IMG/VR virus record: IMGVR_UViG_3300017971_000185
Location: 310,001-374,000 of that record
DNA length: 64,000 nt
Reading direction: 5' to 3' (one strand)
In this document: positions 1-64,000 of the stretch, one piece after another
How positions within the stretch are numbered: position 1 is the stretch's first letter
Layout of the letters: every line of letters begins with the position of its first letter
Made by a program: the position numbers and the translations under genes
The notes under the pieces: model-generated
What the model saw: only the letters and a program-made list of their open reading frames with translations
The model's database searches: none
What the model was told of the DNA's origin: nothing

Positions 1-44
1 TGGTTGCCTCTGCCTTGAGAGACGCGAGGTGTTCTTCCATTGAG

Positions 45-386
45 TCAGGCACAGGCGGACTCCTCTTCTTCGCGGAGATACTGTTGTCCCACGCACTCGG
101 CGAGTTTGCGGTTGTGCTCCTCGGCGTCCCACTCGGTACACAATTTCTCGCGGCCTGTTTCTCTCATCGATCTGTTGTAGTCGCGGACGTGAGCGGGAGG
201 ATTCTTGCGGTGCAATCGTCCTCTGCCCCAAGCCCGAAGTGTGTAGAGACCCGTCACCACGTCGGCGTAGCGCCAGGGTGAGTAGTTACGGGCCTTGCAG
301 AATTTCGTCCACTCGTCCCAAGAGGTACGGTGGAGTTTCTCGGCTGCGTGTATGTCGTCTACGAGTTTCTTGATGTCGATTTGCAT
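45..386 (-). CDS. hypothetical protein, co-oriented downstream of the Pth2-like gene
   Basis: 113-aa ORF with an SD-like GAGGA before the ATG, starting just after the Pth-like stop. Confidence 0.6.
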   Translation of the reverse strand: MQIDIKKLVDDIHAAEKLHRTSWDEWTKFCKARNYSPWRYADVVTGLYTLRAWGRGRLHRKNPPAHVRDYNRSMRETGREKLCTEWDAEEHNRKLAECVGQQYLREEEESACA

Positions 387-392
387 GTTTCC

Positions 393-689
393 TCAGCGCA
401 GCAACGGCAAGCCGCCGACTGCCTTTTTGATGGGTTGACGGTCGGCTACCGGCGGAATGCCGATTGCCATGATCTCTCCGCACCACGGCTCATCGGGTTC
501 CCGAATTGCGTGGTGTGGAATGTTGAAAAGCCGCAGCTTGTCCTCGATGAAGGACAAGTGCGGCTCGTCTCTCGCAGCTAGCGCTACGGCATGTGTCCCC
601 GGAGGCAGTTGCCCCGGCGACGATTCTCCGGCAGCGTGGATGACCATCGCTGCCAGGACGCCCAACGGAAGGTCGCGGCGGACGATCAC
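393..689 (-). CDS. Pth2-like peptidyl-tRNA hydrolase (phage type); true start uncertain
   Basis: Motifs (HY)VIVRRDL, AAMVIHAAGES, IREPD and MAIGI.P match the Pth2 pattern. Confidence 0.65.
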   Translation of the reverse strand: MIVRRDLPLGVLAAMVIHAAGESSPGQLPPGTHAVALAARDEPHLSFIEDKLRLFNIPHHAIREPDEPWCGEIMAIGIPPVADRQPIKKAVGGLPLLR

Positions 690-707
690 GTAGTGCGTCC
701 AGAACGC

Positions 708-781
708 GCGCTGAGAGGGGGTCGAACCCTCGACCTTCCGGGCGAATACCCCGGCTGCTCGGCCTACTGAGCTTCCAGCGC
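708..781 (-). ncRNA. tRNA-like cloverleaf with a non-canonical anticodon loop, in the 5' region of the Pth-like gene
   Basis: Acceptor GCGCTGG/TCAGCGC, D arm GCTC/GAGC, stem CCGGG/CCCGG with loop GTATTCG, T arm GAGGG-TTCGACC-CCCTC. Confidence 0.7.
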
Positions 782-1376
782 TGGCGTCTGCGGAGTCGCC
801 TGGGGCGCTTCCGCGTGAATTCCGAGGTCCCTCAAGGGGCTGACTGTCATTCGGACTTCATCTGGGTCTCGACTCTAAGACCGGCCCCCGGTGGTGTCAA
901 GGCCGCGCGAGTCGCGCTGTAAACTTCTTACCCACGGCTACCAAGGGATCCCGTCCGCGATTCCCGCGTAGAGGTGAGCCGTCTCAGGGCGTGGGCCGTA
1001 AAGGGTGCCGCTACTTTGAAGGAGGCAACACGGACGCCGGTACGCTGCGCAGGCTTGATTTGGTGCTCGGGGTTCTCAAGTATGCTGTCGACCACGGTCA
1101 ACGAGTGGTCTGGAATTAGCGCCGCTTTGGCACCTTGTTGATCAGCCACAGGGCCATGCGCTCCAGAAGTCCCAGCGGTCGTACTCTCAATTGTGTTGTG
1201 GAGCGGGCAAGGATTTTGACGTAATCCCCGTTCGTCAATTGAATGATATTTCCACGTCGGTAGTCGTGGCCGTCAGGATGTGGAATCCAAGGCATCTTGT
1301 ACTTGGGGAGTTGCATAGACCAAATAGAAAGGGCTTCCCCGTGAGGAAGCCCCGTGCTCGATGACGCGGCCAAAAA

Positions 1377-1946
1377 GTGACCGGCCTCGGTGCGGATACC
1401 TGGCCCGTATCCGACACTTCGCGCCCCGCTGCTTTTGGATCTACGATCCGGCCTTACAGCGATTGGGAGGAGTATAGATGGCCTGGGGGGCGCCCGTCAA
1501 CGCGCCTGGCGCGCGAAGGTTGGTCTATTTTGTGCCGATTCGGCGTATTCTGTAGGTGGATGATGGTCGAATTGGAACATCCTCTGGAGTCGATCGCGGC
1601 TGTGATGGCGTTCTCCACTCTAGACATGAAGCGGAAGTCCCAAGCAGCTTGGGAGGGGGATCGTGTGTGGAACAGCATTGCAGTTTCGCCGGACAGGCCC
1701 CCGATTGATTGGTTGTCCGATCCAAGACTCGCGTGGGTTTGGGGTGTCGTCCACGGCTGGGGTCCAGAAGACGAGGACTGGCATAGAGCGGCCAACGTAA
1801 TCGGTTGGGATGATAGCACTCTCGATCGTTTGCGACGACTTCATCGCAAGTACCGGAATCTTCGTGCTAGTCAGATTGTACGTTCCTACATGAAGATGAT
1901 CGGCATTGCAGAGGAGACTGCTCGTGATCTGGGAGATCTTCCATGA
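1377..1946 (+). CDS. hypothetical protein
   Basis: 189-aa ORF coupled to the next ORF by an ATGA overlap at 1943. Confidence 0.5.
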   Translation: MTGLGADTWPVSDTSRPAAFGSTIRPYSDWEEYRWPGGRPSTRLAREGWSILCRFGVFCRWMMVELEHPLESIAAVMAFSTLDMKRKSQAAWEGDRVWNSIAVSPDRPPIDWLSDPRLAWVWGVVHGWGPEDEDWHRAANVIGWDDSTLDRLRRLHRKYRNLRASQIVRSYMKMIGIAEETARDLGDLP

Positions 1947-2308
1947 ATGAACAGAAGCAAACGTGGTTTCCTCTCGACGCCAGCACGACGGAACAGCATC
2001 GTGCTTGGGGGCTTTTGGTGTACCGCAATGACGGACAGACACGAGGGCACGTAGCGGGCACCATTGTGATGGCTCGCATGGGTGAGGCCAGTGGGGTGGT
2101 GTTTGTGCCGCATGAGCTAATGCCCGCGCCTCGAAAGGGATGACAGTCGAGCACATCCAGAGCGCCGTGGTTCACTCCTGGCGCTGCACGGTCTGCAAGT
2201 ACGAGTGGGATGTCTACGGAGGAGACCCCTACGACTACGACCCGGATGAGGAGCCGGTAGGTCCGGTGCCGGACAGTTGTCCTCGTTGCGGGCCTTGGCA
2301 GCCTACCG

Positions 2309-2998
2309 TCACTCGATAGGAGCCCAGGCCCACTCTGCGGTAGCCGTGAATTTCGCCCGGAAGGGGAACGTGATCTGTCGCGTGTCTGCCCTGATTCGTC
2401 TGGGAGGAACGGCGAGGTTGTCCCAATCGGGGAACAGGATGTCCCAAGCCCCTACGTTGCTCTCTTGAGCCATCCAGTCTTCCCAAGTCTCCTCATCATC
2501 GATCACGCGCCCTACTCTCGGCCACTCGGCGTGCTCGATGATCACCCAGGACCAGACCTTGGGGAAGTGCCGGTTGAGCACCATGGTCTCTAGCTTGCTC
2601 TCGATGATGAGAAAGTCACGTCCGCTTACCCGCGTCCGCATGGCTCGCCGCATGCTTTTCAGGGGGTAGCGGATCACTCCAGTCGTGTAGGCTGCGACGG
2701 TGCCCTTCACATCGCGTCGTTCGTGCTGAGCTTTTTCTGCGTCATCGGCAAGATTCTGAAAAGTGCTCTTGTCGGCTTGCGTCACTTGCCGAACAATGTA
2801 GTTGTCTGCGTCGTTCGCCGCAGCGATCAGAGCCTTGACCAGCTTGGGAAGGATGGTTCGCGCCTGATCTTCGAATACTTCTTTCGCGAGCGACTGGAGC
2901 GCCGAAGGAGGGGCTGCCTTCTTGAGCAAAGGAAGCAAGCCTTCCCGAAGTTGCGGTTGTTGCTGGGCGAGCCGGAGAATGCTGCGTCGTAGGCTCAT
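2309..2998 (-). CDS. hypothetical protein with N-terminal LR..I.RLA...P.L...LLPLLK motif
   Basis: 229-aa ORF; motif shared with 60716..61114. Confidence 0.6.
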   Translation of the reverse strand: MSLRRSILRLAQQQPQLREGLLPLLKKAAPPSALQSLAKEVFEDQARTILPKLVKALIAAANDADNYIVRQVTQADKSTFQNLADDAEKAQHERRDVKGTVAAYTTGVIRYPLKSMRRAMRTRVSGRDFLIIESKLETMVLNRHFPKVWSWVIIEHAEWPRVGRVIDDEETWEDWMAQESNVGAWDILFPDWDNLAVPPRRIRADTRQITFPFRAKFTATAEWAWAPIE

Positions 2999-3514
2999 GG
3001 TCCTACTTCACGATCTTCCATAGCCTACCTATCGAGAGGCTGTTTGGGGTAAGGTGTTCTATCATGGTGTTGGAAGCACTACCGAAGACGGAGCGCATTC
3101 GGCGGCTGATAAAGAAGGCGGATTTGGCAGTTGAGCTTGCGAGGCTGTCGCTCCCAGCGCACTCGAGTCTTGAGGAAGTTGAGGAGAAAGCTCTCAAGTA
3201 CATGAGTCTCACGAACAAGGAGATTCAGGCTCGGATTCGGAAGAAGCAGAAGTAACGTGGATTCGTGGGCGTGTGTGTAAGATGAGAGATGCGTGGGACG
3301 TGGAGGGCGAGGAGTCCGTAGCTCTCGTGAAGTGGTGTGACAAGCGGAAGTGCCTCCGAATCGGCGTACCACAAGGCGGCTGCCGAGGAGCTAGCGGTGC
3401 AAACGGGAGAGCAGAAACCCCGATAACGCTCGGGGCCGGCGGCCCGTCTCTACCCGTTTGCGAGGTCGGCTTTGGACGGAGCCGAGGTCAACCTATCCTC
3501 GCTCCAGTATACCC

Positions 3515-3543
3515 TTGCATTTGCTCAGGGAGTCGTGTAGAAG
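3515..3543 (+). promoter_or_regulatory. sigma70-like promoter of the Ile2/Arg/Val tRNA operon
   Basis: TTGCAT-N17-TAGAAG. Confidence 0.55.
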
Positions 3544-3559
3544 GTGATCAGAGGTCAAC

Positions 3560-3658
3560 ATGTTCATCCTCAGCCGTCGAATATCCAAGCCTGTCGCCCC
3601 CGTTCCCAGCGGTATGGGTGTCGTCGTCGTGCGCTTGGCGTTTGACAGGCGACGGTGA
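3560..3658 (+). CDS. leader peptide MFILSRRISKPVAPVPSGMGVVVVRLAFDRRR
   Basis: SD GAGGT; contains ATA, GTC x4, GTT, AGG and CGG, matching the downstream CAT(Ile2), GAC, CCT and CCG anticodons. Confidence 0.7.
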   Translation: MFILSRRISKPVAPVPSGMGVVVVRLAFDRRR

Positions 3659-3691
3659 ACGCCAGGCTCAAGGACCGCGGAACGGGCGTAT

Positions 3692-3765
3692 AGGCCCGTA
3701 GCTCAGTCGGTTAGAGCGTGGGGCTCATAACCCCGTGGTCCTCGGTTCAATCCCGAGCGGGCCTA
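3692..3765 (+). tRNA. tRNA with CAT anticodon, probably tRNA-Ile2 (lysidine type)
   Basis: Cloverleaf AGGCCCG/CGGGCCT, loop CT-CAT-AA; initiator and elongator Met tRNAs are present elsewhere. Confidence 0.85.
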
Positions 3766-3780
3766 CGAAAAGCATTCAAG

Positions 3781-3854
3781 GAGGACGTATCGGCCCAGTC
3801 TCCTAAACTGGCAAGCCGTAATGGATGATGGGGGTTCGAGTCCCTCCGTCCTCA
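3781..3854 (+). tRNA. atypical tRNA-Arg(CCT) lacking a normal D arm
   Basis: Acceptor GAGGACG/CGTCCTC, anticodon arm CCAGT-CTCCTAA-ACTGG, T arm GGGGG-TTCGAGT-CCCTC; D region reduced to TATCGGC. Confidence 0.65.
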
Positions 3855-3862
3855 CTATACCG

Positions 3863-3888
3863 AGGTTCAAATCCTGCCGGGGACGCCA
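3863..3888 (+). pseudogene. orphan 3' tRNA fragment (T loop, 3' acceptor strand, CCA)
   Basis: AGGTTCAAATCCTGCCGGGGACGCCA with no matching 5' half nearby. Confidence 0.5.
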
Positions 3889-3897
3889 AGGAGAAAC

Positions 3898-4170
3898 ATG
3901 AAGAGACGCACGTTCATAGGCAGCCTGTTCGCGGCCCTTGGAGCGATCTGCTTCCCTTGGAAGAGACGCAAGCGCAAGAAGTCTCTAGAGGAGATCAAGC
4001 AGGAGATCCTCATGGAGTACTTTCGTTCTCCTCAAGCACGAGGGAAACTGGCTGTAGGTATGGCTTTCCCTCTCCGAATGCGTCGCAACTATGCAGAGAT
4101 TGGCAAGAGGATCTTTCTTGTGGAGGAATTGCCATCGGGCGCTCTCCCCTTCTACGACAGGGAGCCATGA
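3898..4170 (+). CDS. small protein: Tat-like N-terminus plus a segment resembling a phage major capsid protein N-terminus
   Basis: SD AAGGAG; MKRRTFIGSLFAALG followed by ARGKLAVGMAFPLRMRRNY...FLVEELPSGALPFYD. Confidence 0.5.
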   Translation: MKRRTFIGSLFAALGAICFPWKRRKRKKSLEEIKQEILMEYFRSPQARGKLAVGMAFPLRMRRNYAEIGKRIFLVEELPSGALPFYDREP

Positions 4171-4357
4171 AAGAGCACTGTACCAGACATCTCCGAAAAG
4201 GGATCAAGAAGCCAGCCGTGTACATCCTCGAAGGCGGGCTATGCGAGACTTGTTGGATCGATTGGTGGATCGAAGGACTGCACATCGAGAACCCGAGAGA
4301 ACGAGCCAAAGTACGTCGAGAGACAAAAGCTGCCTTAAGGAGAAGACGCAAGCGAAA

Positions 4358-4434
4358 GGCCGGGTAGCTCAGATGGTTAGAGCACCATCCCGACACGGTG
4401 GGGGTCCTCGGTTCGATCCCGAGCCCGGTCACCA
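4358..4434 (+). tRNA. tRNA-Val(GAC)
   Basis: Cloverleaf with CCA; loop CC-GAC-AC (C33). Confidence 0.9.
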
Positions 4435-4435
4435 C

Positions 4436-4510
4436 GTTCCTGTAGCTCAGCCCGGACAGAGCGTCACGTTCCGAACGTGAGGGGCGTAGGTTCAAATCCT
4501 ACCAGGAACG
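4436..4510 (+). tRNA. tRNA-Arg(CCG)
   Basis: GTTCCTG/CAGGAAC; loop TT-CCG-AA. Confidence 0.92.
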
Positions 4511-5559
4511 CAAGTATACTTTCTGCCGAAACTCACGTAGACAAGAGCGTGTGGAGACGACACAAACCTCTTCAACGAGCTACTGTAGGAGGTAAGCTAT
4601 GGGCATGCCCCAAAAGGGTTCCCGTACGCGCTTGAAGGATGAAGATGCCGTCGTGTCCCTCTTCGTCATGCGCGACGCCAGCTTCTAGTTGTACGTTTCC
4701 GCCATCGGGAGGCACACGGAATTCTTGCTCCTCTCCGAACCGGCTGCCCGCTTCGCCCGGCTCACCCGGCTCGCCTCCAAGGTCCGCCTGGATCTTGCCT
4801 TCGCCGCCCGGCGTGAGAATGACATCATCAGGATGGGATTCTTGTGGGTTTGTGATCTCTGGCACGTTCCACTCTACCAACCAGAGGTATCGGGATTTGC
4901 CAGCATGGCGTGGCGCTCAGCCACACGTCGGGAGCGTCTGAGGCATCGTGGCTTGCCGTCGATGGGTTTGCCGTCGAGGTACACGAGGTAGTCGTCTGTT
5001 CGCTGTTGTTTCACCGGACGAATTTCGTAGCCCTTCCACGTGTACGTGTACGACGTGTTTCCTTTATCCAGGCGAGGGACCCACGTAGCCATGCTTCTCT
5101 CAAGAGAACACAATACGCTCAGTACCGATCCAGATGGTGTAGAATAGGGCAGTGGACGATTACCGCAAGATCGACGCAGCGGTTCCCGTAGCGAGGAAGA
5201 AGAACCTCACCATCCGCATGGCTTGCTTCAGCGAAGAAGAAGCACGAGCACTAGAGGACTACGCGAAGAACAAGTACCCGGATGTTTCGTTCCAATTCAC
5301 TTGGCTCACGTTTTTCGATCCCAATGAAACAGACGCTAACAACTGAAGAAGTGCTACGACAGCGCGTTCAAGGTGCCATCCGCGAGGAGATTCGGTTGCG
5401 CATAGTATGGGAAAATGCGGTAGAGCGTGCCAAGACAGGCGCTCCTGGTGCGCGGCATGCCGAAGAGGACGCTGCGTATGCCCTCGGCCTAGCTCGCAAA
5501 CAAGTGAACGAGCAAATGCGGCAGTTGATGGAGCACTGTCGCCGGAGGTACGGATACGG

Positions 5560-6489
5560 CTAGTAGAGGTTTCTGATCTCAGGCGCAGCCGTGAACAGGC
5601 GGCAATGCGTTCCCGGTGTATAGTACCGTAACTGCAAACCGTTGCGAGCTAGTGCATGGTGGACGGGAGGATCCGAGATGCGCGTCGTGTTCTGCTGACA
5701 GGCGAACGTCGTTGTCCACGTTGCGTTGAAGGACGGGATGTACTCGTAAGCGGTTCGCGTCACACGGAAGGCTGAGCGGATGGTCTTGATGATTTCGACG
5801 TGGTGAGCATCGAGGGGACCGCTCAGGCGGATGCCTCCTGTCTGTGCGGCAAAGATGCCTCTGTCACGCAGTTTCCCGCCAATGGCCGAGAAGAAGTCCT
5901 TGGTGAACAACCGCTCAGAGAGATTGTTGCTGTCGCCCGTGTCATCGTAGGGCTCAGTGAGATCGGAGATGATCACGTTCCAAGTCTGGTTCTCGTTGAG
6001 CACAGTGGACGCGTCGGAGATGCGGACGGTAACGCGCTCGTCCTCGAATGCGCCGTGTGTCCATTCGGGAAAGAGCACCTTGAAGGTCTCGATCATGTCT
6101 TCATCGATCTCGACCAAGCAGACTTCTTTCACGTCGGGCCACTTGAGCACTTCGCGGAGAGCACAGCCATCGCCGCCACCGAGGATGAGCACACGCCCGA
6201 TGTTCTGGGCCATGACCATGGCCGGATGCACGAGCATGTCGTGGTAGATATACTCGTCACTCTCCGCAACCTGGATGCGCCCGTCTAGAATCAGAGTGCG
6301 TCCGAGGTCCGCGAAGTCTGCTAGCTGGATGAGTTGGTACTCGCTTTGCTTTTCGTAGAGGAGATCGCGGATACCCCACAGAGCGAAGAAGGATTCGCTC
6401 TCTGCCTCAAGAAACCAGCGCGGCTGTCGAGTCTCCAGCAAGTGCGGCAGAGATTCCAACGGACTAAAGATTCGGTTGGCTGGTATCAC
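5560..6489 (-). CDS. speE: polyamine aminopropyltransferase (spermidine synthase family)
   Basis: QSEYQ, LILDGRIQ, YHDMLVHP, VLILGGGDG, VEID and DLTEP motifs; GTG start overlaps the upstream TGA. Confidence 0.92.
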   Translation of the reverse strand: MIPANRIFSPLESLPHLLETRQPRWFLEAESESFFALWGIRDLLYEKQSEYQLIQLADFADLGRTLILDGRIQVAESDEYIYHDMLVHPAMVMAQNIGRVLILGGGDGCALREVLKWPDVKEVCLVEIDEDMIETFKVLFPEWTHGAFEDERVTVRISDASTVLNENQTWNVIISDLTEPYDDTGDSNNLSERLFTKDFFSAIGGKLRDRGIFAAQTGGIRLSGPLDAHHVEIIKTIRSAFRVTRTAYEYIPSFNATWTTTFACQQNTTRISDPPVHHALARNGLQLRYYTPGTHCRLFTAAPEIRNLY

Positions 6490-6691
6490 CAACGGAGTCC
6501 CTCCTTGCGCCGTTGTTCTTGCTCCTCGCAGACGCTCCGAAGCTGGCTCCAATTGCGGATGACGTTGAGATCGTCCAGGGCTTCTTTGGTTTCCTGGGTC
6601 ATCGTGGCTTGGAAAGGCAGCCGATCGTCGTTGCGGAAGCTCTCGCTCGCGTAGTTGAAGGTCGTGATGTTTTGCCGTCTCACACTCTACC

Positions 6692-7120
6692 CTACATCTG
6701 ATGGCCCATCTGGGAGACCACGTTTTGGAACGATTGCTGGAGAAGGGCGTAGAGAATCTCCGCTGCGTTTTCCTTGATGAGCTTTTCGATGCGAATGCCC
6801 GCCATTTGCTTTCCGTCTTCCCAGAATTCCGTCCATTCCTCGGACTCCAGCATTTTCTTGATCTTCGCGCGTGCTTGTTCTTCTAGTACTGAGTGGACGA
6901 TCTGCTGGAGTAGTGGGGGTCGTTCTCTCGCCCGCCCGTACTGATCCTGTTCGGTGTGCCTGTTGAGAAAGGTGTTGATGTGCTCTTGGAGTACCTTTTC
7001 CCACATCTCATCGGGCATCAACTCTGCGAGATCGAGATGGATCTTGTCCTTGAGTTTTTGCGCGAGGGTCATTGCATCGTGGGAAGATTCGTCCTGGGGA
7101 GTGAGGCTGTGGTTTCCCAT
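6692..7120 (-). CDS. hypothetical protein
   Basis: 142-aa ORF in a run of coupled minus-strand genes. Confidence 0.55.
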   Translation of the reverse strand: MGNHSLTPQDESSHDAMTLAQKLKDKIHLDLAELMPDEMWEKVLQEHINTFLNRHTEQDQYGRARERPPLLQQIVHSVLEEQARAKIKKMLESEEWTEFWEDGKQMAGIRIEKLIKENAAEILYALLQQSFQNVVSQMGHQM

Positions 7121-7633
7121 GCAGTCTCTTTACTCCCCTAGCGTGGGGTTGGGAGCAACCTGCGCAACTTCATCCACCAGATGGTCCAGAACCGTAGTTT
7201 GTGGACTACCAGTCCACGTTTGTCCCGTCCTATGATTTTGGCCCAGCCCTTGTCTGTCCAGACGATGGCCCCGTCCTCGAAGAGTTTGTGGGAGGACACC
7301 GGTACTCTGAAGCGGCGTCTATGCATTCTCCTTGCCATGGTGTAGGCTGTGAGGAATGTCCGTTACCTCACTCGTCATCGGGATTGTCGTCGCTGTCGTC
7401 GGGCTTGTGTTCTTCCTTGCTGTCCGATGGCTCCGGGGCTGGCTCGGGGCTGGGGGTGGGCTCATCTTCAGTGTCTCGCGCCCGTGTTCTGATCACCCGC
7501 GCTTTGGGCGGAACCAGGGGCGGACTGGCATCAAGTGAGGCTCTGCTCTTAGCTAGCCGTCCTCGAATGTAGGATCTCGGGCGAACGTTGCGGCTGTAGC
7601 TTGGGGGTCTCATGTACCCCGGCAACGCATACA

Positions 7634-8260
7634 CTAACTATCGTCAGGAGCCGCTGCGATGCGGTAGTTGTCGCTGTTCTTTGGCTTGTGCCTGTCGAGA
7701 AACTCCGCAAACTGTTCGCGCGTGTGTGTTCGTCCGCACTCTCGATCCCAACTACTCAACCTAGCTTGGTAATTTTTCCAGTATTGGTCGAGTTCTTCCT
7801 TGTAGCCTGGAAGATCCGAGATCTCATCTCCCTGAAGCGCTCGGACGATCATCTGCTCCCCGTGTTCGGGGAAGTAGAGGATCTCGTGTTTGGGGTGTTG
7901 CAAGATCTCCTCCAGGTTAGGCCAAGGCCACCATTGGCATGGTAGCTCTCCGCCCCAATCGTCGCTCGTGCCTCCGTTGAGCGCGAACAACCAGCTTTGG
8001 AATTCCTCCAGGTCGAATTTCACGCGAAGCTGCGAGCCGCACTCCGGGCAGTACTCGCTGTCGGCCTTCTTGCAGCAGTCGCGGTATGGCGTTGAGGACT
8101 GGAGAAGCTCATCAGCATACTTGAGGATGAATCCGTGAGCTAGATCCTGAAGGGCATCAATCCCGCGTTCGAATGGAGGACCATGGTTGTCGAAGAACAG
8201 CGTCGCCGTGTGGGCCGACTCCACGTAGCCCATGGTCATACAGATGAGATTGGTTCGCAT
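7634..8260 (-). CDS. hypothetical protein with zinc ribbon (YCPECG)
   Basis: 208-aa ORF. Confidence 0.55.
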   Translation of the reverse strand: MRTNLICMTMGYVESAHTATLFFDNHGPPFERGIDALQDLAHGFILKYADELLQSSTPYRDCCKKADSEYCPECGSQLRVKFDLEEFQSWLFALNGGTSDDWGGELPCQWWPWPNLEEILQHPKHEILYFPEHGEQMIVRALQGDEISDLPGYKEELDQYWKNYQARLSSWDRECGRTHTREQFAEFLDRHKPKNSDNYRIAAAPDDS

Positions 8261-8539
8261 AGGAGAAATCTACCCCACGCGAGCGTACCTGTGAGCCTAC
8301 GAATCTATGGGATGGGGCCCAGCGCCGCGGCGATCACTTCATCCACGTTGTCGTAGGAGAGGTAGAGCGCGTTGTTCTGGTAGGGTACGAGGTACTCGGC
8401 AATCCGACTGGACACTTCCTTGACCATCCGTGCGTGTCCTCTTCGGATGTCCCAGGCCATGAGCTTGATCTCGCCCTCGGTGACAGTGAGCCCATACTTC
8501 TGTTGAATGCCGTCGATGACCTGCTGAGACATGGGGGTC

Positions 8540-8992
8540 CTAGCTGGGGGAAGGGATAGACTCGTTAGGGAAGCAGTGCTGTAGGAGCGGGAGGGGATCG
8601 ATGTTGCGCTCTTTTCTCCAGATACCTACGTGAAGGTGTGAGCCTGTGGTGCGTCCCGAATCTCCCACCGATCCGATGCTCTCACCTGACTTTACTTGTT
8701 CGCCCTTCACGACAGCTATCTGATCCAGGTGGGCATACAAGATCCTGAAGTCGCCTGACTGAATCATGACGTAATTGCCGAATCCGCGGTTTGAGGGGCG
8801 TGTGGCTGTCACTTTTCCGCCCCAGATCGCCCTCACCTCAGTGCCCTTGGGAGCCCCAATGTCCAGGCCCTTGTGCCATCTTCGGCGGTTGCTTGCGATG
8901 GGATCTCTACGCGGCCCCCAAAAAGATGTTATGTGGCCGTCTGTGGGGCAGGAAGGCAACAATTGCAGCCAAAGGAGGATTCCCAGGAACAC
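8540..8992 (-). CDS. M23 family metallopeptidase
   Basis: HKGLD, YAHL and TGSHLH zinc-binding motifs; signal-like N-terminus. Confidence 0.9.
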   Translation of the reverse strand: MFLGILLWLQLLPSCPTDGHITSFWGPRRDPIASNRRRWHKGLDIGAPKGTEVRAIWGGKVTATRPSNRGFGNYVMIQSGDFRILYAHLDQIAVVKGEQVKSGESIGSVGDSGRTTGSHLHVGIWRKERNIDPLPLLQHCFPNESIPSPS

Positions 8993-9057
8993 GTAATCTT
9001 CACTTTCGTCTGGAGAGGTTGTTCACTTTTACTCCCGGTTCGCGTATAAGAGCCTCA

Positions 9058-9771
9058 GTGCATTCAAACTCGCGGGACCAATATCTGCCTTTTCGGAAGG
9101 TGTACGACCTCTACAAGACGATGGTGAGGTATCCTGTGTCGGAAGGTGCGGTCCGGCGTTGGGTCAACCAAGGCAAGATACCGGCGTTCAAGCGAGGTAA
9201 CCGGTGGACGTTCTGCGTCAAGGATCTCGTTCGCTACCACGTGAACAATCTGGGCCAGGGGCCTTCTTACAAGAAGGCTCCCCCGCGCACGACGCGAATT
9301 CGGCCGGTTGCTGATCACGAGCTAGACCCGGTCGAGTGGGAGCCTCACGTCAGGAAGTTTCTCAAGGGACGTACGGTCGTGAGACCACGGCAGATCTGCG
9401 ATCTCGTTGGCGTCGCTCAGGACAGGTTGGGGCCTGAGGTTCGAAACCAGATGGATAGGGTCAAGACGCTGCTCCGGCATCTCGGATGGGAGAGGATGCC
9501 CGAACCCAAGAGCTATGACTGGTCTCCCATTGCGATCGTTCGCAAGGCCAGTGCCAAGAAGCGGGCGCCTGCTCGCACACAGAAACAGATCGAACAACAG
9601 AAACGACAATTGGTACGCCTCCTGAAACGTGAAGGAGGAGCCTATACCGCGGACGAGCTTGCTGAGAAGATGGGGTTGACACGCATTCAGGTTCAACGTC
9701 GTCTTCTTCGTCCGCTGGTCAAGGAAGGCAAAGTCCTCTATATGGGGGCGCAACTCTACTATCACCCCTGA
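9058..9771 (+). CDS. multi-HTH DNA-binding protein (excisionase/MerR-like N-terminus, wHTH C-terminus)
   Basis: VSEGAVRRWVNQGKIPAFKRGNRW; YTADELAEKMGLT...LVKEGKV; start uncertain. Confidence 0.65.
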   Translation: MHSNSRDQYLPFRKVYDLYKTMVRYPVSEGAVRRWVNQGKIPAFKRGNRWTFCVKDLVRYHVNNLGQGPSYKKAPPRTTRIRPVADHELDPVEWEPHVRKFLKGRTVVRPRQICDLVGVAQDRLGPEVRNQMDRVKTLLRHLGWERMPEPKSYDWSPIAIVRKASAKKRAPARTQKQIEQQKRQLVRLLKREGGAYTADELAEKMGLTRIQVQRRLLRPLVKEGKVLYMGAQLYYHP

Positions 9772-9791
9772 CAGACACAGGAACAACAGAC

Positions 9792-10856
9792 ATGCCCAAG
9801 AAGACCAAGAAGCAAAAGACCAAGAAAAAGAAGACTTCCGCCGCGCGAGCCACCAAGGTGAGGAAGCCTCCCAAGAGGAAAACCCCCGGATTGAGCGGTG
9901 CAGAACGAGCCGCCAAGAAACGAGCCGCACGCAAGAAGTTGACTGCGGACAACCGACGCAAGAAGTACGCTAAGCGCACGACGGAGTTTGGCGCACGAAT
10001 CACTCTGACTCGCGCGAAGGGTCTCCTCTCTCTGAATTATGAGGGACAGCGGAACCTCCGTCCCACCAGAGTCGATCAATTCTGTGGCATTCTCCGTCGC
10101 GGGTTGTGGATTGAGTCCGGTGAGCCCATCATCATCGACTGGTTTGGGAACCTGATCAACGGGCAGCATCGGCTGGCTGCCATCGTCAAGACCGGAATCA
10201 CCGCCAAGATCGACATCACCTATGGCGTTCCGCCAAAGGCGTTTGATGTGATCGATACTGGTGCCGTGCGTGCTCTCTACGACATCCTGCCTGTGGAGTT
10301 TCCCAAGCAGGTTTCGGCGCTGTATCGCGTCTACCTGGATTTCAAGACCACCGAGGGAGCGACTTACACCAGCTTTGGTCGACGGAGTGCTTCGGCCTTC
10401 CGTGAGGATCGGACCGGAGCCATCCAGTGGGCGCAGCGGAACGAAAAGCTCTTGACCAAGATCGTCAAGACGTGTCATGTGGACAAGGACGCTCGCGCAT
10501 TGCTCCGTCCTCCCGCAGTGTTTAACGCGTTCTACTTCCTCGTCGCTCGCAAGGCACCCAAGGAAGCGGACACGTTCTTCCGCACTCTGATCGACGGCGT
10601 GGAGTTTGAGTTGAAGGGGCTCGACCCCATCTACCAGCTTCGGCAGAATCTCGTGATGTTCAACGACAAGTACAAGAACAAGCGAGGGACTGCGGTGCCT
10701 CTGTGGATGATCGGAGGCATGCTCATCAAGGCGTGGAATGCCTACATGAAACGTGCGCCCGTTCGCCAGCTTCGGATGATGTCGAGCGAGAAGTGGCCTG
10801 AGATCACGAGTCGGACTACTCGGGCTCGGAAGTCTGCGAGGAAAGCCGCCGCGTAG
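9792..10856 (+). CDS. ParB/Srx-like domain protein with a basic N-terminal tail
   Basis: GEPIIID..GNLINGQHRLAAIV, FDVIDTGAVR. Confidence 0.7.
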   Translation: MPKKTKKQKTKKKKTSAARATKVRKPPKRKTPGLSGAERAAKKRAARKKLTADNRRKKYAKRTTEFGARITLTRAKGLLSLNYEGQRNLRPTRVDQFCGILRRGLWIESGEPIIIDWFGNLINGQHRLAAIVKTGITAKIDITYGVPPKAFDVIDTGAVRALYDILPVEFPKQVSALYRVYLDFKTTEGATYTSFGRRSASAFREDRTGAIQWAQRNEKLLTKIVKTCHVDKDARALLRPPAVFNAFYFLVARKAPKEADTFFRTLIDGVEFELKGLDPIYQLRQNLVMFNDKYKNKRGTAVPLWMIGGMLIKAWNAYMKRAPVRQLRMMSSEKWPEITSRTTRARKSARKAAA

Positions 10857-11529
10857 GCACGTCGATCTCGCCTGAGATCGGGGCCAAGCACGGGGCACCC
10901 TTCGGCCGCATCTTGAGCGGCCCCAGGAGCCGTTTTCCGATCAGGACGGCGGCTTCGATGTCGCCAATGTGGAGCGCCTTCTGGAGCGCCAGAGACGGAT
11001 CTACCTGTCCGTTGGTTCTAGTCAGAACGAGCAAGTCGGCTATGCGCTGCCGGACAGGTGGCTCACGTCTCCAGAAGGATCGTGCGGAGCCACGCATCAT
11101 GTCAGCCACTTGAAGATGGCTGGGTAGGTTCCGTCGTTGGGGAAGAGAAAGCAGAATCTCACGTTGGTGAACGTGCCTGTCAGAGTGCGGCCCCATTGGT
11201 CTCGACAGGTCACTGTGGAAATCATCGTGCCCTCGATCCAGTAGTTGCCGTCTTCGCAGAATCCTGAGTGTGCGGCATGACCCGCAAAGCTCGTGTAGGA
11301 GATATCCGTCCGCACGTTGTCGCCGGGTTCTCCAATCCTCGCAAACCACTGCGCCTCTTGGAGATAGAAGTCTCCGGTTTTGATGATCTGTTCGGCCGTC
11401 GTAAACGCGTGTTGGTGGCGATACGTGATCGGAGTGGGTGGGTGCGGTGTCATGTTTCCCTCGACTGCGGACGCACCACGGCTGTCGGAGAGAGAAAGAT
11501 CTCCGTCGCGAACCCAGACAACTGACTAC

Positions 11530-11739
11530 CTACTTCTTCTCCTCGGCCTTCTTTTCGTCGGCCTTTTTCTCCTCAGCTTTTGCCTCCGGCTTCGCGTCGG
11601 CCTTCTTCTCCTCGGCCTTCTCTTCGGCCTTTGCCTCAGCTTTTGCGTCGGCTTTTTCGTCAGCCTTTTTCTCTTCCTTGGCCGTCTCGGGACAACCCGC
11701 GAGCAGCAGTGTGAACAGGGCTACTGTGGTCTTGCGCAT
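11530..11739 (-). CDS. small Lys/Ala/Glu-repeat lipoprotein
   Basis: Lipobox LLAGC followed by KAEEK-type repeats. Confidence 0.7.
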   Translation of the reverse strand: MRKTTVALFTLLLAGCPETAKEEKKADEKADAKAEAKAEEKAEEKKADAKPEAKAEEKKADEKKAEEKK

Positions 11740-11826
11740 GATTTGCTCCTGAGTGGGGGGATACTATAGCCTACCCACCGTACCGCACAAAACTGGCGCT
11801 ATCTCGTCTATCTCTGACCCTTTCCC

Positions 11827-12123
11827 ATGATGAAGTGCAGGTACTACACACTAGCCCTTGCTCTATCGTTCGGCATTCCCGGATGCTCAACTAGCGACGA
11901 TGACGACGATGGAGGCACTGGAGAAACCGGTTCGGAAACAGGCTCGGAGACCGAAACCCCGACCAACGACGGAACGGGAACCCCGACCAACGACGGAACG
12001 GGAACCCCGACCGATGACGGGACAGAGACTCCGACCGATGACGGGACAGAGACCAACACGCCGACCGACGGAACGGAGACCAACACCCCGACTGACGGAA
12101 CGCCGACAGGCAGCGGTAGTTGA
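11827..12123 (+). CDS. small acidic lipoprotein with TPT(N/D)DGT repeats
   Basis: Signal peptide ending PGC; 24-nt tandem repeats. Confidence 0.65.
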   Translation: MMKCRYYTLALALSFGIPGCSTSDDDDDGGTGETGSETGSETETPTNDGTGTPTNDGTGTPTDDGTETPTDDGTETNTPTDGTETNTPTDGTPTGSGS

Positions 12124-12304
12124 GGTTAGCGACAGCGCCGCTTGCTGAGCAGAACGTGGCGGTATGCCCAGAGAACACTGAGCACCGAATTGCGGCCAGG
12201 ATCTCGGGGCAAATGCAGTTTCCGTGAGAGAGTAGCCTCTCTTGCGAGATCGATGGGAAAGTACATTCAGCGTGGTGCTGTGCCTATAATTGTTCTCTGA
12301 TTGA

Positions 12305-12709
12305 GTGTCCGGGAAGCGCAAGCCTAGCGAGTACGGGTTGCATGGAAGAATTCAGCACTCGGTGACTCGCGTGCAGCCCGGAGCGCCTTCGGCGCAGATT
12401 CACGACGTTACGCCCATTCAGCCGATCGTGATCCAGGTGCCGCGCGAGCGCGAGCCTTCGGGGCCGAAAAATTCGCATCATCGAGGACCAGAGTGGTGGT
12501 TTGTGGGGGTTGTGGTCCTGATAGCGGTCATTTTGTCGGGATCGATCTCGGTATATGTTGCATCGCAATTCCTAGATGAGTACTCCAGTCGCATCGAGCA
12601 ACTGGACCAGAAGATCGAGGAGCTGGACCGCAAGATTCAATTGCACGACATGACTCTCACCCGGATCGAGGCCCAGGTTGAACATCTCAACGAACGTCGA
12701 AACCGTTAG
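12305..12709 (+). CDS. membrane-anchored coiled-coil protein
   Basis: One transmembrane segment followed by heptad repeats. Confidence 0.5.
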   Translation: MSGKRKPSEYGLHGRIQHSVTRVQPGAPSAQIHDVTPIQPIVIQVPREREPSGPKNSHHRGPEWWFVGVVVLIAVILSGSISVYVASQFLDEYSSRIEQLDQKIEELDRKIQLHDMTLTRIEAQVEHLNERRNR

Positions 12710-13296
12710 TCCGTGTCCTCGTTGCGGATCTGTGGACTACACACGCAAGCTGGGTTTGGTCATCGCCGGAACGTCGGTCACTGTGTGTAACCTCTGTGCG
12801 CCCTCTGAAATCAAGATCCCTCTGGAAGTCAAAGAGCAAGACATGACCGTGTCCACGGGTGTCTTTCATGCTCGTCTAGATTGGGAGCACGACAACCCGA
12901 TTCGATCGACTTCGTGGGAGCGTCCTGTCTGGCGAAGGATCGTCAACTGGCTCGGGCTTCCGCTGCACCAGATCTAGTCGCGGCTCGGTAAGTCTTTGGG
13001 TCCGAGCGGTTGCGTGATCGCGTTGGGATCCACGTCGTCGTCGTCGTCGTCGCCTCCGCCGACTTCACCAATTGAGAGATTGAAGCCCTCGGATGCGGAG
13101 ATCCTTTGGATGACCAGCGGCGGTAGATCGAACATCTCGACAAGCTCACAGACCGTGTAGCGCTTGTCGCCCACGTCCCAGGAGCGTAGCTCGCGCAGAA
13201 GCCGATCGATCTTGGCTTTGGTGTCCGCATCCATGGGCTCTCTAGAGGGGAATTATAGGCGCGTGAGGCGGTTTTGGCGCGAGGCCCGCGCCAAAA

Positions 13297-13327
13297 TGTA
13301 AACTTCTTGGAGGAATCCGCGTAGAGG
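13297..13327 (+). promoter_or_regulatory. recurrent phage promoter TGTAAACTT-N12-CGCGTAGAGG (ECF-sigma-like)
   Basis: Near-identical copies at 42247, 61162 and 41516, each upstream of an ORF. Confidence 0.7.
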
Positions 13328-13340
13328 GGTTGGAGAGCAA

Positions 13341-14087
13341 ATGGCACGCAAAGCAACAGCACTTACCAAGCCCGATCTCGACGTTCTTGCACTTCCCGAG
13401 GATGTCACCCTTCTTCCCGACAACAGCACGCACCAGCATCGCTTCGACTTCACATCATCGAGCGGTCGCGTCTATCGGGTCGCGCAGCGGAAGTACAACC
13501 CCAAGACTGGCAAGGGCGGCTGGTGGGCTTGCTCGTGCCCGAGTTTCATTCACGGCCGCAAGGGCTCGAAGGACTGCAAGCACCTTCGTGACTTCGGTCT
13601 CCCCGGCAATCACGAGCGTTTCGAGATTGGCGAGATCTCCGTGGGCGCACTCGACGGCGAAGTGGGCGCAACCACGATGAGGGACTCCGAGCGGGCCGGT
13701 CGCAAGTCGGCACAGAAGACTCAACTTCGCGCAATCGCTGGCGGCGAAGGCAAGGTCGTGGACCCGTCGAGCGGCGCGGCAGATCTCAGCCTGCTCATCA
13801 CCGATCCAAACACGTACTCACTTCGGGATGAGATCAAGAAGCTGGGTGGCCGACCCCGTTACCAAAATAGCAAGTTTCAGGGCTGGCTCATGCCGAACGC
13901 AGCGGCCAAGGCCAAGGTCGAGGCCCTTTTGGCAGAGTCGTCCAAGGCGGCTGCCCCGAAGGCTGAATCCAAGGCACTCCCGGCTGTGAAGCCGACCAAC
14001 GTCGAAATGAAGAACGGCCAGATCGTCGTGACCTTCGATGCGAAGGACCAGGCGGCGGTGTTCGCCCTCCTGAGCAAGATCTCCTAG
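13341..14087 (+). CDS. SWIM zinc-finger protein
   Basis: WACSCPSF...DCKHL. Confidence 0.7.
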   Translation: MARKATALTKPDLDVLALPEDVTLLPDNSTHQHRFDFTSSSGRVYRVAQRKYNPKTGKGGWWACSCPSFIHGRKGSKDCKHLRDFGLPGNHERFEIGEISVGALDGEVGATTMRDSERAGRKSAQKTQLRAIAGGEGKVVDPSSGAADLSLLITDPNTYSLRDEIKKLGGRPRYQNSKFQGWLMPNAAAKAKVEALLAESSKAAAPKAESKALPAVKPTNVEMKNGQIVVTFDAKDQAAVFALLSKIS

Positions 14088-14310
14088 CGTCTGTGCTAAC
14101 CTCCCCCCGGCCCGAGTCAATGGTGGCTCAGGCCGGGTTAACTTTTTCTCTGATCTCGCGTATATGACTCCCGCAGGCACACTAGCTCGTGGTAGCTGTC
14201 AGGACCCAATGCTTGGAGGTCGCAAAGCTGCGGCGCGACAACGCAAGGCGATAGCAGGCTTGTTTGGGCTGGAGCTTGCTTCCTGATCGTTTCCGCTGTA
14301 CACCTGGGGA

Positions 14311-14653
14311 TCGGTCGAGAGGATGAGGAGATCGCAGCCGCAAGGCTGAGGAAAGTCCGGGCTCCGTAGAGCAGCGTGCTTGGGAAATCCAAGTCGGGGC
14401 GACCCGCAGGAAAGTGCCGCAGAAAGCAAACCGCCGATGGCCTTCGGGCACAGGCAAGGGTGAAAGGGTGGGGTAAGAGCCCACCGGGTTCCTGGCGACA
14501 GGGATCGCATGGTAAACCCCACGCGGAGCAAGACAAACAGAGAGCGCTGAAGTTGCTCGCCTAGCTCTCGGGTTGTCGCAAAGATGAATGATCGCCACCT
14601 GGCAAGGGCAACCGACCCAGGGACAGAACCCGGCTTACGACCCTCTCGGCCGA
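14311..14653 (+). ncRNA. rnpB: RNase P RNA (bacterial type A)
   Basis: GAGGAAAGTCCGGGCTCC, GGAAAGTGCCGCAGAAA, GGTAAACCCCAC..GGAGCAAG and ACAGAACCCGGCTTA; P1 TCGGTCGAGAGG/CCTCTCGGCCGA. Confidence 0.95.
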
Positions 14654-14749
14654 TTATTTTCCGTAGCGGTTCAAAAACGGAGCGCTCGCTATACGACTTC
14701 AGCGGCTCTTGGAAGAAAACGGTGTCGGCATTGGTCCGGGGGAATCGCC

Positions 14750-15256
14750 CTAGGACCCGGTGCTTCCGAATCCTCCCTTGCCTCGCTCTGTTTCGGGCAA
14801 CTCTTCAACTTGACGAACACCCCTCGGGGTGGCGACGGCAGCGATGACAAGCTGAGCGATGCGGTCTCCATGCTTGACTGAAAACCCGACGTTGCTGTGG
14901 TTGATCAGAATGACGCCGACTTCTCCTCTGTAGTCCGCGTCGATTGTTCCTGGCGCATTGAGCACTGTGATCTTGTGCTTGAGCGCTAACCCTGACCGCG
15001 GGCGTATTTGTGCTTCAAAGCCAGGCGGGAGAGCCATGGCTATTCCGGTGGGTATGAGTCCTGTCGCGCCCGGAGAGATGATGCAATCCTCGCAGCAGGC
15101 GAACAAGTCTAGCCCGGCCGCATTCGGGCTCATTCGTTTCGGGAGAATGGCTGCGTCGTTGAGCTTCTTGAAAAGGACATTCCAAGAGCCGTCATCGTTG
15201 TAGAATTCGCTACCGAGCATGACTGTATATACTCCGGTCGTTTGGGGTATAGGCAC
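14750..15256 (-). CDS. dut: dUTP diphosphatase
   Basis: AGLDL, RSGLA, GTIDADYRGE, RIAQL and RGKGGFGSTG motifs. Confidence 0.95.
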   Translation of the reverse strand: MPIPQTTGVYTVMLGSEFYNDDGSWNVLFKKLNDAAILPKRMSPNAAGLDLFACCEDCIISPGATGLIPTGIAMALPPGFEAQIRPRSGLALKHKITVLNAPGTIDADYRGEVGVILINHSNVGFSVKHGDRIAQLVIAAVATPRGVRQVEELPETERGKGGFGSTGS

Positions 15257-15574
15257 CCATGCGGCAGCCTCTATTTCAGGCCAAGCTGGCGCGCGTTCCT
15301 ACGCTGCTCACGGCTCAGCGGTTTCTGGCTGATCTCTTCGACTACGAACCGGATGAGATGTTTGCAGCGTTGATGTCTGGCGTGGGAGCGCAGCCGTTGC
15401 ATTCTTGGCCTGGCTGGGTCCCAAGGGTCTCGGGTTGGGAGAGTGTTGAGGTTGCCTACGATGAGTTTCGGTTTGTGAGAGCCGACCTGGAGATTCGGGT
15501 AGCCTATGATCGTGGTGAACGGACCTGGACGATCGTGGGTACTCTGTTTGGGGATTTGCCGTGGGTGGTAGTGG

Positions 15575-16090
15575 ATGGCTAGGCCGACCAAAATCATCTC
15601 TGGAGGGCAAACGGGTGTTGATCGTGGCGCGCTCGATGCCGCCATGGATTTGGGCATCGACCATGGTGGCTGGTGTCCGCCAGAACGATACGCCGAGGAC
15701 GGCCGCATCCCTGAGCACTACGACGTAGAGGAAGTGTCAACAGACCACTTCATCGACCACGGATACGACTATGGAGACTACAGGGAGCACTACCGTCTCA
15801 GGACGATGCTGAATGTCAAGACTGCGGACGCGACCCTGATCTTGACACAGGGGCCAGGTAAGCTGACTCCGGGCACGCGATTGACGCTCACCTTCGTGCG
15901 GGGCGCAGGAAAGCCATGCCTCATGCTCCCCTTCGCAGACGAGGATGCCCCGTGGCGTATCAAAACTTGGGTCGAGGATCAACAGATTACGTGCCTGAAT
16001 GTCGCTGGCCCCCGAGAGAGCAAGATTTCGGGCATTCAGGAGAAGACGCGGAGTCTTCTGATGAAGGCTTTTTCTGGCTCCGGCGGGTAG
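15575..16090 (+). CDS. SLOG-superfamily protein (putative molybdenum-carrier family)
   Basis: IISGGQTGVDRGALD, RT..NV..ADATL, LNVAGPRES. Confidence 0.8.
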   Translation: MARPTKIISGGQTGVDRGALDAAMDLGIDHGGWCPPERYAEDGRIPEHYDVEEVSTDHFIDHGYDYGDYREHYRLRTMLNVKTADATLILTQGPGKLTPGTRLTLTFVRGAGKPCLMLPFADEDAPWRIKTWVEDQQITCLNVAGPRESKISGIQEKTRSLLMKAFSGSGG

Positions 16091-16252
16091 GATTGGCGTG
16101 AGCTTGTCAAACCTCCCGTTTAGGGATACAAGGACGCCTGTTCATTTTTGCCTCAAAAGGCGTAAGTAGGAGACAAGCCTTTGTTACACCAAGGTAAGTG
16201 AATCGGAGGCGTCCTAAACGCCGACCAAATCAAACAGGAGAGATAGGAACAC

Positions 16253-16834
16253 ATGCCCGACGACAACTTTGTCCAAGATCTGGAAGATGGCGTTGAGAAG
16301 GATGCTGAAGAACGCAAACGCTCCGACATCCTCAACCGGCTTGCCACGGTGAACCCCACGCTGGAGGATCTCTTCAACGTCTGTCAGAACAGCAAGCTCG
16401 GCGACGTGATGAAGACTTTTACCTTGGACGACCTTGTATCGACGCGCCAGCCGGTCGTTGACGATGATGACGACGATGACGTGTCGGCGCCAGCACCAAG
16501 GAAAAAGCGCGGCAAGAAGAAGGCCGCCAAGAAGACCGCCAAGAAAAAGGTCGCCAAGAAGAAGGTCGCCAAGAAGAAGGCCGCCAAGAAGAAGGTCGCC
16601 AAGAAAGCGCCGAAGACCGGCAAGGCACGCAAGGCTCGTCAAAACTACGATGAGCTAGCCAAGGAAGTTCACGCCTATATGAAGAAGGCTAAGGAGCCCA
16701 TCTCGACTGGTACGATTGTGTCCGAGTTTGGCGTCAGCGGATCGCAGGCGCGCAAGGTGGCTGAGATTCTCGTTGCGGAGAAGAAGGCCAAGCGGCAGGG
16801 CGCGGGACGGGGCACGAAGTACGAGTTGAAGTAG
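16253..16834 (+). CDS. histone H1-like DNA-binding protein with C-terminal wHTH
   Basis: AKKKVAKKK repeats; GAGRGTKY end. Confidence 0.7.
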   Translation: MPDDNFVQDLEDGVEKDAEERKRSDILNRLATVNPTLEDLFNVCQNSKLGDVMKTFTLDDLVSTRQPVVDDDDDDDVSAPAPRKKRGKKKAAKKTAKKKVAKKKVAKKKAAKKKVAKKAPKTGKARKARQNYDELAKEVHAYMKKAKEPISTGTIVSEFGVSGSQARKVAEILVAEKKAKRQGAGRGTKYELK

Positions 16835-16857
16835 CCGCTACACAGCAGATTCAACGA

Positions 16858-16892
16858 GGAAAACCCGGCCAGCGGAGCCGGGTTTTCCGTTT
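16858..16892 (+). terminator. intrinsic terminator
   Basis: GGAAAACCCGGC/GCCGGGTTTTCC hairpin followed by GTTT. Confidence 0.6.
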
Positions 16893-16907
16893 ATAGGTTC
16901 ACCCAAG

Positions 16908-17492
16908 ATGGTGAAACGAGCAGCCTCACTCCTGTTGTGCGCGTGTGCGGTGACGCAAACTCCCTCCACGGCGATTCCCGAGTACAATCGCAAGGAGTGG
17001 AAGCACTGGATCGATGAAGATCGAGACTGCCAGGACACGCGACAGGAAGTGCTGATTGCTGAGTCCGAGATTCCCGTCACCTTCAAGACCGAGCGTCAGT
17101 GCCGGGTCATCTCGGGTCGCTGGGTTGATCCCTACACAAACAAGATGATCACTGATCCGGGGTTGCTCGACATCGATCACGTGGTTGCGCTCCGCGATGC
17201 GCATGATTCGGGCGGCCATGCTTGGGACGCTGACAAGAAACGAGACTTCGCGAACGATCTCTTCGATCCCGCTCATCTGATGGCCGTCGATCGTTCGGTC
17301 AATCGCAGTAAAGGTTCCCGAGGCCCCGATGCATGGTTACCACCAAACCCAGCTTACCGGTGCGAGTACATCCGAAGCTGGGTGGCGATCATGGGGCAGT
17401 GGGATCTGGACATGACGATTCCCGAAGCCACGATGATTGAGTACATGCTCCGCGTCTGTGATTCAGGTTGTGTGCCTCCGTTGCCGCAGTAG
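16908..17492 (+). CDS. secreted HNH-type nuclease (DUF1524-like)
   Basis: DCQDTRQEVL, DIDHVVAL..AH.SG, NRSKG..GPDAWLP. Confidence 0.8.
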   Translation: MVKRAASLLLCACAVTQTPSTAIPEYNRKEWKHWIDEDRDCQDTRQEVLIAESEIPVTFKTERQCRVISGRWVDPYTNKMITDPGLLDIDHVVALRDAHDSGGHAWDADKKRDFANDLFDPAHLMAVDRSVNRSKGSRGPDAWLPPNPAYRCEYIRSWVAIMGQWDLDMTIPEATMIEYMLRVCDSGCVPPLPQ

Positions 17493-17869
17493 AGTTGGTC
17501 ATGCTCATTCCTGACGACGTGAAAGTACTCTGCAAACACTACGAGCAGTATGTTCCGGTGATCAGGGATCTGGTCACCGAGGCCAATGCGATCATCGAGT
17601 CCCAAGGTCTCACCGAGCTTTGGATCGAGGAGTATAGCGAGCCAGAGCCCTCGATGGGGATCACACCGCTCAAGAACGGCCGAGTCGGGGTCATGGTCTG
17701 GGCTCCCGTGATCAAGGAATTCGATCAAGTGCTCGCGTTTCTCCGTCACAAGGACATCGGTCTGTTCCGTGTGCCGGGCGAATCGATCGGTCGTGTCGAT
17801 GGGATCAGGCTGAGTGGCCCTGACTTCATCGTGCTTCGCGATCTCGCAGACATCCTCGGGAAGTTGTAG

Positions 17870-18478
17870 ATGCCGCGTCCGACGAAACTCGTGTTCGTTG
17901 ACCTGGAAACCACCGGGTTCGATGAAAGCTATCACGAGATCATCGAGGTCGCGATCGTTGCTCAGAACAAGATGCCGCTTCTGCATACGAAGGTTCGGCC
18001 AAAGCATCTCGATGAAGCGATGGCGAAAGACCCGGCCGGAACCAAGCAAGCGTTGGAGCTAAACGGCTACAACGAGTTGGAGTGGAAGAACGAACCGACT
18101 TGGGTCGAGATCGCTCCCCGAGTACGAAGTCTCCTGACGGATGTGGTCATCGTCGGGCACCATCCTGGTTTCGATCTTCGCTTCATCAACGCGTGGCTCA
18201 AACGCACCGAGGTCGGGAATGGAGGAATCCCCTACCACGGGATAGACACGGCCACGCTCGCTCACGAGCACTTGATCCCGTGTGGGGCCAAGAGTGTGAG
18301 TCTGGGGGCTACATGCGCGTTTCTCGGCATTTCCAACGTGGGAGCCCACACGGCGCTCTCTGACGCCCTACGCTGCCGGGCCGTCTACTATGCCCTTCTG
18401 CGTGCAGGGCCTCTGAGGCGGCTCTGGTGGCGTCTGGCGGGGCCGTGGAGGCTACGGAGAGCCCATGCTCGACATTGA
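17870..18478 (+). CDS. DnaQ-like DEDDh 3'-5' exonuclease
   Basis: VDLETTG, GH..FD, AHTALSDA. Confidence 0.88.
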   Translation: MPRPTKLVFVDLETTGFDESYHEIIEVAIVAQNKMPLLHTKVRPKHLDEAMAKDPAGTKQALELNGYNELEWKNEPTWVEIAPRVRSLLTDVVIVGHHPGFDLRFINAWLKRTEVGNGGIPYHGIDTATLAHEHLIPCGAKSVSLGATCAFLGISNVGAHTALSDALRCRAVYYALLRAGPLRRLWWRLAGPWRLRRAHARH

Positions 18479-18714
18479 CGCCTGTTTCGACCGGTGGCGC
18501 GCGCGACAAGCGCAGATTGCCCATCTTCTGACGCGGCTGGAGGAAGAGGCCGCGGCTCAGGCGATGCTTCTGGAGGGGTTGCGAACTGTTTGGGTGAAAC
18601 GTGGGTATAGTTTCTCGAAGCTGCGTTTTTCTGCCTATACAACGCAGGAAAGGAGAGACGCGATGTCCAAGATCAAGGTGATTCGCGTCAGCGCCACCGA
18701 ATTCGAGACCGAAG

Positions 18715-19461
18715 ATGGCAAGGTCTTCCCCCACCCGATCCCCTTCCAAGACGGCAAAGTCCCGTCCGTCGAAGAATTCCAGGCGATCCACGACCAGTGG
18801 CGGGAAATCTTTCAATCCCAAGGACTCCTCCCAGGAGCGCCTCCTGGGCCCGGGAAAGACCGCTGAGCTTCTCGGCGTCCACATCAGCACTCTCCGCCGA
18901 TGGGACGAAGACGGCACCCTGGAGGCCGTCAGGACACCCGGAGGATGGCGAAAATACCGCCTCTCCGACATCGAAAGGTTCCAAGGCCGAGAATCTCCTG
19001 AACGTGAAAAACAGGAGATTCGGGCGGTCGCCTATTGCCGGGTCAGCAGCCACGACCAGAAACAAAAAGGAGACCTCGAACGCCAGTCAGATCGCGTCGT
19101 CGCCCACGTCGCCCGCCAAGGCTACAAGCTGGTGGACGCACTCGAAGAAGTCGGCTCGGGAATGTCGGATACGAGACCGAAGCTCCATCGGCTGTTCAAG
19201 CTAGTGGGCGATCACGAGGTCGATGTCGTGGTCGTCGAGCACAAGGACCGCCTGTGCCGGTTCAATTTCGGTTTCCTCCAAGCGTACTTCCAGAGCCACG
19301 GGGTCGAGGTGGAGTGGATCGAGGATGTGCTCGGTAGAAGCTACGAGGAGGAACTTGTGGAGGACATGCTGTCGTTGATGTCGAGTTTCTCGGCTCGCAT
19401 CTACGGCAAGCGCAGCGCGGAGAACCGTCGCAAGAAACGAAAGAAGGAGAAAGCAGCATGA
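18715..19461 (+). CDS. tnpA: IS607 serine-recombinase transposase
   Basis: MerR-like HTH (LGVHISTLRRWD), YCRVSSHDQ, DRLCRF, ELVEDM..SFSARIYG. Confidence 0.92.
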   Translation: MARSSPTRSPSKTAKSRPSKNSRRSTTSGGKSFNPKDSSQERLLGPGKTAELLGVHISTLRRWDEDGTLEAVRTPGGWRKYRLSDIERFQGRESPEREKQEIRAVAYCRVSSHDQKQKGDLERQSDRVVAHVARQGYKLVDALEEVGSGMSDTRPKLHRLFKLVGDHEVDVVVVEHKDRLCRFNFGFLQAYFQSHGVEVEWIEDVLGRSYEEELVEDMLSLMSSFSARIYGKRSAENRRKKRKKEKAA

Positions 19462-19973
19462 CTCCAGCACAGAAGATTCTGAAAGAGATCAAGGAACAAG
19501 GCGTCATCAGGAGACTCAATGTCATCGTGAAATGCGACGGCCCATGGTCTCCTGTGCGAGTGTCCGGGACCGTGCTCCAGTGGGTCACGCACGAGGTAGC
19601 TGAGGTGTGTCGTCAGGACACCGACGAATTGGGTTACGCTTTCCTCGCACCAACCCGCGATGGGGGAGGCTGGTGGTGGCGACGGTGGGACGAGGAAACG
19701 AAGTCCAAGTTGAGGGCCGCTGCGGAACACGGGTTCCGCGTCCAGATCAACCGGGAACTGGGGTGCCTGGAATTCCGTGCTGTCGAGAAAGCTCAGGAGC
19801 AGGCCCTCCGGGATCTGAAAGACCGCAACGAACGTGAAATGCTTCTTCGCATGAGAGGTGAGAAGCTTTTCGGGAAGATCGCCGAGGAACTCAACGTGTT
19901 CTTCCCGGAGGAACGCACCAGGGAGACGTGGGTGCAGATCTGCGTTGCTCTCGCTCTCGCGGAAGGGAAATGA
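19458..19973 (+). CDS. hypothetical cargo protein inside the IS607 element
   Basis: ATGA overlap with tnpA. Confidence 0.55.
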   Translation: MTPAQKILKEIKEQGVIRRLNVIVKCDGPWSPVRVSGTVLQWVTHEVAEVCRQDTDELGYAFLAPTRDGGGWWWRRWDEETKSKLRAAAEHGFRVQINRELGCLEFRAVEKAQEQALRDLKDRNEREMLLRMRGEKLFGKIAEELNVFFPEERTRETWVQICVALALAEGK

Positions 19974-20181
19974 CAATGACCACCTTCAAAGATCTTGATG
20001 ACGTGCAGCTTCTTCAGGCGCTCCAAGATGCCGAGAACGAGGCACAACGTATTCGGCAGGAGATCCGATTCCGTGGTGTTTCAAGATACGGCTCGCTGTT
20101 TGATGCTGTCGGAGACGCCACCCGTGAAGCACTTGACTGGCCATCCATGATGGAGCGGTCTCGGAAATCTGAACTGGACCG

Positions 20182-21609
20182 ATGAAGAAGTCTCGTCACC
20201 TCTACCTCCACCCGGAGACCAATCCGGGCAAGATTGCCGCCCTGGAGGCCCTTCACGTCGAGTACGTCAGGTACGTGCGCATCTGCGTGCAGATCATGCT
20301 CGACAACCAGAGGCTCTCCCTCAAACGGTCGGAGAAGCAAGTCTTCTTCCCGAAGGCCGAGAACCTCACCAGCCAGATCCAGAAGAACGCCCGAGACCAC
20401 GCCATCCAAATCGTGAGTACGTGGGCCAAGGCCACCTACGAGCGTGCCGTCAAGAAGCACCTCACCCGAGCACACAGGTTCGGCCAACTTTCCCAGGACG
20501 AACGACACGCCCTCTGCACGGTTGGAAAGCACCTGATCTCAGTGCCTTGGAAGCACGTCACCCAGGAGACCATCGACGCCTACTGGGCACTCCTGCTCGA
20601 CCCAGAGGTCTCTGGTAACCAGCCACGGGTGTCCGAACGCATCCCGATGCGGATGTCGGAGAACACATGCACACTGGCCGACACTGACGAGGCCATCCAC
20701 GCTCCCATGTGGATCAAGATTTCCACGCTGGTCAGCCGGAAAGTCGTCTGGCTTCCGCTCGCAGGGAATCCCTACGTCAAGTCGGCCAACGACGTGTCGA
20801 AGGGAGTCCACGCAAGGAAAGACAAGCGTGGGCGCTGGAGGTTCGAGGTTGTTGAACGCAAGGAGTGGATCGTTCCCGAACTTCAACCCGATGCGCCCAG
20901 GATCGGTGTCGATGTCGGCCTGAACGTCGTGGCCGCCACCTCGGATGGCCGGACGTTCGGAGCAAGTCTCAAACCCAAGTTCGACCGCCTCTACGAGCGC
21001 GTCAGGAACCTTCGTGCGAACCGTCAACGACAGGGTTTCAAGGAGAACAGCCCTCGGCTCAACCGGCTCGAAGACAAACTCACCAGGATGGTAAAGACGA
21101 TCACCGGGGAGGTGGCCAACAGGCTCATCAAGAGCGCACCCGAAGGCACGGTTTTCGTGATCGAAGACTTGGACCTGCGTGGGTGCCGTGGTCAGAAGAG
21201 GTTCGCGTACCGGGCCCTGGCCCACAGCTTGGAGACGAAAGCGCCCACCTTGAAGGTGAATCCGGCGTACACGTCTCAGACTTGCCCTTCCTGTGGTTAC
21301 GTCTCTCGACGTAACCGATCAGGAACCGATTTCGTCTGCCGCTCATGTGGCAGGCGTTCTCATGCCGACGTGGTGGGAGGGATCAACCTGCTGAGACGTT
21401 CTCAGGACGAACAGGTTGACCTCAACGATCACCATCGAGACGTGAGGGAGTTGCTGCGAAAACGATACCGGGCCCGTAGGGCCGGGGACAGTTCCGCAGG
21501 ACTCTGCCGAAAGGCACCCGCGCCTGAACCGTCAGGCCGGAGGCTCACTACCGGAGTATCTCCCCCGAGGAGAGGACGGCACAGCCTCGAATCCGATGCT
21601 TACCTTTGA
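20182..21609 (+). CDS. tnpB: TnpB RNA-guided RuvC nuclease
   Basis: GVDVG, IEDL, PAYTSQTCPSCG, CRSCG..HADVVGGIN; catalytic D/E/D intact. Confidence 0.9.
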   Translation: MKKSRHLYLHPETNPGKIAALEALHVEYVRYVRICVQIMLDNQRLSLKRSEKQVFFPKAENLTSQIQKNARDHAIQIVSTWAKATYERAVKKHLTRAHRFGQLSQDERHALCTVGKHLISVPWKHVTQETIDAYWALLLDPEVSGNQPRVSERIPMRMSENTCTLADTDEAIHAPMWIKISTLVSRKVVWLPLAGNPYVKSANDVSKGVHARKDKRGRWRFEVVERKEWIVPELQPDAPRIGVDVGLNVVAATSDGRTFGASLKPKFDRLYERVRNLRANRQRQGFKENSPRLNRLEDKLTRMVKTITGEVANRLIKSAPEGTVFVIEDLDLRGCRGQKRFAYRALAHSLETKAPTLKVNPAYTSQTCPSCGYVSRRNRSGTDFVCRSCGRRSHADVVGGINLLRRSQDEQVDLNDHHRDVRELLRKRYRARRAGDSSAGLCRKAPAPEPSGRRLTTGVSPPRRGRHSLESDAYL

Positions 21610-23277
21610 GTAGGTTTTGGAGTACGGTATAAGGTAGGACACAGAGGCACGAATGGACGTTCCCGGTTGAGTGAGGCCAAACTAGATGCCCCGCAAGATG
21701 CGTAAGAGTATCTCAGTAAAAGGACTGACCTATTTTCGACTTCAGCGCTTGGCTGAGGAAAGGGGCGTGGGTATCGGTGGTCTGGTTGAAGAGTGGGCGA
21801 GAGAGGACATGCTCAAGAAGCATCCTCCACAACCGCACATTCTCTACGAGGTTCGGACCGGCCTGAAGGCGGGCACGAGCAAAGACACGATGATCCATGT
21901 CGTTGCTCCCTCGGTAGAGAAAGCGACAATGTGGGCCGAGATGGAATTGCAGGCGGCCACGGGAAGTCTCATCGTCATGCCTTCGCAGCGTCCGTTCAAC
22001 CCGGACAAGATCACCTACGCCCACATCGGCGTAGTAAACTCCAGCGAGCTAGCGGAGATCTGTCGATGACCGATCGAGTACATGCGTTGACCGTGATCCT
22101 TGAACGCGAGTACCGGGATGATGACGTTGAGGCAATCGTCAACGCGATCAAGATGATGCGTGGTGTTCTTGATGTGAAGCCGCACATCATCGAGGACATC
22201 GATTTCTACTCGTCGCGGGAGCAGGCCAAGTTTGAGCTACGACAGGAGATGCGCGAGGTTTTGTGGCCCGGCATTGCGAAGCGGAAAGGGTAACCATGCG
22301 CTTGGCGTGTTTCTGTTGGGGTGTGGCGAAAGATGGCCACACCTTGCATACGAACACCGCTGCACGACAGAAGAGGCGAAAACCGCTCTGGCGGCTTGGG
22401 TAGCGGCGTGCATCAAGGACGCGAACCCCATGTCTGATGAAGAGCCTGAGGATTGGATCTATCAGTGCGAGAACACGGGGAAACGTATCTTGTGTGAGGA
22501 GGTTCCCGTAGTGGTCTACATACCTAGCGGGTCGAGCAACTGGAAGAAAGTGTCCTGCGCGAAGGCTCACGAATCGATCAGGGACGTTTGTCCCAGGTAG
22601 GCCATGCGGACACGAGACGTGCTGCTGGTACTTGTCGCCGGTTTCTGCCTTGGCGTCACCTACACCGTTAGCGTGCTCTACCTATCGCGGAGCCGAGAGC
22701 GTATGCCTGGGACTAAGCCCATGATGCTGTCGTGGAATGGGTCGCCTGTAGACTGCATCCCGCTTTGTGGGTGTTTCACACCGATTCTTGACGATGGTGA
22801 CGTGGCGATCGTGCATGGCTTTACCGTGGCCACAGATCTGAACGCCCCAACATCAGCCAACCCAGCTTTCTTCGCTCGCTGTACGGTCTGCGGCCAAACC
22901 CTGAAGCGTTGGGTTGAGGTTCCTGACCGGTAGAGTGACGGTATGTTTGACGATGAGTCCATGATCGTCGTGCATGTGGGCTACGCATGGGACGGTCAGG
23001 ACGGCTGGACGTTTGCGCTGAGCCCTGAAACAGCGCATCGTCTTGAGGAAACGAAGACCCATCGGGCGACACGAGTTTTCGTTGGGAACGGCAACCCCGG
23101 TGATACAGACCCGAGGCAGTACGCTCACCTAGGCGATGGCGTGGGTCCTGAGAAGAAATGGAAGCGATGGAAGATCATCGCCTCGATGTTGACGGGAATT
23201 CCAGAAGCCGATCTGCCAACGTGCATGTTTCGTCGGATGCCCGAGGACACGTTGCTGGAGACGCTGGAAAAAAGCGC

Positions 23278-23306
23278 TTGACTTTGGCTCTGTCTGTCCG
23301 TACAAC
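23278..23306 (+). promoter_or_regulatory. sigma70-like promoter of the Pro/Arg/Leu/Tyr tRNA operon
   Basis: TTGACT-N17-TACAAC. Confidence 0.7.
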
Positions 23307-23326
23307 TGCATCTGAGGCGGAAAGCC

Positions 23327-23446
23327 ATGACACAAATGCGGAACACACTCGGGTTGAGCACCTACCAGTCATTACTGGCGGGGAGGCTCCCCTTGCGTCC
23401 GTATTTGCGCCCGCTGCCGCCACCCCGACTTAGGGGCGCCCTCTAG
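23327..23446 (+). CDS. leader peptide MTQMRNTLGLSTYQSLLAGRLPLRPYLRPLPPPRLRGAL
   Basis: 24 of 39 codons are Leu, Pro, Arg or Tyr, the amino acids of the downstream tRNAs. Confidence 0.75.
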   Translation: MTQMRNTLGLSTYQSLLAGRLPLRPYLRPLPPPRLRGAL

Positions 23447-23487
23447 GCTAGAGGGCAGGCGACAGCGGGAGAGACAGCCCGCGCACG

Positions 23488-23564
23488 CGAGGCGTAGCGC
23501 AATCTGGTAGCGCGTTCGGTTTGGGTCCGAAAGGATGCTGGTTCAAATCCAGTCGCCTCGACCA
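23488..23564 (+). tRNA. tRNA-Pro(TGG)
   Basis: Cloverleaf with CCA. Confidence 0.93.
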
Positions 23565-23565
23565 C

Positions 23566-23644
23566 GCCCCTGTAGCTCAGTGGACTCAGAGCATCGGTCT
23601 ACGGAACCGAGTTGTCGGAGGTTCGAATCCTTCCAGGGGTGCCA
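23566..23644 (+). tRNA. tRNA-Arg(ACG)
   Basis: Cloverleaf with CCA. Confidence 0.93.
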
Positions 23645-23646
23645 AA

Positions 23647-23724
23647 CGAGGCGTGGCTCAGTCTGGCTAGAGCGCCGCGTTCGGGACGCGGAGAACGGTG
23701 GTTCGAATCCACTCGCCTCGACCA
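23647..23724 (+). tRNA. tRNA-Pro(CGG)
   Basis: Cloverleaf with CCA. Confidence 0.93.
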
Positions 23725-23764
23725 AAGGAGTACAAAGAGGAAGAGGAACAAAGGAACAACGAAA

Positions 23765-23839
23765 CGGGATGTGGCTCAGTCTGGTTAGAGCACCGGTCTG
23801 GGGGACCGGGGATCACTGGTTCGAATCCAGTCATCCCGA
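23765..23839 (+). tRNA. tRNA-Pro(GGG)
   Basis: Cloverleaf. Confidence 0.92.
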
Positions 23840-23870
23840 CGAAGGTAGTGGTCGGGGTAGGATGTGGGTG

Positions 23871-24452
23871 ATGGCGTCCGACCACAAACGATGTAATCGG
23901 TGTGGGACTACAAAACCCACATCTGCTTTTTCCTACAAAACAGTCTACGGAGGTCGGTATCTCCGAACAGCTTGTCGGATCTGTGAGAACAAGAAACGAA
24001 GTGAAAGGAGGAAACGTTCGCCAAGCGCGGCGGACAAAGTAAGAGAGCAAAGACAACTGGATAGAAGATCGCGTATGCGGGCCGCAGGCATCGATTTGCC
24101 AAGATGGATCCTAACGGATTCGCGAGCGTCCGATCGAAAGAAAGGGCTTTCTAACGACTTGACCAAGTCGTTTATCGCAGAACGGATAGCGCAGGGCTGT
24201 TGCTATTGTGGCGACAAGACGATCCGTATGACCTTGGATCGGATTGACAACAACCAAGGACACACCCGAAACAATGTTGTACCGGCCTGCATTCGATGCA
24301 ACTACATCCGAAGGGACATGCCTTTCGAAGCATGGTTGCTTGTCACGGGAGCGATTCGGGAAGCTCGGAAGAGAGGGTTGTTCGGAGAATGGACTGGAAG
24401 AGCACGCAAGCCGCGGATGGCGTCAAAAGCGCGGGTGGTGAAATTCAGGTAA
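23871..24452 (+). CDS. HNH-type homing endonuclease inside the tRNA cluster
   Basis: CNRCG..CRIC; CCYCG..TLDRIDN..GHTRNNVVPACIRCN. Confidence 0.8.
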   Translation: MASDHKRCNRCGTTKPTSAFSYKTVYGGRYLRTACRICENKKRSERRKRSPSAADKVREQRQLDRRSRMRAAGIDLPRWILTDSRASDRKKGLSNDLTKSFIAERIAQGCCYCGDKTIRMTLDRIDNNQGHTRNNVVPACIRCNYIRRDMPFEAWLLVTGAIREARKRGLFGEWTGRARKPRMASKARVVKFR

Positions 24453-24514
24453 ACACGCAGCCTTGAGGTGGCTGTGCCCAACAGGGTTTGAGGGTTCGAG
24501 TCCCTCCTCGCGCA
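24429..24514 (+). tRNA. tRNA-Leu(GAG)
   Basis: Type II cloverleaf. Confidence 0.92.
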
Positions 24515-24526
24515 CGAGCGACATGA

Positions 24527-24602
24527 GCGCAGGTAGCCCAACTCAGGTAGAGGCGCTGGATTTAGGTTCCAGAGGTTGCGGGTTCGACTCCCGCCTTGCG
24601 CA
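24527..24602 (+). tRNA. tRNA-Leu(TAG), short variable loop
   Basis: Loop TT-TAG-GT; no long variable arm. Confidence 0.88.
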
Positions 24603-24610
24603 CGGATTCT

Positions 24611-24696
24611 TGGTCGGTATGCAAGAGGTTAAAGCAAGCAGTCTGTAAAACTGCCGCGTTCGCGCTTCGTGGGTTCAAATCCCTCCCGGCCAGCCA
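24611..24696 (+). tRNA. tRNA-Tyr(GTA)
   Basis: Type II cloverleaf, loop CT-GTA-AA; unusual T1-A72 and G73. Confidence 0.88.
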
Positions 24697-24722
24697 GATT
24701 CGGAGTAGAAAGGAGAAGAAAC

Positions 24723-25898
24723 ATGACACAGAAGCAGCACATCAACGTAGGAACCATCGGACACGTGGACCACGGGAAGACCACCCTCACGGCGGCCATC
24801 ACGATGGTCATGGCAGCGATCAACGGAGGCGAGATCAAGACCTTCGATCAGATCGACAAGGCGCCCGAGGAGCGTGAGCGAGGAATCACAATCAACACGG
24901 CGCACGTCGAGTACGAGTCGGAGACTCGCAACTACGCGCACATCGACTGCCCAGGCCACGCCGACTACATCAAGAACATGATCGTCGGTGCGTCCCAGAT
25001 GGACGGCGCGGTACTGCTTGTGGACGCTTCTCAGGGGCCGCAGCACCAGACGCGTGAGCACGTTCTCCTGGCGAAACAGGTGGGCGTCTCGCACATGGTG
25101 GTGTTCATCAACAAGGTGGATATTGCAGATCCCGAGATGCTGGAGCTTGTAGAGATGGAGGTTCAAGATGCTCTTGCCCAGATGGGCTTCGAGGACACTC
25201 CGTTTATTCGGGGCTCCGCGCTCAAGGCACTGGAGGCCGCGAGCGAGGGGAAGATGGACGATCCCGAGATCGAGCCAGTCAAGGCGCTCATCGCCGCGAT
25301 GGACGAGCACCTTCCGGTGCCCAAGCGAGATCGGGAGAGTCCGTTTCTCATGCCCATCGAGAATGTCCACACGATTCCAGGCAGGGGCACGGTCGTGACA
25401 GGTCGTGTGGAGAGGGGCATTCTCACCAAGGGGCAGACGGTGGAGATCGTGGGTCGGACGGACGGGAAGCCCCTGGCTGCGGTCGTCACGGGAATCCAAG
25501 CGTTCCACAAGGACATCCCCGAGGCGGCGGCGGGTCTCAACATCGGCATGCTCCTACGTGGCATCGATCGGGATGAAGTCCTGCGTGGTCAGGTAGCAGT
25601 TGCTCCTGGCTCCTTGCTTCCTCACGAGAAAGGCAAGGCCGAGATCTTCACACTCACAGCCAAGGAGGGTGGTCGTCACACTTCGTTCTCTGGCGGATAC
25701 AGGCCACAATTCTACTTTGGCGCCACTGACGTGACTGCGGCAGTCGTGCCGGAGGATGGGAAAGTCGTCGAGCCTGGCGATCGGGCCACGGTGGACTTTG
25801 AGCTAGTGAGTCCGGTTGCTTGCGAGCCCGGCATGAGGTTCGCCATCCGCGAGGGTGGCAAGACCGTAGGTGCTGGGATGGTCACGGAGGTAGTCTAA
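24723..25898 (+). CDS. tuf: elongation factor Tu
   Basis: [50 protein letters not shown]; SD AAGGAG. Confidence 0.97.
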
Positions 25899-25925
25899 CA
25901 ACCTGGAGGGCTGAGGCCCTCCTCT

Positions 25926-26012
25926 GCTCGAATGGCGGAATCTTCGGTAGACGCGCACGGTTCAGGTCCGTGTACCCTCACGGGTGTAGGGGTTCGAGTC
26001 CCCTTTCGAGCA
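25926..26012 (+). tRNA. tRNA-Leu(CAG)
   Basis: Type II cloverleaf. Confidence 0.92.
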
Positions 26013-26093
26013 CTAAAGGGGTAATGGAGGCAGATGACCAAAACATGCCAAACGTGTAAATTTTGGAAGCATTCGATGGTGAAGAGAAAAAGC

Positions 26094-26163
26094 AAGCAAA
26101 GGACCCTGTACTTCTCCATTGGTTCTCAAAGCAAAGGACCCTGTACTTCTCCATTGGTTCTCA
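26094..26163 (+). repeat. 35-nt tandem duplication inside a degenerate small ORF
   Basis: AAGCAAAGGACCCTGTACTTCTCCATTGGTTCTCA x2. Confidence 0.85.
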
Positions 26164-26281
26164 GAGGGTACGGGCACGCCGAACCTCCCGAGAGAGGGCT
26201 TCTCGTGGAAAATGACGAAGAGTGGGGGCATCCTCACGGGGCCTTACTTCGGCTGTGTCAACCACGAAGAGTGATTATCGA

Positions 26282-26368
26282 GGCCAGGTGGCGAAGTTGG
26301 TAGACGCAGCGGATTCAAAATCCGCCGCCCTCACGGGCATGAGGGTTCGACTCCCTCCCTGGCTACCA
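26282..26368 (+). tRNA. tRNA-Leu(CAA)
   Basis: Type II cloverleaf with CCA. Confidence 0.93.
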
Positions 26369-26375
26369 CTCTGGT

Positions 26376-26617
26376 AGAATCGAGACATCATGGCAGTCAA
26401 GATGGACCCACTTGGCCGGAGGATCATGAGGTTTTTTCGTCAGCTTGGATATGAGGACGGTACGCAGGTTGCATTGCACGCGGGGTTGCTGGGCTGCCTC
26501 GTGATTTGTGCGCTGTTCATAAATTACTGCGGTGCCAAGCCAACGACCGAAAACGATCCAGCTTCGCGGGCGCGTATTCGACGAGAATCGAGACATCATG
26601 GCAGTCAAGACGGACCC
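26376..26617 (+). repeat. 34-nt direct repeats at 26376 and 26584
   Basis: AGAATCGAGACATCATGGCAGTCAAGA(T/C)GGACCC. Confidence 0.85.
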
Positions 26618-26637
26618 GGCAATTTTTCGTTGCAAGA

Positions 26638-26829
26638 CTATCCTGAGTAACCGTCTTTTCCCCATCCAACGCCGCCAGGAGCCAACATGAAGTTGCTGAC
26701 TCCCATAATTTGTTCCATCGTGCCCTTTGAGTCGCACGCGGCACACTTGGCCGGAGGAGGATCGTTCATCTTCTGGATTTCCTCGACTACGTGTCCGCAT
26801 TTACGGCACTTGTAGACGTAGATGGGCAA
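26638..26829 (-). CDS. FmdB-family zinc-ribbon protein
   Basis: MPIYVYKCRKCGH...CAAC...GWGKDGY. Confidence 0.85.
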   Translation of the reverse strand: MPIYVYKCRKCGHVVEEIQKMNDPPPAKCAACDSKGTMEQIMGVSNFMLAPGGVGWGKDGYSG

Positions 26830-26849
26830 CGATCACACCATACCGAGAC

Positions 26850-26922
26850 GCGCAGGTACGCCAACGGTGAGCGGGCCGACTTAAAATCGGCTGTCCTGCG
26901 GGTTCGACTCCCGCCCTGCGTA
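26850..26922 (+). tRNA. tRNA-Leu(TAA), short variable loop
   Basis: Loop CT-TAA-AA. Confidence 0.85.
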
Positions 26923-26969
26923 CTCCTTGTATACTTTCACCCGGATCTGGCGTAGATTGTCATGTCCAG

Positions 26970-28268
26970 ATGAGAGCGAGGAAGAAACTACGCGCAGCGC
27001 GAGCGCGAGCGCATTGGGAGAGGGTTTCCCAGGCCCGAGCGGAGCAGCGGGAGAAGTCTCGCGTGGAAACAGCAAAACGTGATACTGCCATTCGCAAGGC
27101 TTTCGAAACTAAGTCAGATCGCGCGAAGGAGCTTCTCCTCAAGCACGACATTCTGGGTGAGTTTGGTGCGGCGCTTCTCAAGAAGGCTCCGAAGCTGGCG
27201 GACGAGCGGTACGCTTTTGGTCTTCGGTTTCTCAAGGCGCGTCAGCAATCGTGGGAACGTCCTCTGGAGGACTGGAAGCCCAAGGGGAAGGCCGCCGACA
27301 CGCAGTTCCGATCGTTGGTACGGCATCTCATCGTGAAGTACTCGGTGCCGCAGTTTCTCTACTCCGTCTTCTGGGACGACACTGACGGGTTGCGGCATCG
27401 GGGGTCGTTTTTGTTTTACTATCTCGCTCAGGGAGGTAGCCTGCGAAAGGCAGTCAAGCCGGACTTCTCCTATGAGCTTCGGGGTGAGTGGGTCCATGCG
27501 TATCGGCCGTTGTTGCCCGTGCCGCTCACGAAGCGGATGTGTCACACGTTCACGCAAAGCACGAGCGAGCACACGTTGGTGTCGGCTGTGCGTCATGCGC
27601 AGATCGAAGCGTTCGGCGGCGGCCAGCGGGTTGCGGAGCGAGTGTGCGCGACGCACCTAGGGCGAGATCTGGCTGGGGGGTCGTTGGCAGAGGAGTTTTG
27701 GCAGTCGGTTCTCCAGTGGGTGTGTAACCAGACGATGCTGGACCCGGCGCGGATCGGGAACATCGTGGATTGGGTTCGGCACAGGCGGATGGAGGATGCA
27801 AACACATTCTCCATGAAGGGCCGTACTGCCGTCTCTGTGCTGCGTGAAGTCGAGCGATGGCACACGGACCTGGCTGCGCAACGAGACGCTCTGAAGGGCA
27901 TCTACGAGTCCTCAGGCATCAAGCCCTATCGTGGCGTGCGCAAGGTCAGGCTGCCGACAGGAGCAGATCACAAGGAGATCTGGACCATCACCGAGATCTT
28001 GAACGGTAAGGAGTTGCGCGAAGAGGGACGAGCCCACCGCCACTGTGTGGTGAGCTATGCGCGGAGCATCGAGGATGGCGGAACGTCGATCTGGAGTCTT
28101 CAAGTAGATGGCGTGCGCAGGGTGACGATCGAGGTCAACAATCGCACGCGACAGATCGTACAAGCAGCCGGAAAGTTCAATCGCCGTGCGACTCCGGTTG
28201 AGAAGAAAACCATCGATCAGTGGGTAGCCAAGAACGGGCTTGCCAAGAACAAATGGCTGCGGTGGTAG
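26970..28268 (+). CDS. PcfJ-domain protein
   Basis: FSMKGRT..WH, ELREEGRAHRHCVVSY, TIEV..IVQA.GKFN. Confidence 0.85.
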   Translation: MRARKKLRAARARAHWERVSQARAEQREKSRVETAKRDTAIRKAFETKSDRAKELLLKHDILGEFGAALLKKAPKLADERYAFGLRFLKARQQSWERPLEDWKPKGKAADTQFRSLVRHLIVKYSVPQFLYSVFWDDTDGLRHRGSFLFYYLAQGGSLRKAVKPDFSYELRGEWVHAYRPLLPVPLTKRMCHTFTQSTSEHTLVSAVRHAQIEAFGGGQRVAERVCATHLGRDLAGGSLAEEFWQSVLQWVCNQTMLDPARIGNIVDWVRHRRMEDANTFSMKGRTAVSVLREVERWHTDLAAQRDALKGIYESSGIKPYRGVRKVRLPTGADHKEIWTITEILNGKELREEGRAHRHCVVSYARSIEDGGTSIWSLQVDGVRRVTIEVNNRTRQIVQAAGKFNRRATPVEKKTIDQWVAKNGLAKNKWLRW

Positions 28269-28307
28269 CTTGTCTATCCTGGCGGATAAGTCAGGAGGCC
28301 CCGTGGA

Positions 28308-28652
28308 TTGCTCGGACGACACGCCATTATCGACGGCAACGGCGCAGACGCCGCGTTGCTCGATGATCCAGGGCGCCTTGAGGCGCTCCTGAAGGCTGCT
28401 GTCGAGGAGACCGGGGCGACCGTCCTGAGTTGTCACAGTCACCAATTCGAGCCCCAGGGCGTGACTGTCGCGATTATCCTGGCCGAGAGCCACGCGACCA
28501 TCCACACGTATCCCGAGCACGGCTGCTACATGGCCGACGTGTTCACTTGCGGGAGCCTCGATCCGACCGCCGCTGTCGAAATCCTGAAAACCTCATTTGG
28601 CGGGGACGCCCGTGTTCTCCAGCTATCGCGAGGAGTGACTTCCAATGATTAG
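28308..28652 (+). CDS. speD: S-adenosylmethionine decarboxylase proenzyme
   Basis: HQFEPQGVT..LAESHATIHTYPEHG..DVFTCG; SD AGGAGG. Confidence 0.93.
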   Translation: MLGRHAIIDGNGADAALLDDPGRLEALLKAAVEETGATVLSCHSHQFEPQGVTVAIILAESHATIHTYPEHGCYMADVFTCGSLDPTAAVEILKTSFGGDARVLQLSRGVTSND

Positions 28653-28685
28653 TGCGGGGCTCGGATGTAGCTAGGGCGACTGTAG

Positions 28686-29243
28686 CTACGTTTGCTTCTC
28701 TGTACCATGGTTGAATTTTGATTCGTGTTCGGCGTGTTCGAATGAGAGAACAGTGTGGTCGTGCAGGAAAGCGATTTCTTCGCCTGTTAGTGGCCGGACA
28801 ACGACTCGCGGGCCGTACACGGTTAGCGTATTCTTGCGGTCGGGGACATGAGCCAGGATCTCTCTAGAGCGTAGATGATTCCACATCATGTCGTAGCCGC
28901 AAGCACTCCCGTCTGTGTTTTTGCCGAGATAGATGATGATCTCAGCGTCGGCCAGGATATCCACGATGCCGCATCTCCAGTTGACGATCCAAGACGCGAG
29001 CACTACCTTTGCTCGTTCGGTCAGGTTGTGGAAGTAGGACTGAAGACCTTGAACACGAGAGTCAGGAGAGTCGGGCAGCGGGTGTCTGTCCACCGCGATG
29101 ACTCTGTGTGCGCCGAGGTCAACAAGAGTCAGGGCCATTTTCAGGTCGCCTGCGCCCAAGTCCATTACGGTCTGGCCATGGACGAATCTTCGCACCACGC
29201 GGGCTTGGGGGCTGGATAGGGGGCTGGATAGGCGTCCGCTCAT
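28686..29243 (-). CDS. SAM-dependent methyltransferase-like protein
   Basis: VMDLGAGD, VIAVD. Confidence 0.6.
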   Translation of the reverse strand: MSGRLSSPLSSPQARVVRRFVHGQTVMDLGAGDLKMALTLVDLGAHRVIAVDRHPLPDSPDSRVQGLQSYFHNLTERAKVVLASWIVNWRCGIVDILADAEIIIYLGKNTDGSACGYDMMWNHLRSREILAHVPDRKNTLTVYGPRVVVRPLTGEEIAFLHDHTVLSFEHAEHESKFNHGTEKQT

Positions 29244-29948
29244 GTAAGGCTCAGGTCCACCTGTCGTCGCCCGGCGGGAGGGATTCGAGCCATTTCGTAG
29301 CATCGCACGGGGATACTTGTGGGAGCCCAAGCGCTTCTTTGTGGTGTACGAAGGTGCCATCCTGTCCTAGCGTGGCCTGCCCCCGCTCGACGCACCTGGC
29401 ACACATCGTGCGGGCGACTTCGTGGGCTATTCGGTCTGCGAAACGTTCGGCAGCATCACAGTCTCCCTTGTTCCACACGGCTCGGTTGTTTTGCATCATG
29501 CCTCCGCGAAGGAACGCGATCACTTCGCGAATGCCGTCGAGCCTACCTGTCTTGTACACGTCGCGAAGATGCTGATCTGCGAAGGCAGCGTCTATGTCGA
29601 TGTGCGGTTTCATTGCATCCCCCTTTCTCGTTCGGCTGCTTCCAAAATGGAAGCCATGGCTCCCGAATACGGACCTGATATCCTGTATCTGAACATGGTG
29701 CAGTTGTTGGGATCGTTCGGTTGCCGGAAGGCTTTGCGAGCATTCGCGCACAAGTTGTTCGAAGTCGTTACGCGCTCCCGAATCTGTAGGATATCCAGCA
29801 GCCGTCTGAGTCTGACCAAAAGAAGCCAAGCCCCTCAACAGCAGCAATGTCTTCTTCGGCCATCTGTTCCTTGGCTAGTCAGGTGCGAGAGATCATGGCG
29901 AGTAGCTGCCTGTTTGTTCGTACCATTGTCTCGCATTCCCAGTTGGCC

Positions 29949-30626
29949 CTAGTACCTGTAATTCTTGTGTGGCTTGCGAACGCGCACGAGCCATTCGGAG
30001 TTGTTCTTCTCGTTCACGCCAGGCTTGAGAAGGCCGCCGGGGTCTTTGAGAACGAGACCTTCGATCTCATCCATGTCAACGAGCCGGTTGAAAAGCTCGC
30101 CTGCCTCATCGGCGTTGGCGGGAGTGAAGGTTTCAGCCAGCCAGACGTTCTGTGCGGCTACCAGAGCGACTTTCCGGCCCGTGTCCTCTTCGTACTTGGT
30201 CGGGTTCCCGAGCGTTTCTCGGAGCCGTGAGAGCCTCTCCTGGTAGGCCGTGCCCGTCAGGTAGCTCCCGTTGTGAACGAGGATGTCCCAGAGCACGATC
30301 CGGTCTTTGAGGCTGACCGTTTTAGAGTGCAGGATTTCGCCATCGAATACCTGCCACTTTCCGCGCTCCAGGAGGTCGCTGTCAAGCAGAGACTTGAGTG
30401 CTTGATGCGTCTCCGGGTGCTCGTGAATCAGGTAGAGTTTGTGTTCCTCGCGGTGGCGGCTGCGAAGATGCACTTCGCCATCTGGATCGAGGAAGATAGT
30501 CGTGCGTGTCCCATTGAATTTGAATTGGGCCAGCCAGCCTGGAAATTTCCCCAAGTCGCGGGGGTGGACGGAGCCCTCCGGTCGTGGGGGCCACATCACA
30601 AACATCTTCTTGTATGGGATGCTCAT
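29949..30626 (-). CDS. ATP-dependent ligase-type nucleotidyltransferase, adenylation domain only
   Basis: KFNG, FDGE, WDIL and EGLVLK motifs; no OB domain. Confidence 0.8.
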   Translation of the reverse strand: MSIPYKKMFVMWPPRPEGSVHPRDLGKFPGWLAQFKFNGTRTTIFLDPDGEVHLRSRHREEHKLYLIHEHPETHQALKSLLDSDLLERGKWQVFDGEILHSKTVSLKDRIVLWDILVHNGSYLTGTAYQERLSRLRETLGNPTKYEEDTGRKVALVAAQNVWLAETFTPANADEAGELFNRLVDMDEIEGLVLKDPGGLLKPGVNEKNNSEWLVRVRKPHKNYRY

Positions 30627-31029
30627 GTGGATTGCTTGGAAGGATACCAGCCGCCGCGCGCCAGCGTCTTGAGCCGTTCCTCACGGATGGGTTTGCAGAG
30701 CCAGTGGTCGCACTCGCGCTTTTGGTGCGAACGGCACCCGAAGATCTGGTGAAGGTGCTCCTCGATGTCGGGATACTGTCGAGTCTTGTCGCCCTCGCTC
30801 ACGCGAATGGCAAGGGCAGTCTCGATGTCCCCGTCGCGGAGGCACTGGATGATGTCGGAGATGCAAGAACGCCCGCCACCGTGAAACTCATCCATTCGCT
30901 GTAGCTCAGCGATTTGCTCCTCGGAGACGGGATATCTTGGCTTGTGCATCGTGCTTTTCAGAGAATGGAGAGCGCCCCGGTCCTCCCGAAAACTGAAGCG
31001 AGAGGACCGGGGCAGGAGATGACCACCCT

Positions 31030-31854
31030 CTAACCCTTGCCCTGCAACGTCGCCATCGAGGTTTCGTTGATCAGGGCGAAACACTCGTCGGGATCCTTGC
31101 CGCCAAGGTCCGCCTTCTTGACTTGCGGCACGGGCTTCAGAATCTCCATGATGGCCTGGATCTTCTCGGCAAGCTCACCGTCCGCCTCGCACTCCTCCGC
31201 GATGCCGGGGAGAGCCTCCATGATGCCATCCTTGGCCGTGACCTTGGGACGGAAGATCTGCCCCACGTGCTCGGAGGCTCCGTCCTTGACCTTGACCTTG
31301 GAGAGATCGGCGCCGCACTGGCTGCAAAACTTCACGTTGCCCATCTTGGTGTCGCACTTGGGGCACATCTTGTGGCCGCCAACGAGATTCTGGATGGCTT
31401 CCTGAAGGTCATCCATGTAGCCCAGAGTCTTCACGGCGTCCATGTCGATCTCGATGCCGGAAGTCTCGATGTACTCGGAGAGATCGGCTCCGATCATCTC
31501 CAGCGCCTCTTGCTTCTCGGCCGTGACCGTGATCCGCCGAGTCATGGTGTACTGGAAGGTGCTCTCGTTGCCGCTGCAATTGCACATGTCGGGGCGCTTG
31601 CCCGTCTCTGCAAACTGCTCGCACCACCACTGGAGCAAGTGAGCCTTGACGCGCTTCTCGGCAAGCTCACCCTTCTTCTTGAGATCGTCCTTGATCACCT
31701 TGTACGCCATCGCAATGTCAGCGACTTGGCGTAGCTCCTTGGGAAGATCAACTTCCGCGCGGACCTTGGCGCTCTTGCCCTTGGATTTGGTCTGGGCTGC
31801 CTTTCCTCCGAAGAGGCCATCGACGGCGGCAGCGGTAGCTTTCTTCTTTGCCAT
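31030..31854 (-). CDS. hypothetical protein with a double zinc ribbon
   Basis: CPKC..FCSQCG; SD GAGGAG; phage promoter motif upstream. Confidence 0.65.
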   Translation of the reverse strand: MAKKKATAAAVDGLFGGKAAQTKSKGKSAKVRAEVDLPKELRQVADIAMAYKVIKDDLKKKGELAEKRVKAHLLQWWCEQFAETGKRPDMCNCSGNESTFQYTMTRRITVTAEKQEALEMIGADLSEYIETSGIEIDMDAVKTLGYMDDLQEAIQNLVGGHKMCPKCDTKMGNVKFCSQCGADLSKVKVKDGASEHVGQIFRPKVTAKDGIMEALPGIAEECEADGELAEKIQAIMEILKPVPQVKKADLGGKDPDECFALINETSMATLQGKG

Positions 31855-32405
31855 GTGGTCTTTTCTCCTCTAGAGGCTCTACGCGAGAATGGCCCGATAG
31901 TATACTTTTGGGGGTAAGGTACTTGAAAAGATTGGGGTTTTTCGAGCGCTTTGCTGACGCTCGATCCTTTTGGCGTAGGATAGGACACATGGCCGGTGGA
32001 GGAATCCCAGTCCAGTATCTCATTCCCGAGCGCTACGTGGAGACCAAGGTTTGCCGCTGCGCTGACCATCCCGACGCTCGCGCTTCCTTATTTGAGATTG
32101 CCTTCCGTGTCGCGTGTCCTGTGTGCGGCAAACCAATGGAGCGGATCTCCAAGTGGATTGATGCCTGGACCTTAACTCTGGAGCCTGGTTGGACCGGAGA
32201 CCCGCACCCTCCGAAGGGTGCCGTCTCTATTAAAGGAAGCTGAGCCCGTGGCTCGCACTACCGCCGGTAGTGTGGGGCATGTCGGCAAACAGCGATCACG
32301 TGGTGGGATTGGTACAACGCCAACCAGGCCAGCTATCGGTGGGAGGTCATCAAGGAGGCGGAGTTTCCCGCAAACATGCGCGCGCGAGCGTGATCCAATT
32401 TCTGC

Positions 32406-32434
32406 TTGACTTCCAGCAGGAAGAGGCGTACACC
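32406..32434 (+). promoter_or_regulatory. sigma70-like promoter of the Thr/Asp/Val tRNA operon
   Basis: TTGACT-N17-TACACC. Confidence 0.6.
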
Positions 32435-32482
32435 CGTTCTAGTCGCTCCCCTTGGCAGGACAGCGACGGAAACATTCACGCC

Positions 32483-32578
32483 ATGACGAAACGCACCACA
32501 ACAACAGCTATGCTCAGTGCCCGAGTGGCCCTGCATGGCTTTGTACGTCCAAATATGGACGATACGACCCCGTGTTGA
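32483..32578 (+). CDS. leader peptide MTKRTTTTAMLSARVALHGFVRPNMDDTTPC
   Basis: 7 Thr codons (ACG, ACC, ACA) plus GAC/GAT and GTA/GTG. Confidence 0.75.
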   Translation: MTKRTTTTAMLSARVALHGFVRPNMDDTTPC

Positions 32579-32656
32579 GCGTTTCCCCGGCGTGAACCAA
32601 GACAAAGAGACAAAGCGCCGGGGGCCGCCGGTACGGGCAGGGCTGCCTAGCCGAAC

Positions 32657-32728
32657 GCTAGCGTAGCTCAACGGTAGAGCAGAGCACTTGTAATGCTCAG
32701 GTTGTCGGTTCAAATCCGACCGCTAGCT
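32657..32728 (+). tRNA. tRNA-Thr(TGT)
   Basis: Cloverleaf. Confidence 0.93.
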
Positions 32729-32741
32729 CAGAAAGGAGAAC

Positions 32742-32814
32742 GCCGCTGAAGCACAACAGGTCGTGCGTCTGATTCGTAATCAGGAGGTAGAGGGTTCGAG
32801 TCCCTCCGGCGGCT
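32742..32814 (+). tRNA. tRNA-Thr(CGT)
   Basis: Cloverleaf. Confidence 0.9.
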
Positions 32815-32826
32815 CAAGTTGAAATT

Positions 32827-32899
32827 GCCGATGTAGCTAAGTGGGAAGGCGCCGCCTTGGTACGGCGGAGATTCGTGGGTTCGATTCCCACCATCGGCT
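32827..32899 (+). tRNA. tRNA-Thr(GGT)
   Basis: Cloverleaf. Confidence 0.92.
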
Positions 32900-32901
32900 C
32901 T

Positions 32902-33049
32902 GGGAGACACAGGATCTCGTTTCGAGGTCACAAGCACGGTAAGACGCAGCATTCATAACGCTGAGACTGTGGGTTCAATCCCCACCCCCGCTTTCATGGC
33001 GGGGTAGTCAAATCGCAAGAACACCTGACACACTCTCCTGTGTCCTCCC
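32902..33049 (+). ncRNA. Y-like RNA: tRNA mimic opened in the D loop, acceptor stem closed, CACAAGC/CACTC module
   Basis: Outer stem GGGAGACACAGGA/TCCTGTGTCCTCCC; order 3' D strand, anticodon arm (CAT), T arm, CCCCGC-loop-GCGGGG, 5' D strand. Confidence 0.75.
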
Positions 33050-33094
33050 GACCCTTCCAGACTTCAACCCGCAACCCGAAAGGAGGACAATCTG

Positions 33095-33220
33095 ATGCCT
33101 GACGATGATGACGATGACGATGATCGCTTGCCCGCGTTGGTGAAGTCTGGTCTATCACGCTTGGTTGTCAGCCAAGAGGTCATGGGTTCAAATCCCATAC
33201 GCGGGGCTGGAGGTCCGTAA
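33095..33220 (+). CDS. leader peptide MPDDDDDDDDRL..., reading through tRNA-Asp
   Basis: SD AAGGAGG; 8 consecutive GAC/GAT codons ending 6 nt before tRNA-Asp. Confidence 0.8.
   Translation: MPDDDDDDDDRLPALVKSGLSRLVVSQEVMGSNPIRGAGGP
33131..33206 (+). tRNA. tRNA-Asp(GTC)
   Basis: Cloverleaf, loop TT-GTC-AG, G73. Confidence 0.9.
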
Positions 33221-33284
33221 CTCAGTTGGTCAGAGTGCCGCCCTTACAAGACGGAAGTCGCCGGTTCAACTCCGGCCGGGCCTA
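33211..33284 (+). tRNA. tRNA-Val(TAC)
   Basis: Cloverleaf, loop CT-TAC-AA. Confidence 0.88.
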
Positions 33285-33325
33285 CAAAGGAAGGTTTTGG
33301 AGTATATACAGGAAGGAGCGAAACC

Positions 33326-33865
33326 ATGAACGGAGAAGCATTTGCATTTTCCGACGAATCGCGCAAAGCTCAGTTTGGCGCGACTAAAGTCTGTTCTAGG
33401 TGTCGTAGGGAGCTTCCTGTTGCCGACTTTTCGTATGCGAGCCGTGTAAAGCTCTATGCCTGGTGTCGCGACTGCGCACGGACTTATCAGCGGGAAGTCT
33501 ATCGGACGTTTGAGGGGCAGATGAAGCATCGGGTTCGTGCGGCGCGAGGAAGGGCTCAGCGATTTGGTTTAGATTTCGATCTTGCCGTTCAGGATCTTCT
33601 TGAGTTGTGGGACGAACAGGACGGGAAGTGTGCAATTTCAGGATTGCCCATGGTCATCGATAGCGAAGAGGAGAAAGGGAAGCAAGCGTTTCGTCCGTCC
33701 GTTGACCGCATCGTTCCGAAACGCGGATACGTTCGGGGGAACATTCGGCTGGTGACGACTATCGTAAACTTCGGGATCAACAAGTGGGGTCTCGATCCGT
33801 TTCTTGCCATGTGCGAAGGTGTTGTTCAAACCATAGGCGAAAGGAAGGCATACCATGACTGTTGA
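33326..33865 (+). CDS. HNH-like endonuclease
   Basis: CSRC..CRDC; GKCAISG..PSVDRI....GY..GNIRLV..VN. Confidence 0.75.
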   Translation: MNGEAFAFSDESRKAQFGATKVCSRCRRELPVADFSYASRVKLYAWCRDCARTYQREVYRTFEGQMKHRVRAARGRAQRFGLDFDLAVQDLLELWDEQDGKCAISGLPMVIDSEEEKGKQAFRPSVDRIVPKRGYVRGNIRLVTTIVNFGINKWGLDPFLAMCEGVVQTIGERKAYHDC

Positions 33866-35747
33866 AAACCTGGGGCCTGCTGAAAAGATCATCCAAGCTC
33901 TTTTGACGCACACGGACCATCTCTACCACAACCGACCGGGAATCGTGGTTGCCGACCGGCGTACCACGACTGGCGTGCGGTGGGATCCTGTCACGTGGAA
34001 GGCAGGCGAGAACGGTGAGCGTACCGTCTACCGTTTGGTGAAGGCGGGACGTAAGCAGCGTCGTGTCGAGATCGGCACGATGAACGGCGAGAACCGCAAG
34101 ATCATGAAGGACGGAGCCGAGGTAGGCGAGTACCGTCCGAGCGGCTTGTACCCCGAAGTCGCCATTTGGTTCTACAAGCAAGTTGCCGAAGTGTGGAAGC
34201 TGGACAACGAGTTTGCCGCACGTTGGGCATCGTTCGCGTTCCGTCAGGACCACCGCGATCTCAAGGTCGTTCTGGCCGCCTTCCTCTTGGTCCAGTCGCG
34301 TAAGGGCGATCCCGTCATGGACGGCATGGTCCGTCTGTTCGCGGATGAGGACTACAGGGACGTGGGCGAGGCGATGATCTTGCTCCAAGAGAAGGGCAAG
34401 GATCTCAACCCGAAGCTGTTGCTCCGCATCTGGGAGGTTCTCTCGTTGCCGGAGATCGCGGCTGTCAACCGCGAGCTTGGTTTCGGCAAGTCGGCAAAGC
34501 GTCCATTCCTGGGTCGTTGGAGCAGGGCGGTCGAGAAGTGGCTCCGCTACCGTGAAGAGAACCCGAAGATGCTGGAGGGTCTCGTCAAGGCCGGATTCAG
34601 AACCACGGTGATGACGCTTGCCCGGAAGATCGGCTACAAGCCCACGACTGATCGGTTCTTCGAAGTCCTGCGCTGGAAGCAGAAGCAGGCCGAAGATGGC
34701 CGTCGTGAGATGGCGATTGGCAAGGAAGTCAAGGCGGCCGAGTCTTGGGCGGATCTCGATGAAATGTCGATCTGCGAGATCATCGAGAAGACCAAGCCGA
34801 ATTGGAAGCGGATCGTTGGTTTGCTTCCTTCCGAGGTTGGCGTGACCCGTGCAATCATGGCTGCGGCCATCGAGGCAGGCTCTCTGTCGGACAAGGACAT
34901 CATCATCCTGACGCCGACGTTGGAGGAGCTTGGGCTGCTCAAGGTCCAAGAGATCAAGGAACGTCTCGACTCGGCCCTGGCTCGGGCGAACGACATGCGT
35001 GCGGCCAACATCGCTCGCAACGTCCGTGACAAGGAGACCAAGGAGACGCTGGAGGCGGGTGCCGACAAGGCCGCTCAGAAGGTGGTCGAGGAAGTCGCAC
35101 GCGACATCACCATCGACTTCATCGTTGACATTTCGGCTTCGATGGAAGGCGCCCTGGATGCGGCCAAGCCGCTCATCGCCAAGTTTCTCCAGGCCCTTCC
35201 GGCTGATTACGTCAATGTTGCCGTGTTCAACACGGCAGGCCGTGAGGTCAAGGTCAAGCACAACTCGACCAAGGGCGTCGAGGCCGCTTTCCGCGGCATC
35301 AAGGCCGGAGGAGGCACTGACTACGGTGCGGGTGTGCGGGCAGTCCAGAAGCACGCGACCCCGGAAGGCCACGATCGCATCATGGTCTTCATTGGGGATG
35401 AGGAAGCACGGCCGTTCGATGAGGCTGTGAGGGTGTCGGGTCTCAACCCGGTTGCCTTCGGATTCCTCAAGACGGTTCCCTTCGGAGGAGCCGCAGCGTG
35501 GCGTTATCGGCACTACGGGCCGGACGGCAACATCGCAGTGCGGGAGACGGCTGCTCGTCTCAACATCCCATGCTTCATGATCGATGACCGCACTTTCGAG
35601 GACCCCTACGCAATCACTCGCACTCTCCAGGCTTTGATTGCGGCGACTCCGGTTGGGGAAGTGACTCAGGCTCGTCCGCGTCCGCGCGTGACGCTCGTTG
35701 ATCAGATTCTCAACACTGAGTTGCTTGCTAAGCCCGCATGGGCATGA
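33855..35747 (+). CDS. Ro60/TROVE-like protein with a C-terminal vWA domain
   Basis: Long helical N-terminal region, then MIDAS motifs VDISASM, GGTD and IGDE; TROVE assignment inferred from architecture and context. Confidence 0.65.
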   Translation: MTVENLGPAEKIIQALLTHTDHLYHNRPGIVVADRRTTTGVRWDPVTWKAGENGERTVYRLVKAGRKQRRVEIGTMNGENRKIMKDGAEVGEYRPSGLYPEVAIWFYKQVAEVWKLDNEFAARWASFAFRQDHRDLKVVLAAFLLVQSRKGDPVMDGMVRLFADEDYRDVGEAMILLQEKGKDLNPKLLLRIWEVLSLPEIAAVNRELGFGKSAKRPFLGRWSRAVEKWLRYREENPKMLEGLVKAGFRTTVMTLARKIGYKPTTDRFFEVLRWKQKQAEDGRREMAIGKEVKAAESWADLDEMSICEIIEKTKPNWKRIVGLLPSEVGVTRAIMAAAIEAGSLSDKDIIILTPTLEELGLLKVQEIKERLDSALARANDMRAANIARNVRDKETKETLEAGADKAAQKVVEEVARDITIDFIVDISASMEGALDAAKPLIAKFLQALPADYVNVAVFNTAGREVKVKHNSTKGVEAAFRGIKAGGGTDYGAGVRAVQKHATPEGHDRIMVFIGDEEARPFDEAVRVSGLNPVAFGFLKTVPFGGAAAWRYRHYGPDGNIAVRETAARLNIPCFMIDDRTFEDPYAITRTLQALIAATPVGEVTQARPRPRVTLVDQILNTELLAKPAWA

Positions 35748-35754
35748 GGTCGTC

Positions 35755-36684
35755 ATGGGTTGGAGGGATCTACTTTCGACAGGGGAAGAGAATGTAACTC
35801 TTCCCTGGACCGGTGGTGGGTCCCTCCACTCGGCCTCGCGGGTATTCAAGCTGGACAAGCGACCCCGTGAGTTTGGCTGGTACACCTTCCAGATCAACGG
35901 GACCAAGGCCAACGAGCCCAAGCCAGCAGAAGCCGATCCCGATTTGCTCAAGCACACGGTCGTCGGTTACCTCGTTGGAGATCGTCTAGTACCCGACGAT
36001 ACCCGGATCGATCCCGACCCTGGGAAAATCGTCAACTATTCCGAGAAAGTGTACATTCTTTCCGAGGAATTGGAACGTTTCTCTCGCATTCGTGCGGGAA
36101 GGGTGTATCCTGAGGGTCCGCTCATTTTCCGAGAGCAGGTTTTTCCTCTCGGACCGGAAGATGAAGTAATGGACGCTTTCCTCGACAACCGAAGCGAAGT
36201 ACACAGCATCCCCGGAGTCGTTCCGGCTCTCGATGCTGCCTTTCGAATGGAGGTTTACCAACGCGATCAAGCTGAGAAACGACGCCAGGAAATCGCTCGC
36301 AAACGAGCCGAGGAAGAGGCCCGCAGGCTACAGGAGCAGCGTCGCAAGGAGCTACGCGAAAAGCTCGGAGATGGCCAAGGGCGTCGGGCCATGGCTCATC
36401 AGGGAGACTTCAAGGAAGCGGCTCAGGCAGCGCTCCAAGTGGGCGGTGCCGTGTATCTCGACCACCGCTGCATCCGCGGAGGCGAGTGGGCCGTGAAGTA
36501 TCGTGTCGATGGACACCGACTGGAGTGCGTTTGCACAACGCACATGCAGATCATCGACGCGGGCATTTGCCTGGAGGATCACCACACGGGCGAGAGAGGC
36601 GACACTTACTTCACCCTGGAGAGTTTGCCTGCGGTCATTCGACAAGCCCTCCGCGAAGACAGACTCGTGTATAGGCACGTATGA
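35755..36684 (+). CDS. putative E2-like conjugating protein
   Basis: In an operon with JAB, Ubl and E1; C-terminal IIDAGICL resembles the UBC G.ICL active-site Cys. Confidence 0.5.
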   Translation: MGWRDLLSTGEENVTLPWTGGGSLHSASRVFKLDKRPREFGWYTFQINGTKANEPKPAEADPDLLKHTVVGYLVGDRLVPDDTRIDPDPGKIVNYSEKVYILSEELERFSRIRAGRVYPEGPLIFREQVFPLGPEDEVMDAFLDNRSEVHSIPGVVPALDAAFRMEVYQRDQAEKRRQEIARKRAEEEARRLQEQRRKELREKLGDGQGRRAMAHQGDFKEAAQAALQVGGAVYLDHRCIRGGEWAVKYRVDGHRLECVCTTHMQIIDAGICLEDHHTGERGDTYFTLESLPAVIRQALREDRLVYRHV

Positions 36685-37253
36685 TGGACTTCGACATCAA
36701 AGCTGTTGGTACTGATCTTCTTCTCGTTGGGGGCGTCTGGGCAGGCGACCACAGCACGTACATCTGTGTGTTTCCCGAATTCCACGGGATTCCCGAGGAC
36801 ATCCACGTGCTCAGCATGTCCGGCGATGAGTGGAAGAAGTTGATCAGGCAGTCCGATCTCGTAGAGAAGGAAGTGCTGGAAAAGGCCGAGGACGGGAAAC
36901 TGATCAAGGCCGTTGCGAGGAAGTGTCAGCGCAGCATCGATCAGAACGTCTCCTGGGCGGTCTACAGGCGAGACGAGTTTCGTTGTCGGTACTGCGGCAA
37001 CGACAAGGTTCCGCTCACCGTCGATCATCTCGTTTTGTGGGAGGAGTGCGGCCCATCAATTGAGGACAACTTGGTTGCTTGCTGCCGTCGTTGCAATAAG
37101 ACGCGCGGCAACATGCAGTACGCGGATTGGCTCAAGCATCCGTACTACCGGAAGGTGTCCCAAAACCTGACTGCGCTGACCAGGACCGACAACGAAGAGC
37201 TAGTCGAAACCCTCGATGCGATTCCACGCGTGATTAAGAAGAGGAAGCGATGA
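36681..37253 (+). CDS. HNH endonuclease
   Basis: RDEFRCRYCG..LTVDHL..NLVACCRRCN. Confidence 0.85.
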   Translation: MMDFDIKAVGTDLLLVGGVWAGDHSTYICVFPEFHGIPEDIHVLSMSGDEWKKLIRQSDLVEKEVLEKAEDGKLIKAVARKCQRSIDQNVSWAVYRRDEFRCRYCGNDKVPLTVDHLVLWEECGPSIEDNLVACCRRCNKTRGNMQYADWLKHPYYRKVSQNLTALTRTDNEELVETLDAIPRVIKKRKR

Positions 37254-37636
37254 TCGAAGCAGGCGTAGTCGTGACCGGATGGGGTCCAATGTACTGGCAT
37301 CTGCCGAAGGGAAGGTCCGGCGGCAGCATTCCAGACAGCAGGAAACTGTGGGATGTGTTGTGGGATCTGCGGCAGGAAGCGTTCCTGGGATTCGCCCACA
37401 GCCATCCTGGGTCTGGTAAGCCAGGTCCGTCCATGACCGATCTGACCACGTTTGCTGCCGTGGAGCTTGGGTTGGGACGAAGGCTGACGTGGTGGATCGT
37501 GAATTCTGATTCGATGATCGGTCTGCAATGGGAGGGACCGGAGAAGTACGACTACAACGAGTTTTCTGTGAACACGCCACCATGGGCTCGAAAGCTGATG
37601 GTGCTTTCAGAGAGAGAGGAAGAAAATGGAAGCTAA
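37250..37636 (+). CDS. JAB/MPN+ metalloprotease (deubiquitinase-like)
   Basis: N-terminal E, HSHP......PS.TD JAMM motif. Confidence 0.85.
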   Translation: MIEAGVVVTGWGPMYWHLPKGRSGGSIPDSRKLWDVLWDLRQEAFLGFAHSHPGSGKPGPSMTDLTTFAAVELGLGRRLTWWIVNSDSMIGLQWEGPEKYDYNEFSVNTPPWARKLMVLSEREEENGS

Positions 37637-37883
37637 CGAAGCACGAGTGAACATCACTTACCGCGGCCAAAACGGCGACCTGCCTGACCCGGTGAATAAG
37701 GACGCCACCGAAGCCGACATCAAGTCGTGGGTTACGGAAGCCGTAGCCAATGGGTCGGTTCCGGGCATCCCGGCGGATGCCACCGCGGATTTCACCGACT
37801 TCGTGGTGGACCGTTTTGAGGCCAACCAGGAGCGCGAGTGGTGTTTAATCCAGGTCCGCCCCAAAACCCCATTTGGGTCGTGA
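37626..37883 (+). CDS. ubiquitin-like (beta-grasp) protein
   Basis: 85 aa between JAB and E1; C-terminus RPKTPFG-S. Confidence 0.65.
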   Translation: MEANEARVNITYRGQNGDLPDPVNKDATEADIKSWVTEAVANGSVPGIPADATADFTDFVVDRFEANQEREWCLIQVRPKTPFGS

Positions 37884-38156
37884 TGCTGGGAATCCTTTAT
37901 TGGTTGTTCGGCTTCGCCACAGCTTGTGTGATTCTATGGCCGTTGCGTCGCAAGAGGACGTGGAACGAGAAGGATGGCTGGTGTGGCGACCCGGCTTGTC
38001 AGGTATGCGTGCGTCCGTCAGGGGCGCGGTGGGGGTCCGAGTGACGATTGAGGGAATCGCAGAATGGGCGCATGAGTGGCGCGCATGGCTAGCTCTTGCG
38101 TTCCTGGCAACGGTTCTCTTCCTCTGGGACCGAAGGATCCACAAGTGGAGGAAGCG

Positions 38157-38729
38157 ATGAAGATCACGATCATCGGAGCGGGAGCACTCGGGTCGCACTT
38201 GGTGCAGGCTCTACGGAACGAGGACGTGACCCTCAAGGTCGTGGATCACGACAGGGTCGAGATGCGCAACGTTGCGTCTCAGTTTCACTTCAAGCAGAGC
38301 GTGAGCAAGAAGAAGACCGACTCGCTCAAGCAGGCCATGCAATTCTGCTACGGCCGCAAGATTGAGGTTGTGGGGAACAAACTCACATCCAACAACTGCG
38401 AGCAACTCCTGAGCGGGGCAGATCTCTTGGTGGACTGTCTGGACAACGGAGAGGCTCGTAGGCTCGTCCAGGGCTTTGCCCGGTCCAAGAACGTCCCCTG
38501 TCTCCACGGGGCTCTGGCGGCCGATGGGGGCTTTGGGCGGGTCATCTGGAGCGCCGATTTCGTGATCGATGAGGAGGATGTCGCGGGAGCCGCTACCTGC
38601 GAGGGCGGCGAATTCCTGCCATTCATCGGAATCGTCGCGTTCTACATGGCTTACGCCGTCCAGCGGTTCGTCAAGGACAGCCGGATGACGGGCTACTCCA
38701 TCTCTCCAGCGGGGGTCGAAAAAATCTGA
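38157..38729 (+). CDS. ThiF/E1-like adenylyltransferase
   Basis: IIGAGALGS, DHDRVE.RN..SQ, DCLDN..AR; candidate catalytic Cys in ATCE. Confidence 0.9.
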   Translation: MKITIIGAGALGSHLVQALRNEDVTLKVVDHDRVEMRNVASQFHFKQSVSKKKTDSLKQAMQFCYGRKIEVVGNKLTSNNCEQLLSGADLLVDCLDNGEARRLVQGFARSKNVPCLHGALAADGGFGRVIWSADFVIDEEDVAGAATCEGGEFLPFIGIVAFYMAYAVQRFVKDSRMTGYSISPAGVEKI

Positions 38730-38738
38730 CAGACCCCC

Positions 38739-38767
38739 TTGACAGGCGGCCTTTCTTCCTTCAGACT
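38739..38767 (+). promoter_or_regulatory. sigma70-like promoter of the ncRNA array
   Basis: TTGACA-N17-CAGACT. Confidence 0.55.
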
Positions 38768-38774
38768 GCCGCCC

Positions 38775-38838
38775 TGGCTCGTTCCAAACGCGTAGATCTC
38801 ACAAGCTCGTGACCCAGATCCCGCTCTCGGAAGGACCA
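38775..38838 (+). ncRNA. minimal CACAAGC module without a tRNA domain
   Basis: TTCC..GATCT-CACAAGC-..-AGATC..CTCTC-GGAA. Confidence 0.55.
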
Positions 38839-38845
38839 AAACCAA

Positions 38846-38973
38846 GCCGGACATGACCCGTGGGGGTCACCCGATTTTCCATCGGTAACGATCCGACAGC
38901 ACCACTCGCCCCTCAAGAGGGGCTCACGGATGATGTCCACAAGCACTGCCAGGTTCGACTCCTGGGTCCGGCG
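38846..38973 (+). ncRNA. tRNA mimic type A1 (open acceptor, module inserted in the variable loop)
   Basis: GCCGGAC/GTCCGGC; D, anticodon and T arms; GACA..CACTC-hairpin-..TGTC-CACAAGC insert. Confidence 0.75.
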
Positions 38974-38974
38974 C

Positions 38975-39104
38975 TGAAGCAACCAACCAGACAGGGCTCA
39001 CACGCAAAGTAGCTCATTGGGTAGAGCATCGGTATCGCAAACCGAGGGTAGCTGGTTCAAGTCCAGTCCTTGCAACAAACAAGCTCTTCAACTCGGTTGC
39101 TTCA
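38975..39104 (+). ncRNA. Y-like RNA type B1 (whole tRNA mimic nested inside the module)
   Basis: Outer stem TGAAGCAACC/GGTTGCTTCA; loop ATCGCAA. Confidence 0.75.
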
Positions 39105-39144
39105 CCCATTTTCTGACAATCTTTCTGGCGATCATGCGCAACAC

Positions 39145-39272
39145 GGCGGACCAGGCCCGGTGGGGGCCAACCGACTTACACTCGGCAACGATCCGACACC
39201 AACACTCGCCTCTTTCGAGGCTCCTCGGTTGAATGTCCACAAGCTAGCCTGGTTCGATTCCAGGGTCCGCCT
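39145..39272 (+). ncRNA. tRNA mimic type A2
   Basis: Paralog of A1 with compensatory changes (GGCGGAC/GTCCGCC; CCTGG/CCAGG). Confidence 0.75.
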
Positions 39273-39274
39273 CT

Positions 39275-39404
39275 GAAGCGACCAAACCCGAAAGGGCTCA
39301 CAAGCAAAGAAGCTCATTTGGCTGAGCGTCTCGATCATAACGAGAAGGTAGCTGGTTCAACTCCAGTCCTTGCACTCTGTTCAGCCCCTCAACTCGGTCG
39401 CTTC
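39275..39404 (+). ncRNA. Y-like RNA type B2
   Basis: Paralog of B1; GAAGCGACC/GGTCGCTTC; loop ATCATAA. Confidence 0.75.
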
Positions 39405-39412
39405 CACTATTC

Positions 39413-39556
39413 GATCAACGCCAACAGATCAATCTCACAAGCATTGTTGGTTCGATTCCAACCCCCGCCACTCATGGCGGGGTAGCCAAATGGTAAAGGC
39501 ACCGGTACAAGGAACCGGCGTGAAAACGCAATCAGGTTTTTCACTCGGCGTTGATC
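39413..39556 (+). ncRNA. Y-like RNA type C1 (permuted: T arm, closed acceptor, D arm, anticodon arm)
   Basis: GATCAACGCC/GGCGTTGATC; CCCCGCCA-CTCA-TGGCGGGG. Confidence 0.8.
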
Positions 39557-39612
39557 AACTTTCCCTTCTCGGGTGCGGCTCTCGCGAGCCCCCGATTTTC
39601 ACCCCAACAGTA

Positions 39613-39765
39613 TTGGTCAATGCCAACAGATCAACCTCACAAGCATCATGTTGGTTCGAGTCCAACCTCCCCCACCCATGGGGGAGTAGCCTAACTGGAA
39701 AAGGCACCAGACGTGTAAATCTGGCGTGTAAACGCAATCAAGGTTTCTCACTCGGCGTTGACCAA
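39613..39765 (+). ncRNA. Y-like RNA type C2
   Basis: TTGGTCAATGCC/GGCGTTGACCAA; CTCCCCCA-CCCA-TGGGGGAG. Confidence 0.8.
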
Positions 39766-39769
39766 GTTT

Positions 39770-39853
39770 TTCTCCCCGAGCGACGGCGCTTTCGCCAACT
39801 CCGTCAGGACCGGAAGGTAGCAGCGGTAACGGAGGACCGGGTGCTCGGGGGAA
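39770..39853 (+). ncRNA. ffs: small SRP RNA (4.5S-like)
   Basis: Helix-8 motif GTCAGGACCGGAAGGTAGCAGC inside a hairpin closed by CCCCGAGC/GCTCGGGG. Confidence 0.85.
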
Positions 39854-39905
39854 CGTTTCACCGAGCCGGGGTCGTCGGTGGGCGCTTATCGCCGCGGAGA
39901 GGCGT

Positions 39906-40085
39906 CTGATCCGGTTCCGGGGTTTGGAGTCGCGTCCAAACCTCGGGCCGGGGAACCCCGCATGATGATTTTCCTTGACCCTTTCTTGGAGGTTCGGCAC
40001 ACTCAACACATCGTAATCCCGAGGGCGGTCGCCCCATCTACGGAACCGGCCTCGAATCTCTAACCCCAACCAGAGCACGGATCAG
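39906..40085 (+). ncRNA. 6S-like RNA candidate
   Basis: 180-nt rod: CTGATCCG/CGGATCAG, GGGGTT/AACCCC, central bubble, GGGCCGG/CCGGCCT. Confidence 0.4.
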
Positions 40086-40087
40086 TG

Positions 40088-40156
40088 ATGGACGACGACA
40101 TTAGCGACATTATCCGACATGGGTTCGTAGCTCAGTTGGTTAGAGCGCTGCCCTGA
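40088..40156 (+). CDS. leader peptide MDDDISDIIRHGFVAQLVRALP, reading into tRNA-Ile
   Basis: ATT..ATT ATC ending 6 nt before tRNA-Ile(GAT); stop lies in the anticodon loop. Confidence 0.6.
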   Translation: MDDDISDIIRHGFVAQLVRALP

Positions 40157-40194
40157 TAAGGCAGAGGTCGCTGGTTCAACTCCAGCCGAGCCTA
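40121..40194 (+). tRNA. tRNA-Ile(GAT)
   Basis: Cloverleaf. Confidence 0.93.
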
Positions 40195-40342
40195 CAGATT
40201 TCCGCAGCCAACAACTGCGGGCCAACACGACCGATAGCGGAAGGAATCCAGCAGCGCAGGGGACGACGATTGATATGTAGAATCGGGCCCTGTTTGACAA
40301 TCTCCGCCGAACCAAGTGCTTGGAACAGAAAGTCCCCTATGA

Positions 40343-40419
<77 letters not shown>

Positions 40420-40485
40420 AGGAGATCCATGACGCGCAAGATCACATACGATGAGCGAATGCCAAGGGCAGATCTACAGATCTGC

Positions 40486-40562
40486 ACCGGGATAGCTCAG
40501 GTGGTCAGAGCGGGGGTCTCATAATCCCCAGGTCGCCGGTTCAACTCCGGCTCCCGGTACCA
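40486..40562 (+). tRNA. elongator tRNA-Met(CAT)
   Basis: Cloverleaf with CCA. Confidence 0.88.
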
Positions 40563-40737
40563 TGAGCGAGATTCCAGACTGTCTCAAATCGCTTCCCCCA
40601 GAGGAGCTAGCGAAAGTCAAACCGATTTCGAAGGAAGAAGTAGACGAGGCCCTGCGGCAAGGGGCCGAAGACAGACGACGGGCCGAGAAGTACGTCAACG
40701 CCGTCGTGATCCCCAACATCCCTTTCAGGTAAGCGCC

Positions 40738-41114
<377 letters not shown>

Positions 41115-41597
41115 CTCCTTGAACGGGAGAGTCGTTCGATGGAATTCGTCAGTGCCGAGCTTGGCTTGGAAAGGCCCTCACCTTGTCATCCCGAGCAGTA
41201 CGTCGTCACCATCGGGCGCGCAGACGAGCCCGTGTCATCCGCATCCTCAGCATCTGGTTTGGTTCGCTACGAGATCATCCCGATTTCGAGGAGAACGATC
41301 CCTGGGTCTATCGCCGCATCAACGGGATCACCACGTGCTCGTGCATCCTGTGCTGCAACATCCGTCGAGCCCGAGGGTTCAAAGGCCCTGTGAGGACTCG
41401 TCAAGAGCGTCTTGCCGAGATTGCTCAGCGAGAGCAGCTAGAGGAGATTCCCTAGCTTTTCAGGCCCGGTTGGCGAATGGTCGCAGGCTCGGGTTGCCTC
41501 CGCGCTGATTGCGCGTGCAACTTTCTTTGGAATTTCGCGTAGAGGTTGTCAGGTCAAGCGAGCCCATTCCGTCTAGCAGTCAAGGAGGCAGAAACCA

Positions 41598-42220
41598 TGA
41601 CTACAATCGGCGTCAACAGCTTCGTGACCAGGCAGACGGCAGACAGCGAATTCACGCACTTTGAGGGTGACGGCGGTTTCGAGCGCGTCGGTGAGTTGGT
41701 CCTGGAGCATTTCTCTATGGCCAAGGCTGGCTACCGGGATGGCGTCGTGTTGGTGCCCGTGCCGCCAGATGGCTTCTACTGTGGTGTGGTCACGCTCAAG
41801 GAAGGCGACAGGCTCGTAGGTCGGTACGAGGCTCGGCGTGAGGGCGAGGAGCCTCGCCAGGAAGTCCGAGTCGTGCGTGCTCGTGTTTTTCGGCCTGGTC
41901 CCAAAGGGATGGAGCCGTCTTGGGAAATTCCGGCGGAGGGAGCAGGTAAAGAACCGTGTCTCCATGTGGACGTGGTGCTCTACCGCCGAGACGTTCTTGA
42001 GAGCAACGGAGAGGAGTGTACGGGCTGCGACTGGGACATCGTGAGCATCAACGGGCGCACCACCGATGAAGAAGCTCCCATCGCGCCGATGACTCTCATC
42101 GCCAATCACTTCGAGCTAGACGGCGGGACGGCGACCGGCATGACGCCTGAGAAATTCGAGGCGAAGTTGCGCGAGTCGGTCCTGTATTGGAAGGACAAGG
42201 CTCTGCTGGCGAGCGAGTGA
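41598..42220 (+). CDS. DUF3228-like protein
   Basis: GYRDGV, YEARREGEEP, DVVLYRRDVL, P..PMT..NH..GGT; SD AAGGAGG. Confidence 0.65.
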
Positions 42221-42284
42221 GTTGCGCTTTTCCCGCACTTTCGGTGTGTAAACTTCTTCGCGAAACCCGCGTAGAGGGTGTGAG

Positions 42285-43106
42285 ATGGCACTCGCTCACT
42301 TCAGCAAGCTCGGTCCTGCTCCGTTCACCGTCGCTGACATGATTGGCCCGGATGACGCGATCTACGGTGGCTCGGACCCATTCGAGGGCGTCGAGGGTGC
42401 CCATGACCGTTGCGAGTGCTGCGGCAAGAAGCTGTCCTGGCGAGTGCTTCTCGTTGATGGCGCTGGCAAGCCTCATGTCGTTGGCCGATCCTGCGCCGCG
42501 CAGGCTGAGGATTTGAAGGGTGTTTCGCTACGGGACGCAGAGTTGAAGGCGAAGCGCCGGGTGCTCGACACTTGGATGACGAGCGAGCATGGTGCGGCTT
42601 TTCGCGAGTGGGCATCGAAGGTGCCTCATCCGAAGGGTTGGAGTGGTCGCTCGCTGCTCGATGACCTTCGGTACTGGACTCGACGCAAAGGCGCGGATGC
42701 CCTTCCAAAGATCCGCAAGGCGCTCAAGGCGTTTGGTGCGGGCGATGCTGCTGAGCTACTGGAGGAGGAGCGCAAGGCCGAGGCTCACAGGGAAGCGAAG
42801 AAAAGGCGCAAGGCTGCCTACGACATTCGGTACAGGCTCCGTTCCAAGTTGGAAGAGGAGAAGAGGACGGATCCTTGGGAAGTACATGAGTGGTTCAAGG
42901 CGCGCCATCTGAATGATTTGGACGCGGACCCTGCATTCCTTGCCAAGTACAACGCACAGGAAGAGGCGAAGCTGAGGAAGCTCTATGGTGAGCCGAAGGA
43001 TTGGGATGCACGGTTCGCTGCTCTTGAAGCCATGACGGACGATGAGCTTTGGACCGCGGCCGAGAAGGCTGGTTGGGTGTATCGAGGAAGGCTCAACGGG
43101 TGCTGA
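42285..43106 (+). CDS. hypothetical protein with CECCG/VGRSC motifs
   Basis: 273-aa ORF directly after the phage promoter at 42247. Confidence 0.6.
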   Translation: MALAHFSKLGPAPFTVADMIGPDDAIYGGSDPFEGVEGAHDRCECCGKKLSWRVLLVDGAGKPHVVGRSCAAQAEDLKGVSLRDAELKAKRRVLDTWMTSEHGAAFREWASKVPHPKGWSGRSLLDDLRYWTRRKGADALPKIRKALKAFGAGDAAELLEEERKAEAHREAKKRRKAAYDIRYRLRSKLEEEKRTDPWEVHEWFKARHLNDLDADPAFLAKYNAQEEAKLRKLYGEPKDWDARFAALEAMTDDELWTAAEKAGWVYRGRLNGC

Positions 43107-43123
43107 GCGAGAGGCTCGGTAAC

Positions 43124-43603
43124 ATGCCTTCTGTGGCTGAGCTATCCTTCCAGACGGCGATCTCGCGGACACGTCTCTCGGCTCCCTCGGCTTACTTGCT
43201 GGATCAGGGGTTGCTGAAGGGGCGCATCCTCGACTTCGGCTGTGGGAAAGGCGACCTAGCCAAGTTTCTGGACGGAGACATCGAGGAGTACGATCCCCAC
43301 TATGCCCCGAAGCGGCCACGGGGGAAGTTTGATGTGGTCGTCTGCAACTACATCCTCAACGTTCTTCCCGAGAAAGATCAGCGCAAGGCTCTCCGAGATG
43401 CGCTTTCGTTTCTCCGCAAGGATGGTGTTCTCTACGTGACCGTTCGTCGCGATCTGGAGAAAGAGGCCACCACCACACTCGGGAAACGGCAGTTTCATGT
43501 GGACTTGCGGATGCCGTCCCTTGTGCATCGCCGTGGGCGATTCGAGATCTACGCCATCAGCGCCGAGCATGTGCGTAAATCAGCAGCCAGATGGCGGCCC
43601 TGA
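43124..43603 (+). CDS. class I SAM-dependent methyltransferase
   Basis: ILDFGCGKG, YDP, FDVVVCNYILNV; start uncertain. Confidence 0.8.
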   Translation: MPSVAELSFQTAISRTRLSAPSAYLLDQGLLKGRILDFGCGKGDLAKFLDGDIEEYDPHYAPKRPRGKFDVVVCNYILNVLPEKDQRKALRDALSFLRKDGVLYVTVRRDLEKEATTTLGKRQFHVDLRMPSLVHRRGRFEIYAISAEHVRKSAARWRP

Positions 43604-43609
43604 CGATGC

Positions 43610-43638
43610 TTGACAACGGCCTGGAGACCAGCTACAAG
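43610..43638 (+). promoter_or_regulatory. sigma70-like promoter of the tRNA-Lys operon
   Basis: TTGACA-N17-TACAAG. Confidence 0.7.
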
Positions 43639-43647
43639 GTCTTAGTC

Positions 43648-43680
43648 ATGTCCGGTATCCGTCTGAAACGCAAGACCTAG
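43648..43680 (+). CDS. leader peptide MSGIRLKRKT (probably leaderless mRNA)
   Basis: Contains both AAA and AAG; pairs with the 5' end of tRNA-Lys. Confidence 0.65.
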   Translation: MSGIRLKRKT

Positions 43681-43719
43681 CCCGAGGGAAGTCCCCTTGG
43701 GCTGGTAGAAGTGCGTTTT

Positions 43720-43795
43720 GGGCCGGTAGCTCAGTAGGCAGAGCGGCGGACTCTTAATCCGCAGGTCGAGGGATCGTCACCCTCCCGGCTCTCCA
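43720..43795 (+). tRNA. tRNA-Lys(CTT) with atypical T loop ATCGTCA
   Basis: Cloverleaf with CCA. Confidence 0.88.
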
Positions 43796-43874
43796 ACGAG
43801 GATAGTGCCGAACCTGCATGCAGTCGGTGCCCCTCGGGTGCGGATCGAGTGCAAGGCGAAGATCCGCACCACCT

Positions 43875-43947
43875 GGGCTCGTAGCTCAATCGGTAGAGCG
43901 ACGGACTTTTAATCCGTAGGTTTTCGGTTCGATTCCGAACGGGCTCG
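43875..43947 (+). tRNA. tRNA-Lys(TTT)
   Basis: Cloverleaf. Confidence 0.92.
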
Positions 43948-44580
43948 CTGTTTTTGAAAGAGAGCTTTGAGTGCTGGAGAAGGTTCCTTCGGCGGACTGT
44001 TGAGGATCTCCAGCAGCCGTTTCATCGCGGGCTCGGGAAGCCGGATGATGGGGTCGATGACCCACTTCTCGCTCTCGTCTCGCTCACTCGACATCGCTTA
44101 GAATCTTACCACCCATAGAGCCTGGTTTTAGCGATCTCGATCGCTCGCTGAAGCGTTAAGCCGTCTCCTTGTTCTTTGCGGCCTCCGGCGTCGGTTAGCT
44201 CGACTTGCCAATGCCCGCACTCTTGCCAGATCGTGACTTGGGTACGGCAGCTAGGTCGATAGCTCGGGTTCATCTGGCCCTTGCGCCTGGCATCCTCGCG
44301 GACCGAACGGCAGAAGAACAGATGGAGTGTGTCTTCGATGGTCGGCGTCAGCCTTCCGATTGGGTCGATGCGCATGTGCATGTCCGGTGGTGAAGCAAGT
44401 GGCGTACCGGACGTGATTTCGCGGGCTTAGGTCGCTCAGCGTCGGTTGTGGCGGGGGATTGCCGCCTGCCTGTCGGCAAATTCACCGACAGGGTAGCCAA
44501 TTGGAGAGGGCTCGGGTATAGTCTGGAGCGTGGCGGTGACGCCACGTTCTCACCAACGGCCAAAGCCAAAGGGTGGGTCA

Positions 44581-45780
44581 ATGACCAAGAGCCGCAAACA
44601 GCGACAAGCTGATCAGCTTGGAATGCCGATTGGGACTGCGCGAAGCAAGCTCCAACGGAAGATCATCTGGGACCTTCTGGTTCGCCAGGGGGAAAACCAA
44701 TGCGCTCGCTGCGACGATTGGATCAACTCAGCCGAGGACTTGGCCATCACCCACATCGAGCCCTGGCTCGATAACGACCCAGAGTTGTTCTGGGATCACA
44801 ACAACGTCGCCTTCATGCACCCGACCTGTGCCGAGGAGTATGCATCAGAGAGGGAGGCTGCACGGCGGCAGAAAGAGCGCGACATGGAAATCGTAAGAGT
44901 AGGAATCATCAACGAGCGAGGAGAATGGCTCCCAGGTTGCTTCCACGATGGGAAGGTCTACGTCGTCGGCAAACATGGTAGCCGGTACAGCATCCACTTG
45001 CGCAATCTCACCGGAGAGCGCATCGAGGTCGTGCTCACGGTCGATGGGCGCGATGTGATCACGGGAGAGGAAGGCTCCACGAAGAATCGTGGATACATCC
45101 TTCACGCTTTCGAGACATGCACGATCGAGGGCTGGAGAACGAGCGACGAAACCGTTGCGGCCTTCCGTTTCGGAGCAGACAAGGACAAGGCGTACTCGAC
45201 ACAGCTAGGAACCGGAGCCCATCTCGGGGTGATCGGTGTGGCTGTCTTTCAGGAGTACTTCAGGCCGCAGTCTTCGTTCACCATCCTGCGGAGTTGCGGA
45301 TACTCCAGCGACTCCATACCTGTCGGCGCGAGCGCGGAGAGCGTGAAGATTTCGGCTTCGACAGAGACGAGTGGCGGAGCAACCTATTCTGTTTCGTGCA
45401 ACAACGTCAGCGACGAACCGATGTTGGGGTTCTCCGACGAGTCACGCAGGGCGTCACGCAGGGAGCGAGAGGAGCGGGCTCAGGCCCCGCTCCGTCGTCG
45501 CAGTATGAGGCGGAAACGGTTGGTCGAGGAACAGGAGCCTCGCGAGGAAGTCAAGCTCGGAACCAAGTTTGGAGAGGAGCGTCGGTCGAAGGTAGGCAAG
45601 ACGACTTTCACACGTCGGACTACGGAGGCTGCCTGGACGCTCACCATCGAGTACGACACGTTCAAGAACCTCAAGAGACGGGGCATTCCGATCAAGCGGA
45701 CGCAGCCGAAGAAGGAAGCGCCCACACCGAGTGCCTTCCCTGCCGACAACGAGTACTGCAAGGCTCCGCCGCGGAGGTAG
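44581..45780 (+). CDS. fusion of a degenerate HNH-like domain with an uncharacterised beta-rich domain
   Basis: CARC..HIEPW..NVAFMH; VLTVDGRDVITG..IEGWRTS..AAFRF..GVIGVAVF. Confidence 0.65.
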   Translation: MTKSRKQRQADQLGMPIGTARSKLQRKIIWDLLVRQGENQCARCDDWINSAEDLAITHIEPWLDNDPELFWDHNNVAFMHPTCAEEYASEREAARRQKERDMEIVRVGIINERGEWLPGCFHDGKVYVVGKHGSRYSIHLRNLTGERIEVVLTVDGRDVITGEEGSTKNRGYILHAFETCTIEGWRTSDETVAAFRFGADKDKAYSTQLGTGAHLGVIGVAVFQEYFRPQSSFTILRSCGYSSDSIPVGASAESVKISASTETSGGATYSVSCNNVSDEPMLGFSDESRRASRREREERAQAPLRRRSMRRKRLVEEQEPREEVKLGTKFGEERRSKVGKTTFTRRTTEAAWTLTIEYDTFKNLKRRGIPIKRTQPKKEAPTPSAFPADNEYCKAPPRR

Positions 45781-47468
45781 CATGAAACGTCGAACGTGTC
45801 CCAAGTGTTTGTCTGGCTGGATCACGGTCCGATACGAGAAGACCCACATCCGTGAACGTCTCCGGTACACCTGCACGAGTTGCGGATATACGTGGACGGG
45901 GCCGTGCGCGGACGAGCGTGACTCGATCTGGCCGCCTCCATCTGGTCCGTGGCAGCCTTCCGGGCCATGGCGACCAAGGCCCAAGCGTCGGGTGGTTCGG
46001 ACGAAAGCCGCTCCCGAGATACCCTGTCCTGACTGTGGGTGTACAGGAGCGCACTTCTGTACAGGCAAGCCGTTGCCCGAGGAGACCATCTACGTGCTAG
46101 AGAGGTAGCATGAGAATCAAGGTCGATCTGAAAGTGCAAATAGACGACGGTCCCGTGAAGGAGTCCACTCTTCGCATGGGGGACAGGGACTACCCTGCGG
46201 AGCAGATTGCTCCTCTCACGGTCGCCGCCGTTACCTACACGATCAACCAACTCCTCGACCAAGATGTCCTGGTTGTGGGACGCGAGCCTTCTTTCGAGGA
46301 GCTTCGCAACGTGTTGCACAGCAGTCTGCATCCGTCATCTGAGGAAATGCGCAAGATTCGGAAGGCCGTGGAGGAGAGCCATGCCACAGATCGCAATCGG
46401 TGATCCAGACCCGCCCGAGACGCCAGGATCAGGGAAAACGTACATTCCGTACTACCCGTATCCCTTCGTTCCGTTCCCGTACATTCCATTCGTGCCCGAT
46501 CCGTATCCGTGGACGCCAGTGCCGAGGGAGAACAGGTGCCCCAGATGCGGGATCAAGTGGGAGGGAGTCATGGGCTATGTTTGCGGAGATCCCAACTGCC
46601 CCATGCAGCCGCGCATCACGTGGTGAAACGGGGTAGACTCCCCACATGCTCGATCGGAAAGAGCTACAGCACTGGCTCAGCGCGAGTATGACCTTCTACG
46701 CCGGGGCCTCCTGCGCAGCGTTTGCGTTCGGGGAACACTTTGAGGGGTTCGTGGGAGTCGCCCTGATCTTGGTGACCTTCGTGGTGTTGGTGACGATGAA
46801 AGGTTCCGACAAAGATGCCGACAAGGACGTTCAACGGTAACGAGATCGAGTGGCTCATGCAGTCGGATCGCGTCGTCCAGACGACGCCCGTGGAGGGGCT
46901 GGAGGGCGGTTACCAGATGAAGGAAGTGGTCGTGGATCATCCAGATGGAAAGCTCTATCGGTTCACGTACTACTACGACACCGAGCACGGCATGACCATG
47001 AGCAGCGAAGAACCTGACGGGAAATTCGAGGCTATCGAAGTCAAGGCTGTTCCTATCACGACGTATCGCTACGAGCCGGTGTAGGCATGTCACAGGATCG
47101 GTTTGTTACCTTCGACAAGCGCAAGCCGACGCGCGATGAGGTCGAGTCTGTGCTTCGCAACTACTTCGATGAAGCTGCGGACATCAAATGGGCCGACGAT
47201 CGCTGGATTGCTACTCTCCCCGGCAAGTGGAGTTTTCCGTTTGTCGAGATCGTTGGGTATTCGCCCCGACCGCGGGAGATAGCGGAGCGTTGGATCGAGG
47301 TCTATGTCGGGAAGCGGTCTAAGGTAGGAAACCTGGACGTGATCACGCGCCAGCAGGATGAATACACCAACGTTCTCGCTGACGGGCTGGCGCGGATGTT
47401 TGCTCGGTATTGGGAAGGCAAGCTGGACGACGGGTCCTAGACACTCCGGCGGCGGCTGAAGAAAGGGC

Positions 47469-47497
47469 TTGACGGGCCGCCTAACGTCCGCTACAAG
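47469..47497 (+). promoter_or_regulatory. sigma70-like promoter of the tRNA-Glu/Asn operon
   Basis: TTGACG-N17-TACAAG; same GCTACAAGG..GTCATG layout as the Lys operon. Confidence 0.7.
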
Positions 47498-47506
47498 GGT
47501 GTTGTC

Positions 47507-47593
47507 ATGTTGAGTCGTCTGAATACCAGCCCGCGCAGGCCCGCTCTCGTTGAACGAGAGCGCGAGGCTGAAGTACGCCTGCGCGGGGAGTAA
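47507..47593 (+). CDS. leader peptide MLSRLNTSPRRPALVEREREAEVRLRGE
   Basis: 5 Glu codons (GAA and GAG) in the 3' half. Confidence 0.75.
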   Translation: MLSRLNTSPRRPALVEREREAEVRLRGE

Positions 47594-47645
47594 CACAGAC
47601 GGTTCCAGACAACAGAGACCGCTGCCCCGCGCAGGAGCTTCACGC

Positions 47646-47718
47646 GCGGGCATCTTCCAAATGGTCAGGATCTCGGCCTTTCAAGCCGAAGATACGGGTT
47701 CAAGCCCCGTTGTCCGCA
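47646..47718 (+). tRNA. tRNA-Glu(TTC)
   Basis: Cloverleaf, loop CT-TTC-AA. Confidence 0.88.
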
Positions 47719-47721
47719 CCT

Positions 47722-47794
47722 GTCCCTGTCGTCTAGTGGCCTAGGATTCTGGAACCTCACTCCAGAGACGCCGGTTCAAATCCGGCCAGGGGCG
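47722..47794 (+). tRNA. tRNA-Glu(CTC)
   Basis: Cloverleaf, loop AC-CTC-AC. Confidence 0.85.
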
Positions 47795-48446
47795 CAGCAT
47801 CCAACATTCCCATGATCTCGTACCAGAGGTCTGCATTGCGAGTCCCAATGGTTAGAGTGCCGTGGTAATCCTGTCTTCGAATCCGACGTTTGCTTGAACT
47901 AGGAAGAACAACCCACGTCCGCTCGTTTTTCAACCTCGAAAGGTTTAGACGGCGTTTCCACCAACGAAGGTGTTTCTCAACATCGTAACCCGGAGCGATA
48001 CACAGTCGGATTGTGAGATCCTGATTCCGCAACCCGAAGCCTCGGAGCCATTTCAGGAAAACTTCGTGTATTCGGGGGTCCATGTTAGACATTGAGAGAT
48101 CGCCAGGTTCTCTCTTGGACCCTTCACCCCAATACAACCCCAGCCCCAACATTAGGAGGTCACGTCCCGTTCCATTTCCAAGGCGATCGGCACCCATTCG
48201 TCGCTGTTTTGTGCGAAGGGCTTTGCGAAGCGCCTGACGTTTCTTGTTCGACCGTCGAAGCGCACGGCTCTGAGGAGCGCGCGCATTGTTGTCGATTTGA
48301 TCGCGTTGCTCCGGCGTAAGTTCGATGTCGTGGCACCAGCGGTGGACGCTGCCGGGCGAAACTCCTAAAGCCTTCGCAATCTGTTTCATGGATCCCCCAC
48401 GTAGCCGCATTTGCCGAGCCTTTTCATGTTCTTCTGGCTTTGCCAT
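47757..48446 (-). CDS. HTH plus LAGLIDADG-like protein, antisense within the tRNA operon
   Basis: SMKQIAKALGVSPGSVHRW; LGLGLYWGEGSK..SNMDP. Confidence 0.65.
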   Translation of the reverse strand: MAKPEEHEKARQMRLRGGSMKQIAKALGVSPGSVHRWCHDIELTPEQRDQIDNNARAPQSRALRRSNKKRQALRKALRTKQRRMGADRLGNGTGRDLLMLGLGLYWGEGSKREPGDLSMSNMDPRIHEVFLKWLRGFGLRNQDLTIRLCIAPGYDVEKHLRWWKRRLNLSRLKNERTWVVLPSSSKRRIRRQDYHGTLTIGTRNADLWYEIMGMLDAAPLAGFEPASLE

Positions 48447-48496
48447 CTCAAACCCACGATACCCACCTACACACCATTGGTCCGAGGGTTCTTTTT

Positions 48497-48572
48497 GACT
48501 CCGTAGCTCAGTCTGGCCAGAGCGGGAGGCCGTTAACCTCTGCTAGCGTAGGTTCGAATCCTACCGGGGTCG
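48497..48572 (+). tRNA. tRNA-Asn(GTT), atypical copy
   Basis: Loop CC-GTT-AA; G1-C72. Confidence 0.85.
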
Positions 48573-48583
48573 CCGATTCACAT

Positions 48584-48656
48584 TCCAGGGTAGCTCAGTT
48601 GGCGGAGCGTCGCACTGTTAATGCGAATGTCGTGGGTTCGAGTCCCACCCCTGGAG
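48584..48656 (+). tRNA. tRNA-Asn(GTT)
   Basis: Canonical U1-A72, G73. Confidence 0.93.
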
Positions 48657-48705
48657 CTATTAAGACCTTACCAGACTTTACTGCGATATGGAGTAAACCA
48701 TCATC

Positions 48706-49506
48706 ATGGGCAGCAAAAGCTCACTTGGGGACCGCATGAAGCGATACGAGCAAGTGCCGCGCACATCGCTCACGCCCCGGACTCCCATGATTATCCGCAT
48801 CGATGGGCGGGCGTTTCACACGTACACGAAGAACATGCAGAAGCCGTGGGACCCGGTTCTGCGGGATGCTCTCACGGCCGCTGCACAGGAGCTTCTGCGC
48901 GAGATTGCTGGAGCGAAGCTGGCTTACCTCCAGTCGGACGAGATCTCTGTGCTCGTGACCGACTACGACAAGCTCACGTCGCAAGCGTGGTTCGACAAGG
49001 TGGCCCAGAAGATCTGCTCCGTGTCGGCGTCTATCACCACAGCCGTCTTCAACCGCGGCGTACTGGAGACTTTCCTTGGGCGCTACGATGTTCGCGAGTT
49101 GAAGGGGGCTGACGGCAGTCTCGACACAGCGATGCTTCCTCCTCCGGCACATTTCGACAGCCGATGTTTCGTGGTCCCGCGTGAGGATGTCACCAACTAC
49201 TTCGTGTGGCGCCAGCAGGACAGCACGCGAAACTCCGTCTCGGCTCTCGCGCAATCGCACTTCTCACATGAGGAGCTACAAGGCAAGAAGTGGGGTCAGA
49301 TGCAGGAGCTACTGTTCCAGGAGAAGGAGATCAACTGGAACGACTGCGAGACCTGGCAGAAGCGTGGTTGGTGTGTCTTGCGGAGCACTGTGGAGATCGA
49401 ACCGGGCAAGATGCGAGTGATCGTTGAGCCGGACCTGGAGGTCCCTGTTTTCTCCAACTATCGCGCGTACATCGAGAAGTATCTTCATTTGGACACGGAC
49501 GCCTAG
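48706..49506 (+). CDS. thg1: tRNA(His) guanylyltransferase Thg1-like protein
   Basis: IIRIDGRAFHTYT, YLQSDEIS, FDSR, YFVWRQQD..RNS. Confidence 0.92.
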   Translation: MGSKSSLGDRMKRYEQVPRTSLTPRTPMIIRIDGRAFHTYTKNMQKPWDPVLRDALTAAAQELLREIAGAKLAYLQSDEISVLVTDYDKLTSQAWFDKVAQKICSVSASITTAVFNRGVLETFLGRYDVRELKGADGSLDTAMLPPPAHFDSRCFVVPREDVTNYFVWRQQDSTRNSVSALAQSHFSHEELQGKKWGQMQELLFQEKEINWNDCETWQKRGWCVLRSTVEIEPGKMRVIVEPDLEVPVFSNYRAYIEKYLHLDTDA

Positions 49507-49526
49507 TCGTTGGGGTATATCTAGGC

Positions 49527-50132
49527 ATGGAGACAGGAATCCGCGTTCCCACACTCGGTTTCATCACTGGCGGCACCGGGGAGTCGAACCTCGGAATCCC
49601 TCCGCAGGAGTACGAGACGTTCGCATACGATTCCGCACTTCTGAGGGCAGGGATCCAAAACTTCAACGTCATGGAGTACACGTCGGTGCTTCCGAAGGAG
49701 CTACACGGCAACATCCATGACATCAGTCAGGTTTCGCGTCACTTCCACCATGGCGGTGTCTTGGAAGTGATCATGGCCGGCACGGGGGCTGCTCAGAAGG
49801 ACTACGCCGCCATCGCTACGGGCATTGGGATCTGTTGGGCTCGCGAGCGTCCTCCCACGGGACGGGATTGCGACTCGGAGATCATTGGTGGGTTCGCGGC
49901 CGAGTTTGTCCAGCGATACACGGCCCAGATAGATGCTCAGATAGCCCAGGCCGAAGCCCACATGTGGCTCACGAAGTCCCTGACCCATGAGTTGAAGATC
50001 CGCAAGCTCTTCAAGCACGGGGAGTTTGAGTTTTTCGTCAACTGGACGAACATCAGCGAGCGATTCGGCTACTGCCTCACGGCTCTGGGCTTCTTGAATT
50101 TCATGTGGACAGAGCCGATTGGGTTAGTTTAG
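49527..50132 (+). CDS. pyruvoyl-dependent arginine decarboxylase-like protein
   Basis: GTGES, YDSALLRAGIQNFNVMEYTSVLP (T-S cleavage site). Confidence 0.8.
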   Translation: METGIRVPTLGFITGGTGESNLGIPPQEYETFAYDSALLRAGIQNFNVMEYTSVLPKELHGNIHDISQVSRHFHHGGVLEVIMAGTGAAQKDYAAIATGIGICWARERPPTGRDCDSEIIGGFAAEFVQRYTAQIDAQIAQAEAHMWLTKSLTHELKIRKLFKHGEFEFFVNWTNISERFGYCLTALGFLNFMWTEPIGLV

Positions 50133-50141
50133 GATTCCAGC

Positions 50142-50663
50142 ATGAGTTACATCATGGTCGATATCGAGGCCGATGGCCCGATCCCTGGCGACTACTCGAT
50201 GATCTGCTTCGGGGCAGTAGTCGTGCGTCCGGGGTTGAAGGACACGTTCTACGGGACCTGCAAACCGATCTCAGACAAGTGGGTCCCCGAGGCTCTAGCC
50301 GTCAGCGGGTTCTCTCGCGAACAGACGTTGGCCTTTGACGATCCCGAGGGGACGATGCGGGAGTTTGCTTCGTGGCTCAAGGTCAGGAGCGAAGGAAAGC
50401 CTCGCTTCATCGCGGACAACAACGGTTTCGACTGGATGTTCGTGTGCTGGTATTTCCAGCACTTCTTGGGGAACAACCCGTTCGGTTTCTCGTCCACGAA
50501 TCTGGGATCGCTCTACAAGGGGCTCGTCAGGGACGTTCGCAAAAACTTCAAGCATCTGCGGAAGACCAAGCACACACACCACCCGGTCGATGACGCCAAA
50601 GGCAACGCTGAGGCTCTGCTCCACATGAAGGAGAAGATGGGTCTCAGGATCCCACTGGACTGA
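50142..50663 (+). CDS. DEDDh 3'-5' exoribonuclease (Rv2179c-like)
   Basis: VDIEADGP, FDWMF, HHPVDDA. Confidence 0.85.
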   Translation: MSYIMVDIEADGPIPGDYSMICFGAVVVRPGLKDTFYGTCKPISDKWVPEALAVSGFSREQTLAFDDPEGTMREFASWLKVRSEGKPRFIADNNGFDWMFVCWYFQHFLGNNPFGFSSTNLGSLYKGLVRDVRKNFKHLRKTKHTHHPVDDAKGNAEALLHMKEKMGLRIPLD

Positions 50664-50673
50664 AGCCGTCATT

Positions 50674-51330
50674 ATGCTGAGCCATAAACGGATGTCGCTA
50701 GACGCGCTCGATGTCACTCCGGCGGAGATGGCGGACATCTTTCGAGAGAACCCCAGTTTGTATGCGATGTTGAAGGGCTATGTAGGGGAGCGGAAGCTAA
50801 GAGACTTTCTTTTGGAGCATGAGGACGTGGATGCCTGCGAGAAAATGGATGATCACAATCGAGAACATAAGTACGATTTGCAGGTTCGGTATCGCGGGCA
50901 GCACTTCAAAGTTGAATCGAAAGGGATACAGACGAACACGATCCGACGTACAGGATTGCCTTCGGTACATTGGGGGGCGTGGCAGTACAACACCAGCAAT
51001 CGCCGACAGATCCGAGTTGGAGGGGTTCGGCTTGACACGTCGAGTATTCCGTTTGGGATGTGTGACGTGGTGGCCGTCCCTTTATGGGATTTTCATGGCC
51101 GCTGGGAGTTTGCATTTGTACTCAATCGGGATCTGAAGCCGTCGAATTCTCAGTCCTTTCCGCACGAGGTTCGCCATCTGTTGGTTGCGACTTCGCAGCG
51201 TATCCGATACCCTCTCGTGGAACCATATCGCTCTGAGCCCTTCTCTCTGTTTGATGAGCTTTTTGCGGGGAAGTGCGCGGAAGCCAAACACACGGTGCTG
51301 GGTTTCTTTGGAAAGGAAGCCAAGGCATGA
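50674..51330 (+). CDS. PD-(D/E)XK restriction-endonuclease-like protein
   Basis: LKGYVGE, YDL..KVESK. Confidence 0.6.
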   Translation: MLSHKRMSLDALDVTPAEMADIFRENPSLYAMLKGYVGERKLRDFLLEHEDVDACEKMDDHNREHKYDLQVRYRGQHFKVESKGIQTNTIRRTGLPSVHWGAWQYNTSNRRQIRVGGVRLDTSSIPFGMCDVVAVPLWDFHGRWEFAFVLNRDLKPSNSQSFPHEVRHLLVATSQRIRYPLVEPYRSEPFSLFDELFAGKCAEAKHTVLGFFGKEAKA

Positions 51331-52400
51331 CCAGCCCGTATAGAAGCCCGACCGGACTCGACTACGAGCAGCGTGTGAAGGATCTGATGGAAGCCTGGGC
51401 TCCGCCGCATGCCAAGATCTAATGAAGCGGGGATGGCGTTTGAGCGATGGGCAAGGTCTTACCTGGGTCCGCAACGACAAGCCAGGACTCCTCTTGTCCG
51501 ACGAGAAGGCGAGAAGCCTCTACAACCGACGCACGCACATCGAGAGCGGTCTCCGGTCAGCGGGAGACTATCGGGACTGGCAACAATGTGATCGGCTGGA
51601 GAAGCAGCTAGAGGAGTTGCCGACCTACGAGGAAGCAGGACGGGATCGCAGCGTACCTCCAGATCCGTGGTGAGAACGATGAGCCATTTCCGATGTCCGC
51701 GGTGTTCGTTTACCTACCCTGACGATGGTCAGGTTTACTTGTGGCCCAATGTGGGAACAGGAACAACCTGGCACCTATACAAGTGCCCAGGGTGCGAACG
51801 TTTGTTTGCTTGTGAGATGCCAGGCGGCTACATCCCTGAAGCGGCAAAGAACGATCCGACAATCGAGGTTGTCGAATTCAAGGACTTGACCGCGCCAGGT
51901 ACGCGCTAGCAACTCTCTCGGCAGAGGCCCTGTGCTGCCCTTTGTGCTTTCGCTTGCGATAGGGACGCAGGGACTTTTGCTTCTTGGACGGGATGACTGT
52001 TCCGCGTCCAGCGCCAGCTAGCCCCGCCTGCCCCATTTCCTTGCGCTCTTTGTGAAGAGCCTTCTCGATCGCCTGTTGGTCGATCGACTTCGGCTTCTTC
52101 CGTTTGCCGGGGCCAAGTTTGGTCCGCCGAGCCCGAGCACGATCTCTACGGCTGCGGCGTTCCTTCTTGCCCGCAGTGGCCATGGCCTACTCGGGAACGG
52201 CTTTGGTGCAGCCCTTGGTTCTACAGACTAGCTCCCCCGTTTCGTCACGAGCCATTTTGTAGCCACAAGCCTGACAGGTTTCGGCTGCTTGTTTGGGGAA
52301 GTTGTTGATGTCTTCGGCCGCGATCTGTTTCGCGGGTGCTGTACCGGTTTTGAGAAACGCCATGTGGTCCCTCCCTACCAGGGGTTGTGTGATAGACGGA

Positions 52401-53033
52401 CTACTCAGAGTCCGGGTTGCTATGGTGGGCGACTACAGCATGGCAAAATTCCACTAGGCAATCGTCTGTAAAGCGATTCTTGGCGAAATTAGCGATGCAT
52501 GCTACGAAGCGCACGTTTCCTTTGACGTAGCCGAGGGCGTTCTCAATGCGATCCAGGCTAGGCTTCCAGGGGTCATTTTTGCGTTGTTCCCATGCCACCA
52601 CGGTCGGCGGCAACGTCAATTGGATTCCAGAGATTGCGCAGCGGCCTTGCTGTTTTTCCCACAGGGTCTTGAGGTAAGGAAGATCGATATTGACATGATG
52701 TTTTCGCTGTCGAGCTTTGCGTAAGAAGTATCGAAAGGGCGAGAATTCATCGCGACGATTGTCCGCGCGAAGCCTGCTTGTATCGCAGTCGGGCTTGAGA
52801 GGCGCAGCGCCGTGCGCGCCAAAACACTTCAAGGTGCAGTAGAATTTCCGATGGGGGTTGCGTTTTCGCTGGCGTTTGATTTCAGAGGGATCTTTCTCGA
52901 ACAATCGCCCGCAACCGTCACAGGAGATCTGTTCTAACAAACGCAACCGTGTGACTGTAGGCTGCTGTCGGAACGCTGTCAAGCCTAGTCCGCCTATAGA
53001 GGCTCCTATGTAGTAGGCCGCGAAGAACGCCAC
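52401..53033 (-). CDS. HNH-like endonuclease
   Basis: GRCAISG..PSLDRIENALGYVKGNVRFV..AN; start uncertain. Confidence 0.75.
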   Translation of the reverse strand: MAFFAAYYIGASIGGLGLTAFRQQPTVTRLRLLEQISCDGCGRLFEKDPSEIKRQRKRNPHRKFYCTLKCFGAHGAAPLKPDCDTSRLRADNRRDEFSPFRYFLRKARQRKHHVNIDLPYLKTLWEKQQGRCAISGIQLTLPPTVVAWEQRKNDPWKPSLDRIENALGYVKGNVRFVACIANFAKNRFTDDCLVEFCHAVVAHHSNPDSE

Positions 53034-53047
53034 ATAGGAGGCGCCAG

Positions 53048-53608
53048 ATGGGCTGGAACCCGTTTCGAGTATTCAGAAAGAACCGCAAGCTGAGCAAAAA
53101 CTTCCTCAAGTGGGCGGGCCAGGACACGTACCTGTATGACGATAAGATCCCTTCGGATCCCCAGAAGTCTCTGGATCTTGCCAAAGCGCTTCTGAAGAAA
53201 GCCGGGTACAAATTCTGTCGGCGCAAAGGCACCTTTGAGCACGGCCGCAAGTTCACCATGACGCTGCGTAGGCGGATTGCACTTTCCGCCAATTGGGACA
53301 AGTACAGCACGGCCAAGCAAGCTGAGATTCTGTGGCACGAGCTAGTACACGTTCGCCAGCGCAAGAGATGGGGTCACGCGAAGTTTCTGCGTCGGTACAT
53401 AACGGCCGAGGGACGCTGGCTCATCGAGGTTCCTGCCTACAGGGAGTCGATCCGGGCCAAGAAGGCCCTGGAGAGCTATAGCTCCAGCAAGGTCAAGAAG
53501 TACGCCGAGTGGAAGGTAGATTCCCTACGCAAGAATTACAAGCTGGGAAGGCTCCACAAGGGCCAGTATGAGAAGGAGACCGAGAAGATCTGGATGAGAG
53601 AGGCGTAG
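53048..53608 (+). CDS. zincin-like metalloprotein (HExxH)
   Basis: ILWHELVHVRQ..IEVPAY. Confidence 0.65.
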   Translation: MGWNPFRVFRKNRKLSKNFLKWAGQDTYLYDDKIPSDPQKSLDLAKALLKKAGYKFCRRKGTFEHGRKFTMTLRRRIALSANWDKYSTAKQAEILWHELVHVRQRKRWGHAKFLRRYITAEGRWLIEVPAYRESIRAKKALESYSSSKVKKYAEWKVDSLRKNYKLGRLHKGQYEKETEKIWMREA

Positions 53609-53661
53609 AGTCCAACAGTCAACAGTGGGCCGTACAGCGCGGCCTGGACAGGAGACAGACC

Positions 53662-54117
53662 ATGAGTACGCGAGGCGCAGTAATCGCGGGCAACGACAGT
53701 GTACTGAAAGCAGTACAGAGGGAACGTGCCGCAAAGGCAGGGATCGACACAGAGTACGAGACGCAATTCGTGCTCGAAAGGGACCGCAACCTGCCTTTAC
53801 GGTTCTGGGGGGACAAGATAGGCAGCGGGGTTCGCCAGTTTGAGGACGACAAGGGTTGTGACCGCGGCACGGAAGTGATCATTTATGCCACAACCTCTGG
53901 CAAGATCGTCACTGAGGTTCACCAGTGGAATAATGACCCAAACGGTGAGAGCCGGAGCAGACGCGATGCTGCGGCCCATTCTCGACCGGAAGATGCCCTG
54001 GAGTGGCTCAGGCAGGACGGAAAAGGGTCTCTAGGCCCCGCTAGCAAGGCAGCATGGCTAGAAGCGTGTGAGACGTTTGAACCACTCAAACGCTTTGCCG
54101 TGGAAGATGTGGACTAG
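53662..54117 (+). CDS. hypothetical protein
   Basis: SD AGGAG; repeated leader hairpin upstream. Confidence 0.6.
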   Translation: MSTRGAVIAGNDSVLKAVQRERAAKAGIDTEYETQFVLERDRNLPLRFWGDKIGSGVRQFEDDKGCDRGTEVIIYATTSGKIVTEVHQWNNDPNGESRSRRDAAAHSRPEDALEWLRQDGKGSLGPASKAAWLEACETFEPLKRFAVEDVD

Positions 54118-54125
54118 GATTTAGA

Positions 54126-54400
54126 CGCGTTCAAGTCCCATGCGCCTTAAGGCGTATCGAGATTAGACGGGCCAACAGCATGGATCCGGCTTCTGAGCCC
54201 GATCTCTAGCGTTCTGCGGGTTATGATCGTATGGATCGTGCCTGCGGAGTGAACGTGTCGGCATATCGCTAGGAGATATGACTAAGACTCAGCTATCCAT
54301 GACCAAGCAATGAGATAGGTGTTGTGGCCTCGTCGGAAGCACCTGAAATCATTGGCTTTTCCAAGCAACACCTTGACTCATGCTTTGGTCTTGAACCGTT
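54126..54400 (+). ncRNA. unidentified, highly structured RNA of about 270 nt
   Basis: GTTCAAG/CTTGAAC closing stem; CATGGAT/ATCCATG, ATCTCTAGCG/CGCTAGGAGAT, AGGTGTTG/CAACACCT; G-U pairs favour the + strand. Confidence 0.5.
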
Positions 54401-54468
54401 TCTTATCAAGACGATAACATAAAAAGTCCTGGCGCTGGCCCCCGCACGATCATATAATCCAACTTGTT

Positions 54469-55014
54469 ATGGCTTACGGTGCCATACAGGATCGCTTCTG
54501 GAAGCATGTCCGCAAACAGTCTGATGGCTGCTGGGTCTGGACGGCATCTCTTGATGATGGGTACGGACGGTTCCGTATCAGTCCCTATGAGCGTGTCTAT
54601 GCGCATGTGTGGCTGTATGAGCGCGAGATAGGAGCTGTCCCAGATGGGTACGTCGTTGACCACACATGCCGCAACCGAGCCTGTGTAAATCCCGCTCATC
54701 TGGAAGCCGTGACGAGCGCTGAGAATACGAGACGGGGAGCCTCCACGCCAGGGCAGAACGCTCGTAAGACCCATTGTCATCGGGGTCACGAGTTTACAGC
54801 CGCCAACACCATCTGGAAGGGGAGTCGGCGGAATTGCCGCGAATGCCGACGACTGGACAGAGAAGCTAAGCGGCAAGCTGTCCAGAAGCGACAACCCAAG
54901 CGTCCTCACGCGGCCCAGATCGCAAGAGATCGCAAGAAGGGGCTGACTTGGCAGGAGATCGGTGAGAAGTACGGGGTCGCTGAATCAACGATTCGGAAGT
55001 ACGCCAAACGTTAG
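54469..55014 (+). CDS. HNH homing endonuclease with C-terminal HTH
   Basis: CWVWT..GYGRF, DHTCRNRACVNPAHLEAVT..EN, THCHRGH. Confidence 0.9.
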   Translation: MAYGAIQDRFWKHVRKQSDGCWVWTASLDDGYGRFRISPYERVYAHVWLYEREIGAVPDGYVVDHTCRNRACVNPAHLEAVTSAENTRRGASTPGQNARKTHCHRGHEFTAANTIWKGSRRNCRECRRLDREAKRQAVQKRQPKRPHAAQIARDRKKGLTWQEIGEKYGVAESTIRKYAKR

Positions 55015-56265
55015 CTAGCCTATTGAACGATGGGGTTAGAACGTGGGTCGTACAGCGCGGCCCGAAACAGGAGACAAACAATGAGAAACCCCACCGGTTG
55101 TGATGTCGTGCTTCGTTGGTTCCTAGCGCACCGAGAGGAGCGTCGTGCCTTGCTTGCTAAGTTGCCTCCCGAGGAGAAACCCAAGGAGATCCGGGTAGGT
55201 CTCGGAGGCAGGTTTCCCGTCGTGTTTACGGATGATTGCCACGATTGTCCGCACCGGAAGTGATTGATGGGTTGGGCTGATCGAAGCATTGCCGTCAAGG
55301 CTGTTCAAGGCCACGGCAAGAAACGTCGCTTCTTGATCGGAAACAACCGTGGAGGCATCAACGGCTGGGTCAGTCGCAACGGCGTGTTTGGGGTCGTTAC
55401 GAAGGTCGCAGATTGAGGCTATAGGTAGCGGTTGGTATGGACCCGTCCCTGAGACACGAGCCGGTTCTGGACGGCAGCGAGGAGCCGTACAAATTCATCG
55501 TGCGGGCTGAGGGCATCCCCTCGCGGGGTTCTGCCGGATCGGTCCTCGCGATCACAGGTCATGTCTGTCGGCACTGTGGGTGTCTCTACGACCCTGTGGT
55601 GGAGGCGATTTGCGCGACGCGATGGTTCCGGGCAGAGGAACGGAGACGCCATGTCTGACGAGGTCTCGTGGCCCAGCTCGTTAGATATCGATTGCTCTAT
55701 CTCATGCCATCTGAGGGCACCCGCTACGAAAGTGCCTCTAGTGAGTTTCGCACGTTGCGGGGTTTGATCGTCTTCATCAAGAAGATACAAGAGGACGGAG
55801 GATCGGTGCGAAGTGTCGAAAAATGGGAACAGACCGAATGGACCCCACAGGAGTTGCGGATGGTCCGGTCTTTGTTGGGTGTGGAGTTGCCGGGTAGAAT
55901 CAAAACATGAGCCTCCTTCATGATCTACTCGACGCCTTACCCGAGTGGGAACGAAAGCATGCCCTTGCCCGTCTCGATCATGAGCTTTCTCCTGCTGCAC
56001 AGGAGGCCGATTGGATTGTCATAGAGCAGCCTTACGGGACTGTTCTGCATCCCGGTCCGCAGGCGGAAGCCGACCTGTATCGGAGACGGTGTGATACGCG
56101 CCGTCGCGTTTACGAGGAGCTAGTCAAGGAGCTAGGTGTTGAGGACAAGCTAGCGATCGAGCAGGACCCGCGATGGAGATACCCGCTCGGAGATGGCATT
56201 GAGCCTTCTGCGCCGGTCCTCTTGGGTCGCGTGTGGGTAGTGGTTGACGCTCGGTAAGGTGTGGC

Positions 56266-56880
56266 ATGGCAATTACTCGGAGGGCTTTTGGCAAGCTGCT
56301 TGGAGCAGTAGGGGCGGCGCTCGGCACCGGCTTCGTTCCGTTGGATGTCCTGGCGCGTCCCTCTGTTCTGGAATCGCTCTTGCCGTTTGTGGGCACCTAC
56401 GAATTCCGTCGTCTCATTCCGCGTGAGAATTCGATTTACGGAGCCGTTTCCAACGATGGCTCAGAGATCTGGAAAACCATTGAAGGACGTGATCCTGAAT
56501 CAGGGATTCGCACACCCGGCACCCGCGAAACTACCACCCTTGCCAAAATGCTTGCGGGAACGTTCAAAACCTCACCAGACGGGACATTCGCCGTTGTCAT
56601 AGTTGGTCCCGGTCTGGCAGGCCACGCCAAGAACGTCCGAACGAAAGGCGTGCAAGTGGTGGTCGAGAAATCACAGCCGGACCGTGATGTGTTCGTGATT
56701 GCCGGACTCAACAAGCCGATCAAGGCTCTCGAAGATCTCGATCCGCGATGCCTGGCACGAGTCACGTTGGGGCATCATGGGCCTTTCATCGGAGCCACAC
56801 GCGACGATTACCCCACAGGATGGAAGGCTTCTAGGCCCTGGGCTCCAGTCCTGTTGTACCGGCCCGATCGGGGCAGTTGA
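56266..56880 (+). CDS. hypothetical protein with a Tat-like signal
   Basis: MAITRRAFGKLLGAVGAALG. Confidence 0.5.
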   Translation: MAITRRAFGKLLGAVGAALGTGFVPLDVLARPSVLESLLPFVGTYEFRRLIPRENSIYGAVSNDGSEIWKTIEGRDPESGIRTPGTRETTTLAKMLAGTFKTSPDGTFAVVIVGPGLAGHAKNVRTKGVQVVVEKSQPDRDVFVIAGLNKPIKALEDLDPRCLARVTLGHHGPFIGATRDDYPTGWKASRPWAPVLLYRPDRGS

Positions 56881-56883
56881 CGC

Positions 56884-56912
56884 TTGACAAGGGCTCAGAG
56901 GGCGCGTAGAGT
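56884..56912 (+). promoter_or_regulatory. sigma70-like promoter of the Arg/Ser/Gly/Ala/Trp/Cys tRNA operon
   Basis: TTGACA-N17-TAGAGT. Confidence 0.75.
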
Positions 56913-56927
56913 CTCCCTGAGGTCAAA

Positions 56928-57080
56928 ATGTTTACCCCAGTCCAAACCATCGTTGAGAACGCACGCTACGCAGCACCCGCCATTGCGGCTGCCGCCGCGG
57001 GATCGTGTGCCTCCGATTGGTCAGGACTCGGTACACGGCCCAGTAGTGGTGCTCTGTCCAGGCAGAGACGCTCCGTTTAG
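56928..57080 (+). CDS. leader peptide MFTPVQTIVENARYAAPAIAAAAAGSCASDWSGLGTRPSSGALSRQRRSV
   Basis: SD GAGGT; 11 Ala, 7 Ser, 4 Gly, plus TGT, TGG and AGG/AGA. Confidence 0.75.
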   Translation: MFTPVQTIVENARYAAPAIAAAAAGSCASDWSGLGTRPSSGALSRQRRSV

Positions 57081-57085
57081 CACGC

Positions 57086-57161
57086 GGGGCACTAGCTCAA
57101 AGGACAGAGCTTCCGGCTTCTAACCGGACGGGTGCGGGTTCAAATCCCGCGTGCCCTACCA
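57086..57161 (+). tRNA. tRNA-Arg(TCT)
   Basis: Cloverleaf with CCA. Confidence 0.92.
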
Positions 57162-57200
57162 CTACTGGGCGGAACCAAGGACGCCGCCCAACGACAACCT

Positions 57201-57289
57201 GGAGCGGTGGCCGAGTCTGGCTGAAGGCATCGCCCTGCTAAGGCGACATACCCGCAAGGGTATCGAGGGTTCAAATCCCTCCCGCTCCG
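57201..57289 (+). tRNA. tRNA-Ser(GCT)
   Basis: Type II cloverleaf. Confidence 0.93.
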
Positions 57290-57298
57290 CAAAATCAA

Positions 57299-57385
57299 GG
57301 AACGGTGGCCGAGTCTGGCTGAAGGCGCTCGACTGGAAATCGAGTGTAGGGAAACCTACCGGGGGTTCAAATCCCTCCCGTTCCG
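57299..57385 (+). tRNA. tRNA-Ser(GGA)
   Basis: Type II cloverleaf. Confidence 0.93.
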
Positions 57386-57402
57386 CCCGAAAGGAGAATC
57401 TA

Positions 57403-57641
<239 letters not shown>

Positions 57642-57673
57642 ACATTTTCACAACAACCCAAACCAAGAACCAA

Positions 57674-57762
57674 GGAGAGTTGGCCGAGTCTGGCTGAAGG
57701 CGTCGCATTCGAAATGCGAAGTGGGTGAAAGCTCACCAGGGGTTCGAATCCCTTACTCTCCG
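57674..57762 (+). tRNA. tRNA-Ser(CGA)
   Basis: Type II cloverleaf. Confidence 0.93.
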
Positions 57763-57767
57763 CCCAC

Positions 57768-57838
57768 GCGCGCGAAGTGTTATGGCTGCACGCTTCCCTG
57801 CCTAGGAAGAAGTAGGGGTTCGATTCCCCTTGCGCGCT
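57768..57838 (+). tRNA. tRNA-Gly(GCC)
   Basis: Cloverleaf, U73. Confidence 0.88.
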
Positions 57839-58100
57839 CGAAAGGAACAAGCCATGAACGAAGGAGGCAAGTAAGGAAAAACTGGCGTCAGTGCCGCCTA
57901 GAACGAAGGGAAGGAAGCTGCACAGTCGAGCACACATGCTGGTTGCCTGAGAAAGTGGTCAAGGTGGGGAAGGTCGTGAAGGTCATGGGGGCAACCTGGA
58001 AGATCACCGCAGCGTGGACAATCCTTTCGTACCGGCCCGACTGGCGAAGGGCTATCCGAAAGCATCGGCACGAAACAGGAGACGATCAACCGAAGAAGTC

Positions 58101-58172
58101 GCGTGTGTAGCTCAGTTGGCAGAGCATCAGCTTCCATGCTGAGGGTCGCGGGTTCGATCCCCGCCACATGCT
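58101..58172 (+). tRNA. tRNA-Gly-type body with a 6-nt anticodon loop (probably a defective Gly(CCC))
   Basis: TCAGC-TTCCAT-GCTGA. Confidence 0.65.
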
Positions 58173-58191
58173 CGAAAGGAAGAACATGAAC

Positions 58192-58264
58192 GCGGGAGTA
58201 GCTCAACTGGTAGAGCGTCAGCCTTCCAAGCTGAATGTAGCGGGTTCGACCCCCGTCTCCCGCT
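58192..58264 (+). tRNA. tRNA-Gly(TCC)
   Basis: Cloverleaf. Confidence 0.93.
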
Positions 58265-58267
58265 CAA

Positions 58268-58340
58268 GGGGCCTTAGCTCAGTTGGGAGAGCGGTGGCTT
58301 TGCAAGCCACAGGCCGCCGGTTCGATTCCGGCAGGCTCCA
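58268..58340 (+). tRNA. tRNA-Ala(TGC)
   Basis: G3:U70. Confidence 0.93.
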
Positions 58341-58559
58341 CGGAAGAACATGAGTCAACGAATCAACCATCGTCGGGAAGGAAAGAGGCATCAAGACAAC
58401 GGGCCTCGATGGAAGAGCAGAAACCCCATGGCGGGGGCAAACTCGACACACGTAGCACGCGCACGAAGGGGATGGCGAAACATCCTACGACGGAGGAAAA
58501 GGCGAAAGATCAAAGATGTGATTCAGCAGCATCTAGCCGAGATGGGGTAGTAGCGAACA

Positions 58560-58934
58560 ATGGCACAGATCACCAAAGAACAGGTCATTGACTATCTGGG
58601 GGCCCTCTCGCCTTCGGAAATGGCTATCCTCATCGAGAACCTGGAAGAGACGTGGGGCATGGAGATGTCCCGGCCAACTCAGCAAGCACCGAAGGTCGAG
58701 CAAGAGAAGGAGGAAGAACAGACGGAATTCGAGGTCATACTTGAGAGTTTCGGAGACAAGAAGATCGACGTGATCAAGACCGTTCGCCAGGAGAAGCCGG
58801 GGATGGGTCTCAAGGAAGCAAAGGAGTTTGTCGAGTCTGCGCCGGTTACGATCGGTGAGGCGCTCTCAAAGGAGGAAGCAGAGGAAGCCAAGGCCAAGCT
58901 GGAGGAGGCAGGCGCAACGATCACGATCAAGTAA
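58560..58934 (+). CDS. rplL: 50S ribosomal protein L7/L12
   Basis: EEQTEFEVIL..GDKKIDVIK.VR...GLKEAKEFVESAP..SKEEAE..KAKLEEAGA. Confidence 0.95.
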   Translation: MAQITKEQVIDYLGALSPSEMAILIENLEETWGMEMSRPTQQAPKVEQEKEEEQTEFEVILESFGDKKIDVIKTVRQEKPGMGLKEAKEFVESAPVTIGEALSKEEAEEAKAKLEEAGATITIK

Positions 58935-59007
58935 GGGGCAGTAGCTCAGATGGGAGAGCGCGTGTCTGGCAGACACGAAGTCAGGGGTTCGATCCCCCTC
59001 TGCTCCA
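58935..59007 (+). tRNA. tRNA-Ala(GGC)
   Basis: G3:U70. Confidence 0.93.
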
Positions 59008-59013
59008 CAATCA

Positions 59014-59072
59014 AGGGACGTAGCTCAATGGAAGAGTGCCGGAAGCTGCGGGTTCGAATCCCGTCGTCTCCA
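59014..59072 (+). ncRNA. anticodon-arm-less tRNA-Ala-like RNA
   Basis: Acceptor with G3:U70 and A73; D and T arms present; only GCCGGAAGCT between them. Confidence 0.65.
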
Positions 59073-59086
59073 CAAAGGCAAGCAAC

Positions 59087-59644
59087 ATGAGGAAGGACAA
59101 ACACACACGGACATCGAAGCTGTTGTCCATGCTTCTGCGCCATCGGCCAGAGGCCGCGGGTCTCGTGTTGGATGAGGCCGGCTGGGTTGGTGTGGATGAG
59201 TTGCTCGCGGGAATCGGGAACAAACGAGGATTCGAAGTGACTAAAGACTTGCTTCGGCAAGTCGTAGATACCAACAACAAGAGGAGGTTTGAATTCAACG
59301 AAGACGGGACCAAGATTAGAGCCAGACAAGGCCATAGCGTGCGTGTGGATCTGGGGCACGAAGCCCAGGAGCCGCCCGAGTACCTGTACCACGGAACGGC
59401 AACTCGAAACCTCGCAGCGATTCGCGAGGGAGGGCTTCAGAAGATGAGCCGACACGCGGTTCATCTCTCACTCGATCTACCAACGGCAACCAGTGTTGGA
59501 TCTCGGCACGGGAAGCCAGCCATTCTCAAGATCCGGGCGAAGCAGATGCACGATGATGGCCACGTGTTCTACCTGACGGAGAACAAGGTCTGGTACACCG
59601 ACAACATCCCCGTCGCCTACATCATCTTTCCAGAGGACTCGTGA
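59087..59644 (+). CDS. kptA: RNA 2'-phosphotransferase
   Basis: SKLLSMLLRH.P, KRRF, IRARQGHS, LYHGT, R.AVHLS. Confidence 0.95.
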   Translation: MRKDKHTRTSKLLSMLLRHRPEAAGLVLDEAGWVGVDELLAGIGNKRGFEVTKDLLRQVVDTNNKRRFEFNEDGTKIRARQGHSVRVDLGHEAQEPPEYLYHGTATRNLAAIREGGLQKMSRHAVHLSLDLPTATSVGSRHGKPAILKIRAKQMHDDGHVFYLTENKVWYTDNIPVAYIIFPEDS

Positions 59645-59719
59645 GGGGCAGTAGCTCAGTTTCGGGAGAGCGCCACGTTCGCAACGTGGAAGTCAGGGGT
59701 TCGATTCCCCTCTGCTCCA
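59645..59719 (+). tRNA. tRNA-Ala(CGC)
   Basis: G3:U70. Confidence 0.92.
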
Positions 59720-60034
59720 CAATATTTCGTCACCATCGAAAAGGACAGAAGGAACAACATGTAATCATCAACAAGGAGGTCGTCATCATGCGTACCGTAT
59801 ATGCAGACCTGAACATGCGTAACCGAACCCGTGACTGGAAGATCCCGCTCGGAGGCAATACCGTTTCCCTGCGTGCGATTGCAAAGCCGGGCACGGTGGT
59901 CCGTGTGACTGACGACGATCTAGAGGTCGAGGCTATGGTCGAGATCCGCAACGGGATGCTCGTTGCGGACGCCCGCTGGAACACGCTGGCGTATGTCCAC
60001 TAGACCAGGCCCGGCTAAGCAAGGAGGAAAGCGT

Positions 60035-60067
60035 ATGGAACACGAACGATGGCGAGGCTGTCCGTAA
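60035..60067 (+). CDS. leader peptide MEHERWRGCP
   Basis: SD AAGGAGG; TGG and TGT codons; stop lies in the loop of a GCTGTCC/GGACAGC hairpin, just before tRNA-Trp and tRNA-Cys. Confidence 0.7.
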   Translation: MEHERWRGCP

Positions 60068-60075
60068 GGACAGCT

Positions 60076-60148
60076 AGGGCGTTAGCTCAGTTGGGAGAGC
60101 GACGGACTCCAAATCCGTAGGTCGCGGGTTCGATCCCTGCACGCCCTG
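60076..60148 (+). tRNA. tRNA-Trp(CCA)
   Basis: Cloverleaf. Confidence 0.93.
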
Positions 60149-60152
60149 CCGC

Positions 60153-60224
60153 GGCTCCGTAGCCAAGTGGGAAGGTAGCGCTCTGCAAAAGCGCCATTCG
60201 TCGGTTCGACTCCGACCGGAGCCT
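60153..60224 (+). tRNA. tRNA-Cys(GCA)
   Basis: Cloverleaf, U73. Confidence 0.93.
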
Positions 60225-60295
60225 CCGCGATGAAACAACCGAACGACAACTAGCCCCCAGGGGTCTCGCTGCTCCTGGGCAACAGGAGCAAGACG

Positions 60296-60730
60296 ATGAC
60301 CAGCCTGGCATACAAGACTACCTACGACACTCTGACTACCGAGGGTCTCCCGAAGCGGGGGACTCGTGACTGGTACCTGGCAAAGCGAGCCAGGAAGCTG
60401 GGAAGGGTGAAGGGTCGGGGGCGAGTCGCCAAGTTTCGAGAGATCGCGCGGTACAAGCCCGTGTTGATTGCTGATCTTATTCTTGGGCGATTGCCCCGTA
60501 TCCTAGAGAGCGAATTCTGGTTCTACGTCTGGCACGTGGACGGTTTGTGCGTCTACTGCAAGGCCAAGCTCACCAAGCAAAACCACACTCTGGATCACGT
60601 AATCCCGCGTGCCCAGGGCGGTGGTCAGCTTGGTCGCCAGAACCTCATGCCCTGCTGTCAGGCGTGCAACTGGACCAAGGCCGACAAGCCTCTATTGGTG
60701 TTCCTGTCCGAGCGACTAGAACACCTTTAG
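60296..60730 (+). CDS. HNH endonuclease
   Basis: CVYC..TLDHVIPRAQGG..NLMPCCQACN..K. Confidence 0.85.
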   Translation: MTSLAYKTTYDTLTTEGLPKRGTRDWYLAKRARKLGRVKGRGRVAKFREIARYKPVLIADLILGRLPRILESEFWFYVWHVDGLCVYCKAKLTKQNHTLDHVIPRAQGGGQLGRQNLMPCCQACNWTKADKPLLVFLSERLEHL

Positions 60731-61114
60731 GATCTCGTTGATCGTGGCCTGCGTGTACTCTTCGACCGCATCACGGCCGGCAGACAGAGTATCGGGGCTA
60801 TTCGCTCCGGCGTCTCGATGCTTGTAGCCTACACGCTTGAGATTCTCCAGCGACTTGTGGACTGCACGCGCGAGCGCCTTGCCTAGCTTGTCGATCTCAT
60901 TGTTGCCTTTCACCAAGGCGGCGGTGAGATCGCGAGCGGCATCATGGGTGCCTTCGTAGTCCGAGTCGAGGCCCCATGCTTCGGGCTTGCTACGGTAGAT
61001 GCTCGGATACTGCGCTTGCTTGAGCAGCGGAAGGATCGCTTCTTGGATATTGGGGTTTTCGTGAGCCAGCCTGATCAACTGGCCGCGGAGGCTGCGTTTG
61101 CGTGTGCCTGCCAT
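60716..61114 (-). CDS. hypothetical protein with N-terminal LR..LIRLA...P.....LPLLK motif
   Basis: Motif shared with 2309..2998. Confidence 0.6.
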   Translation of the reverse strand: MAGTRKRSLRGQLIRLAHENPNIQEAILPLLKQAQYPSIYRSKPEAWGLDSDYEGTHDAARDLTAALVKGNNEIDKLGKALARAVHKSLENLKRVGYKHRDAGANSPDTLSAGRDAVEEYTQATINEILKVF

Positions 61115-61205
61115 GGTCTACCTACGGTGCGCGATAGGCGAATTAGGCGCGGGGTTTGCGCTGTAAACTTCTGTGGGAATCCCGCGTAGAGGGTCGGAGA
61201 GAGGA

Positions 61206-61598
61206 ATGGCAAGAACCACTTCAGATCCATGCGGCCGATGCGGCGGAAGCGGCTATCTTCCGCAGTATCGTCATGTCGAGGGCGGTGTTTGCTTTCGGTG
61301 CCGGGGAAGCGGCATTGATCCTGGGGGTCGCCGTGGGGGTCGCCGGGCCAAGAGGCTCTCAGACGAAGCCAGGGGCTTCCTGGCGGCGTTGGTGGAGAGC
61401 AGAATCTCGCTGCCCCCGCAAGAGCCGGAGCCGCTGGACGAGCTTCTGGGCGCTGGGCTCGTTGCTCCCGTGAGGGTGGTGGACAAGACCGGGAAAAAGC
61501 GCTCCGAGTACTACGCGACGGAGCGTGGGCACGAGAGCTATCAAAAGGCTGTAGAGGCGGGGTTGATTCGGGCCCGGCCAGGGGAATGGGTGCAGTGA
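61206..61598 (+). CDS. DnaJ-type CxxCxGxG zinc-finger protein
   Basis: CGRCGGSG..CFRCRGSG; directly after the phage promoter at 61162. Confidence 0.65.
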   Translation: MARTTSDPCGRCGGSGYLPQYRHVEGGVCFRCRGSGIDPGGRRGGRRAKRLSDEARGFLAALVESRISLPPQEPEPLDELLGAGLVAPVRVVDKTGKKRSEYYATERGHESYQKAVEAGLIRARPGEWVQ

Positions 61599-62586
61599 TG
61601 AAGATCCTTCCGTCCTATTTGAGAGCGAAAGCCCTCGATGCGCTGGCACGGCTTGACGGCTTGCCGCCTTACGATGGGCCTTCCAACATCTGTCGGAACG
61701 ACGGCTACTACGCGCAGTCCATCGAACAGACGTTTGGCATGTCCATCGTGGATCTGCGCAAGAGTGTGGAGAGAGACAATGGATGACGTAGCTCGAATTC
61801 GTGAGGCGCAGGAGCATCTCTACGTTGCTGTCCTGCAATCGCTCAAGACGGATGATGACATCATCATGGGGCACGTTCGCGATGCTCTGGATCAACTGGA
61901 TCAGGTTCTCGGCGGCAACTATCCGGCGCGAACCCGTGAGATGCTCGAAAGGAAGGGGCTGAGATGAGCGAGTCACCGAGAGGTAGTATCAAGTCTCCGA
62001 TTCGTCCGTTTGGCGACGCTTATTGGGAGCGAGTCGAGCGCAGCAGGGACGGACAGACAGGAGCCGAATGTTGTCTTTGCGGCAGACCGGGACGTGGTGT
62101 TGGTCGTTTCTTCATCGCGATTGATCTGGGCGATCATTCGCTCTATCCGGCCACTTTCGACGTGGATACTCTGGGTGGAGACTTCTCTGTTGAGCGCGTA
62201 GGGAGCACTTGTGCTCGGAAACTTCGCGGGCTCGGGGCGCTACGCGACGTAGACGGAAACCCTGTGGATTGAGACCCGGATCAGGCGTAGAATCCACTGA
62301 TGCTGCGCCGATTCCGACAGTGGGTTCGCCAATGGCTCGACGTTCCGACTGTGGGGCGTGAGTCCGAGGACTTTGCTCGGAGTGAGACAATGGCTGTAGT
62401 GGGTGCTCTGGTGCAGCAGTGTCCCTCGTTGATCTACTATCCTGAGCTTATTCGCTTCATGGTCGGCGGCATCGGCGGCATCAACGGAATCTACGAGTTT
62501 ACCCACGTGGCGACTGGCCGCTGGGTCTGGACCGGAGGCCGCTGGGTTCACGAGTCGCGGCAGAAACCGGGTCTGAAGGTGGTGAA

Positions 62587-63312
62587 ATGACACAAGACGA
62601 GCAGAGACAACAGTTGTTCGATGCGCTGCCCGGTGACATCCGTCAGCAGTTTCATGATCTTCTACAGAGTCGCCAAATTTCCATCTACTGGTCCGATGGC
62701 GAGTACGGCGCGAGACCGTTGACGCATAGTGAAATGTCGGCCATTCTCGATCTCTTGATCGACTCGATCGGATCGGAGGTTGCGCTTCGCTTCACGAAGG
62801 AAGCGAGGTTCCGGTCTCCGCGGGATGAACCAACCGGGGAGGAGTTGGAAGAGGTCATCAAGGCGGGATGGGACCGCACGAAACTCTGGCCCTCGCAGAA
62901 GCCGGAGCCCGTGGAGATCACGGACGTGAGAGCAAAGCTCTGGCAGAGAGGGCAGCTTGCTTCCTATCTGTACTCGACAGATTGGCAATTCCAGAACGAA
63001 GACCGTCCCTTTATCGCTGTGTCTCGTTCTCCAGGGTATCTGGCGCACCTAGAGACGGGGGTTCTTGACGCACAGTCCTACGAAGGGCTGCTGCGCCAGA
63101 TAGACTTCGGCCGGTGGGGGTTTCCATTCGACGGCGTGGTGTACGAGCGTTTTTTCAATCGGGGTTCGCAGGTCTGGTTCAAGATCAGAGGATCGTTCAA
63201 TTTTTGGCGAAAGTACTGGCCTGATGACGACGTGTTGATGAAGGCTCGCAAAACCGTTCTGCCTCCGGGGGCAGAGATCAACGATGGTGACAGGGGCAGG
63301 GGCAGGGGATGA
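62587..63312 (+). CDS. hypothetical protein
   Basis: 241-aa ORF with an ATGA overlap. Confidence 0.55.
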   Translation: MTQDEQRQQLFDALPGDIRQQFHDLLQSRQISIYWSDGEYGARPLTHSEMSAILDLLIDSIGSEVALRFTKEARFRSPRDEPTGEELEEVIKAGWDRTKLWPSQKPEPVEITDVRAKLWQRGQLASYLYSTDWQFQNEDRPFIAVSRSPGYLAHLETGVLDAQSYEGLLRQIDFGRWGFPFDGVVYERFFNRGSQVWFKIRGSFNFWRKYWPDDDVLMKARKTVLPPGAEINDGDRGRGRG

Positions 63313-63636
63313 CCAAAATTCTCCGCTTTCTCCGTTTCTTTTCCCTGCGCTGTTATCCGTTTTTGGCTTGTAGCAGGCATGGGCGTTGCTGGACACATTC
63401 GGAGTGGGCAGACGATGGAGATCACAGACGAGATCGGTAGGGAGATCTGGAACAAGCTGATCGAGCACTGTGGCGCTCGCGACATGCCTGAGTGGGAGCT
63501 TGCCAGTACGTTCACTCGTGCGCTTCGTGAGTACTTCATAGAGCGTCGTGAGAAGGTCGGCCGTGCTAGCTGGCCTTTCGAGTGGCGCTTTCAAGGAGTG
63601 CTAGGGTTTCGCCACCAAGACGGCGATGGGTTCTAC

Positions 63637-64000
63637 GTCAACTACCTCCGGCTAAAGCCGGAGGCTTGTACCTGAGATCTCCCCATGGAGTTGTCCCGAT
63701 ACCTTGATCTCCTGACGGAGACCGTTTGGCCGATTGACTGCGGCCCTGGCACGGATGTTCCGCGCCGCGATGATGTCGGCAGGCCCAGCGTGCCCGCACG
63801 ACTCACAACAAAACCTGTCCCTCGTCGGCCTGTTCTTCCTCGAACAATGCCCGCACTCAGGACAGGTCTGGCTCGTGTACGCGGGATCGACGGCAACCAC
63901 GGGAACCCCAGCCAACAACGCCTTGTACTCGATGAATGCGCGCTGTTGATGAAAGGACCAGCCGTGCAGTCGTGCTCGCTGTCGGCGGCGGGCCGTTACC
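63637..64000 (-). mobile_element. tnpB: IS200/IS605-family element: right end and tnpB C-terminus (partial; continues beyond the window)
   Basis: VDPAYTSQTCPECG..CESCG..ADIIAARNI; terminal hairpin CCTCCGGC-TAAA-GCCGGAGG next to a GTCAAC end. Confidence 0.85.

What the first reader, a model, noticed from the sequence alone, without database searches (positions are those of the whole stretch)
43610..43947. Ten-codon Lys leader sequesters the 5' end of tRNA-Lys
MSGIRLKRKT uses AAA and AAG, matching Lys(TTT) and Lys(CTT). TCTGAAACGCA (43662-43672, containing the AAA codon) pairs with TGCGTTTTGGG (43712-43722), which spans the RNase P site and the first three tRNA nucleotides. The inner hairpin is CTAGCCCGAGGG/CCCTTGGGCTGG. 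tRNA-Lys is the classic target of PrrC and PARIS (established). The ATG lies near the expected start site, so the mRNA is probably leaderless.
Basis: partly seen in the sequence, partly recalled or inferred. Interest (0 to 1): 0.75.

Follow-up and report, generated by a model that had tools for sequence, protein, structure and literature searches.

The report
Codon-sensing leaders before phage tRNAs
In a 497-kb phage, the tRNA-Lys pair and at least eight other tRNA clusters are each preceded by a tiny reading frame rich in the codons those tRNAs read, folded against the tRNA's 5' end, which suggests the phage matures each tRNA only when that tRNA runs short.

Summary
A promoter (TTGACA, 17 nt, TACAAG) is followed 9 nt later by ATG 43648, a 10-codon ORF (MSGIRLKRKT) and a 12-bp hairpin. 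An outer helix pairs ORF bases 43656-72 with 43712-28, which is the RNase P site plus tRNA-Lys(CTT) nt 1-9.

In relatives whose neighbouring gene is 81% identical (64% at third codon positions), the 33-nt ORF is 100% identical. All leader changes lie in the hairpin loop or at -1/-2.

The Lys leader is one of a family in this phage. Upstream mini-ORFs match the downstream tRNAs:
- Asp: eight Asp codons behind AGGAGG
- His: HHH
- Thr: TTTT
- Gln: MRRQQDQT
- Glu: 5 of 27 codons
- Pro/Arg, Trp+Cys and Ile
- Arg/Ser: weaker

Label permutation gave 0 of 3000 as extreme; a control roseophage showed nothing.

In a divergent relative, the Glu leader keeps its frame through four 3n indels. Its four mutually exclusive helices, one covering the tRNA 5' end, carry compensatory changes.

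Best reading: ribosome-sensed leader attenuation whose output is pre-tRNA folding or RNase P access, not termination. No precedent was found. The PrrC/PARIS link is untested, and translation is inferred.

The parts
43610..43638 (+). Promoter: -35 TTGACA (43610-15), 17-nt spacer, -10 TACAAG (43633-38)
   Evidence: Both hexamers are conserved and the spacer varies in relatives L026-L029. Of 12 TTGACN-17-TANANN sites in the 497 kb, 7 sit 110-251 nt upstream of a tRNA cluster.
43648..43680 (+). Ten-codon leader ORF MSGIRLKRKT* (AAA 43666-68, AAG 43672-74), starting 9 nt after the -10
   Evidence: It is 33/33 nt identical in relatives whose MTase gene is 81% identical. A 2-nt insertion upstream in the relatives breaks the longer in-frame ORF from 43591.
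43656..43672 (+). 5' strand of the outer helix (anti-junction), lying inside the ORF
   Evidence: MFE and pair probabilities of 0.72-0.999.
43675..43706 (+). Inner hairpin. The 5' arm contains the stop codon. The 3' arm is a pseudo-acceptor copy.
   Evidence: The stems are identical in relatives and only the loop differs. TTGGGCTGGTAG (43697-43708) repeats the junction TTGGGCCGGTAG (43718-43729).
43712..43728 (+). 3' strand of the outer helix: leader -8..-1 (RNase P site) plus tRNA nt 1-9
   Evidence: The relatives have U changed to CC at -1/-2, and pairing is kept in a shifted register.
43720..43795 (+). tRNA-Lys(CTT), CCA encoded
   Evidence: ARAGORN; Rfam, 60 bits.
43875..43948 (+). tRNA-Lys(TTT)
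47469..47593 (+). Paralogous Glu module: TTGACG-17-TACAAG, 9 nt, ORF 47507-47593 MLSRLNTSPRRPALVEREREAEVRLRGE* (GAA x2, GAG x3)
   Evidence: The relative L043 keeps the ORF in frame.
47530..47650 (+). Glu leader switch regions: R1 47530-39, R2 47578-88, R3 47625-35, R4 47643-50 (tRNA-Glu starts at 47646)
   Evidence: Repeats. Compensatory G-C to A-U changes occur in all four regions in L043.
33095..33130 (+). Asp leader: AGGAGG, 7 nt, ATG CCT, then 8 Asp codons (33101-33124), reading into tRNA-Asp (33131)
40738..40786 (+). His leader MLTTAHTDDEPHHHTY, reading into tRNA-His (40787)
32406..32578 (+). Thr module: TTGACT-17-TACACC; ORF 32483-32578 MTKRTTTTAM... (7 Thr; ACG, ACC, ACA) ahead of three tRNA-Thr genes
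   Evidence: Thr-codon segment 32488-32500 pairs with 32573-85.
23278..23446 (+). Pro/Arg module: TTGACT-17-TACAAC; ORF 23327-23446 ending ...RLPLRPYLRPLPPPRLRGAL*, ahead of the tRNA Pro-Arg-Pro-Pro cluster
   Evidence: The Pro-codon run 23410-26 pairs with 23453-69 across the stop-codon hairpin 23438-56.
60035..60075 (+). Trp/Cys leader: AGGAGG, ATG..., MEHERWRGCP*. Hairpin GCUGUCC-GUAA-GGACAGC ends at -2 of tRNA-Trp (60076); tRNA-Cys follows.
40088..40120 (+). Ile leader MDDDISDIIRH, reading into tRNA-Ile (40121)
56884..57080 (+). Candidate Arg/Ser module: TTGACA-17-TAGAGT; ORF 56928-57080 ending ..AGG CAG AGA CGC TCC GTT TAG, 6 nt before tRNA-Arg(TCT) and three tRNA-Ser genes
   Evidence: The enrichment is weaker than in the other modules.

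Best explanation
The Lys leader is one member of a phage-wide set of cis-acting, ribosome-read sensors placed in front of tRNA genes.

**Start of the transcript (inferred).** Transcription begins at or within about 4 nt of ATG 43648, giving a leaderless or near-leaderless mRNA.

**Closed state (shown in silico).** With no ribosome on it, the leader closes into a nested structure. The hairpin 43675-43706 is enclosed by a helix between ORF bases 43656-72 and 43712-28. This buries positions -8..-1, the RNase P site, and can also invade tRNA nt 1-9.

**Open state (inferred).** A ribosome that lingers on the early or middle codons of the ORF, up to the AAA codon, holds the 5' strand. The junction is then single-stranded, the cloverleaf forms, and RNase P (the phage encodes its own RNase P RNA) can cut. 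A ribosome that runs quickly to the UAG buried in the hairpin and leaves lets the structure re-close.

**Net effect (inferred).** Shortage of charged tRNA-Lys leads to more mature phage tRNA-Lys.

**Same principle elsewhere in the phage.**
- Nested or four-region leaders: Glu, Gln, Thr and Pro/Arg.
- ORFs whose cognate-codon run abuts and then reads into the tRNA: Asp, His and Ile. There, fast translation would plough into the tRNA and unfold it, while stalling would spare it.

The output appears to be RNA folding and processing rather than transcription termination.
For: **(1) Anatomy and fold.**; leader-only z = -5.1 in two lineages.

**(2) Selection**.
- The ORF is 33/33 identical, against 81% for the adjacent MTase (64% at third positions) and 80% for the tRNAs themselves.
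- All 7 leader differences fall in the hairpin loop or at -1/-2.

**(3) Promoter**.
- 7 of 12 TTGACN-17-TANANN sites in the genome precede tRNA clusters.
- The -10-to-ATG distance is 9 nt in Lys, Glu and the L043 Glu module, whose -10 varies from TAAGGT to TAAAAT between L043 and L044.

**(4) Cognate-codon match.**
- Genome-wide score 32.8 against 13.0 +/- 3.2 in label permutations, 0 of 3000 as extreme. An earlier variant gave p = 0.0004.
- A control roseophage with 31 tRNAs gave p = 0.9.
- Asp: 8 of 11 codons after an AGGAGG Shine-Dalgarno. Trp/Cys: AGGAGG, then an ORF holding one TGG and one TGT.

**(5) Lys and Gln leaders are paralogous.** Both have the same TACAAG promoter, NAA at codon -4, NAG at codon -2, then ACY, UAG and a hairpin. 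Only the first base of the sensor codons is swapped, A to C.

**(6) Glu module compared with L043** (flanking protein 61% identical).
- Four indels, all multiples of 3.
- The stop codon is kept just after R2.
- G-C to A-U compensatory changes keep the 1:2, 2:3 and 3:4 pairings.
- R4 covers tRNA-Glu nt 1-5.

**(7) Footprint modelling for Lys**.
- No ribosome: P(acceptor stem) = 0.02.
- A-site on codons 2-7, including AAA: 0.84-0.99.

**(8) Pseudo-acceptor repeat** in the hairpin 3' arm.

**(9) Phage-encoded RNase P RNA** at 14315-14653, 247 bits.
Against: - No RNA data exist: no RNA run was listed for this phage. Transcript start, translation and processing are all inferred.
- The Lys ORF has only two Lys codons (p about 0.03 alone), no Shine-Dalgarno sequence, and no synonymous variation that could show coding constraint.
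- The leader-junction duplex alone is not better than shuffles. Predicted acceptor disruption by upstream sequence is common in this genome (20 of 46).
- The sequestered fold beats the cloverleaf-compatible fold by only 2.1 kcal/mol, and tRNA tertiary structure is not modelled.
- Simple footprint modelling does not fit a naive 'stall at the cognate codon = on' rule everywhere. For Lys, a stall at AAG (codon 9) or at the stop codon is predicted 'off'. For Glu, the 'on' window (A-site codons 5-15) ends just at the first Glu codon unless the ribosome shields about 15-18 nt upstream or ribosomes queue.
- Only two lineages per module could be compared, and none for Gln or the read-in type.
Confidence: 0.6

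Rival explanations
1. An untranslated structured 5' leader. The conserved nested stem would be a processing or stability element, for example an RNase III or RNase E entry site, or a 5' protective stem, or a small RNA released by RNase P. The two Lys codons would be incidental.
For: Conservation is at the nucleotide level, 33/33 including third positions. There is no Shine-Dalgarno sequence. The roughly 29-bp irregular helix is of RNase III size. The Lys codon count alone is weak.
Against: It does not explain the genome-wide match between mini-ORF codon content and downstream tRNA identity (0 of 3000). It also leaves unexplained the A-to-C swap of sensor codons between the paralogous Lys and Gln leaders, the AGGAGG-ATG starts of the Asp and Trp/Cys ORFs, and the frame-preserving indels in the Glu ORF.
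Confidence: 0.2
2. A classical transcription attenuator. The nested stem followed by UUUU (43716-19) would be an intrinsic terminator that stops RNA polymerase just before the tRNA unless a ribosome stalls at the Lys codons.
For: An A-tract (GAAA, 43665-68), a stem and a U-tract resemble a terminator. The leader-peptide logic is the same as in the trp, his and thr operons (textbook knowledge).
Against: The terminator scan did not call it. The U-tract is only 4 nt and is UUUCC in the relatives. The Glu, Gln, Thr, Pro and Trp/Cys leaders have no U-tract after their last helix. In the Glu leader the last helix includes tRNA nucleotides.
Confidence: 0.1
3. Direct RNA-RNA sensing without ribosomes, in the manner of a T-box. 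The cognate codons in the leader would pair with the anticodon of free tRNA, or of the downstream tRNA in cis.
For: Cognate codons are by definition complementary to the anticodons. The end of the Gln ORF is 76% complementary over 17 nt to the tRNA-Gln anticodon arm.
Against: No T-box or other known leader family was found in Rfam. Runs of 3-8 codons placed in frame behind ATG and AGGAGG, and 3n indels, point to translation.
Confidence: 0.05
4. The mini-ORF encodes a functional basic decapeptide.
For: The peptide sequence is conserved in the relatives, but trivially so, because the DNA is identical.
Against: The sister leaders encode unrelated peptides whose only common property is cognate-codon content. 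Identity at third codon positions argues for RNA-level constraint.
Confidence: 0.03

Closest known systems
Leader-peptide (ribosome-mediated) transcription attenuators of amino-acid operons (trpL, hisL, thrL, pheL, leuL; pheM of pheST)
   Same: There is a short ORF at the start of the transcript, enriched in the codons whose decoding reports the regulated product. It overlaps mutually exclusive RNA helices. In the Glu leader the stop codon sits next to region 2. The predicted logic is the same: shortage turns expression on.
   Different: The regulated genes are tRNAs, not biosynthetic enzymes or synthetases. The final helix is not an intrinsic terminator but covers the RNase P site and the acceptor 5' strand. 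Three modules are leaderless. The elements are carried by a phage.
Translational attenuation by stalled ribosomes (ermC, cat and cmlA leaders)
   Same: A ribosome paused in a short leader ORF melts a helix and exposes a sequestered downstream site on the same RNA. The output is post-transcriptional.
   Different: In those systems the stall is drug-induced and the exposed site is a ribosome-binding site. Here the stall would be codon- or tRNA-dependent and the exposed site is a tRNA 5' end.
T-box riboswitches
   Same: Both are cis-leaders that couple the status of one specific tRNA to expression of translation-related genes through a specifier codon.
   Different: T-boxes bind tRNA directly without ribosomes, have conserved Stem I and T-box motifs, and control synthetase or amino-acid genes. 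No Rfam match was found here.
Phage T4 tRNA cluster and other phage tRNA arrays
   Same: These are phage-encoded tRNA operons co-transcribed with extra small RNAs and processed by RNase P. The proposed roles are codon supply and escape from anticodon nucleases (PMC10264068).
   Different: No cognate-codon leader ORFs are described for them. A cultured roseophage with 31 tRNAs shows no such signal.

Membership tests
Ribosome-mediated leader-peptide attenuation | A short ORF with a usable start at the 5' end of the regulated transcript | tested here: met
   The ATG lies 9 nt after a conserved -10. Sister ORFs sit behind AGGAGG. This holds at sequence level only; translation itself cannot be tested here.
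Ribosome-mediated leader-peptide attenuation | The ORF is enriched in codons cognate to the regulated product | tested here: met
   The genome-wide permutation gave 0 of 3000. Lys alone has 2 of 9 codons (score 1.56), which is weak by itself.
Ribosome-mediated leader-peptide attenuation | Mutually exclusive RNA helices overlapping the ORF, supported by covariation | tested here: met
   The Glu module has four regions with compensatory changes. For Lys, nested helices are predicted and conserved, but there are no informative substitutions in the stems.
Ribosome-mediated leader-peptide attenuation | The output helix is an intrinsic terminator (G+C stem plus U-tract) | tested here: not met
   No terminator was called at 43677-43722. 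The tract is U4 in the window and UUUCC in relatives. The other modules have no U-tract.
Ribosome-mediated leader-peptide attenuation | Ribosome stalling at the regulatory codons changes expression | not testable with these tools
   No RNA run was listed. Only footprint-constraint folding was possible, and its results were mixed.
T-box riboswitch | Stem I specifier loop and the conserved T-box antiterminator motif | tested here: not met
   Rfam at E <= 5 on 43000-44600, and at gathering threshold on the whole window, returned only tRNA, RNase P and SRP.
Known Rfam amino-acid operon leaders (Thr, His, Leu, Trp leader families) | A match to the family covariance model | tested here: not met
   No hits.
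Counter-defence against tRNA-Lys anticodon nucleases (PrrC/PARIS context) | Specific association with tRNA-Lys or with tRNA repair genes | tested here: inconclusive
   The same leader design serves at least 9 amino acids. RtcB is absent. The Rnl1 search was uninformative because its controls did not ring. A Thg1-like 5'-repair enzyme is present.

The most novel reading that the evidence does not exclude
A huge phage regulates maturation of its own tRNAs one amino acid at a time. Each tRNA operon carries a mini-ORF that lets the host ribosome test the charged pool of exactly that tRNA. The ribosome's dwell time decides whether the pre-tRNA 5' end is released for RNase P, which the phage also encodes. 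This would be a new class of processing attenuator. It would also be the first case of leader-peptide control of tRNA genes, giving the phage on-demand tRNA supply across hosts or under tRNA-depleting defences.
Probability: 0.55. Interest if true: 0.92.

Novelty: new variant of a known kind. Interest (0 to 1): 0.85.

Why it matters
Why phages carry large tRNA sets, and how they control them, has been debated for decades; codon supply and escape from tRNA-targeting defences are the main ideas. Cognate-codon leader ORFs in front of tRNA genes would show that a phage measures the charged pool of individual tRNAs and answers by maturing its own copy.

That would extend leader-peptide attenuation to a new gene class (tRNAs) and a new output (RNase P access or acceptor-stem formation).

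The hypothesis is directly testable. The modules are 100-200 nt and self-contained, and they make clear predictions: swapping AAA/AAG for CAA/CAG should convert a Lys sensor into a Gln sensor.

The design could also serve as a compact set of amino-acid-specific or tRNA-specific sensors.

Tried and rejected
**Searches for relatives**
- BLAST of the locus against cultured phages matched only the tRNAs.
- IMG/VR holds only the same phage (L001, L024, L081). Pattern scans for the tRNA, the Lys leader, the Glu leader and a generic Lys/Gln-type module gave unrelated or chance hits. Of 92 generic-pattern hits, only this phage's two modules have a tRNA downstream.
- The single JGI metagenome scan found only the phage itself plus 3 chance hits.
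- More distant MTase homologues (P0003-P0014) and HTH homologues (P0128, P0130) are not next to such leaders, or their contigs end too early.
- L032 has three tRNA-Lys genes but no comparable leader.
- Close variants L041 and L042 are identical in the leader.

**RNA evidence**
- No RNA-seq run was listed.
- The DNA contigs laid on the locus first revealed the relatives, but their sequences could not be exported.

**Other checks**
- The leader is not a repeat family in the genome.
- No Rfam family matches beyond tRNA.
- No sigma-70 consensus promoter or terminator was called by the strict scanner at this site. The promoter became evident only from conservation and recurrence.
- GTG/TTG-initiated mini-ORFs added no new modules.
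- The Gln run of the footprint model used a wrong frame and is disregarded.
- Six literature searches found no description of leader ORFs before tRNA genes.

Full report
**Context.** The window is bases 310001-374000 of a single 497,194-bp virus record. The record has 57.7% G+C and is rated 94% complete by CheckV. It recurs in sediment and seawater metagenomes. It carries 46 tRNA genes, 44 of them in the window, spread among small ORFs.

**The observation.**
- A SAM-methyltransferase gene ends at 43603.
- TTGACA follows at 43610-15, then 17 nt, then TACAAG at 43633-38, then 9 nt, then ATG 43648.
- The ORF reads ATG TCC GGT ATC CGT CTG AAA CGC AAG ACC TAG.
- tRNA-Lys(CTT) is 43720-43795 and tRNA-Lys(TTT) is 43875-43948.
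A hairpin at 43675-43706 is enclosed by a helix of 43661-72 with 43712-23, plus 43656-59 with 43725-28. Together these cover leader positions -8..-1 and tRNA nt 1-9.
- The leader alone folds 5 SD better than dinucleotide shuffles, in the window and in a relative.

**Limits of the fold evidence.**
- The duplex by itself is not exceptional: 22 of 200 shuffles are as good.
- In this G+C-rich genome the acceptor stem of 20 of 46 tRNAs is predicted to be disrupted by 110 nt of upstream sequence.
- A cloverleaf-compatible alternative is only 2.1 kcal/mol worse. It keeps an 8-bp core, GAAACGCA/UGCGUUUU, that ends exactly at -1.
- A fully paired -6..-1 stretch occurs in only 3 of 46 tRNAs.

**Comparative evidence for the Lys leader.**
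- Contigs from other sediment runs laid on the locus showed relatives at about 85% identity in which the leader was much better conserved than its flanks.
- I recovered such relatives through the methyltransferase (P0002, 85% aa): L026 (JGI) and L027-L029 (Logan). They share the order DUF3228, MTase, leader, tRNA-Lys(CTT), tRNA-Lys(TTT).
- In the alignment the -35 and -10 are conserved and the spacer varies. Two bases are inserted between the -10 and the ATG.
- The 33-nt ORF is 100% identical.
- The hairpin stems are identical and only the loop differs.
- The only other change is U to CC at -1/-2.
- By contrast, the MTase gene is 81% identical (64% at third positions) and the two tRNAs are about 80% identical.
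- In the relative the helix re-registers, so that CCGGU of codons 2-3 pairs with tRNA G3-G7.
- The 2-nt insertion breaks the longer in-frame ORF from ATG 43591 that gene callers had annotated. The conserved frame, if it is one, therefore starts at 43648.
- The hairpin's 3' arm, TTGGGCTGGTAG (43697-43708), is a near-exact direct repeat of the junction TTGGGCCGGTAG (43718-43729). It acts as a pseudo-acceptor, and its partner arm could alternatively bind the real acceptor strand.

**The Lys leader is not alone.**
- A search for the promoter form found that TTGACN-17-TANANN occurs 12 times in the genome. Seven of these sites lie 110-251 nt upstream of a tRNA cluster on the same strand.
- Three share TACAAG followed after 7-9 nt by ATG: Lys, Glu (47469) and Gln (genome 376264, minus strand, just outside the window; L045).
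- The Gln ORF is ATG CGT CGC CAA CAA GAC CAG ACT TAG. It is followed at once by a 12-bp hairpin and then tRNA-Gln(CTG).
- Aligned from the stop codon, Lys and Gln both have NAA at -4, NAG at -2, then ACY, UAG and a hairpin. The sensor codons differ only in their first base.
- The Glu ORF (47507-47593) has GAA x2 and GAG x3, ahead of tRNA-Glu(TTC) and tRNA-Glu(CTC).

**Systematic listing of upstream ATG mini-ORFs** added these:

| tRNA(s) | Leader ORF | Position |
|---|---|---|
| Asp | AGGAGG, then MP + 8 Asp codons | Ends 6 nt before tRNA-Asp and reads into it |
| His | MLTTAHTDDEPHHHTY | Reads into tRNA-His |
| Ile | MDDDISDIIRH | Reads into tRNA-Ile |
| Thr | MTKRTTTT... (ACG, ACC, ACA) | Before three tRNA-Thr genes |
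| Pro/Arg | ...RLPLRPYLRPLPPPRLR... | Before the Pro-Arg-Pro-Pro cluster |
| Trp/Cys | AGGAGG, then MEHERWRGCP | Before tRNA-Trp and tRNA-Cys |
| Arg/Ser (weaker) | Ends AGG CAG AGA ... | Before tRNA-Arg(TCT) and three tRNA-Ser genes |

- Shuffling the amino-acid labels among the 29 cluster heads gave a summed score of 13.0 +/- 3.2, against 32.8 observed (0 of 3000). The same test on roseophage DSS3_MAL1, with 31 tRNAs, gave p = 0.9.
- The Pro and Thr leaders repeat the Lys architecture. The cognate-codon segment pairs with a downstream segment across a hairpin that contains the stop codon.

**Independent support from the Glu module.**
- A relative whose flanking HTH protein is 61% identical (L043/L044) keeps TTGACT-17-TAAGGT (TAAAAT in L044), then 9 nt, then ATG.
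- Its ORF, MFLSNLNTDPHGLSRLSERESEACLCGGN*, differs from the window's by four indels, all multiples of three. The stop codon again sits just after region 2.
- The leader has four regions: R1 47530-39 and R3 47625-35 (the 10-mer CCCGCGCAGG is identical in both), R2 47578-88 (their complement), and R4 47643-50. R4 spans the RNase P site and tRNA-Glu nt 1-5.
- In L043 all four regions carry the matching G-C to A-U change, so the 1:2, 2:3 and 3:4 pairings are all kept. Two of the four mixed-lineage pairings are clearly weaker.
- This is the topology of a trp-type attenuator. The difference is that the 3:4 helix sequesters a tRNA 5' end and has no U-tract.

**Mechanism.**
- What is shown: the structures in silico, their conservation and covariation, the cognate-codon statistics, and the promoter recurrence.
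- What is inferred: the transcript start, translation, stalling and the effect on RNase P.
- Footprint-constrained folding of the Lys transcript gave P(acceptor stem) = 0.02 with no ribosome. With the A-site on codons 2-7 (AAA is codon 7) it gave 0.84-0.99. At AAG (codon 9) or the stop codon it gave 0.06-0.14, because the freed pseudo-acceptor then competes for the acceptor 3' strand.
- For Glu the 'on' window is A-site codons 5-15, when the ribosome covers R1. It ends at the first Glu codon unless the ribosome shields more upstream RNA or ribosomes queue. The exact stall geometry is therefore unresolved, and I count this against a naive model.
- None of the leaders ends in a canonical terminator. 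I therefore favour control of folding and processing over control of termination.
- The phage encodes a class-A RNase P RNA (247 bits) and a Thg1-like tRNA 5'-end enzyme in the same island. This fits an investment in tRNA 5' maturation.

- The anatomy, the near-leaderless start and the idea of a Lys-codon sensor stand, and they are considerably strengthened by the sister modules.
- The specific tie to PrrC or PARIS is not supported by anything here. The design is generic across at least nine amino acids. No RtcB was found, and the Rnl1 search was uninformative.

**Novelty.** Six full-text searches found no report of leader ORFs or attenuators in front of tRNA genes, in phages or elsewhere. Absence from that library is not proof. 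I class the finding as a new variant of leader-peptide attenuation, with a new target class and a new output, and rate its interest as high.

Noticed in passing
window 14315-14653 (+): The phage encodes a full-length bacterial class-A RNase P RNA (Rfam RF00010, 247 bits).
   Followed up: partly
window 39767-39859 (+): A small bacterial SRP (4.5S-like) RNA gene lies inside the tRNA island (Rfam RF00169, 57.7 bits).
   Followed up: no
window 48706-49506 (+): This ORF has Thg1 and Thg1C domains (tRNA-His guanylyltransferase / 3'-5' tRNA 5'-end repair family, E = 5e-30). It lies next to the tRNA-Asn and tRNA-Glu genes.
   Followed up: partly
window 58560-58934 (+): A phage-encoded ribosomal protein bL12 (L7/L12 C-terminal domain, E = 5e-27) lies directly upstream of tRNA-Ala(GGC).
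   Followed up: partly
window 706-781 (-), promoter at about 900-872: This tRNA has the unusual anticodon ATT, with C at position 37. It sits behind its own TTGACA-17-TAGAGT promoter. Its 4-codon upstream ORF (MKSE) has no Asn codon.
   Followed up: partly
window 58101-58173; 59014-59072; 3781-3854: ARAGORN calls a tRNA with an undetermined two-base anticodon at 58101. Rfam finds two further tRNA-like hits (44 and 36 bits) that ARAGORN does not call.
   Followed up: no
window about 32920-32995: A tRNA-like remnant with a GGTTCAATCCCCACC T-arm lies between tRNA-Thr(GGT) and the Asp leader. Neither tool calls it as a tRNA.
   Followed up: no
window 43796-43874: The 79-nt spacer between the two tRNA-Lys genes contains a perfect 10-bp hairpin (GGTGCGGATC...GATCCGCACC). 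It is absent in relatives L026-L029, where the tRNAs are 2-10 nt apart.
   Followed up: partly
window 42285-43106: This 273-aa ORF between the DUF3228 gene and the methyltransferase is missing from relatives L026-L029 and from contigs of run X17 (an 893-nt skip).
   Followed up: partly
L045 about 1480-2052 (-), which is genome 375480-376052: An HNH-type endonuclease ORF is inserted between tRNA-Gln(CTG) and tRNA-Gln(TTG). A similar HNH-like ORF abuts tRNA-Lys in L032.
   Followed up: no
window 43665-72 and 32488-95: The Lys and Thr leaders share the octamer GAAACGCA (Lys-Arg codons). In each it pairs with a downstream GCGTTT segment, which suggests common ancestry of the modules.
   Followed up: partly
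window 43909-44094 (-): A 61-aa ORF on the opposite strand overlaps the 3' end of tRNA-Lys(TTT). It has a weak TacA-antitoxin-like match (E = 0.003, below the family cut-off). L026 has a PDDEXK_5 gene plus a TacA-like gene at the same place.
   Followed up: no
L025 9637-9794: An unrelated AT-rich tRNA-rich phage contig has a 52-codon, Glu/Lys-rich ORF that ends exactly at tRNA-Lys(CTT). The cognate-ORF test on this contig gave p = 0.014, so a weaker version of the phenomenon may exist elsewhere.
   Followed up: partly

What the first reader, a model, noticed from the sequence alone, without database searches (positions are those of the whole stretch)
47469..47794. Glu leader has a textbook four-segment attenuator whose off state hides the tRNA acceptor strand
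Segment 1 CCCGCGCAGGC (47530-47540) pairs with segment 2 GCCTGCGCGGGG (47577-47588). Segment 2 can instead pair with segment 3 CCCCGCGCAGG (47625-47635). Segment 3 can instead pair with segment 4 GCGCGGG (47644-47650), which includes the 5' end of tRNA-Glu(TTC). Four Glu codons (GAA, GAG, GAG, GAA) lie between segments 1 and 2, and the stop lies just after segment 2. A ribosome stalled on Glu would favour 2:3 and free the tRNA. A ribosome reaching the stop would cover segment 2 and favour 3:4. This is trp/his attenuator logic with tRNA folding as the output (inference).
Basis: partly seen in the sequence, partly recalled or inferred. Interest (0 to 1): 0.85.

Follow-up and report, generated by a model that had tools for sequence, protein, structure and literature searches.

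The report
Glutamate-sensing leader before phage tRNA-Glu
A roughly 500-kb phage places a short, highly conserved, glutamate-codon-rich reading frame with switchable RNA hairpins in front of its own tRNA-Glu gene, which suggests the phage makes this tRNA only when ribosomes run short of it, a control not found described for tRNA genes.

Summary
All four segments, the Glu codons, the stop and the tRNA start lie at the stated coordinates. The 10-mer CCCGCGCAGG occurs exactly three times in 64 kb, all within this leader.

The unit has a TTGACG-N17-TACAAG promoter and a near-leaderless 28-codon ORF with five Glu codons, not four. tRNA-Glu(UUC) and tRNA-Glu(CUC) follow.

A diverged relative (L014) keeps the ORF at 96.6% identity with no indels. 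The tRNAs are only 76-81% identical and the flanking gene about 41%.

Folding only the RNA 3' of a ribosome gives a sharp switch in both phages:
- Ribosome at Glu codons 16-20: helix 2:3 forms and the acceptor stem forms (p 0.92-0.98).
- Ribosome at the stop: helix 3:4 forms and the acceptor stem is hidden (p 0.00-0.09).
- None of 400 shuffled leaders reproduces the full pattern.

Cognate-codon-rich leader ORFs also precede other tRNA clusters here (p about 7e-4) and in 48 related phage loci (p about 0.0015).

"Textbook" overstates it. There is no terminator U-tract. Extra pairings exist (1:4, and segment 0 with the 2-3 loop). Acceptor hiding is not general among the other leaders. Nothing is experimentally tested.

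Verdict: a probable Glu-sensing attenuator of a new kind; the output step is inferred.

The parts
47469..47497 (+). Sigma-70-like promoter: TTGACG (-35, 47469-74), 17-nt spacer, TACAAG (-10, 47492-97)
   Evidence: Regex scan. The same TTGAC-N17-GCTACAAGG architecture precedes the Lys leader. In L014 both hexamers are conserved while the spacer varies. Homology to the X19 contig begins at 47457.
47507..47593 (+). 28-codon leader ORF, MLSRLNTSPRRPALVEREREAEVRLRGE*. The ATG lies 9 nt after the -10 hexamer, so the mRNA is leaderless or nearly so.
   Evidence: It is 96.6% identical with no indels in L014. Variant contigs show only 47510 T>C and 47515 T>C (both synonymous), 47529 G>A and 47537 A>G.
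47512..47521 (+). Segment 0, GAGTCGTCTG. It pairs with 47596-47605 in the 1:2 state.
   Evidence: Constrained folds. The change 47515 T>C in L014, X12 and X19 turns a U.G pair into C-G.
47530..47540 (+). Segment 1, CCCGCGCAGGC. It pairs with segment 2 or, as 47529-36, with segment 4.
   Evidence: The change A47537G in L014, X13 and X19 keeps the pair with segment 2 as G.U.
47542..47562 (+). Perfect 10-bp inner hairpin, CGCTCTCGTT/AACGAGAGCG
   Evidence: I7. Invariant in L014.
47552..47572 (+). Four Glu codons within seven codons: GAA 47552, GAG 47558, GAG 47564, GAA 47570. A fifth GAG lies at 47588-90.
   Evidence: All are conserved in L014.
47577..47588 (+). Segment 2, GCCTGCGCGGGG. It pairs with segment 1 or segment 3.
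   Evidence: I5: 11/11 bp with segment 3
47596..47624 (+). Loop between segments 2 and 3. CAGACGGT (47596-603) pairs either with segment 0 or with ACCGCTG (47618-24). Contains AGAGAC (47614-19).
   Evidence: This is the least conserved part of the leader (71% identity, 1-2 nt indels).
47625..47635 (+). Segment 3, CCCCGCGCAGG. It pairs with segment 2 or segment 4.
   Evidence: Invariant in L014 and X19.
47644..47651 (+). Segment 4, GCGCGGG(C): two leader nucleotides plus tRNA nucleotides 1-5(6), the 5' acceptor strand
   Evidence: (I13). L014 and X19 have ACGCGGG, giving only 6 bp.
47646..47720 (+). tRNA-Glu(UUC)
   Evidence: ARAGORN; Rfam 58.3 bits
47722..47795 (+). tRNA-Glu(CUC), one nucleotide after the first tRNA
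   Evidence: ARAGORN; Rfam 48.6 bits

Best explanation
This is a self-contained promoter-leader-tRNA unit of a roughly 500-kb phage.

The transcript starts a few nucleotides before an AUG. Ribosomes translate a 28-codon leader that carries four Glu codons in seven positions.

OFF state (inferred): when charged tRNA-Glu is plentiful, the ribosome runs to the stop and covers segment 2. If no ribosome is present, 1:2 forms first. In either case segment 3 stays free and pairs with segment 4, which is the first nucleotides of tRNA-Glu(UUC). The acceptor stem then cannot form, and the precursor is a poor RNase P substrate.

ON state (inferred): when charged tRNA-Glu is scarce, the lead ribosome stalls at Glu16-20. 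It holds segment 1 in or behind the ribosome and leaves segment 2 free. Segment 2 captures segment 3 in a long hairpin, and the tRNA 5' strand is free to fold and mature.

The result is a demand-driven negative feedback on the phage's own tRNA supply.

Shown: the anatomy, the conservation, the codon statistics and the predicted folds. Inferred: translation of the leader, stalling, and tRNA maturation as the output.
For: - Coordinates, repeats and complementarity are confirmed.
- The promoter is shared with the Lys unit, and similar promoter-like sites precede the Pro, Thr and Arg/Ser units. Five of seven TTGAC-type sites in 64 kb lie less than 260 nt upstream of a tRNA cluster.
- The leader ORF is the most conserved part of the locus between the window and L014: ORF 96.6%, tRNAs 76-81%, upstream gene 41%. 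It has no indels, and indels start just after the stop.
- Ribosome-position folding gives acceptor-stem probability 0.97 for stalls at Glu16/18/20 and 0.00 at the stop in the window. In L014 the values are 0.92-0.98 and 0.08-0.09.
- The full pattern appears in 0 of 400 shuffled leaders.
- The alternative states lie within about 7 kcal/mol of each other.
- Cognate-codon leaders occur before other tRNA clusters: MPDDDDDDDD before tRNA-Asp, MTKRTTTT before Thr..PHHH.. before His, MEHERWRGCP before Trp-Cys.
- Permutation tests give p about 7e-4 in the window and 29 of 20000 across 461 tRNA-cluster heads in 48 related phage loci.
- In relatives, Asp, Ile and Lys leaders follow good Shine-Dalgarno sites; the His and Thr leader ORFs are conserved as well.
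- The Lys leader ORF is kept with a GTG start and an in-frame length change in L035.
- The Arg/Ser leader is kept with an in-frame codon indel in L013.
Against: - No RNA or ribosome data are available; no RNA run was listed.
- Equilibrium folding that allows pairing across the ribosome never frees the acceptor strand, because segment 1 pairs with segment 4.
- The fourth and fifth Glu codons would favour the OFF fold if the stall occurred there.
- A predicted hidden acceptor in naked RNA is common for tRNAs in this window, so it carries little weight.
- The other leaders show no significant complementarity to their tRNA 5' strands, so the output may differ or acceptor hiding may be particular to Glu.
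- The 3:4 loop grows from 11 to 16 to 19 nt, and the stem drops from 7 to 6 bp, in relatives.
- Only one full-length diverged homologue exists, and it shows no compensatory double changes.
- The ORF lacks a Shine-Dalgarno site.
- Conservation of third codon positions shows an RNA-level constraint that does not by itself require translation.
- Glu tRNAs of more distant relatives lack Glu-rich leaders.
Confidence: 0.5

Rival explanations
1. The sensor is the same (a translated Glu-rich leader with a 1:2 / 2:3 switch), but the output is different. Candidates are premature transcription termination, either Rho-dependent on the A/C-rich stretch 47589-47624 or by a non-canonical hairpin, or control of transcript cleavage and stability. 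In this reading the pairing of segment 3 with the tRNA 5' end is incidental.
For: - Segments 1-3 and the ORF are far better conserved than the spacer between segment 3 and the tRNA.
- Other leaders in the genome show no significant acceptor complementarity.
- The stretch after the stop is A/C-rich and poorly structured when 2:3 is open.
- A transcriptional output would regulate both Glu tRNAs, whereas acceptor masking touches only the first.
Against: - No U-tract follows 3:4, and no terminator-like site was called on the + strand here.
- The acceptor complementarity is the strongest of 42 tRNAs.
- The predicted ON/OFF effect on the acceptor stem recurs in L014 and in 0 of 400 shuffles.
Confidence: 0.2
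2. The leader is an untranslated structured 5' leader, for example a processing or stability element such as an RNase III/E target, or a folding chaperone for the precursor. The ORF and its Glu codons are by-products of the hairpin sequences.
For: - Conservation is near-total at all three codon positions.
- The fold is strong (z -3.8).
- There is no Shine-Dalgarno sequence.
- The Glu codons GAA-CGA-GAG lie inside the perfect inner hairpin, so they are partly dictated by structure.
Against: - The ATG is fixed 9 nt after the -10 hexamer in the Glu, L014-Glu and Lys units, and a GTG lies at a near-identical distance (8 nt) in the L035 Lys unit.
- The ORF has no indels, while indels begin directly after the stop.
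- Two of the four ORF substitutions are synonymous.
- Cognate-codon enrichment of leaders genome-wide and clade-wide is not explained by structure.
- The minus-strand ORF over the region is broken by indels in relatives.
Confidence: 0.15
3. The ORF encodes a small functional peptide unrelated to tRNA control, or the arrangement is a chance by-product of local duplication with no function.
For: - The Glu leader is restricted to one lineage.
- It looks derived from the Lys-type leader by duplication.
- On the ORF alone, the Glu enrichment is modest: 5 of 28 codons, -log10 p 1.38.
Against: - Conservation exceeds that of the adjacent tRNAs.
- The 10-mer occurs three times in switch geometry.
- The switch pattern is absent from 400 shuffles.
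- The same theme recurs for at least seven other amino acids.
Confidence: 0.07

Closest known systems
Ribosome-mediated transcription attenuators of amino-acid operons (trpL, hisL, leuL, thrL, pheL) and of pheST
   Same: A short leader ORF is enriched in codons for the sensed amino acid. Helices 1:2, 2:3 and 3:4 are mutually exclusive. A ribosome stalled at the regulatory codons selects 2:3.
   Different: Helix 3:4 is not an intrinsic terminator, because it has no U-tract. The controlled gene is a tRNA and not a biosynthetic or synthetase mRNA. Segment 4 is part of the product RNA itself. Segments 1 and 3 are identical, so a 1:4 pairing also exists. The start is near-leaderless.
Translational attenuation of ermC / cat leaders
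   Same: The output is the unmasking of a functional site in segment 4 by RNA refolding after a ribosome stalls in the leader, not transcription termination. The ground state is 1:2 + 3:4 and the induced state is 2:3.
   Different: In ermC and cat the stall is drug- and nascent-peptide-dependent, and segment 4 holds a ribosome-binding site. Here the stall would be caused by a shortage of charged tRNA, and segment 4 is a tRNA acceptor strand.
T-box riboswitches
   Same: A cis-acting leader reports the supply of a specific charged tRNA and controls a translation-related gene.
   Different: The T-box binds uncharged tRNA directly, has no leader peptide, and has conserved specifier and T-box motifs. 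No Rfam T-box match was found here.
tRNA gene arrays of huge and jumbo phages
   Same: A large tRNA complement is carried together with translation factors. The window holds 44 tRNAs, EF-Tu, an L7/L12 homologue, RNase P RNA and SRP RNA.
   Different: No report of codon-specific leader peptides in front of phage tRNA genes was found in the searchable library.

Membership tests
trp/his-type ribosome-mediated transcription attenuator | Short leader ORF enriched in codons of the sensed amino acid | tested here: met
   5 Glu in 28 codons, 4 of them within 7 codons. Glu ranks first of 20 amino acids in the upstream region. All Glu codons are conserved in L014.
trp/his-type ribosome-mediated transcription attenuator | Mutually exclusive helices 1:2, 2:3 and 3:4 | tested here: met
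   State energies are -96.7, -90.5, -89.5 and -87.3 kcal/mol.
trp/his-type ribosome-mediated transcription attenuator | 3:4 is an intrinsic terminator (GC hairpin followed by a U-tract) | tested here: not met
   3:4 is followed by CATCTTCCAAATGG. No + strand terminator-like site was called there.
trp/his-type ribosome-mediated transcription attenuator | The leader is translated and stalling changes the outcome | not testable with these tools
   No RNA or Ribo-seq run was listed. Only in-silico ribosome footprints are available.
ermC-type translational attenuation | A stalled ribosome frees segment 2, 2:3 forms, and segment 4 is unmasked | tested here: met
   Met in silico only. One search shows it in both the window and L014. 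It is absent from 400 shuffles.
ermC-type translational attenuation | Segment 4 contains the ribosome-binding site of a downstream ORF | tested here: not met
   Segment 4 is nucleotides 1-5 of tRNA-Glu(UUC).
T-box riboswitch | Match to the T-box covariance model (specifier loop and T-box sequence) | tested here: not met
   No T-box hit at the gathering threshold or at E<=10 on 47440-47800.

The most novel reading that the evidence does not exclude
A clade of huge phages regulates its own tRNA supply amino acid by amino acid. Individual tRNA transcription units carry leader peptides rich in the cognate codons. Glu, Lys, Thr, Pro/Arg, Arg/Ser and Trp/Cys leaders stop before the tRNA. Asp, His, Ile and Met leaders read into the tRNA. 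Ribosome stalling, which signals that the charged tRNA is scarce (for example after host tRNA depletion or cleavage), would permit folding and maturation of exactly that tRNA. The Glu unit is the most elaborate case, with the tRNA acceptor strand as the fourth segment of the switch.
Probability: 0.4. Interest if true: 0.9.

Novelty: new variant of a known kind. Interest (0 to 1): 0.8.

Why it matters
Leader-peptide attenuation is the classic way bacteria read charged-tRNA levels. It is known for amino-acid biosynthesis operons and a few synthetase genes, not for tRNA genes, and not with tRNA folding as the output.

If real, this would show four things:
- Phage tRNA arrays are regulated on demand and are not expressed constitutively.
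- A tRNA can autoregulate through the ribosome that consumes it.
- RNA refolding can gate RNase P substrates.
- Huge phages monitor the host translation state codon by codon, which bears on the arms race around host tRNA-targeting defences.

It also gives a compact, portable sensor design for synthetic biology. The hypothesis is directly testable with a roughly 300-nt construct.

Tried and rejected
Searches for close DNA relatives:
- Annotated phages and plasmids gave only generic tRNA hits.

Scans of IMG/VR for Glu-leader homologues:
- Patterns used were promoter plus leader start, segment 2 plus stop, the inner hairpin, tRNA-Glu(UUC) and tRNA-Glu(CUC).
- Only the same phage (two identical contigs) and chance hits (L004, L005, L019-L022) were found.

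Metagenome scans:
- The leader-peptide alignment as query gave 600 pattern hits, none confirmed.
- The promoter/start pattern gave only the same phage plus chance hits L023-L025.

Neighbouring-protein route:
- The 117-aa protein gave P0003/L008, which has no tRNA, and L012, which is too short.
- Thg1 homologues gave L014, the only full Glu-leader homologue, and L013. Other Thg1 loci (L015-L018, L028-L030) have no nearby tRNAs.
- The 416-aa protein found only the same phage.
- Walking from the L035 Lys unit (L087) showed no Glu tRNA downstream.

Glu tRNAs of more distant clade members:
- None has a Glu-rich leader.

RNA-seq:
- No RNA run was listed. Only DNA contigs could be laid.

Known RNA families:
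- Rfam gave no family for the leader.

Ideas rejected:
- The minus-strand ORF 47491-47643 as a gene: 1-2 nt indels in relatives break it.
- Equilibrium folding with footprints as a sufficient model: it allows helices spanning the ribosome and never frees the tRNA.
- A hidden acceptor in naked RNA as evidence: it is unspecific.

Full report
**1. Context**

The window is 58% G+C. It carries 44 ARAGORN tRNAs plus two further Rfam-only tRNA hits (46 Rfam matches in all), a bacterial class-A RNase P RNA (14315-14653) and an SRP RNA (39767-39859). It also encodes EF-Tu, an L7/L12 homologue, Thg1, a pyruvoyl arginine decarboxylase, spermidine synthase and a TnpB-like protein.

It is identical to part of IMG/VR contig UViG_3300017971_000185 (497 kb). 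It also matches 372-528 kb contigs from other sediment and seawater samples. It is therefore a huge phage. No near relative exists among annotated phages or plasmids.

**2. The observation**

Every coordinate in the finding is correct:
- Segment 1: CCCGCGCAGGC, 47530-40.
- Segment 2: GCCTGCGCGGGG, 47577-88.
- Segment 3: CCCCGCGCAGG, 47625-35.
- Segment 4: GCGCGGG, 47644-50.
- tRNA-Glu(TTC) starts at 47646 and tRNA-Glu(CTC) at 47722.

The only + strand ATG ORF in the leader is 47507-47593, MLSRLNTSPRRPALVEREREAEVRLRGE*. It has Glu codons at 47552, 47558, 47564 and 47570. A fifth, unreported one lies at 47588, directly before the TAA.

The exact 10-mer CCCGCGCAGG occurs three times in the 64-kb window on both strands, all here: twice direct and once inverted. 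Segments 2 and 3 pair over 11 of 11 positions.

- A perfect 10-bp hairpin at 47542-62.
- An 8-bp pairing of 47529-36 with 47644-51 (1:4).
- A second pair of alternatives. CAGACGGT(TC) at 47596-605 pairs with GAGTCGTCTG (47512-21) when 1:2 forms. It pairs with ACCGCTG (47618-24) when 2:3 forms.

The region folds better than all 200 shuffles (z -3.8).

**3. The transcription unit**

TTGACG-N17-TACAAG (47469-97) is one of only seven TTGAC-type promoter-like sites in the window. Five of the seven lie less than 260 nt upstream of tRNA clusters: Pro 23278, Thr 32406, Lys 43610, Glu 47469 and Arg/Ser 56884.

The Glu and Lys units share GCTACAAGG-N5-GTCATG and an in-frame CGTCTGAA. This suggests a common origin. 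It also suggests a start codon 9 nt after the -10 hexamer, giving a leaderless or nearly leaderless mRNA.

**4. Comparative evidence for the Glu leader**

One full-length diverged homologue was found, L014 (JGI 3300009509). Its Thg1 is 75% identical in protein sequence. Its gene order is leader, Glu(UUC), Glu(CUC), Asn, Thg1.

Identity to the window, region by region:

| Region | Identity |
|---|---|
| End of upstream gene | 41% |
| Spacer | 31% |
| Promoter | 90% (both hexamers kept, spacer varied) |
| Leader ORF | 96.6%, no indels |
| Loop between segments 2 and 3 | 71%, with indels |
| Segment 3 to junction | 83% |
| tRNA-Glu(UUC) | 76% |
| tRNA-Glu(CUC) | 81% |

The ORF is thus better conserved than the tRNAs it precedes.

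Contigs from four further metagenomes were laid on the region. They show the same few variable sites:
- 47501 G>C.
- 47510 T>C, synonymous (Leu).
- 47515 T>C, synonymous (Ser). It turns a U.G pair into C-G in the helix between segment 0 and the loop.
- 47529 G>A (S>N).
- 47537 A>G (R>G). It turns A-U into G.U in helix 1:2.
- 1-nt indels that start at 47592, within the stop codon, past the last sense codon.

Homology begins at 47457, just 5' of the -35 hexamer.

The junction varies. It is CTTCACGC|GCGGGC in the window, CTTCACCATAC|GCGGGC in L014 and ACTTCAGTCCATAC|GCGGGC in X19. As a result 3:4 drops from 7 to 6 bp and its loop grows from 11 to 16 to 19 nt.

No compensatory double substitution was seen. 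The support comes from conservation, not covariation.

Glu tRNAs of more distant clade members carry no Glu-rich leader. The Glu leader is therefore lineage-restricted.

**5. Folding**

State energies for the naked transcript 47504-47721:

| State | Energy (kcal/mol) |
|---|---|
| 2:3 + 1:4 | -96.7 |
| 1:2 + 3:4 | -90.5 |
| 2:3 + cloverleaf | -89.5 |
| 1:2 + cloverleaf | -87.3 |

In L014 the minimum-energy fold is 1:2 + 3:4. Both phages therefore hide the tRNA 5' strand in the predicted ground state. This alone is weak evidence: about half of all tRNAs in the window lose their acceptor stem in silico when 142 nt of upstream RNA are added.

When footprints are only made unpaired, the tRNA is never freed. 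The model then lets segment 1 pair across the ribosome with segment 2 or segment 4.

When only the RNA 3' of the ribosome may fold, which is the physically and kinetically more realistic case, the result is a sharp switch in both phages:
- A-site at Glu16, Glu18 or Glu20: 2:3 probability about 0.8-1.0, 3:4 probability 0, acceptor stem 0.97 (L014: 0.92-0.98).
- Glu22: intermediate.
- Glu28 or the stop: 2:3 probability 0, 3:4 probability 1.00 (L014: 0.75-0.76), acceptor stem 0.00 (L014: 0.08-0.09).

Among 400 dinucleotide shuffles of the leader, 50 were ON at all three stall sites. 99 were OFF at the stop, 2 showed both, and none showed the full pattern including OFF when naked.

Complementarity of the upstream 150 nt to the tRNA 5' strand is the strongest of 42 tRNAs (p 0.007). 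It is not significant for the other leader-bearing tRNAs.

The same state calculation gives a switch-like pattern for the paralogous Lys unit: 0.89 at K7, and 0.06-0.07 at K9 and the stop. Results are partial for Trp/Cys and Arg/Ser, and there is no ON state for Thr.

**6. The wider pattern**

Upstream of other tRNA clusters the window has ATG ORFs rich in the cognate codons:
- Asp: MPDDDDDDDDRL, behind AAAGGAGGA, reading into tRNA-Asp (33095).
- Thr: MTKRTTTTA...DDTTPC* (32483-32578).
- His: MLTTAHTDDEPHHHTY, reading into tRNA-His (40738).
- Ile: MDDDISDIIRH (40088).
- Lys: MSGIRLKRKT* (43648-43680).
- Pro-Arg-Pro-Pro: ...RLPLRPYLRPLPPPRLR... (23327-23446).
- Arg-Ser-Ser-Ser: ...SSGALSRQRRSV* (56928-57080).
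- Trp-Cys: MEHERWRGCP* (60035-60067).

Label-permutation tests gave p = 0.013 frame-agnostic. The ORF-based test gave 69 of 100000.

A conserved VWA protein (33855-35747) gave access to 52 related huge-phage loci. On 461 non-redundant tRNA-cluster heads from 48 of these loci the same test gave z = 3.2, 29 of 20000.

Recognisable leader families recur in these relatives:
- Asp: MADDDDDDR, MNIENDDCDDVDDTY, MDSDDSDDRDLY and MDAPDDCDDR, all behind GAAAGGAGG-like sites and reading into tRNA-Asp.
- Thr: MKRSTTTSATTAAL... and MKHSTTYTATTTTT...
- His: ...GGDHHHLM.
- Ile: ...DISDII.
- Lys: MKRKNKPGKAGPKR, and GTG-TVRLKRKT* in L035.

The Arg/Ser leader of L013 keeps its frame through a codon indel and a moved stop.

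This makes a translated, codon-sensing role for the Glu ORF the most economical reading.

**7. Mechanism and confidence**

*Shown:* the anatomy, the non-randomness, the conservation profile and the statistical association of leaders with cognate tRNAs.

*Inferred:* translation of the ORF, stalling at Glu16-20 when charged tRNA-Glu is scarce, and maturation of tRNA-Glu(UUC) as the regulated step.

The kinetic order fits the model:
- Without a stalled ribosome, 1:2 forms first, or the terminating ribosome covers segment 2. Segment 3 is then free when segment 4 emerges, about 70 nt before the 3' acceptor strand exists.
- With a stall, segment 2 is free and takes segment 3.

Approximate probabilities:
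- A Glu-sensing translated switch of some kind: about 0.7.
- Acceptor-strand masking as its output: about 0.5.
- The same sensor with a transcriptional or stability output: about 0.2.
- An untranslated structural leader: about 0.15.

**8. Comparison with known systems**

The sensor works like trp/his/pheST attenuators. It fails the defining terminator test. In output it is closer to ermC-type translational attenuation, which unmasks a site in segment 4. It is not a T-box.

Five full-text searches found no report of leader peptides in front of tRNA genes, in phages or elsewhere. That library is incomplete, so this is absence of evidence only.

**9. Verdict**

The finding is a new variant of ribosome-mediated attenuation, of high interest, and testable with a 300-nt construct.

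Noticed in passing
window 33095-33131; 32483-32578; 40738-40787; 40088-40121; 43648-43680; 23327-23446; 56928-57080; 60035-60067; 40339-40343: Other tRNA clusters are preceded by short ORFs rich in the cognate codons. These are Asp (8 Asp in a row behind AAAGGAGGA, reading into the tRNA), Thr, His, Ile, Lys, Pro/Arg, Arg/Ser and Trp/Cys, plus ATGATG just before a tRNA-Met. The association is significant by permutation here and in 48 related phage loci.
   Followed up: partly
window 14315-14653, 39767-39859, 24669-25898, 58560-58934, 48706-49506: The phage encodes its own RNase P RNA, SRP RNA, EF-Tu, ribosomal protein L7/L12 homologue and a Thg1-family tRNA-His guanylyltransferase, next to 44 or more tRNAs.
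   Followed up: partly
window 38880-39003 and 39180-39303: Two similar elements of about 120 nt (AACGATCCGACA..CACTCGCC.., with a T-arm-like GGTTCGAYTCC) lie directly upstream of the calls tRNA-Ala(cgc) 39003 and tRNA-Met 39303. Both of these calls fold poorly on their own (acceptor probability about 0.4). They may be tRNA-like or split-tmRNA-like pieces. ARAGORN called no tmRNA in the window, but the relatives L013, L056, L063, L065, L068 and L071 have one.
   Followed up: no
window 47757-48446 (-): A minus-strand ORF of 229 aa (210 aa as called on the identical contig) has only sub-threshold N-terminal helix-turn-helix matches. Its stop lies inside tRNA-Glu(CTC). The whole stretch between tRNA-Glu(CTC) and tRNA-Asn is absent from L014, where Asn follows Glu directly. 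It looks like an inserted mobile gene.
   Followed up: partly
window 4319, 23470, 32606, 47614, 57064: The hexamer AGAGAC occurs 22 times on the + strand. Five copies lie 18-51 nt upstream of the first tRNA of a cluster (Val/Arg, Pro, Thr, Glu, Arg/Ser), against about 0.6 expected. It is lost in the L014 Glu leader. It may be a processing or recognition signal.
   Followed up: partly
window 26090-26165: Two tandem copies of a unit of about 37 nt (AGCAAAGGACCCTGTACTTCTCCATTGGTTCTCA) lie upstream of tRNA-Leu(caa).
   Followed up: no
window 58101-58173 and 706-781 (-): One tRNA call has an anomalous 2-nt anticodon ('cc'). There is also a tRNA-Asn(att) on the minus strand. Rfam adds tRNA-like hits at 3781-3854 and 59014-59072 that ARAGORN does not call.
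   Followed up: no
window 47646-47720 vs L014 666-740: tRNA-Glu(UUC) has an acceptor stem GCGGGC, which from general knowledge is atypical for bacterial tRNA-Glu (GUCCCC type, as in the neighbouring CUC isoacceptor). Its D-arm differs strongly between the two phages. The acceptor 5' strand resembles segment 2, which would fit co-evolution with the leader.
   Followed up: no
L087 11776-12457: In the related phage downstream of its Lys unit, a release-factor homologue (PCRF/RF-1 domains) is called as two adjacent ORFs of 37 and 168 aa. This could be a programmed frameshift as in prfB, or a broken gene.
   Followed up: no
window 20182-21609; L015 19795-20898: TnpB/Cas12f-like (OrfB_IS605) genes are present in this phage and in a related one.
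   Followed up: no

What the first reader, a model, noticed from the sequence alone, without database searches (positions are those of the whole stretch)
56884..57161. Ala/Ser/Gly/Cys/Trp/Arg leader is antisense to the first tRNA of its operon
The 50-codon leader covers all four Ser isoacceptor classes (TCG, TCC, TCA, AGT), all four Ala codons, GGA/GGT, TGT, TGG and AGG/AGA. These match the downstream Arg(TCT), Ser x4, Gly x3, Ala x3, Trp and Cys tRNAs. GCTCTGTCC (57051-57059) is a perfect complement of the tRNA-Arg D arm GGACAGAGC (57102-57110), and GTGCTCTG can pair with the acceptor strand CGGGGCAC. The operon also carries rplL and kptA.
Basis: partly seen in the sequence, partly recalled or inferred. 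Interest (0 to 1): 0.75.

Follow-up and report, generated by a model that had tools for sequence, protein, structure and literature searches.

The report
Antisense leader masking a phage tRNA-Arg
In a 497-kb phage, the RNA just upstream of the first tRNA of a 13-tRNA cluster carries a perfect 22-base stretch complementary to that tRNA and its 3' end. This looks like a built-in mask or processing helix for the tRNA; there is no good evidence for a codon-sensing leader peptide.

Summary
That gives 22 contiguous antisense bases, and 12 more imperfect pairs reach the acceptor 5' strand.

Attaching the natural leader to the tRNA gains -27 kcal/mol, against -5.8 +/- 3.0 for shuffled leaders (z -7). 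This is the only such outlier among the phage's 46 tRNAs.

A TTGACA-17-TAGAGT promoter lies upstream. The same hexamers and spacing precede another tRNA gene.

The leader-peptide reading is not supported:
- The codon 'coverage' is reached by 5-10% of mechanical ORFs of that size.
- The coding score is poor.
- No homologue exists.
- AGG/AGA follow from the D-arm-like sequence itself.

No relative carries the leader, so conservation cannot be tested. The only distant relative found has tRNA-Arg(TCT) 3 nt after tRNA-Cys.

Best reading (inferred, 0.4): a cis-acting antisense leader that masks tRNA-Arg(UCU) in the precursor. Rivals are a plain RNase III-type stalk (0.2), a neutral relic (0.3) and translation-gated control (0.07).

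In passing: a family of circularly permuted tRNA-like RNAs in the same arrays.

The parts
56884..56912 (+). Sigma-70-type promoter TTGACA-17 nt-TAGAGT; predicted start near 56919-56921.
   Evidence: It is the only 10/12 match in 54000-64000. It is one of 7 such sites on both strands of the 497-kb genome. Identical hexamers and spacing lie on the minus strand at window 900, about 90 nt upstream of the tRNA at 706-781, and TTGACG-17-TAGAGT lies at genome 11780.
56919..56922 (+). Shine-Dalgarno-like GAGG, 5 nt before the ATG. It would sit at the very 5' end of a transcript from the promoter.
   Evidence: Sequence. The SD-like core is enriched at this distance before long ORFs of the genome: 34% against a 15% background.
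56928..57080 (+). 50-codon ORF (ATG...TAG); coding status doubtful. The stop codon lies in the loop of the leader/tRNA hairpin, 5 nt before the tRNA.
   Evidence: weak codon score; codon content not beyond chance; no homologue.
56930..57036 (+). Long imperfect hairpin formed by the first two thirds of the leader.
   Evidence: Fold of 56919-57037: -42.7 kcal/mol, z -1.9, 8 of 200 shuffles as good. Weak on its own.
57038..57050 (+). 5' arm of a 13-bp perfect leader-trailer helix (GCCCAGTAGTGGT).
   Evidence: the repeat finder I2. The longest leader/tRNA complement among the 46 tRNAs. Unique in the genome.
57051..57059 (+). Anti-D segment (GCTCTGTCC), contiguous with the 13-nt arm and complementary to tRNA positions 17-25.
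   Evidence: the repeat finder I5. Pair probability 0.99 in the folded precursor, against 0.007 for the D stem.
57061..57076 (+). Imperfect anti-acceptor segment: 12 pairs, three of them G-U, with 57084-57097. It contains a D-arm mimic (GGCAGAG) that can instead form a 6-bp local hairpin with 57052-57057.
   Evidence: MFE pair list. The alternative local hairpin appears in the cloverleaf-constrained fold.
57086..57161 (+). tRNA-Arg(TCT) with encoded CCA and a G1-U72 pair; first tRNA of the cluster.
   Evidence: ARAGORN; Rfam RF00005 67.7 bits.
57158..57170 (+). 3' arm of the 13-bp helix: discriminator A, CCA and 9 nt of trailer.
   Evidence: I2.
57201..60226 (+). Rest of the same-strand cluster. 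It holds 12 further tRNAs (four Ser, three Gly, three Ala, Trp, Cys), rplL (58560-58934) and kptA/tpt1 (about 59084-59644), plus two tRNA-like elements. An HNH gene follows at 60296-60730.
   Evidence: No plus-strand terminator-like site between 56900 and 64000. Co-transcription is inferred, not shown.

Best explanation
The last 40 nt of a roughly 170-nt promoter-proximal leader are a cis-acting antisense ('anti-tRNA') element.

In the primary transcript:
- 57038-57050 pairs with the discriminator, CCA and trailer.
- The abutting 57051-57059 pairs with the D arm.
- 57061-57076 pairs imperfectly with the acceptor 5' strand.

The result is that the acceptor stem, the D stem, the free CCA end and the RNase P site (57085/57086) are all sequestered, while the anticodon and T hairpins stay intact. 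tRNA-Arg(UCU) can mature only after the leader is cut away, degraded or unwound. The element would therefore set the yield or timing of this one tRNA relative to the 12 tRNAs transcribed behind it.

Shown: the promoter-like site, the pairings, their statistical exceptionality, and their uniqueness in the genome.
Inferred: that the RNA adopts this fold in vivo, that it slows RNase P, and what releases it.
For: - 22 contiguous perfect antisense nt, split over two tRNA segments.
- Interaction energy of the natural leader with the tRNA is -27.0 kcal/mol, against -5.8 +/- 3.0 for shuffled leaders (z -7.0). It is the only outlier among 46 tRNAs; the next are -2.5 and -2.2.
- 57038-57170 folds with z -7.3.
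- In MFE folds of the growing transcript the antisense pairs form as soon as their partners are present, and the acceptor and D stems never form.
- A D-arm mimic in the leader offers a competing 1:2 against 1:3 pairing, the layout of a switch.
- Perfect pairing over 22 nt next to about 50% DNA-level identity in the adjoining arm argues against uniform neutral decay.
- Contiguity on the antisense strand of two target segments that lie 47 nt apart is what selection for one coaxial RNA helix would give.
- The promoter consensus is shared with a second tRNA transcription unit.
- Masking of the 5' leader is known to block bacterial RNase P in engineered constructs (PMC8925977).
- Other tRNA-like units of this phage are also enclosed by 9-13-bp flank-to-flank helices with compensatory changes between paralogues.
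Against: - There is one genome only. Every other copy found is the same phage with no difference.
- The only distant relative found has tRNA-Arg(TCT) 3 nt after tRNA-Cys with no leader, and none of its 37 tRNAs shows a complement longer than 9 nt.
- Thermodynamic 'misfolding' in context is not specific. 16 of 46 tRNAs have an acceptor-stem probability of 0.02 or less when folded with their flanks. The 8 kcal/mol advantage of the masked fold is matched by tRNA-His and a tRNA-Met.
- The energy model ignores tRNA tertiary structure.
- No RNA data were listed.
- The hairpin part alone has p about 0.05.
Confidence: 0.4

Rival explanations
1. Plain processing stalk. The 13-bp leader-trailer helix, stacked either on the 9-bp helix (22 bp in all) or on the acceptor stem (20 bp), is a double-strand-specific cleavage site of the RNase III type. 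It detaches tRNA-Arg and the leader from the polycistronic precursor, as in rRNA operons and the T4 tRNA cluster. The pairing with the tRNA body has no regulatory meaning.
For: - The 13-bp helix is the strongest single element.
- In the cloverleaf-constrained fold it stacks directly under the acceptor stem.
- 13 + 9 = 22 bp is about two helical turns, the usual RNase III substrate length (my knowledge).
- E. coli RNase III takes part in maturation of T4 tRNAs (PMC4810235).
- Flank-to-flank helices recur around other tRNA-like units of this phage.
Against: - It does not explain why the 9 nt abutting the arm are a perfect complement of the D arm (about 2.6e-4 by chance).
- A cut inside the 13-bp helix would not change the predicted balance between the masked and cloverleaf folds.
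- The phage encodes no detectable RNase III, so a host enzyme would be needed.
- The other 45 tRNAs do without such a stalk.
Confidence: 0.2
2. Neutral relic. The leader carries the remains of an inverted partial copy of the tRNA gene (fold-back synthesis, template switching or recombination in a fast-evolving tRNA array). The RNA structure is tolerated, not selected.
For: - Single occurrence, absent from the only relative found.
- tRNA arrays of the two phages are completely rearranged.
- HNH and TnpB genes lie nearby.
- A weaker palindrome centred just upstream of the 5' end is also seen at tRNA-His, which hints at a mutational process.
Against: - A single inverted copy would continue into position 26 onward rather than jump to position 73. 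That needs an extra exact 47-nt deletion with no microhomology at its ends (sequence), or two template switches landing side by side.
- 22/22 perfect next to about 50% identity is unlikely for one event of one age (0.75^22 is about 0.002 at the average divergence).
- The sequence is unchanged in samples from sediment and sea water. This carries little weight, because no variation was seen anywhere in the 5 kb examined.
Confidence: 0.3
3. Translation-gated maturation. Ribosomes translating the 50-codon ORF unwind the antisense segment. Pausing at AGG (57060) and AGA (57066), codons read by tRNA-Arg(UCU) itself, would keep the mask open when that tRNA is scarce, which gives negative feedback.
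For: - ATG with GAGG at the optimal spacing.
- The antisense segment lies wholly inside the ORF (codons 37-50), and the stop codon is in the hairpin loop.
- Forcing 57051-57080 single-stranded, as a ribosome with AGA in the A site would, restores 20 of 21 cloverleaf pairs.
Against: - Poor coding score.
- No homologue, and the ORF was not called as a gene.
- The SD would sit at the extreme 5' end of the promoter's transcript.
- The AGR codons are a by-product of the D-arm-like sequence and appear in two of three frames.
- Two AGR codons in 50 has p about 0.12 at the phage's usage.
- The Ser/Ala/Gly/Cys/Trp 'coverage' is not beyond chance.
- No leader ORF precedes the other tRNA gene that has the same promoter.
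Confidence: 0.07
4. The ORF encodes a genuine small protein (an Ala-rich hydrophobic stretch followed by Cys, faintly signal-peptide-like), and its overlap with the tRNA complement is incidental.
For: SD-like site and ATG; hydrophobic AAPAIAAAAAGSC segment.
Against: No homologue; weak coding score; not a canonical lipobox (my reading); leaves the 22-nt complement unexplained.
Confidence: 0.03

Closest known systems
Leader-trailer processing stalks of stable-RNA precursors (RNase III stems of rRNA operons; RNase III-dependent maturation of the phage T4 tRNA cluster, PMC4810235)
   Same: Sequences flanking a stable RNA in a polycistronic precursor pair over a long distance. Here the element sits at the first tRNA of a phage tRNA cluster.
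   Different: The leader strand runs on without a break into the tRNA body (D arm, acceptor 5' strand). The helix also includes the discriminator and CCA, so the stalk competes with the cloverleaf instead of merely enclosing it.
Engineered RNase P riboswitches (Ender et al. 2021; PMC8925977)
   Same: A hairpin involving the 5' leader directly upstream of a tRNA blocks RNase P cleavage until it is opened.
   Different: Those are synthetic and ligand-controlled through a theophylline aptamer. They mask only the 7-nt leader and are designed to leave the tRNA fold intact. Here there is no recognisable aptamer (no Rfam hit) and the tRNA itself is invaded.
Leader-peptide transcription attenuators (trp, his, leu, thr, pheST)
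   Same: A short ORF with an SD behind a promoter, and mutually exclusive pairings (1:2 against 1:3) that overlap the ORF.
   Different: There is no terminator hairpin with a U tract and no run of regulatory codons. The controlled product is a tRNA. The ORF has weak coding signal and no conservation.
T-box riboswitches
   Same: A leader UGGU pairs with the ACCA end of a tRNA.
   Different: There is no Stem I or specifier, no T-box sequence and no Rfam RF00230 match. The pairing is in cis with an unprocessed tRNA and extends into the trailer.
Huge phages with large tRNA sets and translation genes (Al-Shayeb et al. 2020, PMC7162821)
   Same: A genome of about 0.5 Mb with 46 tRNAs, EF-Tu, L7/L12, and a 1,510-aa protein with a poly(A) polymerase/CCA-adding-type head domain.
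   Different: As far as I know, that work does not describe leader structures of the tRNA clusters.

Membership tests
Leader-peptide transcription attenuator | Intrinsic terminator (GC-rich hairpin followed by a U tract) between the leader ORF and the regulated gene | tested here: not met
   No plus-strand terminator-like site in 56900-64000. The hairpin 57051-57110 is followed by UUCCGG.
Leader-peptide transcription attenuator | Leader ORF enriched in codons of the regulated pathway beyond chance | tested here: not met
   26/50 codons fall in the set, reached by 5.2% of 1,823 mechanical ORFs. 14 distinct codons are reached by 10.5%. Two AGR codons in 50 has p about 0.12.
Leader-peptide transcription attenuator | Translated short ORF with a ribosome-binding site | tested here: inconclusive
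   GAGG lies 5 nt before the ATG, but the coding score is weak and there is no homologue.
Leader-peptide transcription attenuator | Mutually exclusive RNA pairings overlapping the ORF | tested here: met
   57052-57057 pairs either with 57062-57067 or, as part of 57051-57059, with 57102-57110.
T-box riboswitch (RF00230) | Match to the covariance model (Stem I, specifier loop, T-box antiterminator) | tested here: not met
   No Rfam family other than tRNA in 56850-57200 at E up to 10.
RNase III processing stalk | Helix of about 20 bp or more formed by the sequences flanking a stable RNA | tested here: met
   13 bp between leader and trailer. It stacks to 22 bp with the anti-D helix, or to 20 bp with the acceptor stem.
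RNase III processing stalk | Cleavage by RNase III | not testable with these tools
   No RNA reads were listed. The phage has no RNase III domain.
Bacterial tRNA gene (RF00005) | Score above the gathering threshold, a cloverleaf and an anticodon | tested here: met
   67.7 bits against a threshold of 29. ARAGORN calls Arg(TCT). The tRNA alone folds into a cloverleaf at -34.5 kcal/mol.
Sigma-70-type promoter | -35 and -10 hexamers at 16-18 nt spacing, recurring before comparable genes | tested here: met
   10/12 match. Identical hexamers and spacing precede the tRNA at 706-781. Activity was not tested.
YrlA-type Y RNA (RF02553), considered for the permuted tRNA-like elements noticed in passing | Score above gathering, and a neighbouring Ro60/TROVE gene | tested here: not met
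   20-26 bits against a threshold of 69. No TROVE domain in the genome. The order T arm, acceptor hairpin, D arm is shared.

The most novel reading that the evidence does not exclude
A phage tRNA gene autoregulated through its own leader. The 22-nt antisense element keeps pre-tRNA-Arg(UCU) unprocessable, and ribosomes pausing at the AGG/AGA codons of the overlapping 50-codon ORF open it only when tRNA-Arg(UCU) is limiting. This would be a translation-coupled gate acting on tRNA maturation rather than on transcription termination.
Probability: 0.07. Interest if true: 0.85.

Novelty: new variant of a known kind. Interest (0 to 1): 0.45.

Why it matters
All tRNAs of a polycistronic cluster are transcribed in equal amounts. 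How a phage with 46 tRNAs adjusts individual tRNA levels is unknown.

A natural leader that is perfectly antisense to its own tRNA would be a simple way to tune or time one tRNA. The tRNA here reads AGA/AGG, codons that phages often supplement. Such a leader would also be a natural counterpart of the engineered RNase P riboswitches.

The element is compact (133 nt) and can be tested directly in vitro. If it proves to be a relic, it still records how inverted tRNA fragments arise in fast-evolving phage tRNA arrays.

Tried and rejected
Search for relatives with an orthologous leader:
- Phage GenBank blastn gave only tRNA-Ser matches.
- IMG/VR scans with the upstream protein, KptA, L7/L12, a 1,510-aa protein and the tRNA 5' half returned the identical phage, or unrelated contexts without tRNAs.
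- The upstream 204-aa protein has only one 42% relative, in a different context.
- A metagenome scan with a degenerate tRNA-Arg core found only the same phage.

Population variation: four DNA runs show no difference in the leader.

RNA evidence: no RNA run was listed.

Other ideas rejected:
- The 13-mer as a dispersed repeat: it occurs only at the two arms.
- A paralogous leader elsewhere in the genome: none.
- A known RNA family in the leader: none.
- A pseudo-tRNA on the minus strand of the leader: no Rfam hit.
- 'Predicted misfolding' as an argument on its own: dropped after the control showed it for a third of all tRNAs.
- RNAduplex z-scores on long flanks were too noisy to use.
- TerL Pfam families gave no hit in the genome, so relatives were sought with other large proteins.

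Full report
CONTEXT. The window is bases 310001-374000 of a single 497,194-bp virus record, 58% G+C, estimated 94% complete. All 46 of its tRNA genes lie between 310 and 376 kb; 44 are in the window. The same stretch encodes an EF-Tu homologue, ribosomal protein L7/L12, an RNA 2'-phosphotransferase (Tpt1/KptA), an HNH endonuclease and TnpB-like proteins. Elsewhere the genome has intein-bearing RNR and PolA and a 1,510-aa protein with a poly(A) polymerase/CCA-adding-type head domain. This is a 'huge phage' of the kind described by Al-Shayeb et al. 2020 (PMC7162821).

THE OBSERVATION.

Taken alone, two of these are not beyond chance.
- An exact complement of 9 nt or more between a tRNA and its upstream 150 nt occurs for 7 of the 46 tRNAs. 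The hairpin between the leader and the tRNA 5' half has p about 0.05 against shuffled leaders.
- The share of leader codons read by the downstream tRNAs (26 of 50) is reached by 5.2% of 1,823 mechanical ORFs of 40-60 codons. The 14 distinct codons are reached by 10.5%.

The 9-mer is immediately preceded by 13 nt (57038-57050) that are a perfect complement of 57158-57170, that is, the discriminator base, the encoded CCA and nine trailer bases. So 22 contiguous leader bases are perfectly antisense to two tRNA segments 47 nt apart. Downstream, 57061-57076 adds 12 imperfect pairs (three of them G-U) with 57084-57097, the acceptor 5' strand and the start of the D stem.
- The 13-mer occurs nowhere else in the genome and the leader has no paralogue.
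- The segment 57038-57170 folds at -75.5 kcal/mol, z -7.3.
- Joining the natural 60-nt leader to the tRNA gains -27.0 kcal/mol, against -5.8 +/- 3.0 for shuffled leaders (z -7.0). The next best of the other 45 tRNAs are -2.5 and -2.2.
- Contigs from four independent metagenome runs cover the region without a single difference, so it is not an assembly artefact.

SURROUNDINGS. TTGACA-17-TAGAGT at 56884-56912 is the only 10/12 sigma-70-like site in 10 kb and one of seven in the whole genome. The same two hexamers with the same spacing lie on the minus strand about 90 nt upstream of another tRNA gene (706-781), and TTGACG-17-TAGAGT precedes a protein gene at genome 11780. By my estimate, two of seven sites falling within 200 nt upstream of tRNA units has a chance of about 3e-4, so the promoter is probably real. 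Its predicted start (about 56919-56921) would put the GAGG of the ORF at the very 5' end of the RNA. No plus-strand terminator-like site follows before 64000. The 'operon' is therefore inferred from strand and spacing and is not shown. The leader matches no Rfam family even at E up to 10.

IS THE ORF A GENE? In favour, there is an ATG with GAGG 5 nt upstream, the distance at which SD-like cores peak before long ORFs of this phage. Against:
- The frame-specific codon score is 2.5/1.8, whereas real 50-codon windows average 16/18. Some 6.6% of real windows score as low, and 14.6% of spurious ORFs score as high.
- No homologue exists, and the ORF itself is absent from the protein collection.
- The other tRNA unit with the same promoter has no comparable ORF.
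- The AGG and AGA codons sit in GGCAGAGAC, a near-copy of the D-arm sequence GGACAGAGC. Such a sequence carries an AGR triplet in two of three frames, so their presence is not evidence of design.

WHAT THE RNA WOULD DO.
- In the energy model, MFE folds of the growing transcript form the antisense pairs as soon as their partners are present. In the full precursor the anti-D pair has probability 0.99, the D stem 0.007 and the acceptor stem about 0.
- The best fold that keeps the cloverleaf retains the 13-bp helix stacked under the acceptor stem and a 6-bp local hairpin (57052-57067). It is 8 kcal/mol worse.
- Holding 57051-57080 single-stranded restores 20 of 21 cloverleaf pairs.
- Caution: predicted loss of the acceptor stem in context is common in this genome (16 of 46 tRNAs), and two other tRNAs have equal or larger energy gaps. 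The argument therefore rests on the exceptional, perfect and contiguous complementarity, not on the fold prediction.

COMPARATIVE EVIDENCE. None is available. All other copies found are the same phage. The one distant relative is a 199-kb contig that shares a 58%-identical protein domain and carries 37 tRNAs. Its array is completely rearranged: tRNA-Arg(TCT) sits 3 nt after tRNA-Cys and is not alignable beyond the universal tRNA positions. No tRNA there has a long upstream complement.

INTERPRETATION.
- Best reading (0.4): a cis-acting antisense leader that masks the acceptor end, the D stem and the RNase P site of pre-tRNA-Arg(UCU), and so gates or tunes the maturation of this one tRNA. The closest precedent is engineered: hairpins that mask the 5' leader block RNase P until opened (PMC8925977).
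- Plain RNase III-type stalk (0.2): this has a natural precedent in rRNA operons and in T4 tRNA maturation (PMC4810235), but it does not explain the abutting perfect anti-D segment. The phage has no RNase III of its own.
- Neutral relic of an inverted duplication (0.3): this fits the single occurrence and the fluid arrays. It needs an exact 47-nt deletion or two adjacent template switches, and it fits poorly with 22/22 perfect pairs next to about 50% identity.
- Translation-gated control with AGR feedback (0.07): not excluded, but there is no positive evidence beyond the SD-like site.
- A real small protein (0.03): leaves the complement unexplained.

SIDE FINDINGS. Flank-to-flank helices of 9-13 bp recur around tRNA-like units in this phage.

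Three elements (39411-39556, 39613-39765, 57494-57641) have the order T arm, acceptor-stem hairpin, D arm, anticodon-like arm, extra hairpin, all closed by a helix of the two ends. That is a circularly permuted tRNA layout, and helices are kept through compensatory changes between copies.
- A covariance model built from them finds a full-length match in the distant relative's tRNA array (E 4e-9) and a partial one at 32968-33069.
- Contigs of another organism in the same samples match 57534-57619 across the junction.
- They resemble YrlA-type Y RNAs (PMC4201824), but they score far below the Rfam threshold and the phage has no detectable Ro60/TROVE gene.

The paralogous tRNA-like genes at 39003 and 39303 are each enclosed by a 10-bp helix with one compensatory change.

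VERDICT. The leader-peptide interpretation is not supported, while the antisense relation is real and statistically exceptional. Function is inferred only. Interest is moderate (0.45): an unusual, cleanly testable structure, but a single unconserved instance.

Noticed in passing
window 57494-57641; 39411-39556; 39613-39765; partial 32968-33069; L020 6148-6285: A family of circularly permuted tRNA-like RNAs: T arm, then an acceptor-stem hairpin, D arm, an anticodon-like arm without U33, and an extra hairpin, all closed by a 9-12-bp helix of the two ends. Helices are kept through compensatory changes between copies. A model built from the three finds a full-length match in a distant huge phage. 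The layout resembles YrlA, but the elements score below the Rfam threshold and the genome has no TROVE/Ro60 gene. ARAGORN misses them.
   Followed up: partly
window 39003-39076 and 39303-39375, with flanks 38975-39107 and 39275-39406: Two paralogous tRNA-like genes (called Ala-CGC and Met-CAT) have mismatched acceptor pairs 1-72 and 6-67. Each is enclosed by a 10-bp leader-trailer helix (TGAAGCAACC/GGTTGCTTCA against GAAGCGACC/GGTCGCTTC) with one compensatory change. Each is preceded by a T-arm-like fragment that belongs to a long tRNA-like unit.
   Followed up: partly
window 58101-58173: A tRNA with a 6-nt anticodon loop (TTCCAT) and a G3-U70 pair (the alanine identity element). ARAGORN gives no amino acid. 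Contigs of other organisms in the same samples carry one more C at 58133.
   Followed up: no
window 59014-59072: A tRNA-like element (Rfam tRNA, 44 bits) with acceptor, D and T arms but no anticodon arm. It lies between tRNA-Ala(GGC) and the ATG of kptA/tpt1 and overlaps the mechanical GTG start of that ORF.
   Followed up: no
window 706-781 (minus strand), promoter at 900-872: A tRNA called Asn with anticodon ATT and an odd anticodon loop (GTATTCG). It is driven by the same TTGACA-17-TAGAGT promoter as the Arg cluster and has no leader complementarity.
   Followed up: partly
window 24669-25898: A full-length EF-Tu homologue (all three domains) sits inside the tRNA region, directly after tRNA-Tyr.
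   Followed up: no
window 40740-40826: The leader of tRNA-His(GTG) forms a long imperfect hairpin with tRNA positions 1-40, including a 7-bp match to the anticodon loop. It is the second-strongest leader/tRNA interaction (z -2.5 to -2.8) and may be chance.
   Followed up: partly
window 56788-56801 and 57004-57017: A 14-nt inverted repeat (13/14) between the 3' end of the upstream 204-aa gene (twin-arginine-like signal, no Pfam family) and the middle of the leader. About 0.04 expected by chance in this region.
   Followed up: no
window 20182-21609 and 63652-63918 (minus strand): TnpB/Cas12f-like ORFs (OrfB_IS605 plus a zinc-ribbon domain) within and beside the tRNA arrays.
   Followed up: no
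genome 405580-410460, 164955-169154, 463663-467778, 450981-455513 (outside the window): An intein-bearing ribonucleotide reductase and DNA polymerase A, a further intein host protein, and a 1,510-aa protein with a poly(A) polymerase/CCA-adding-type head domain.
   Followed up: no
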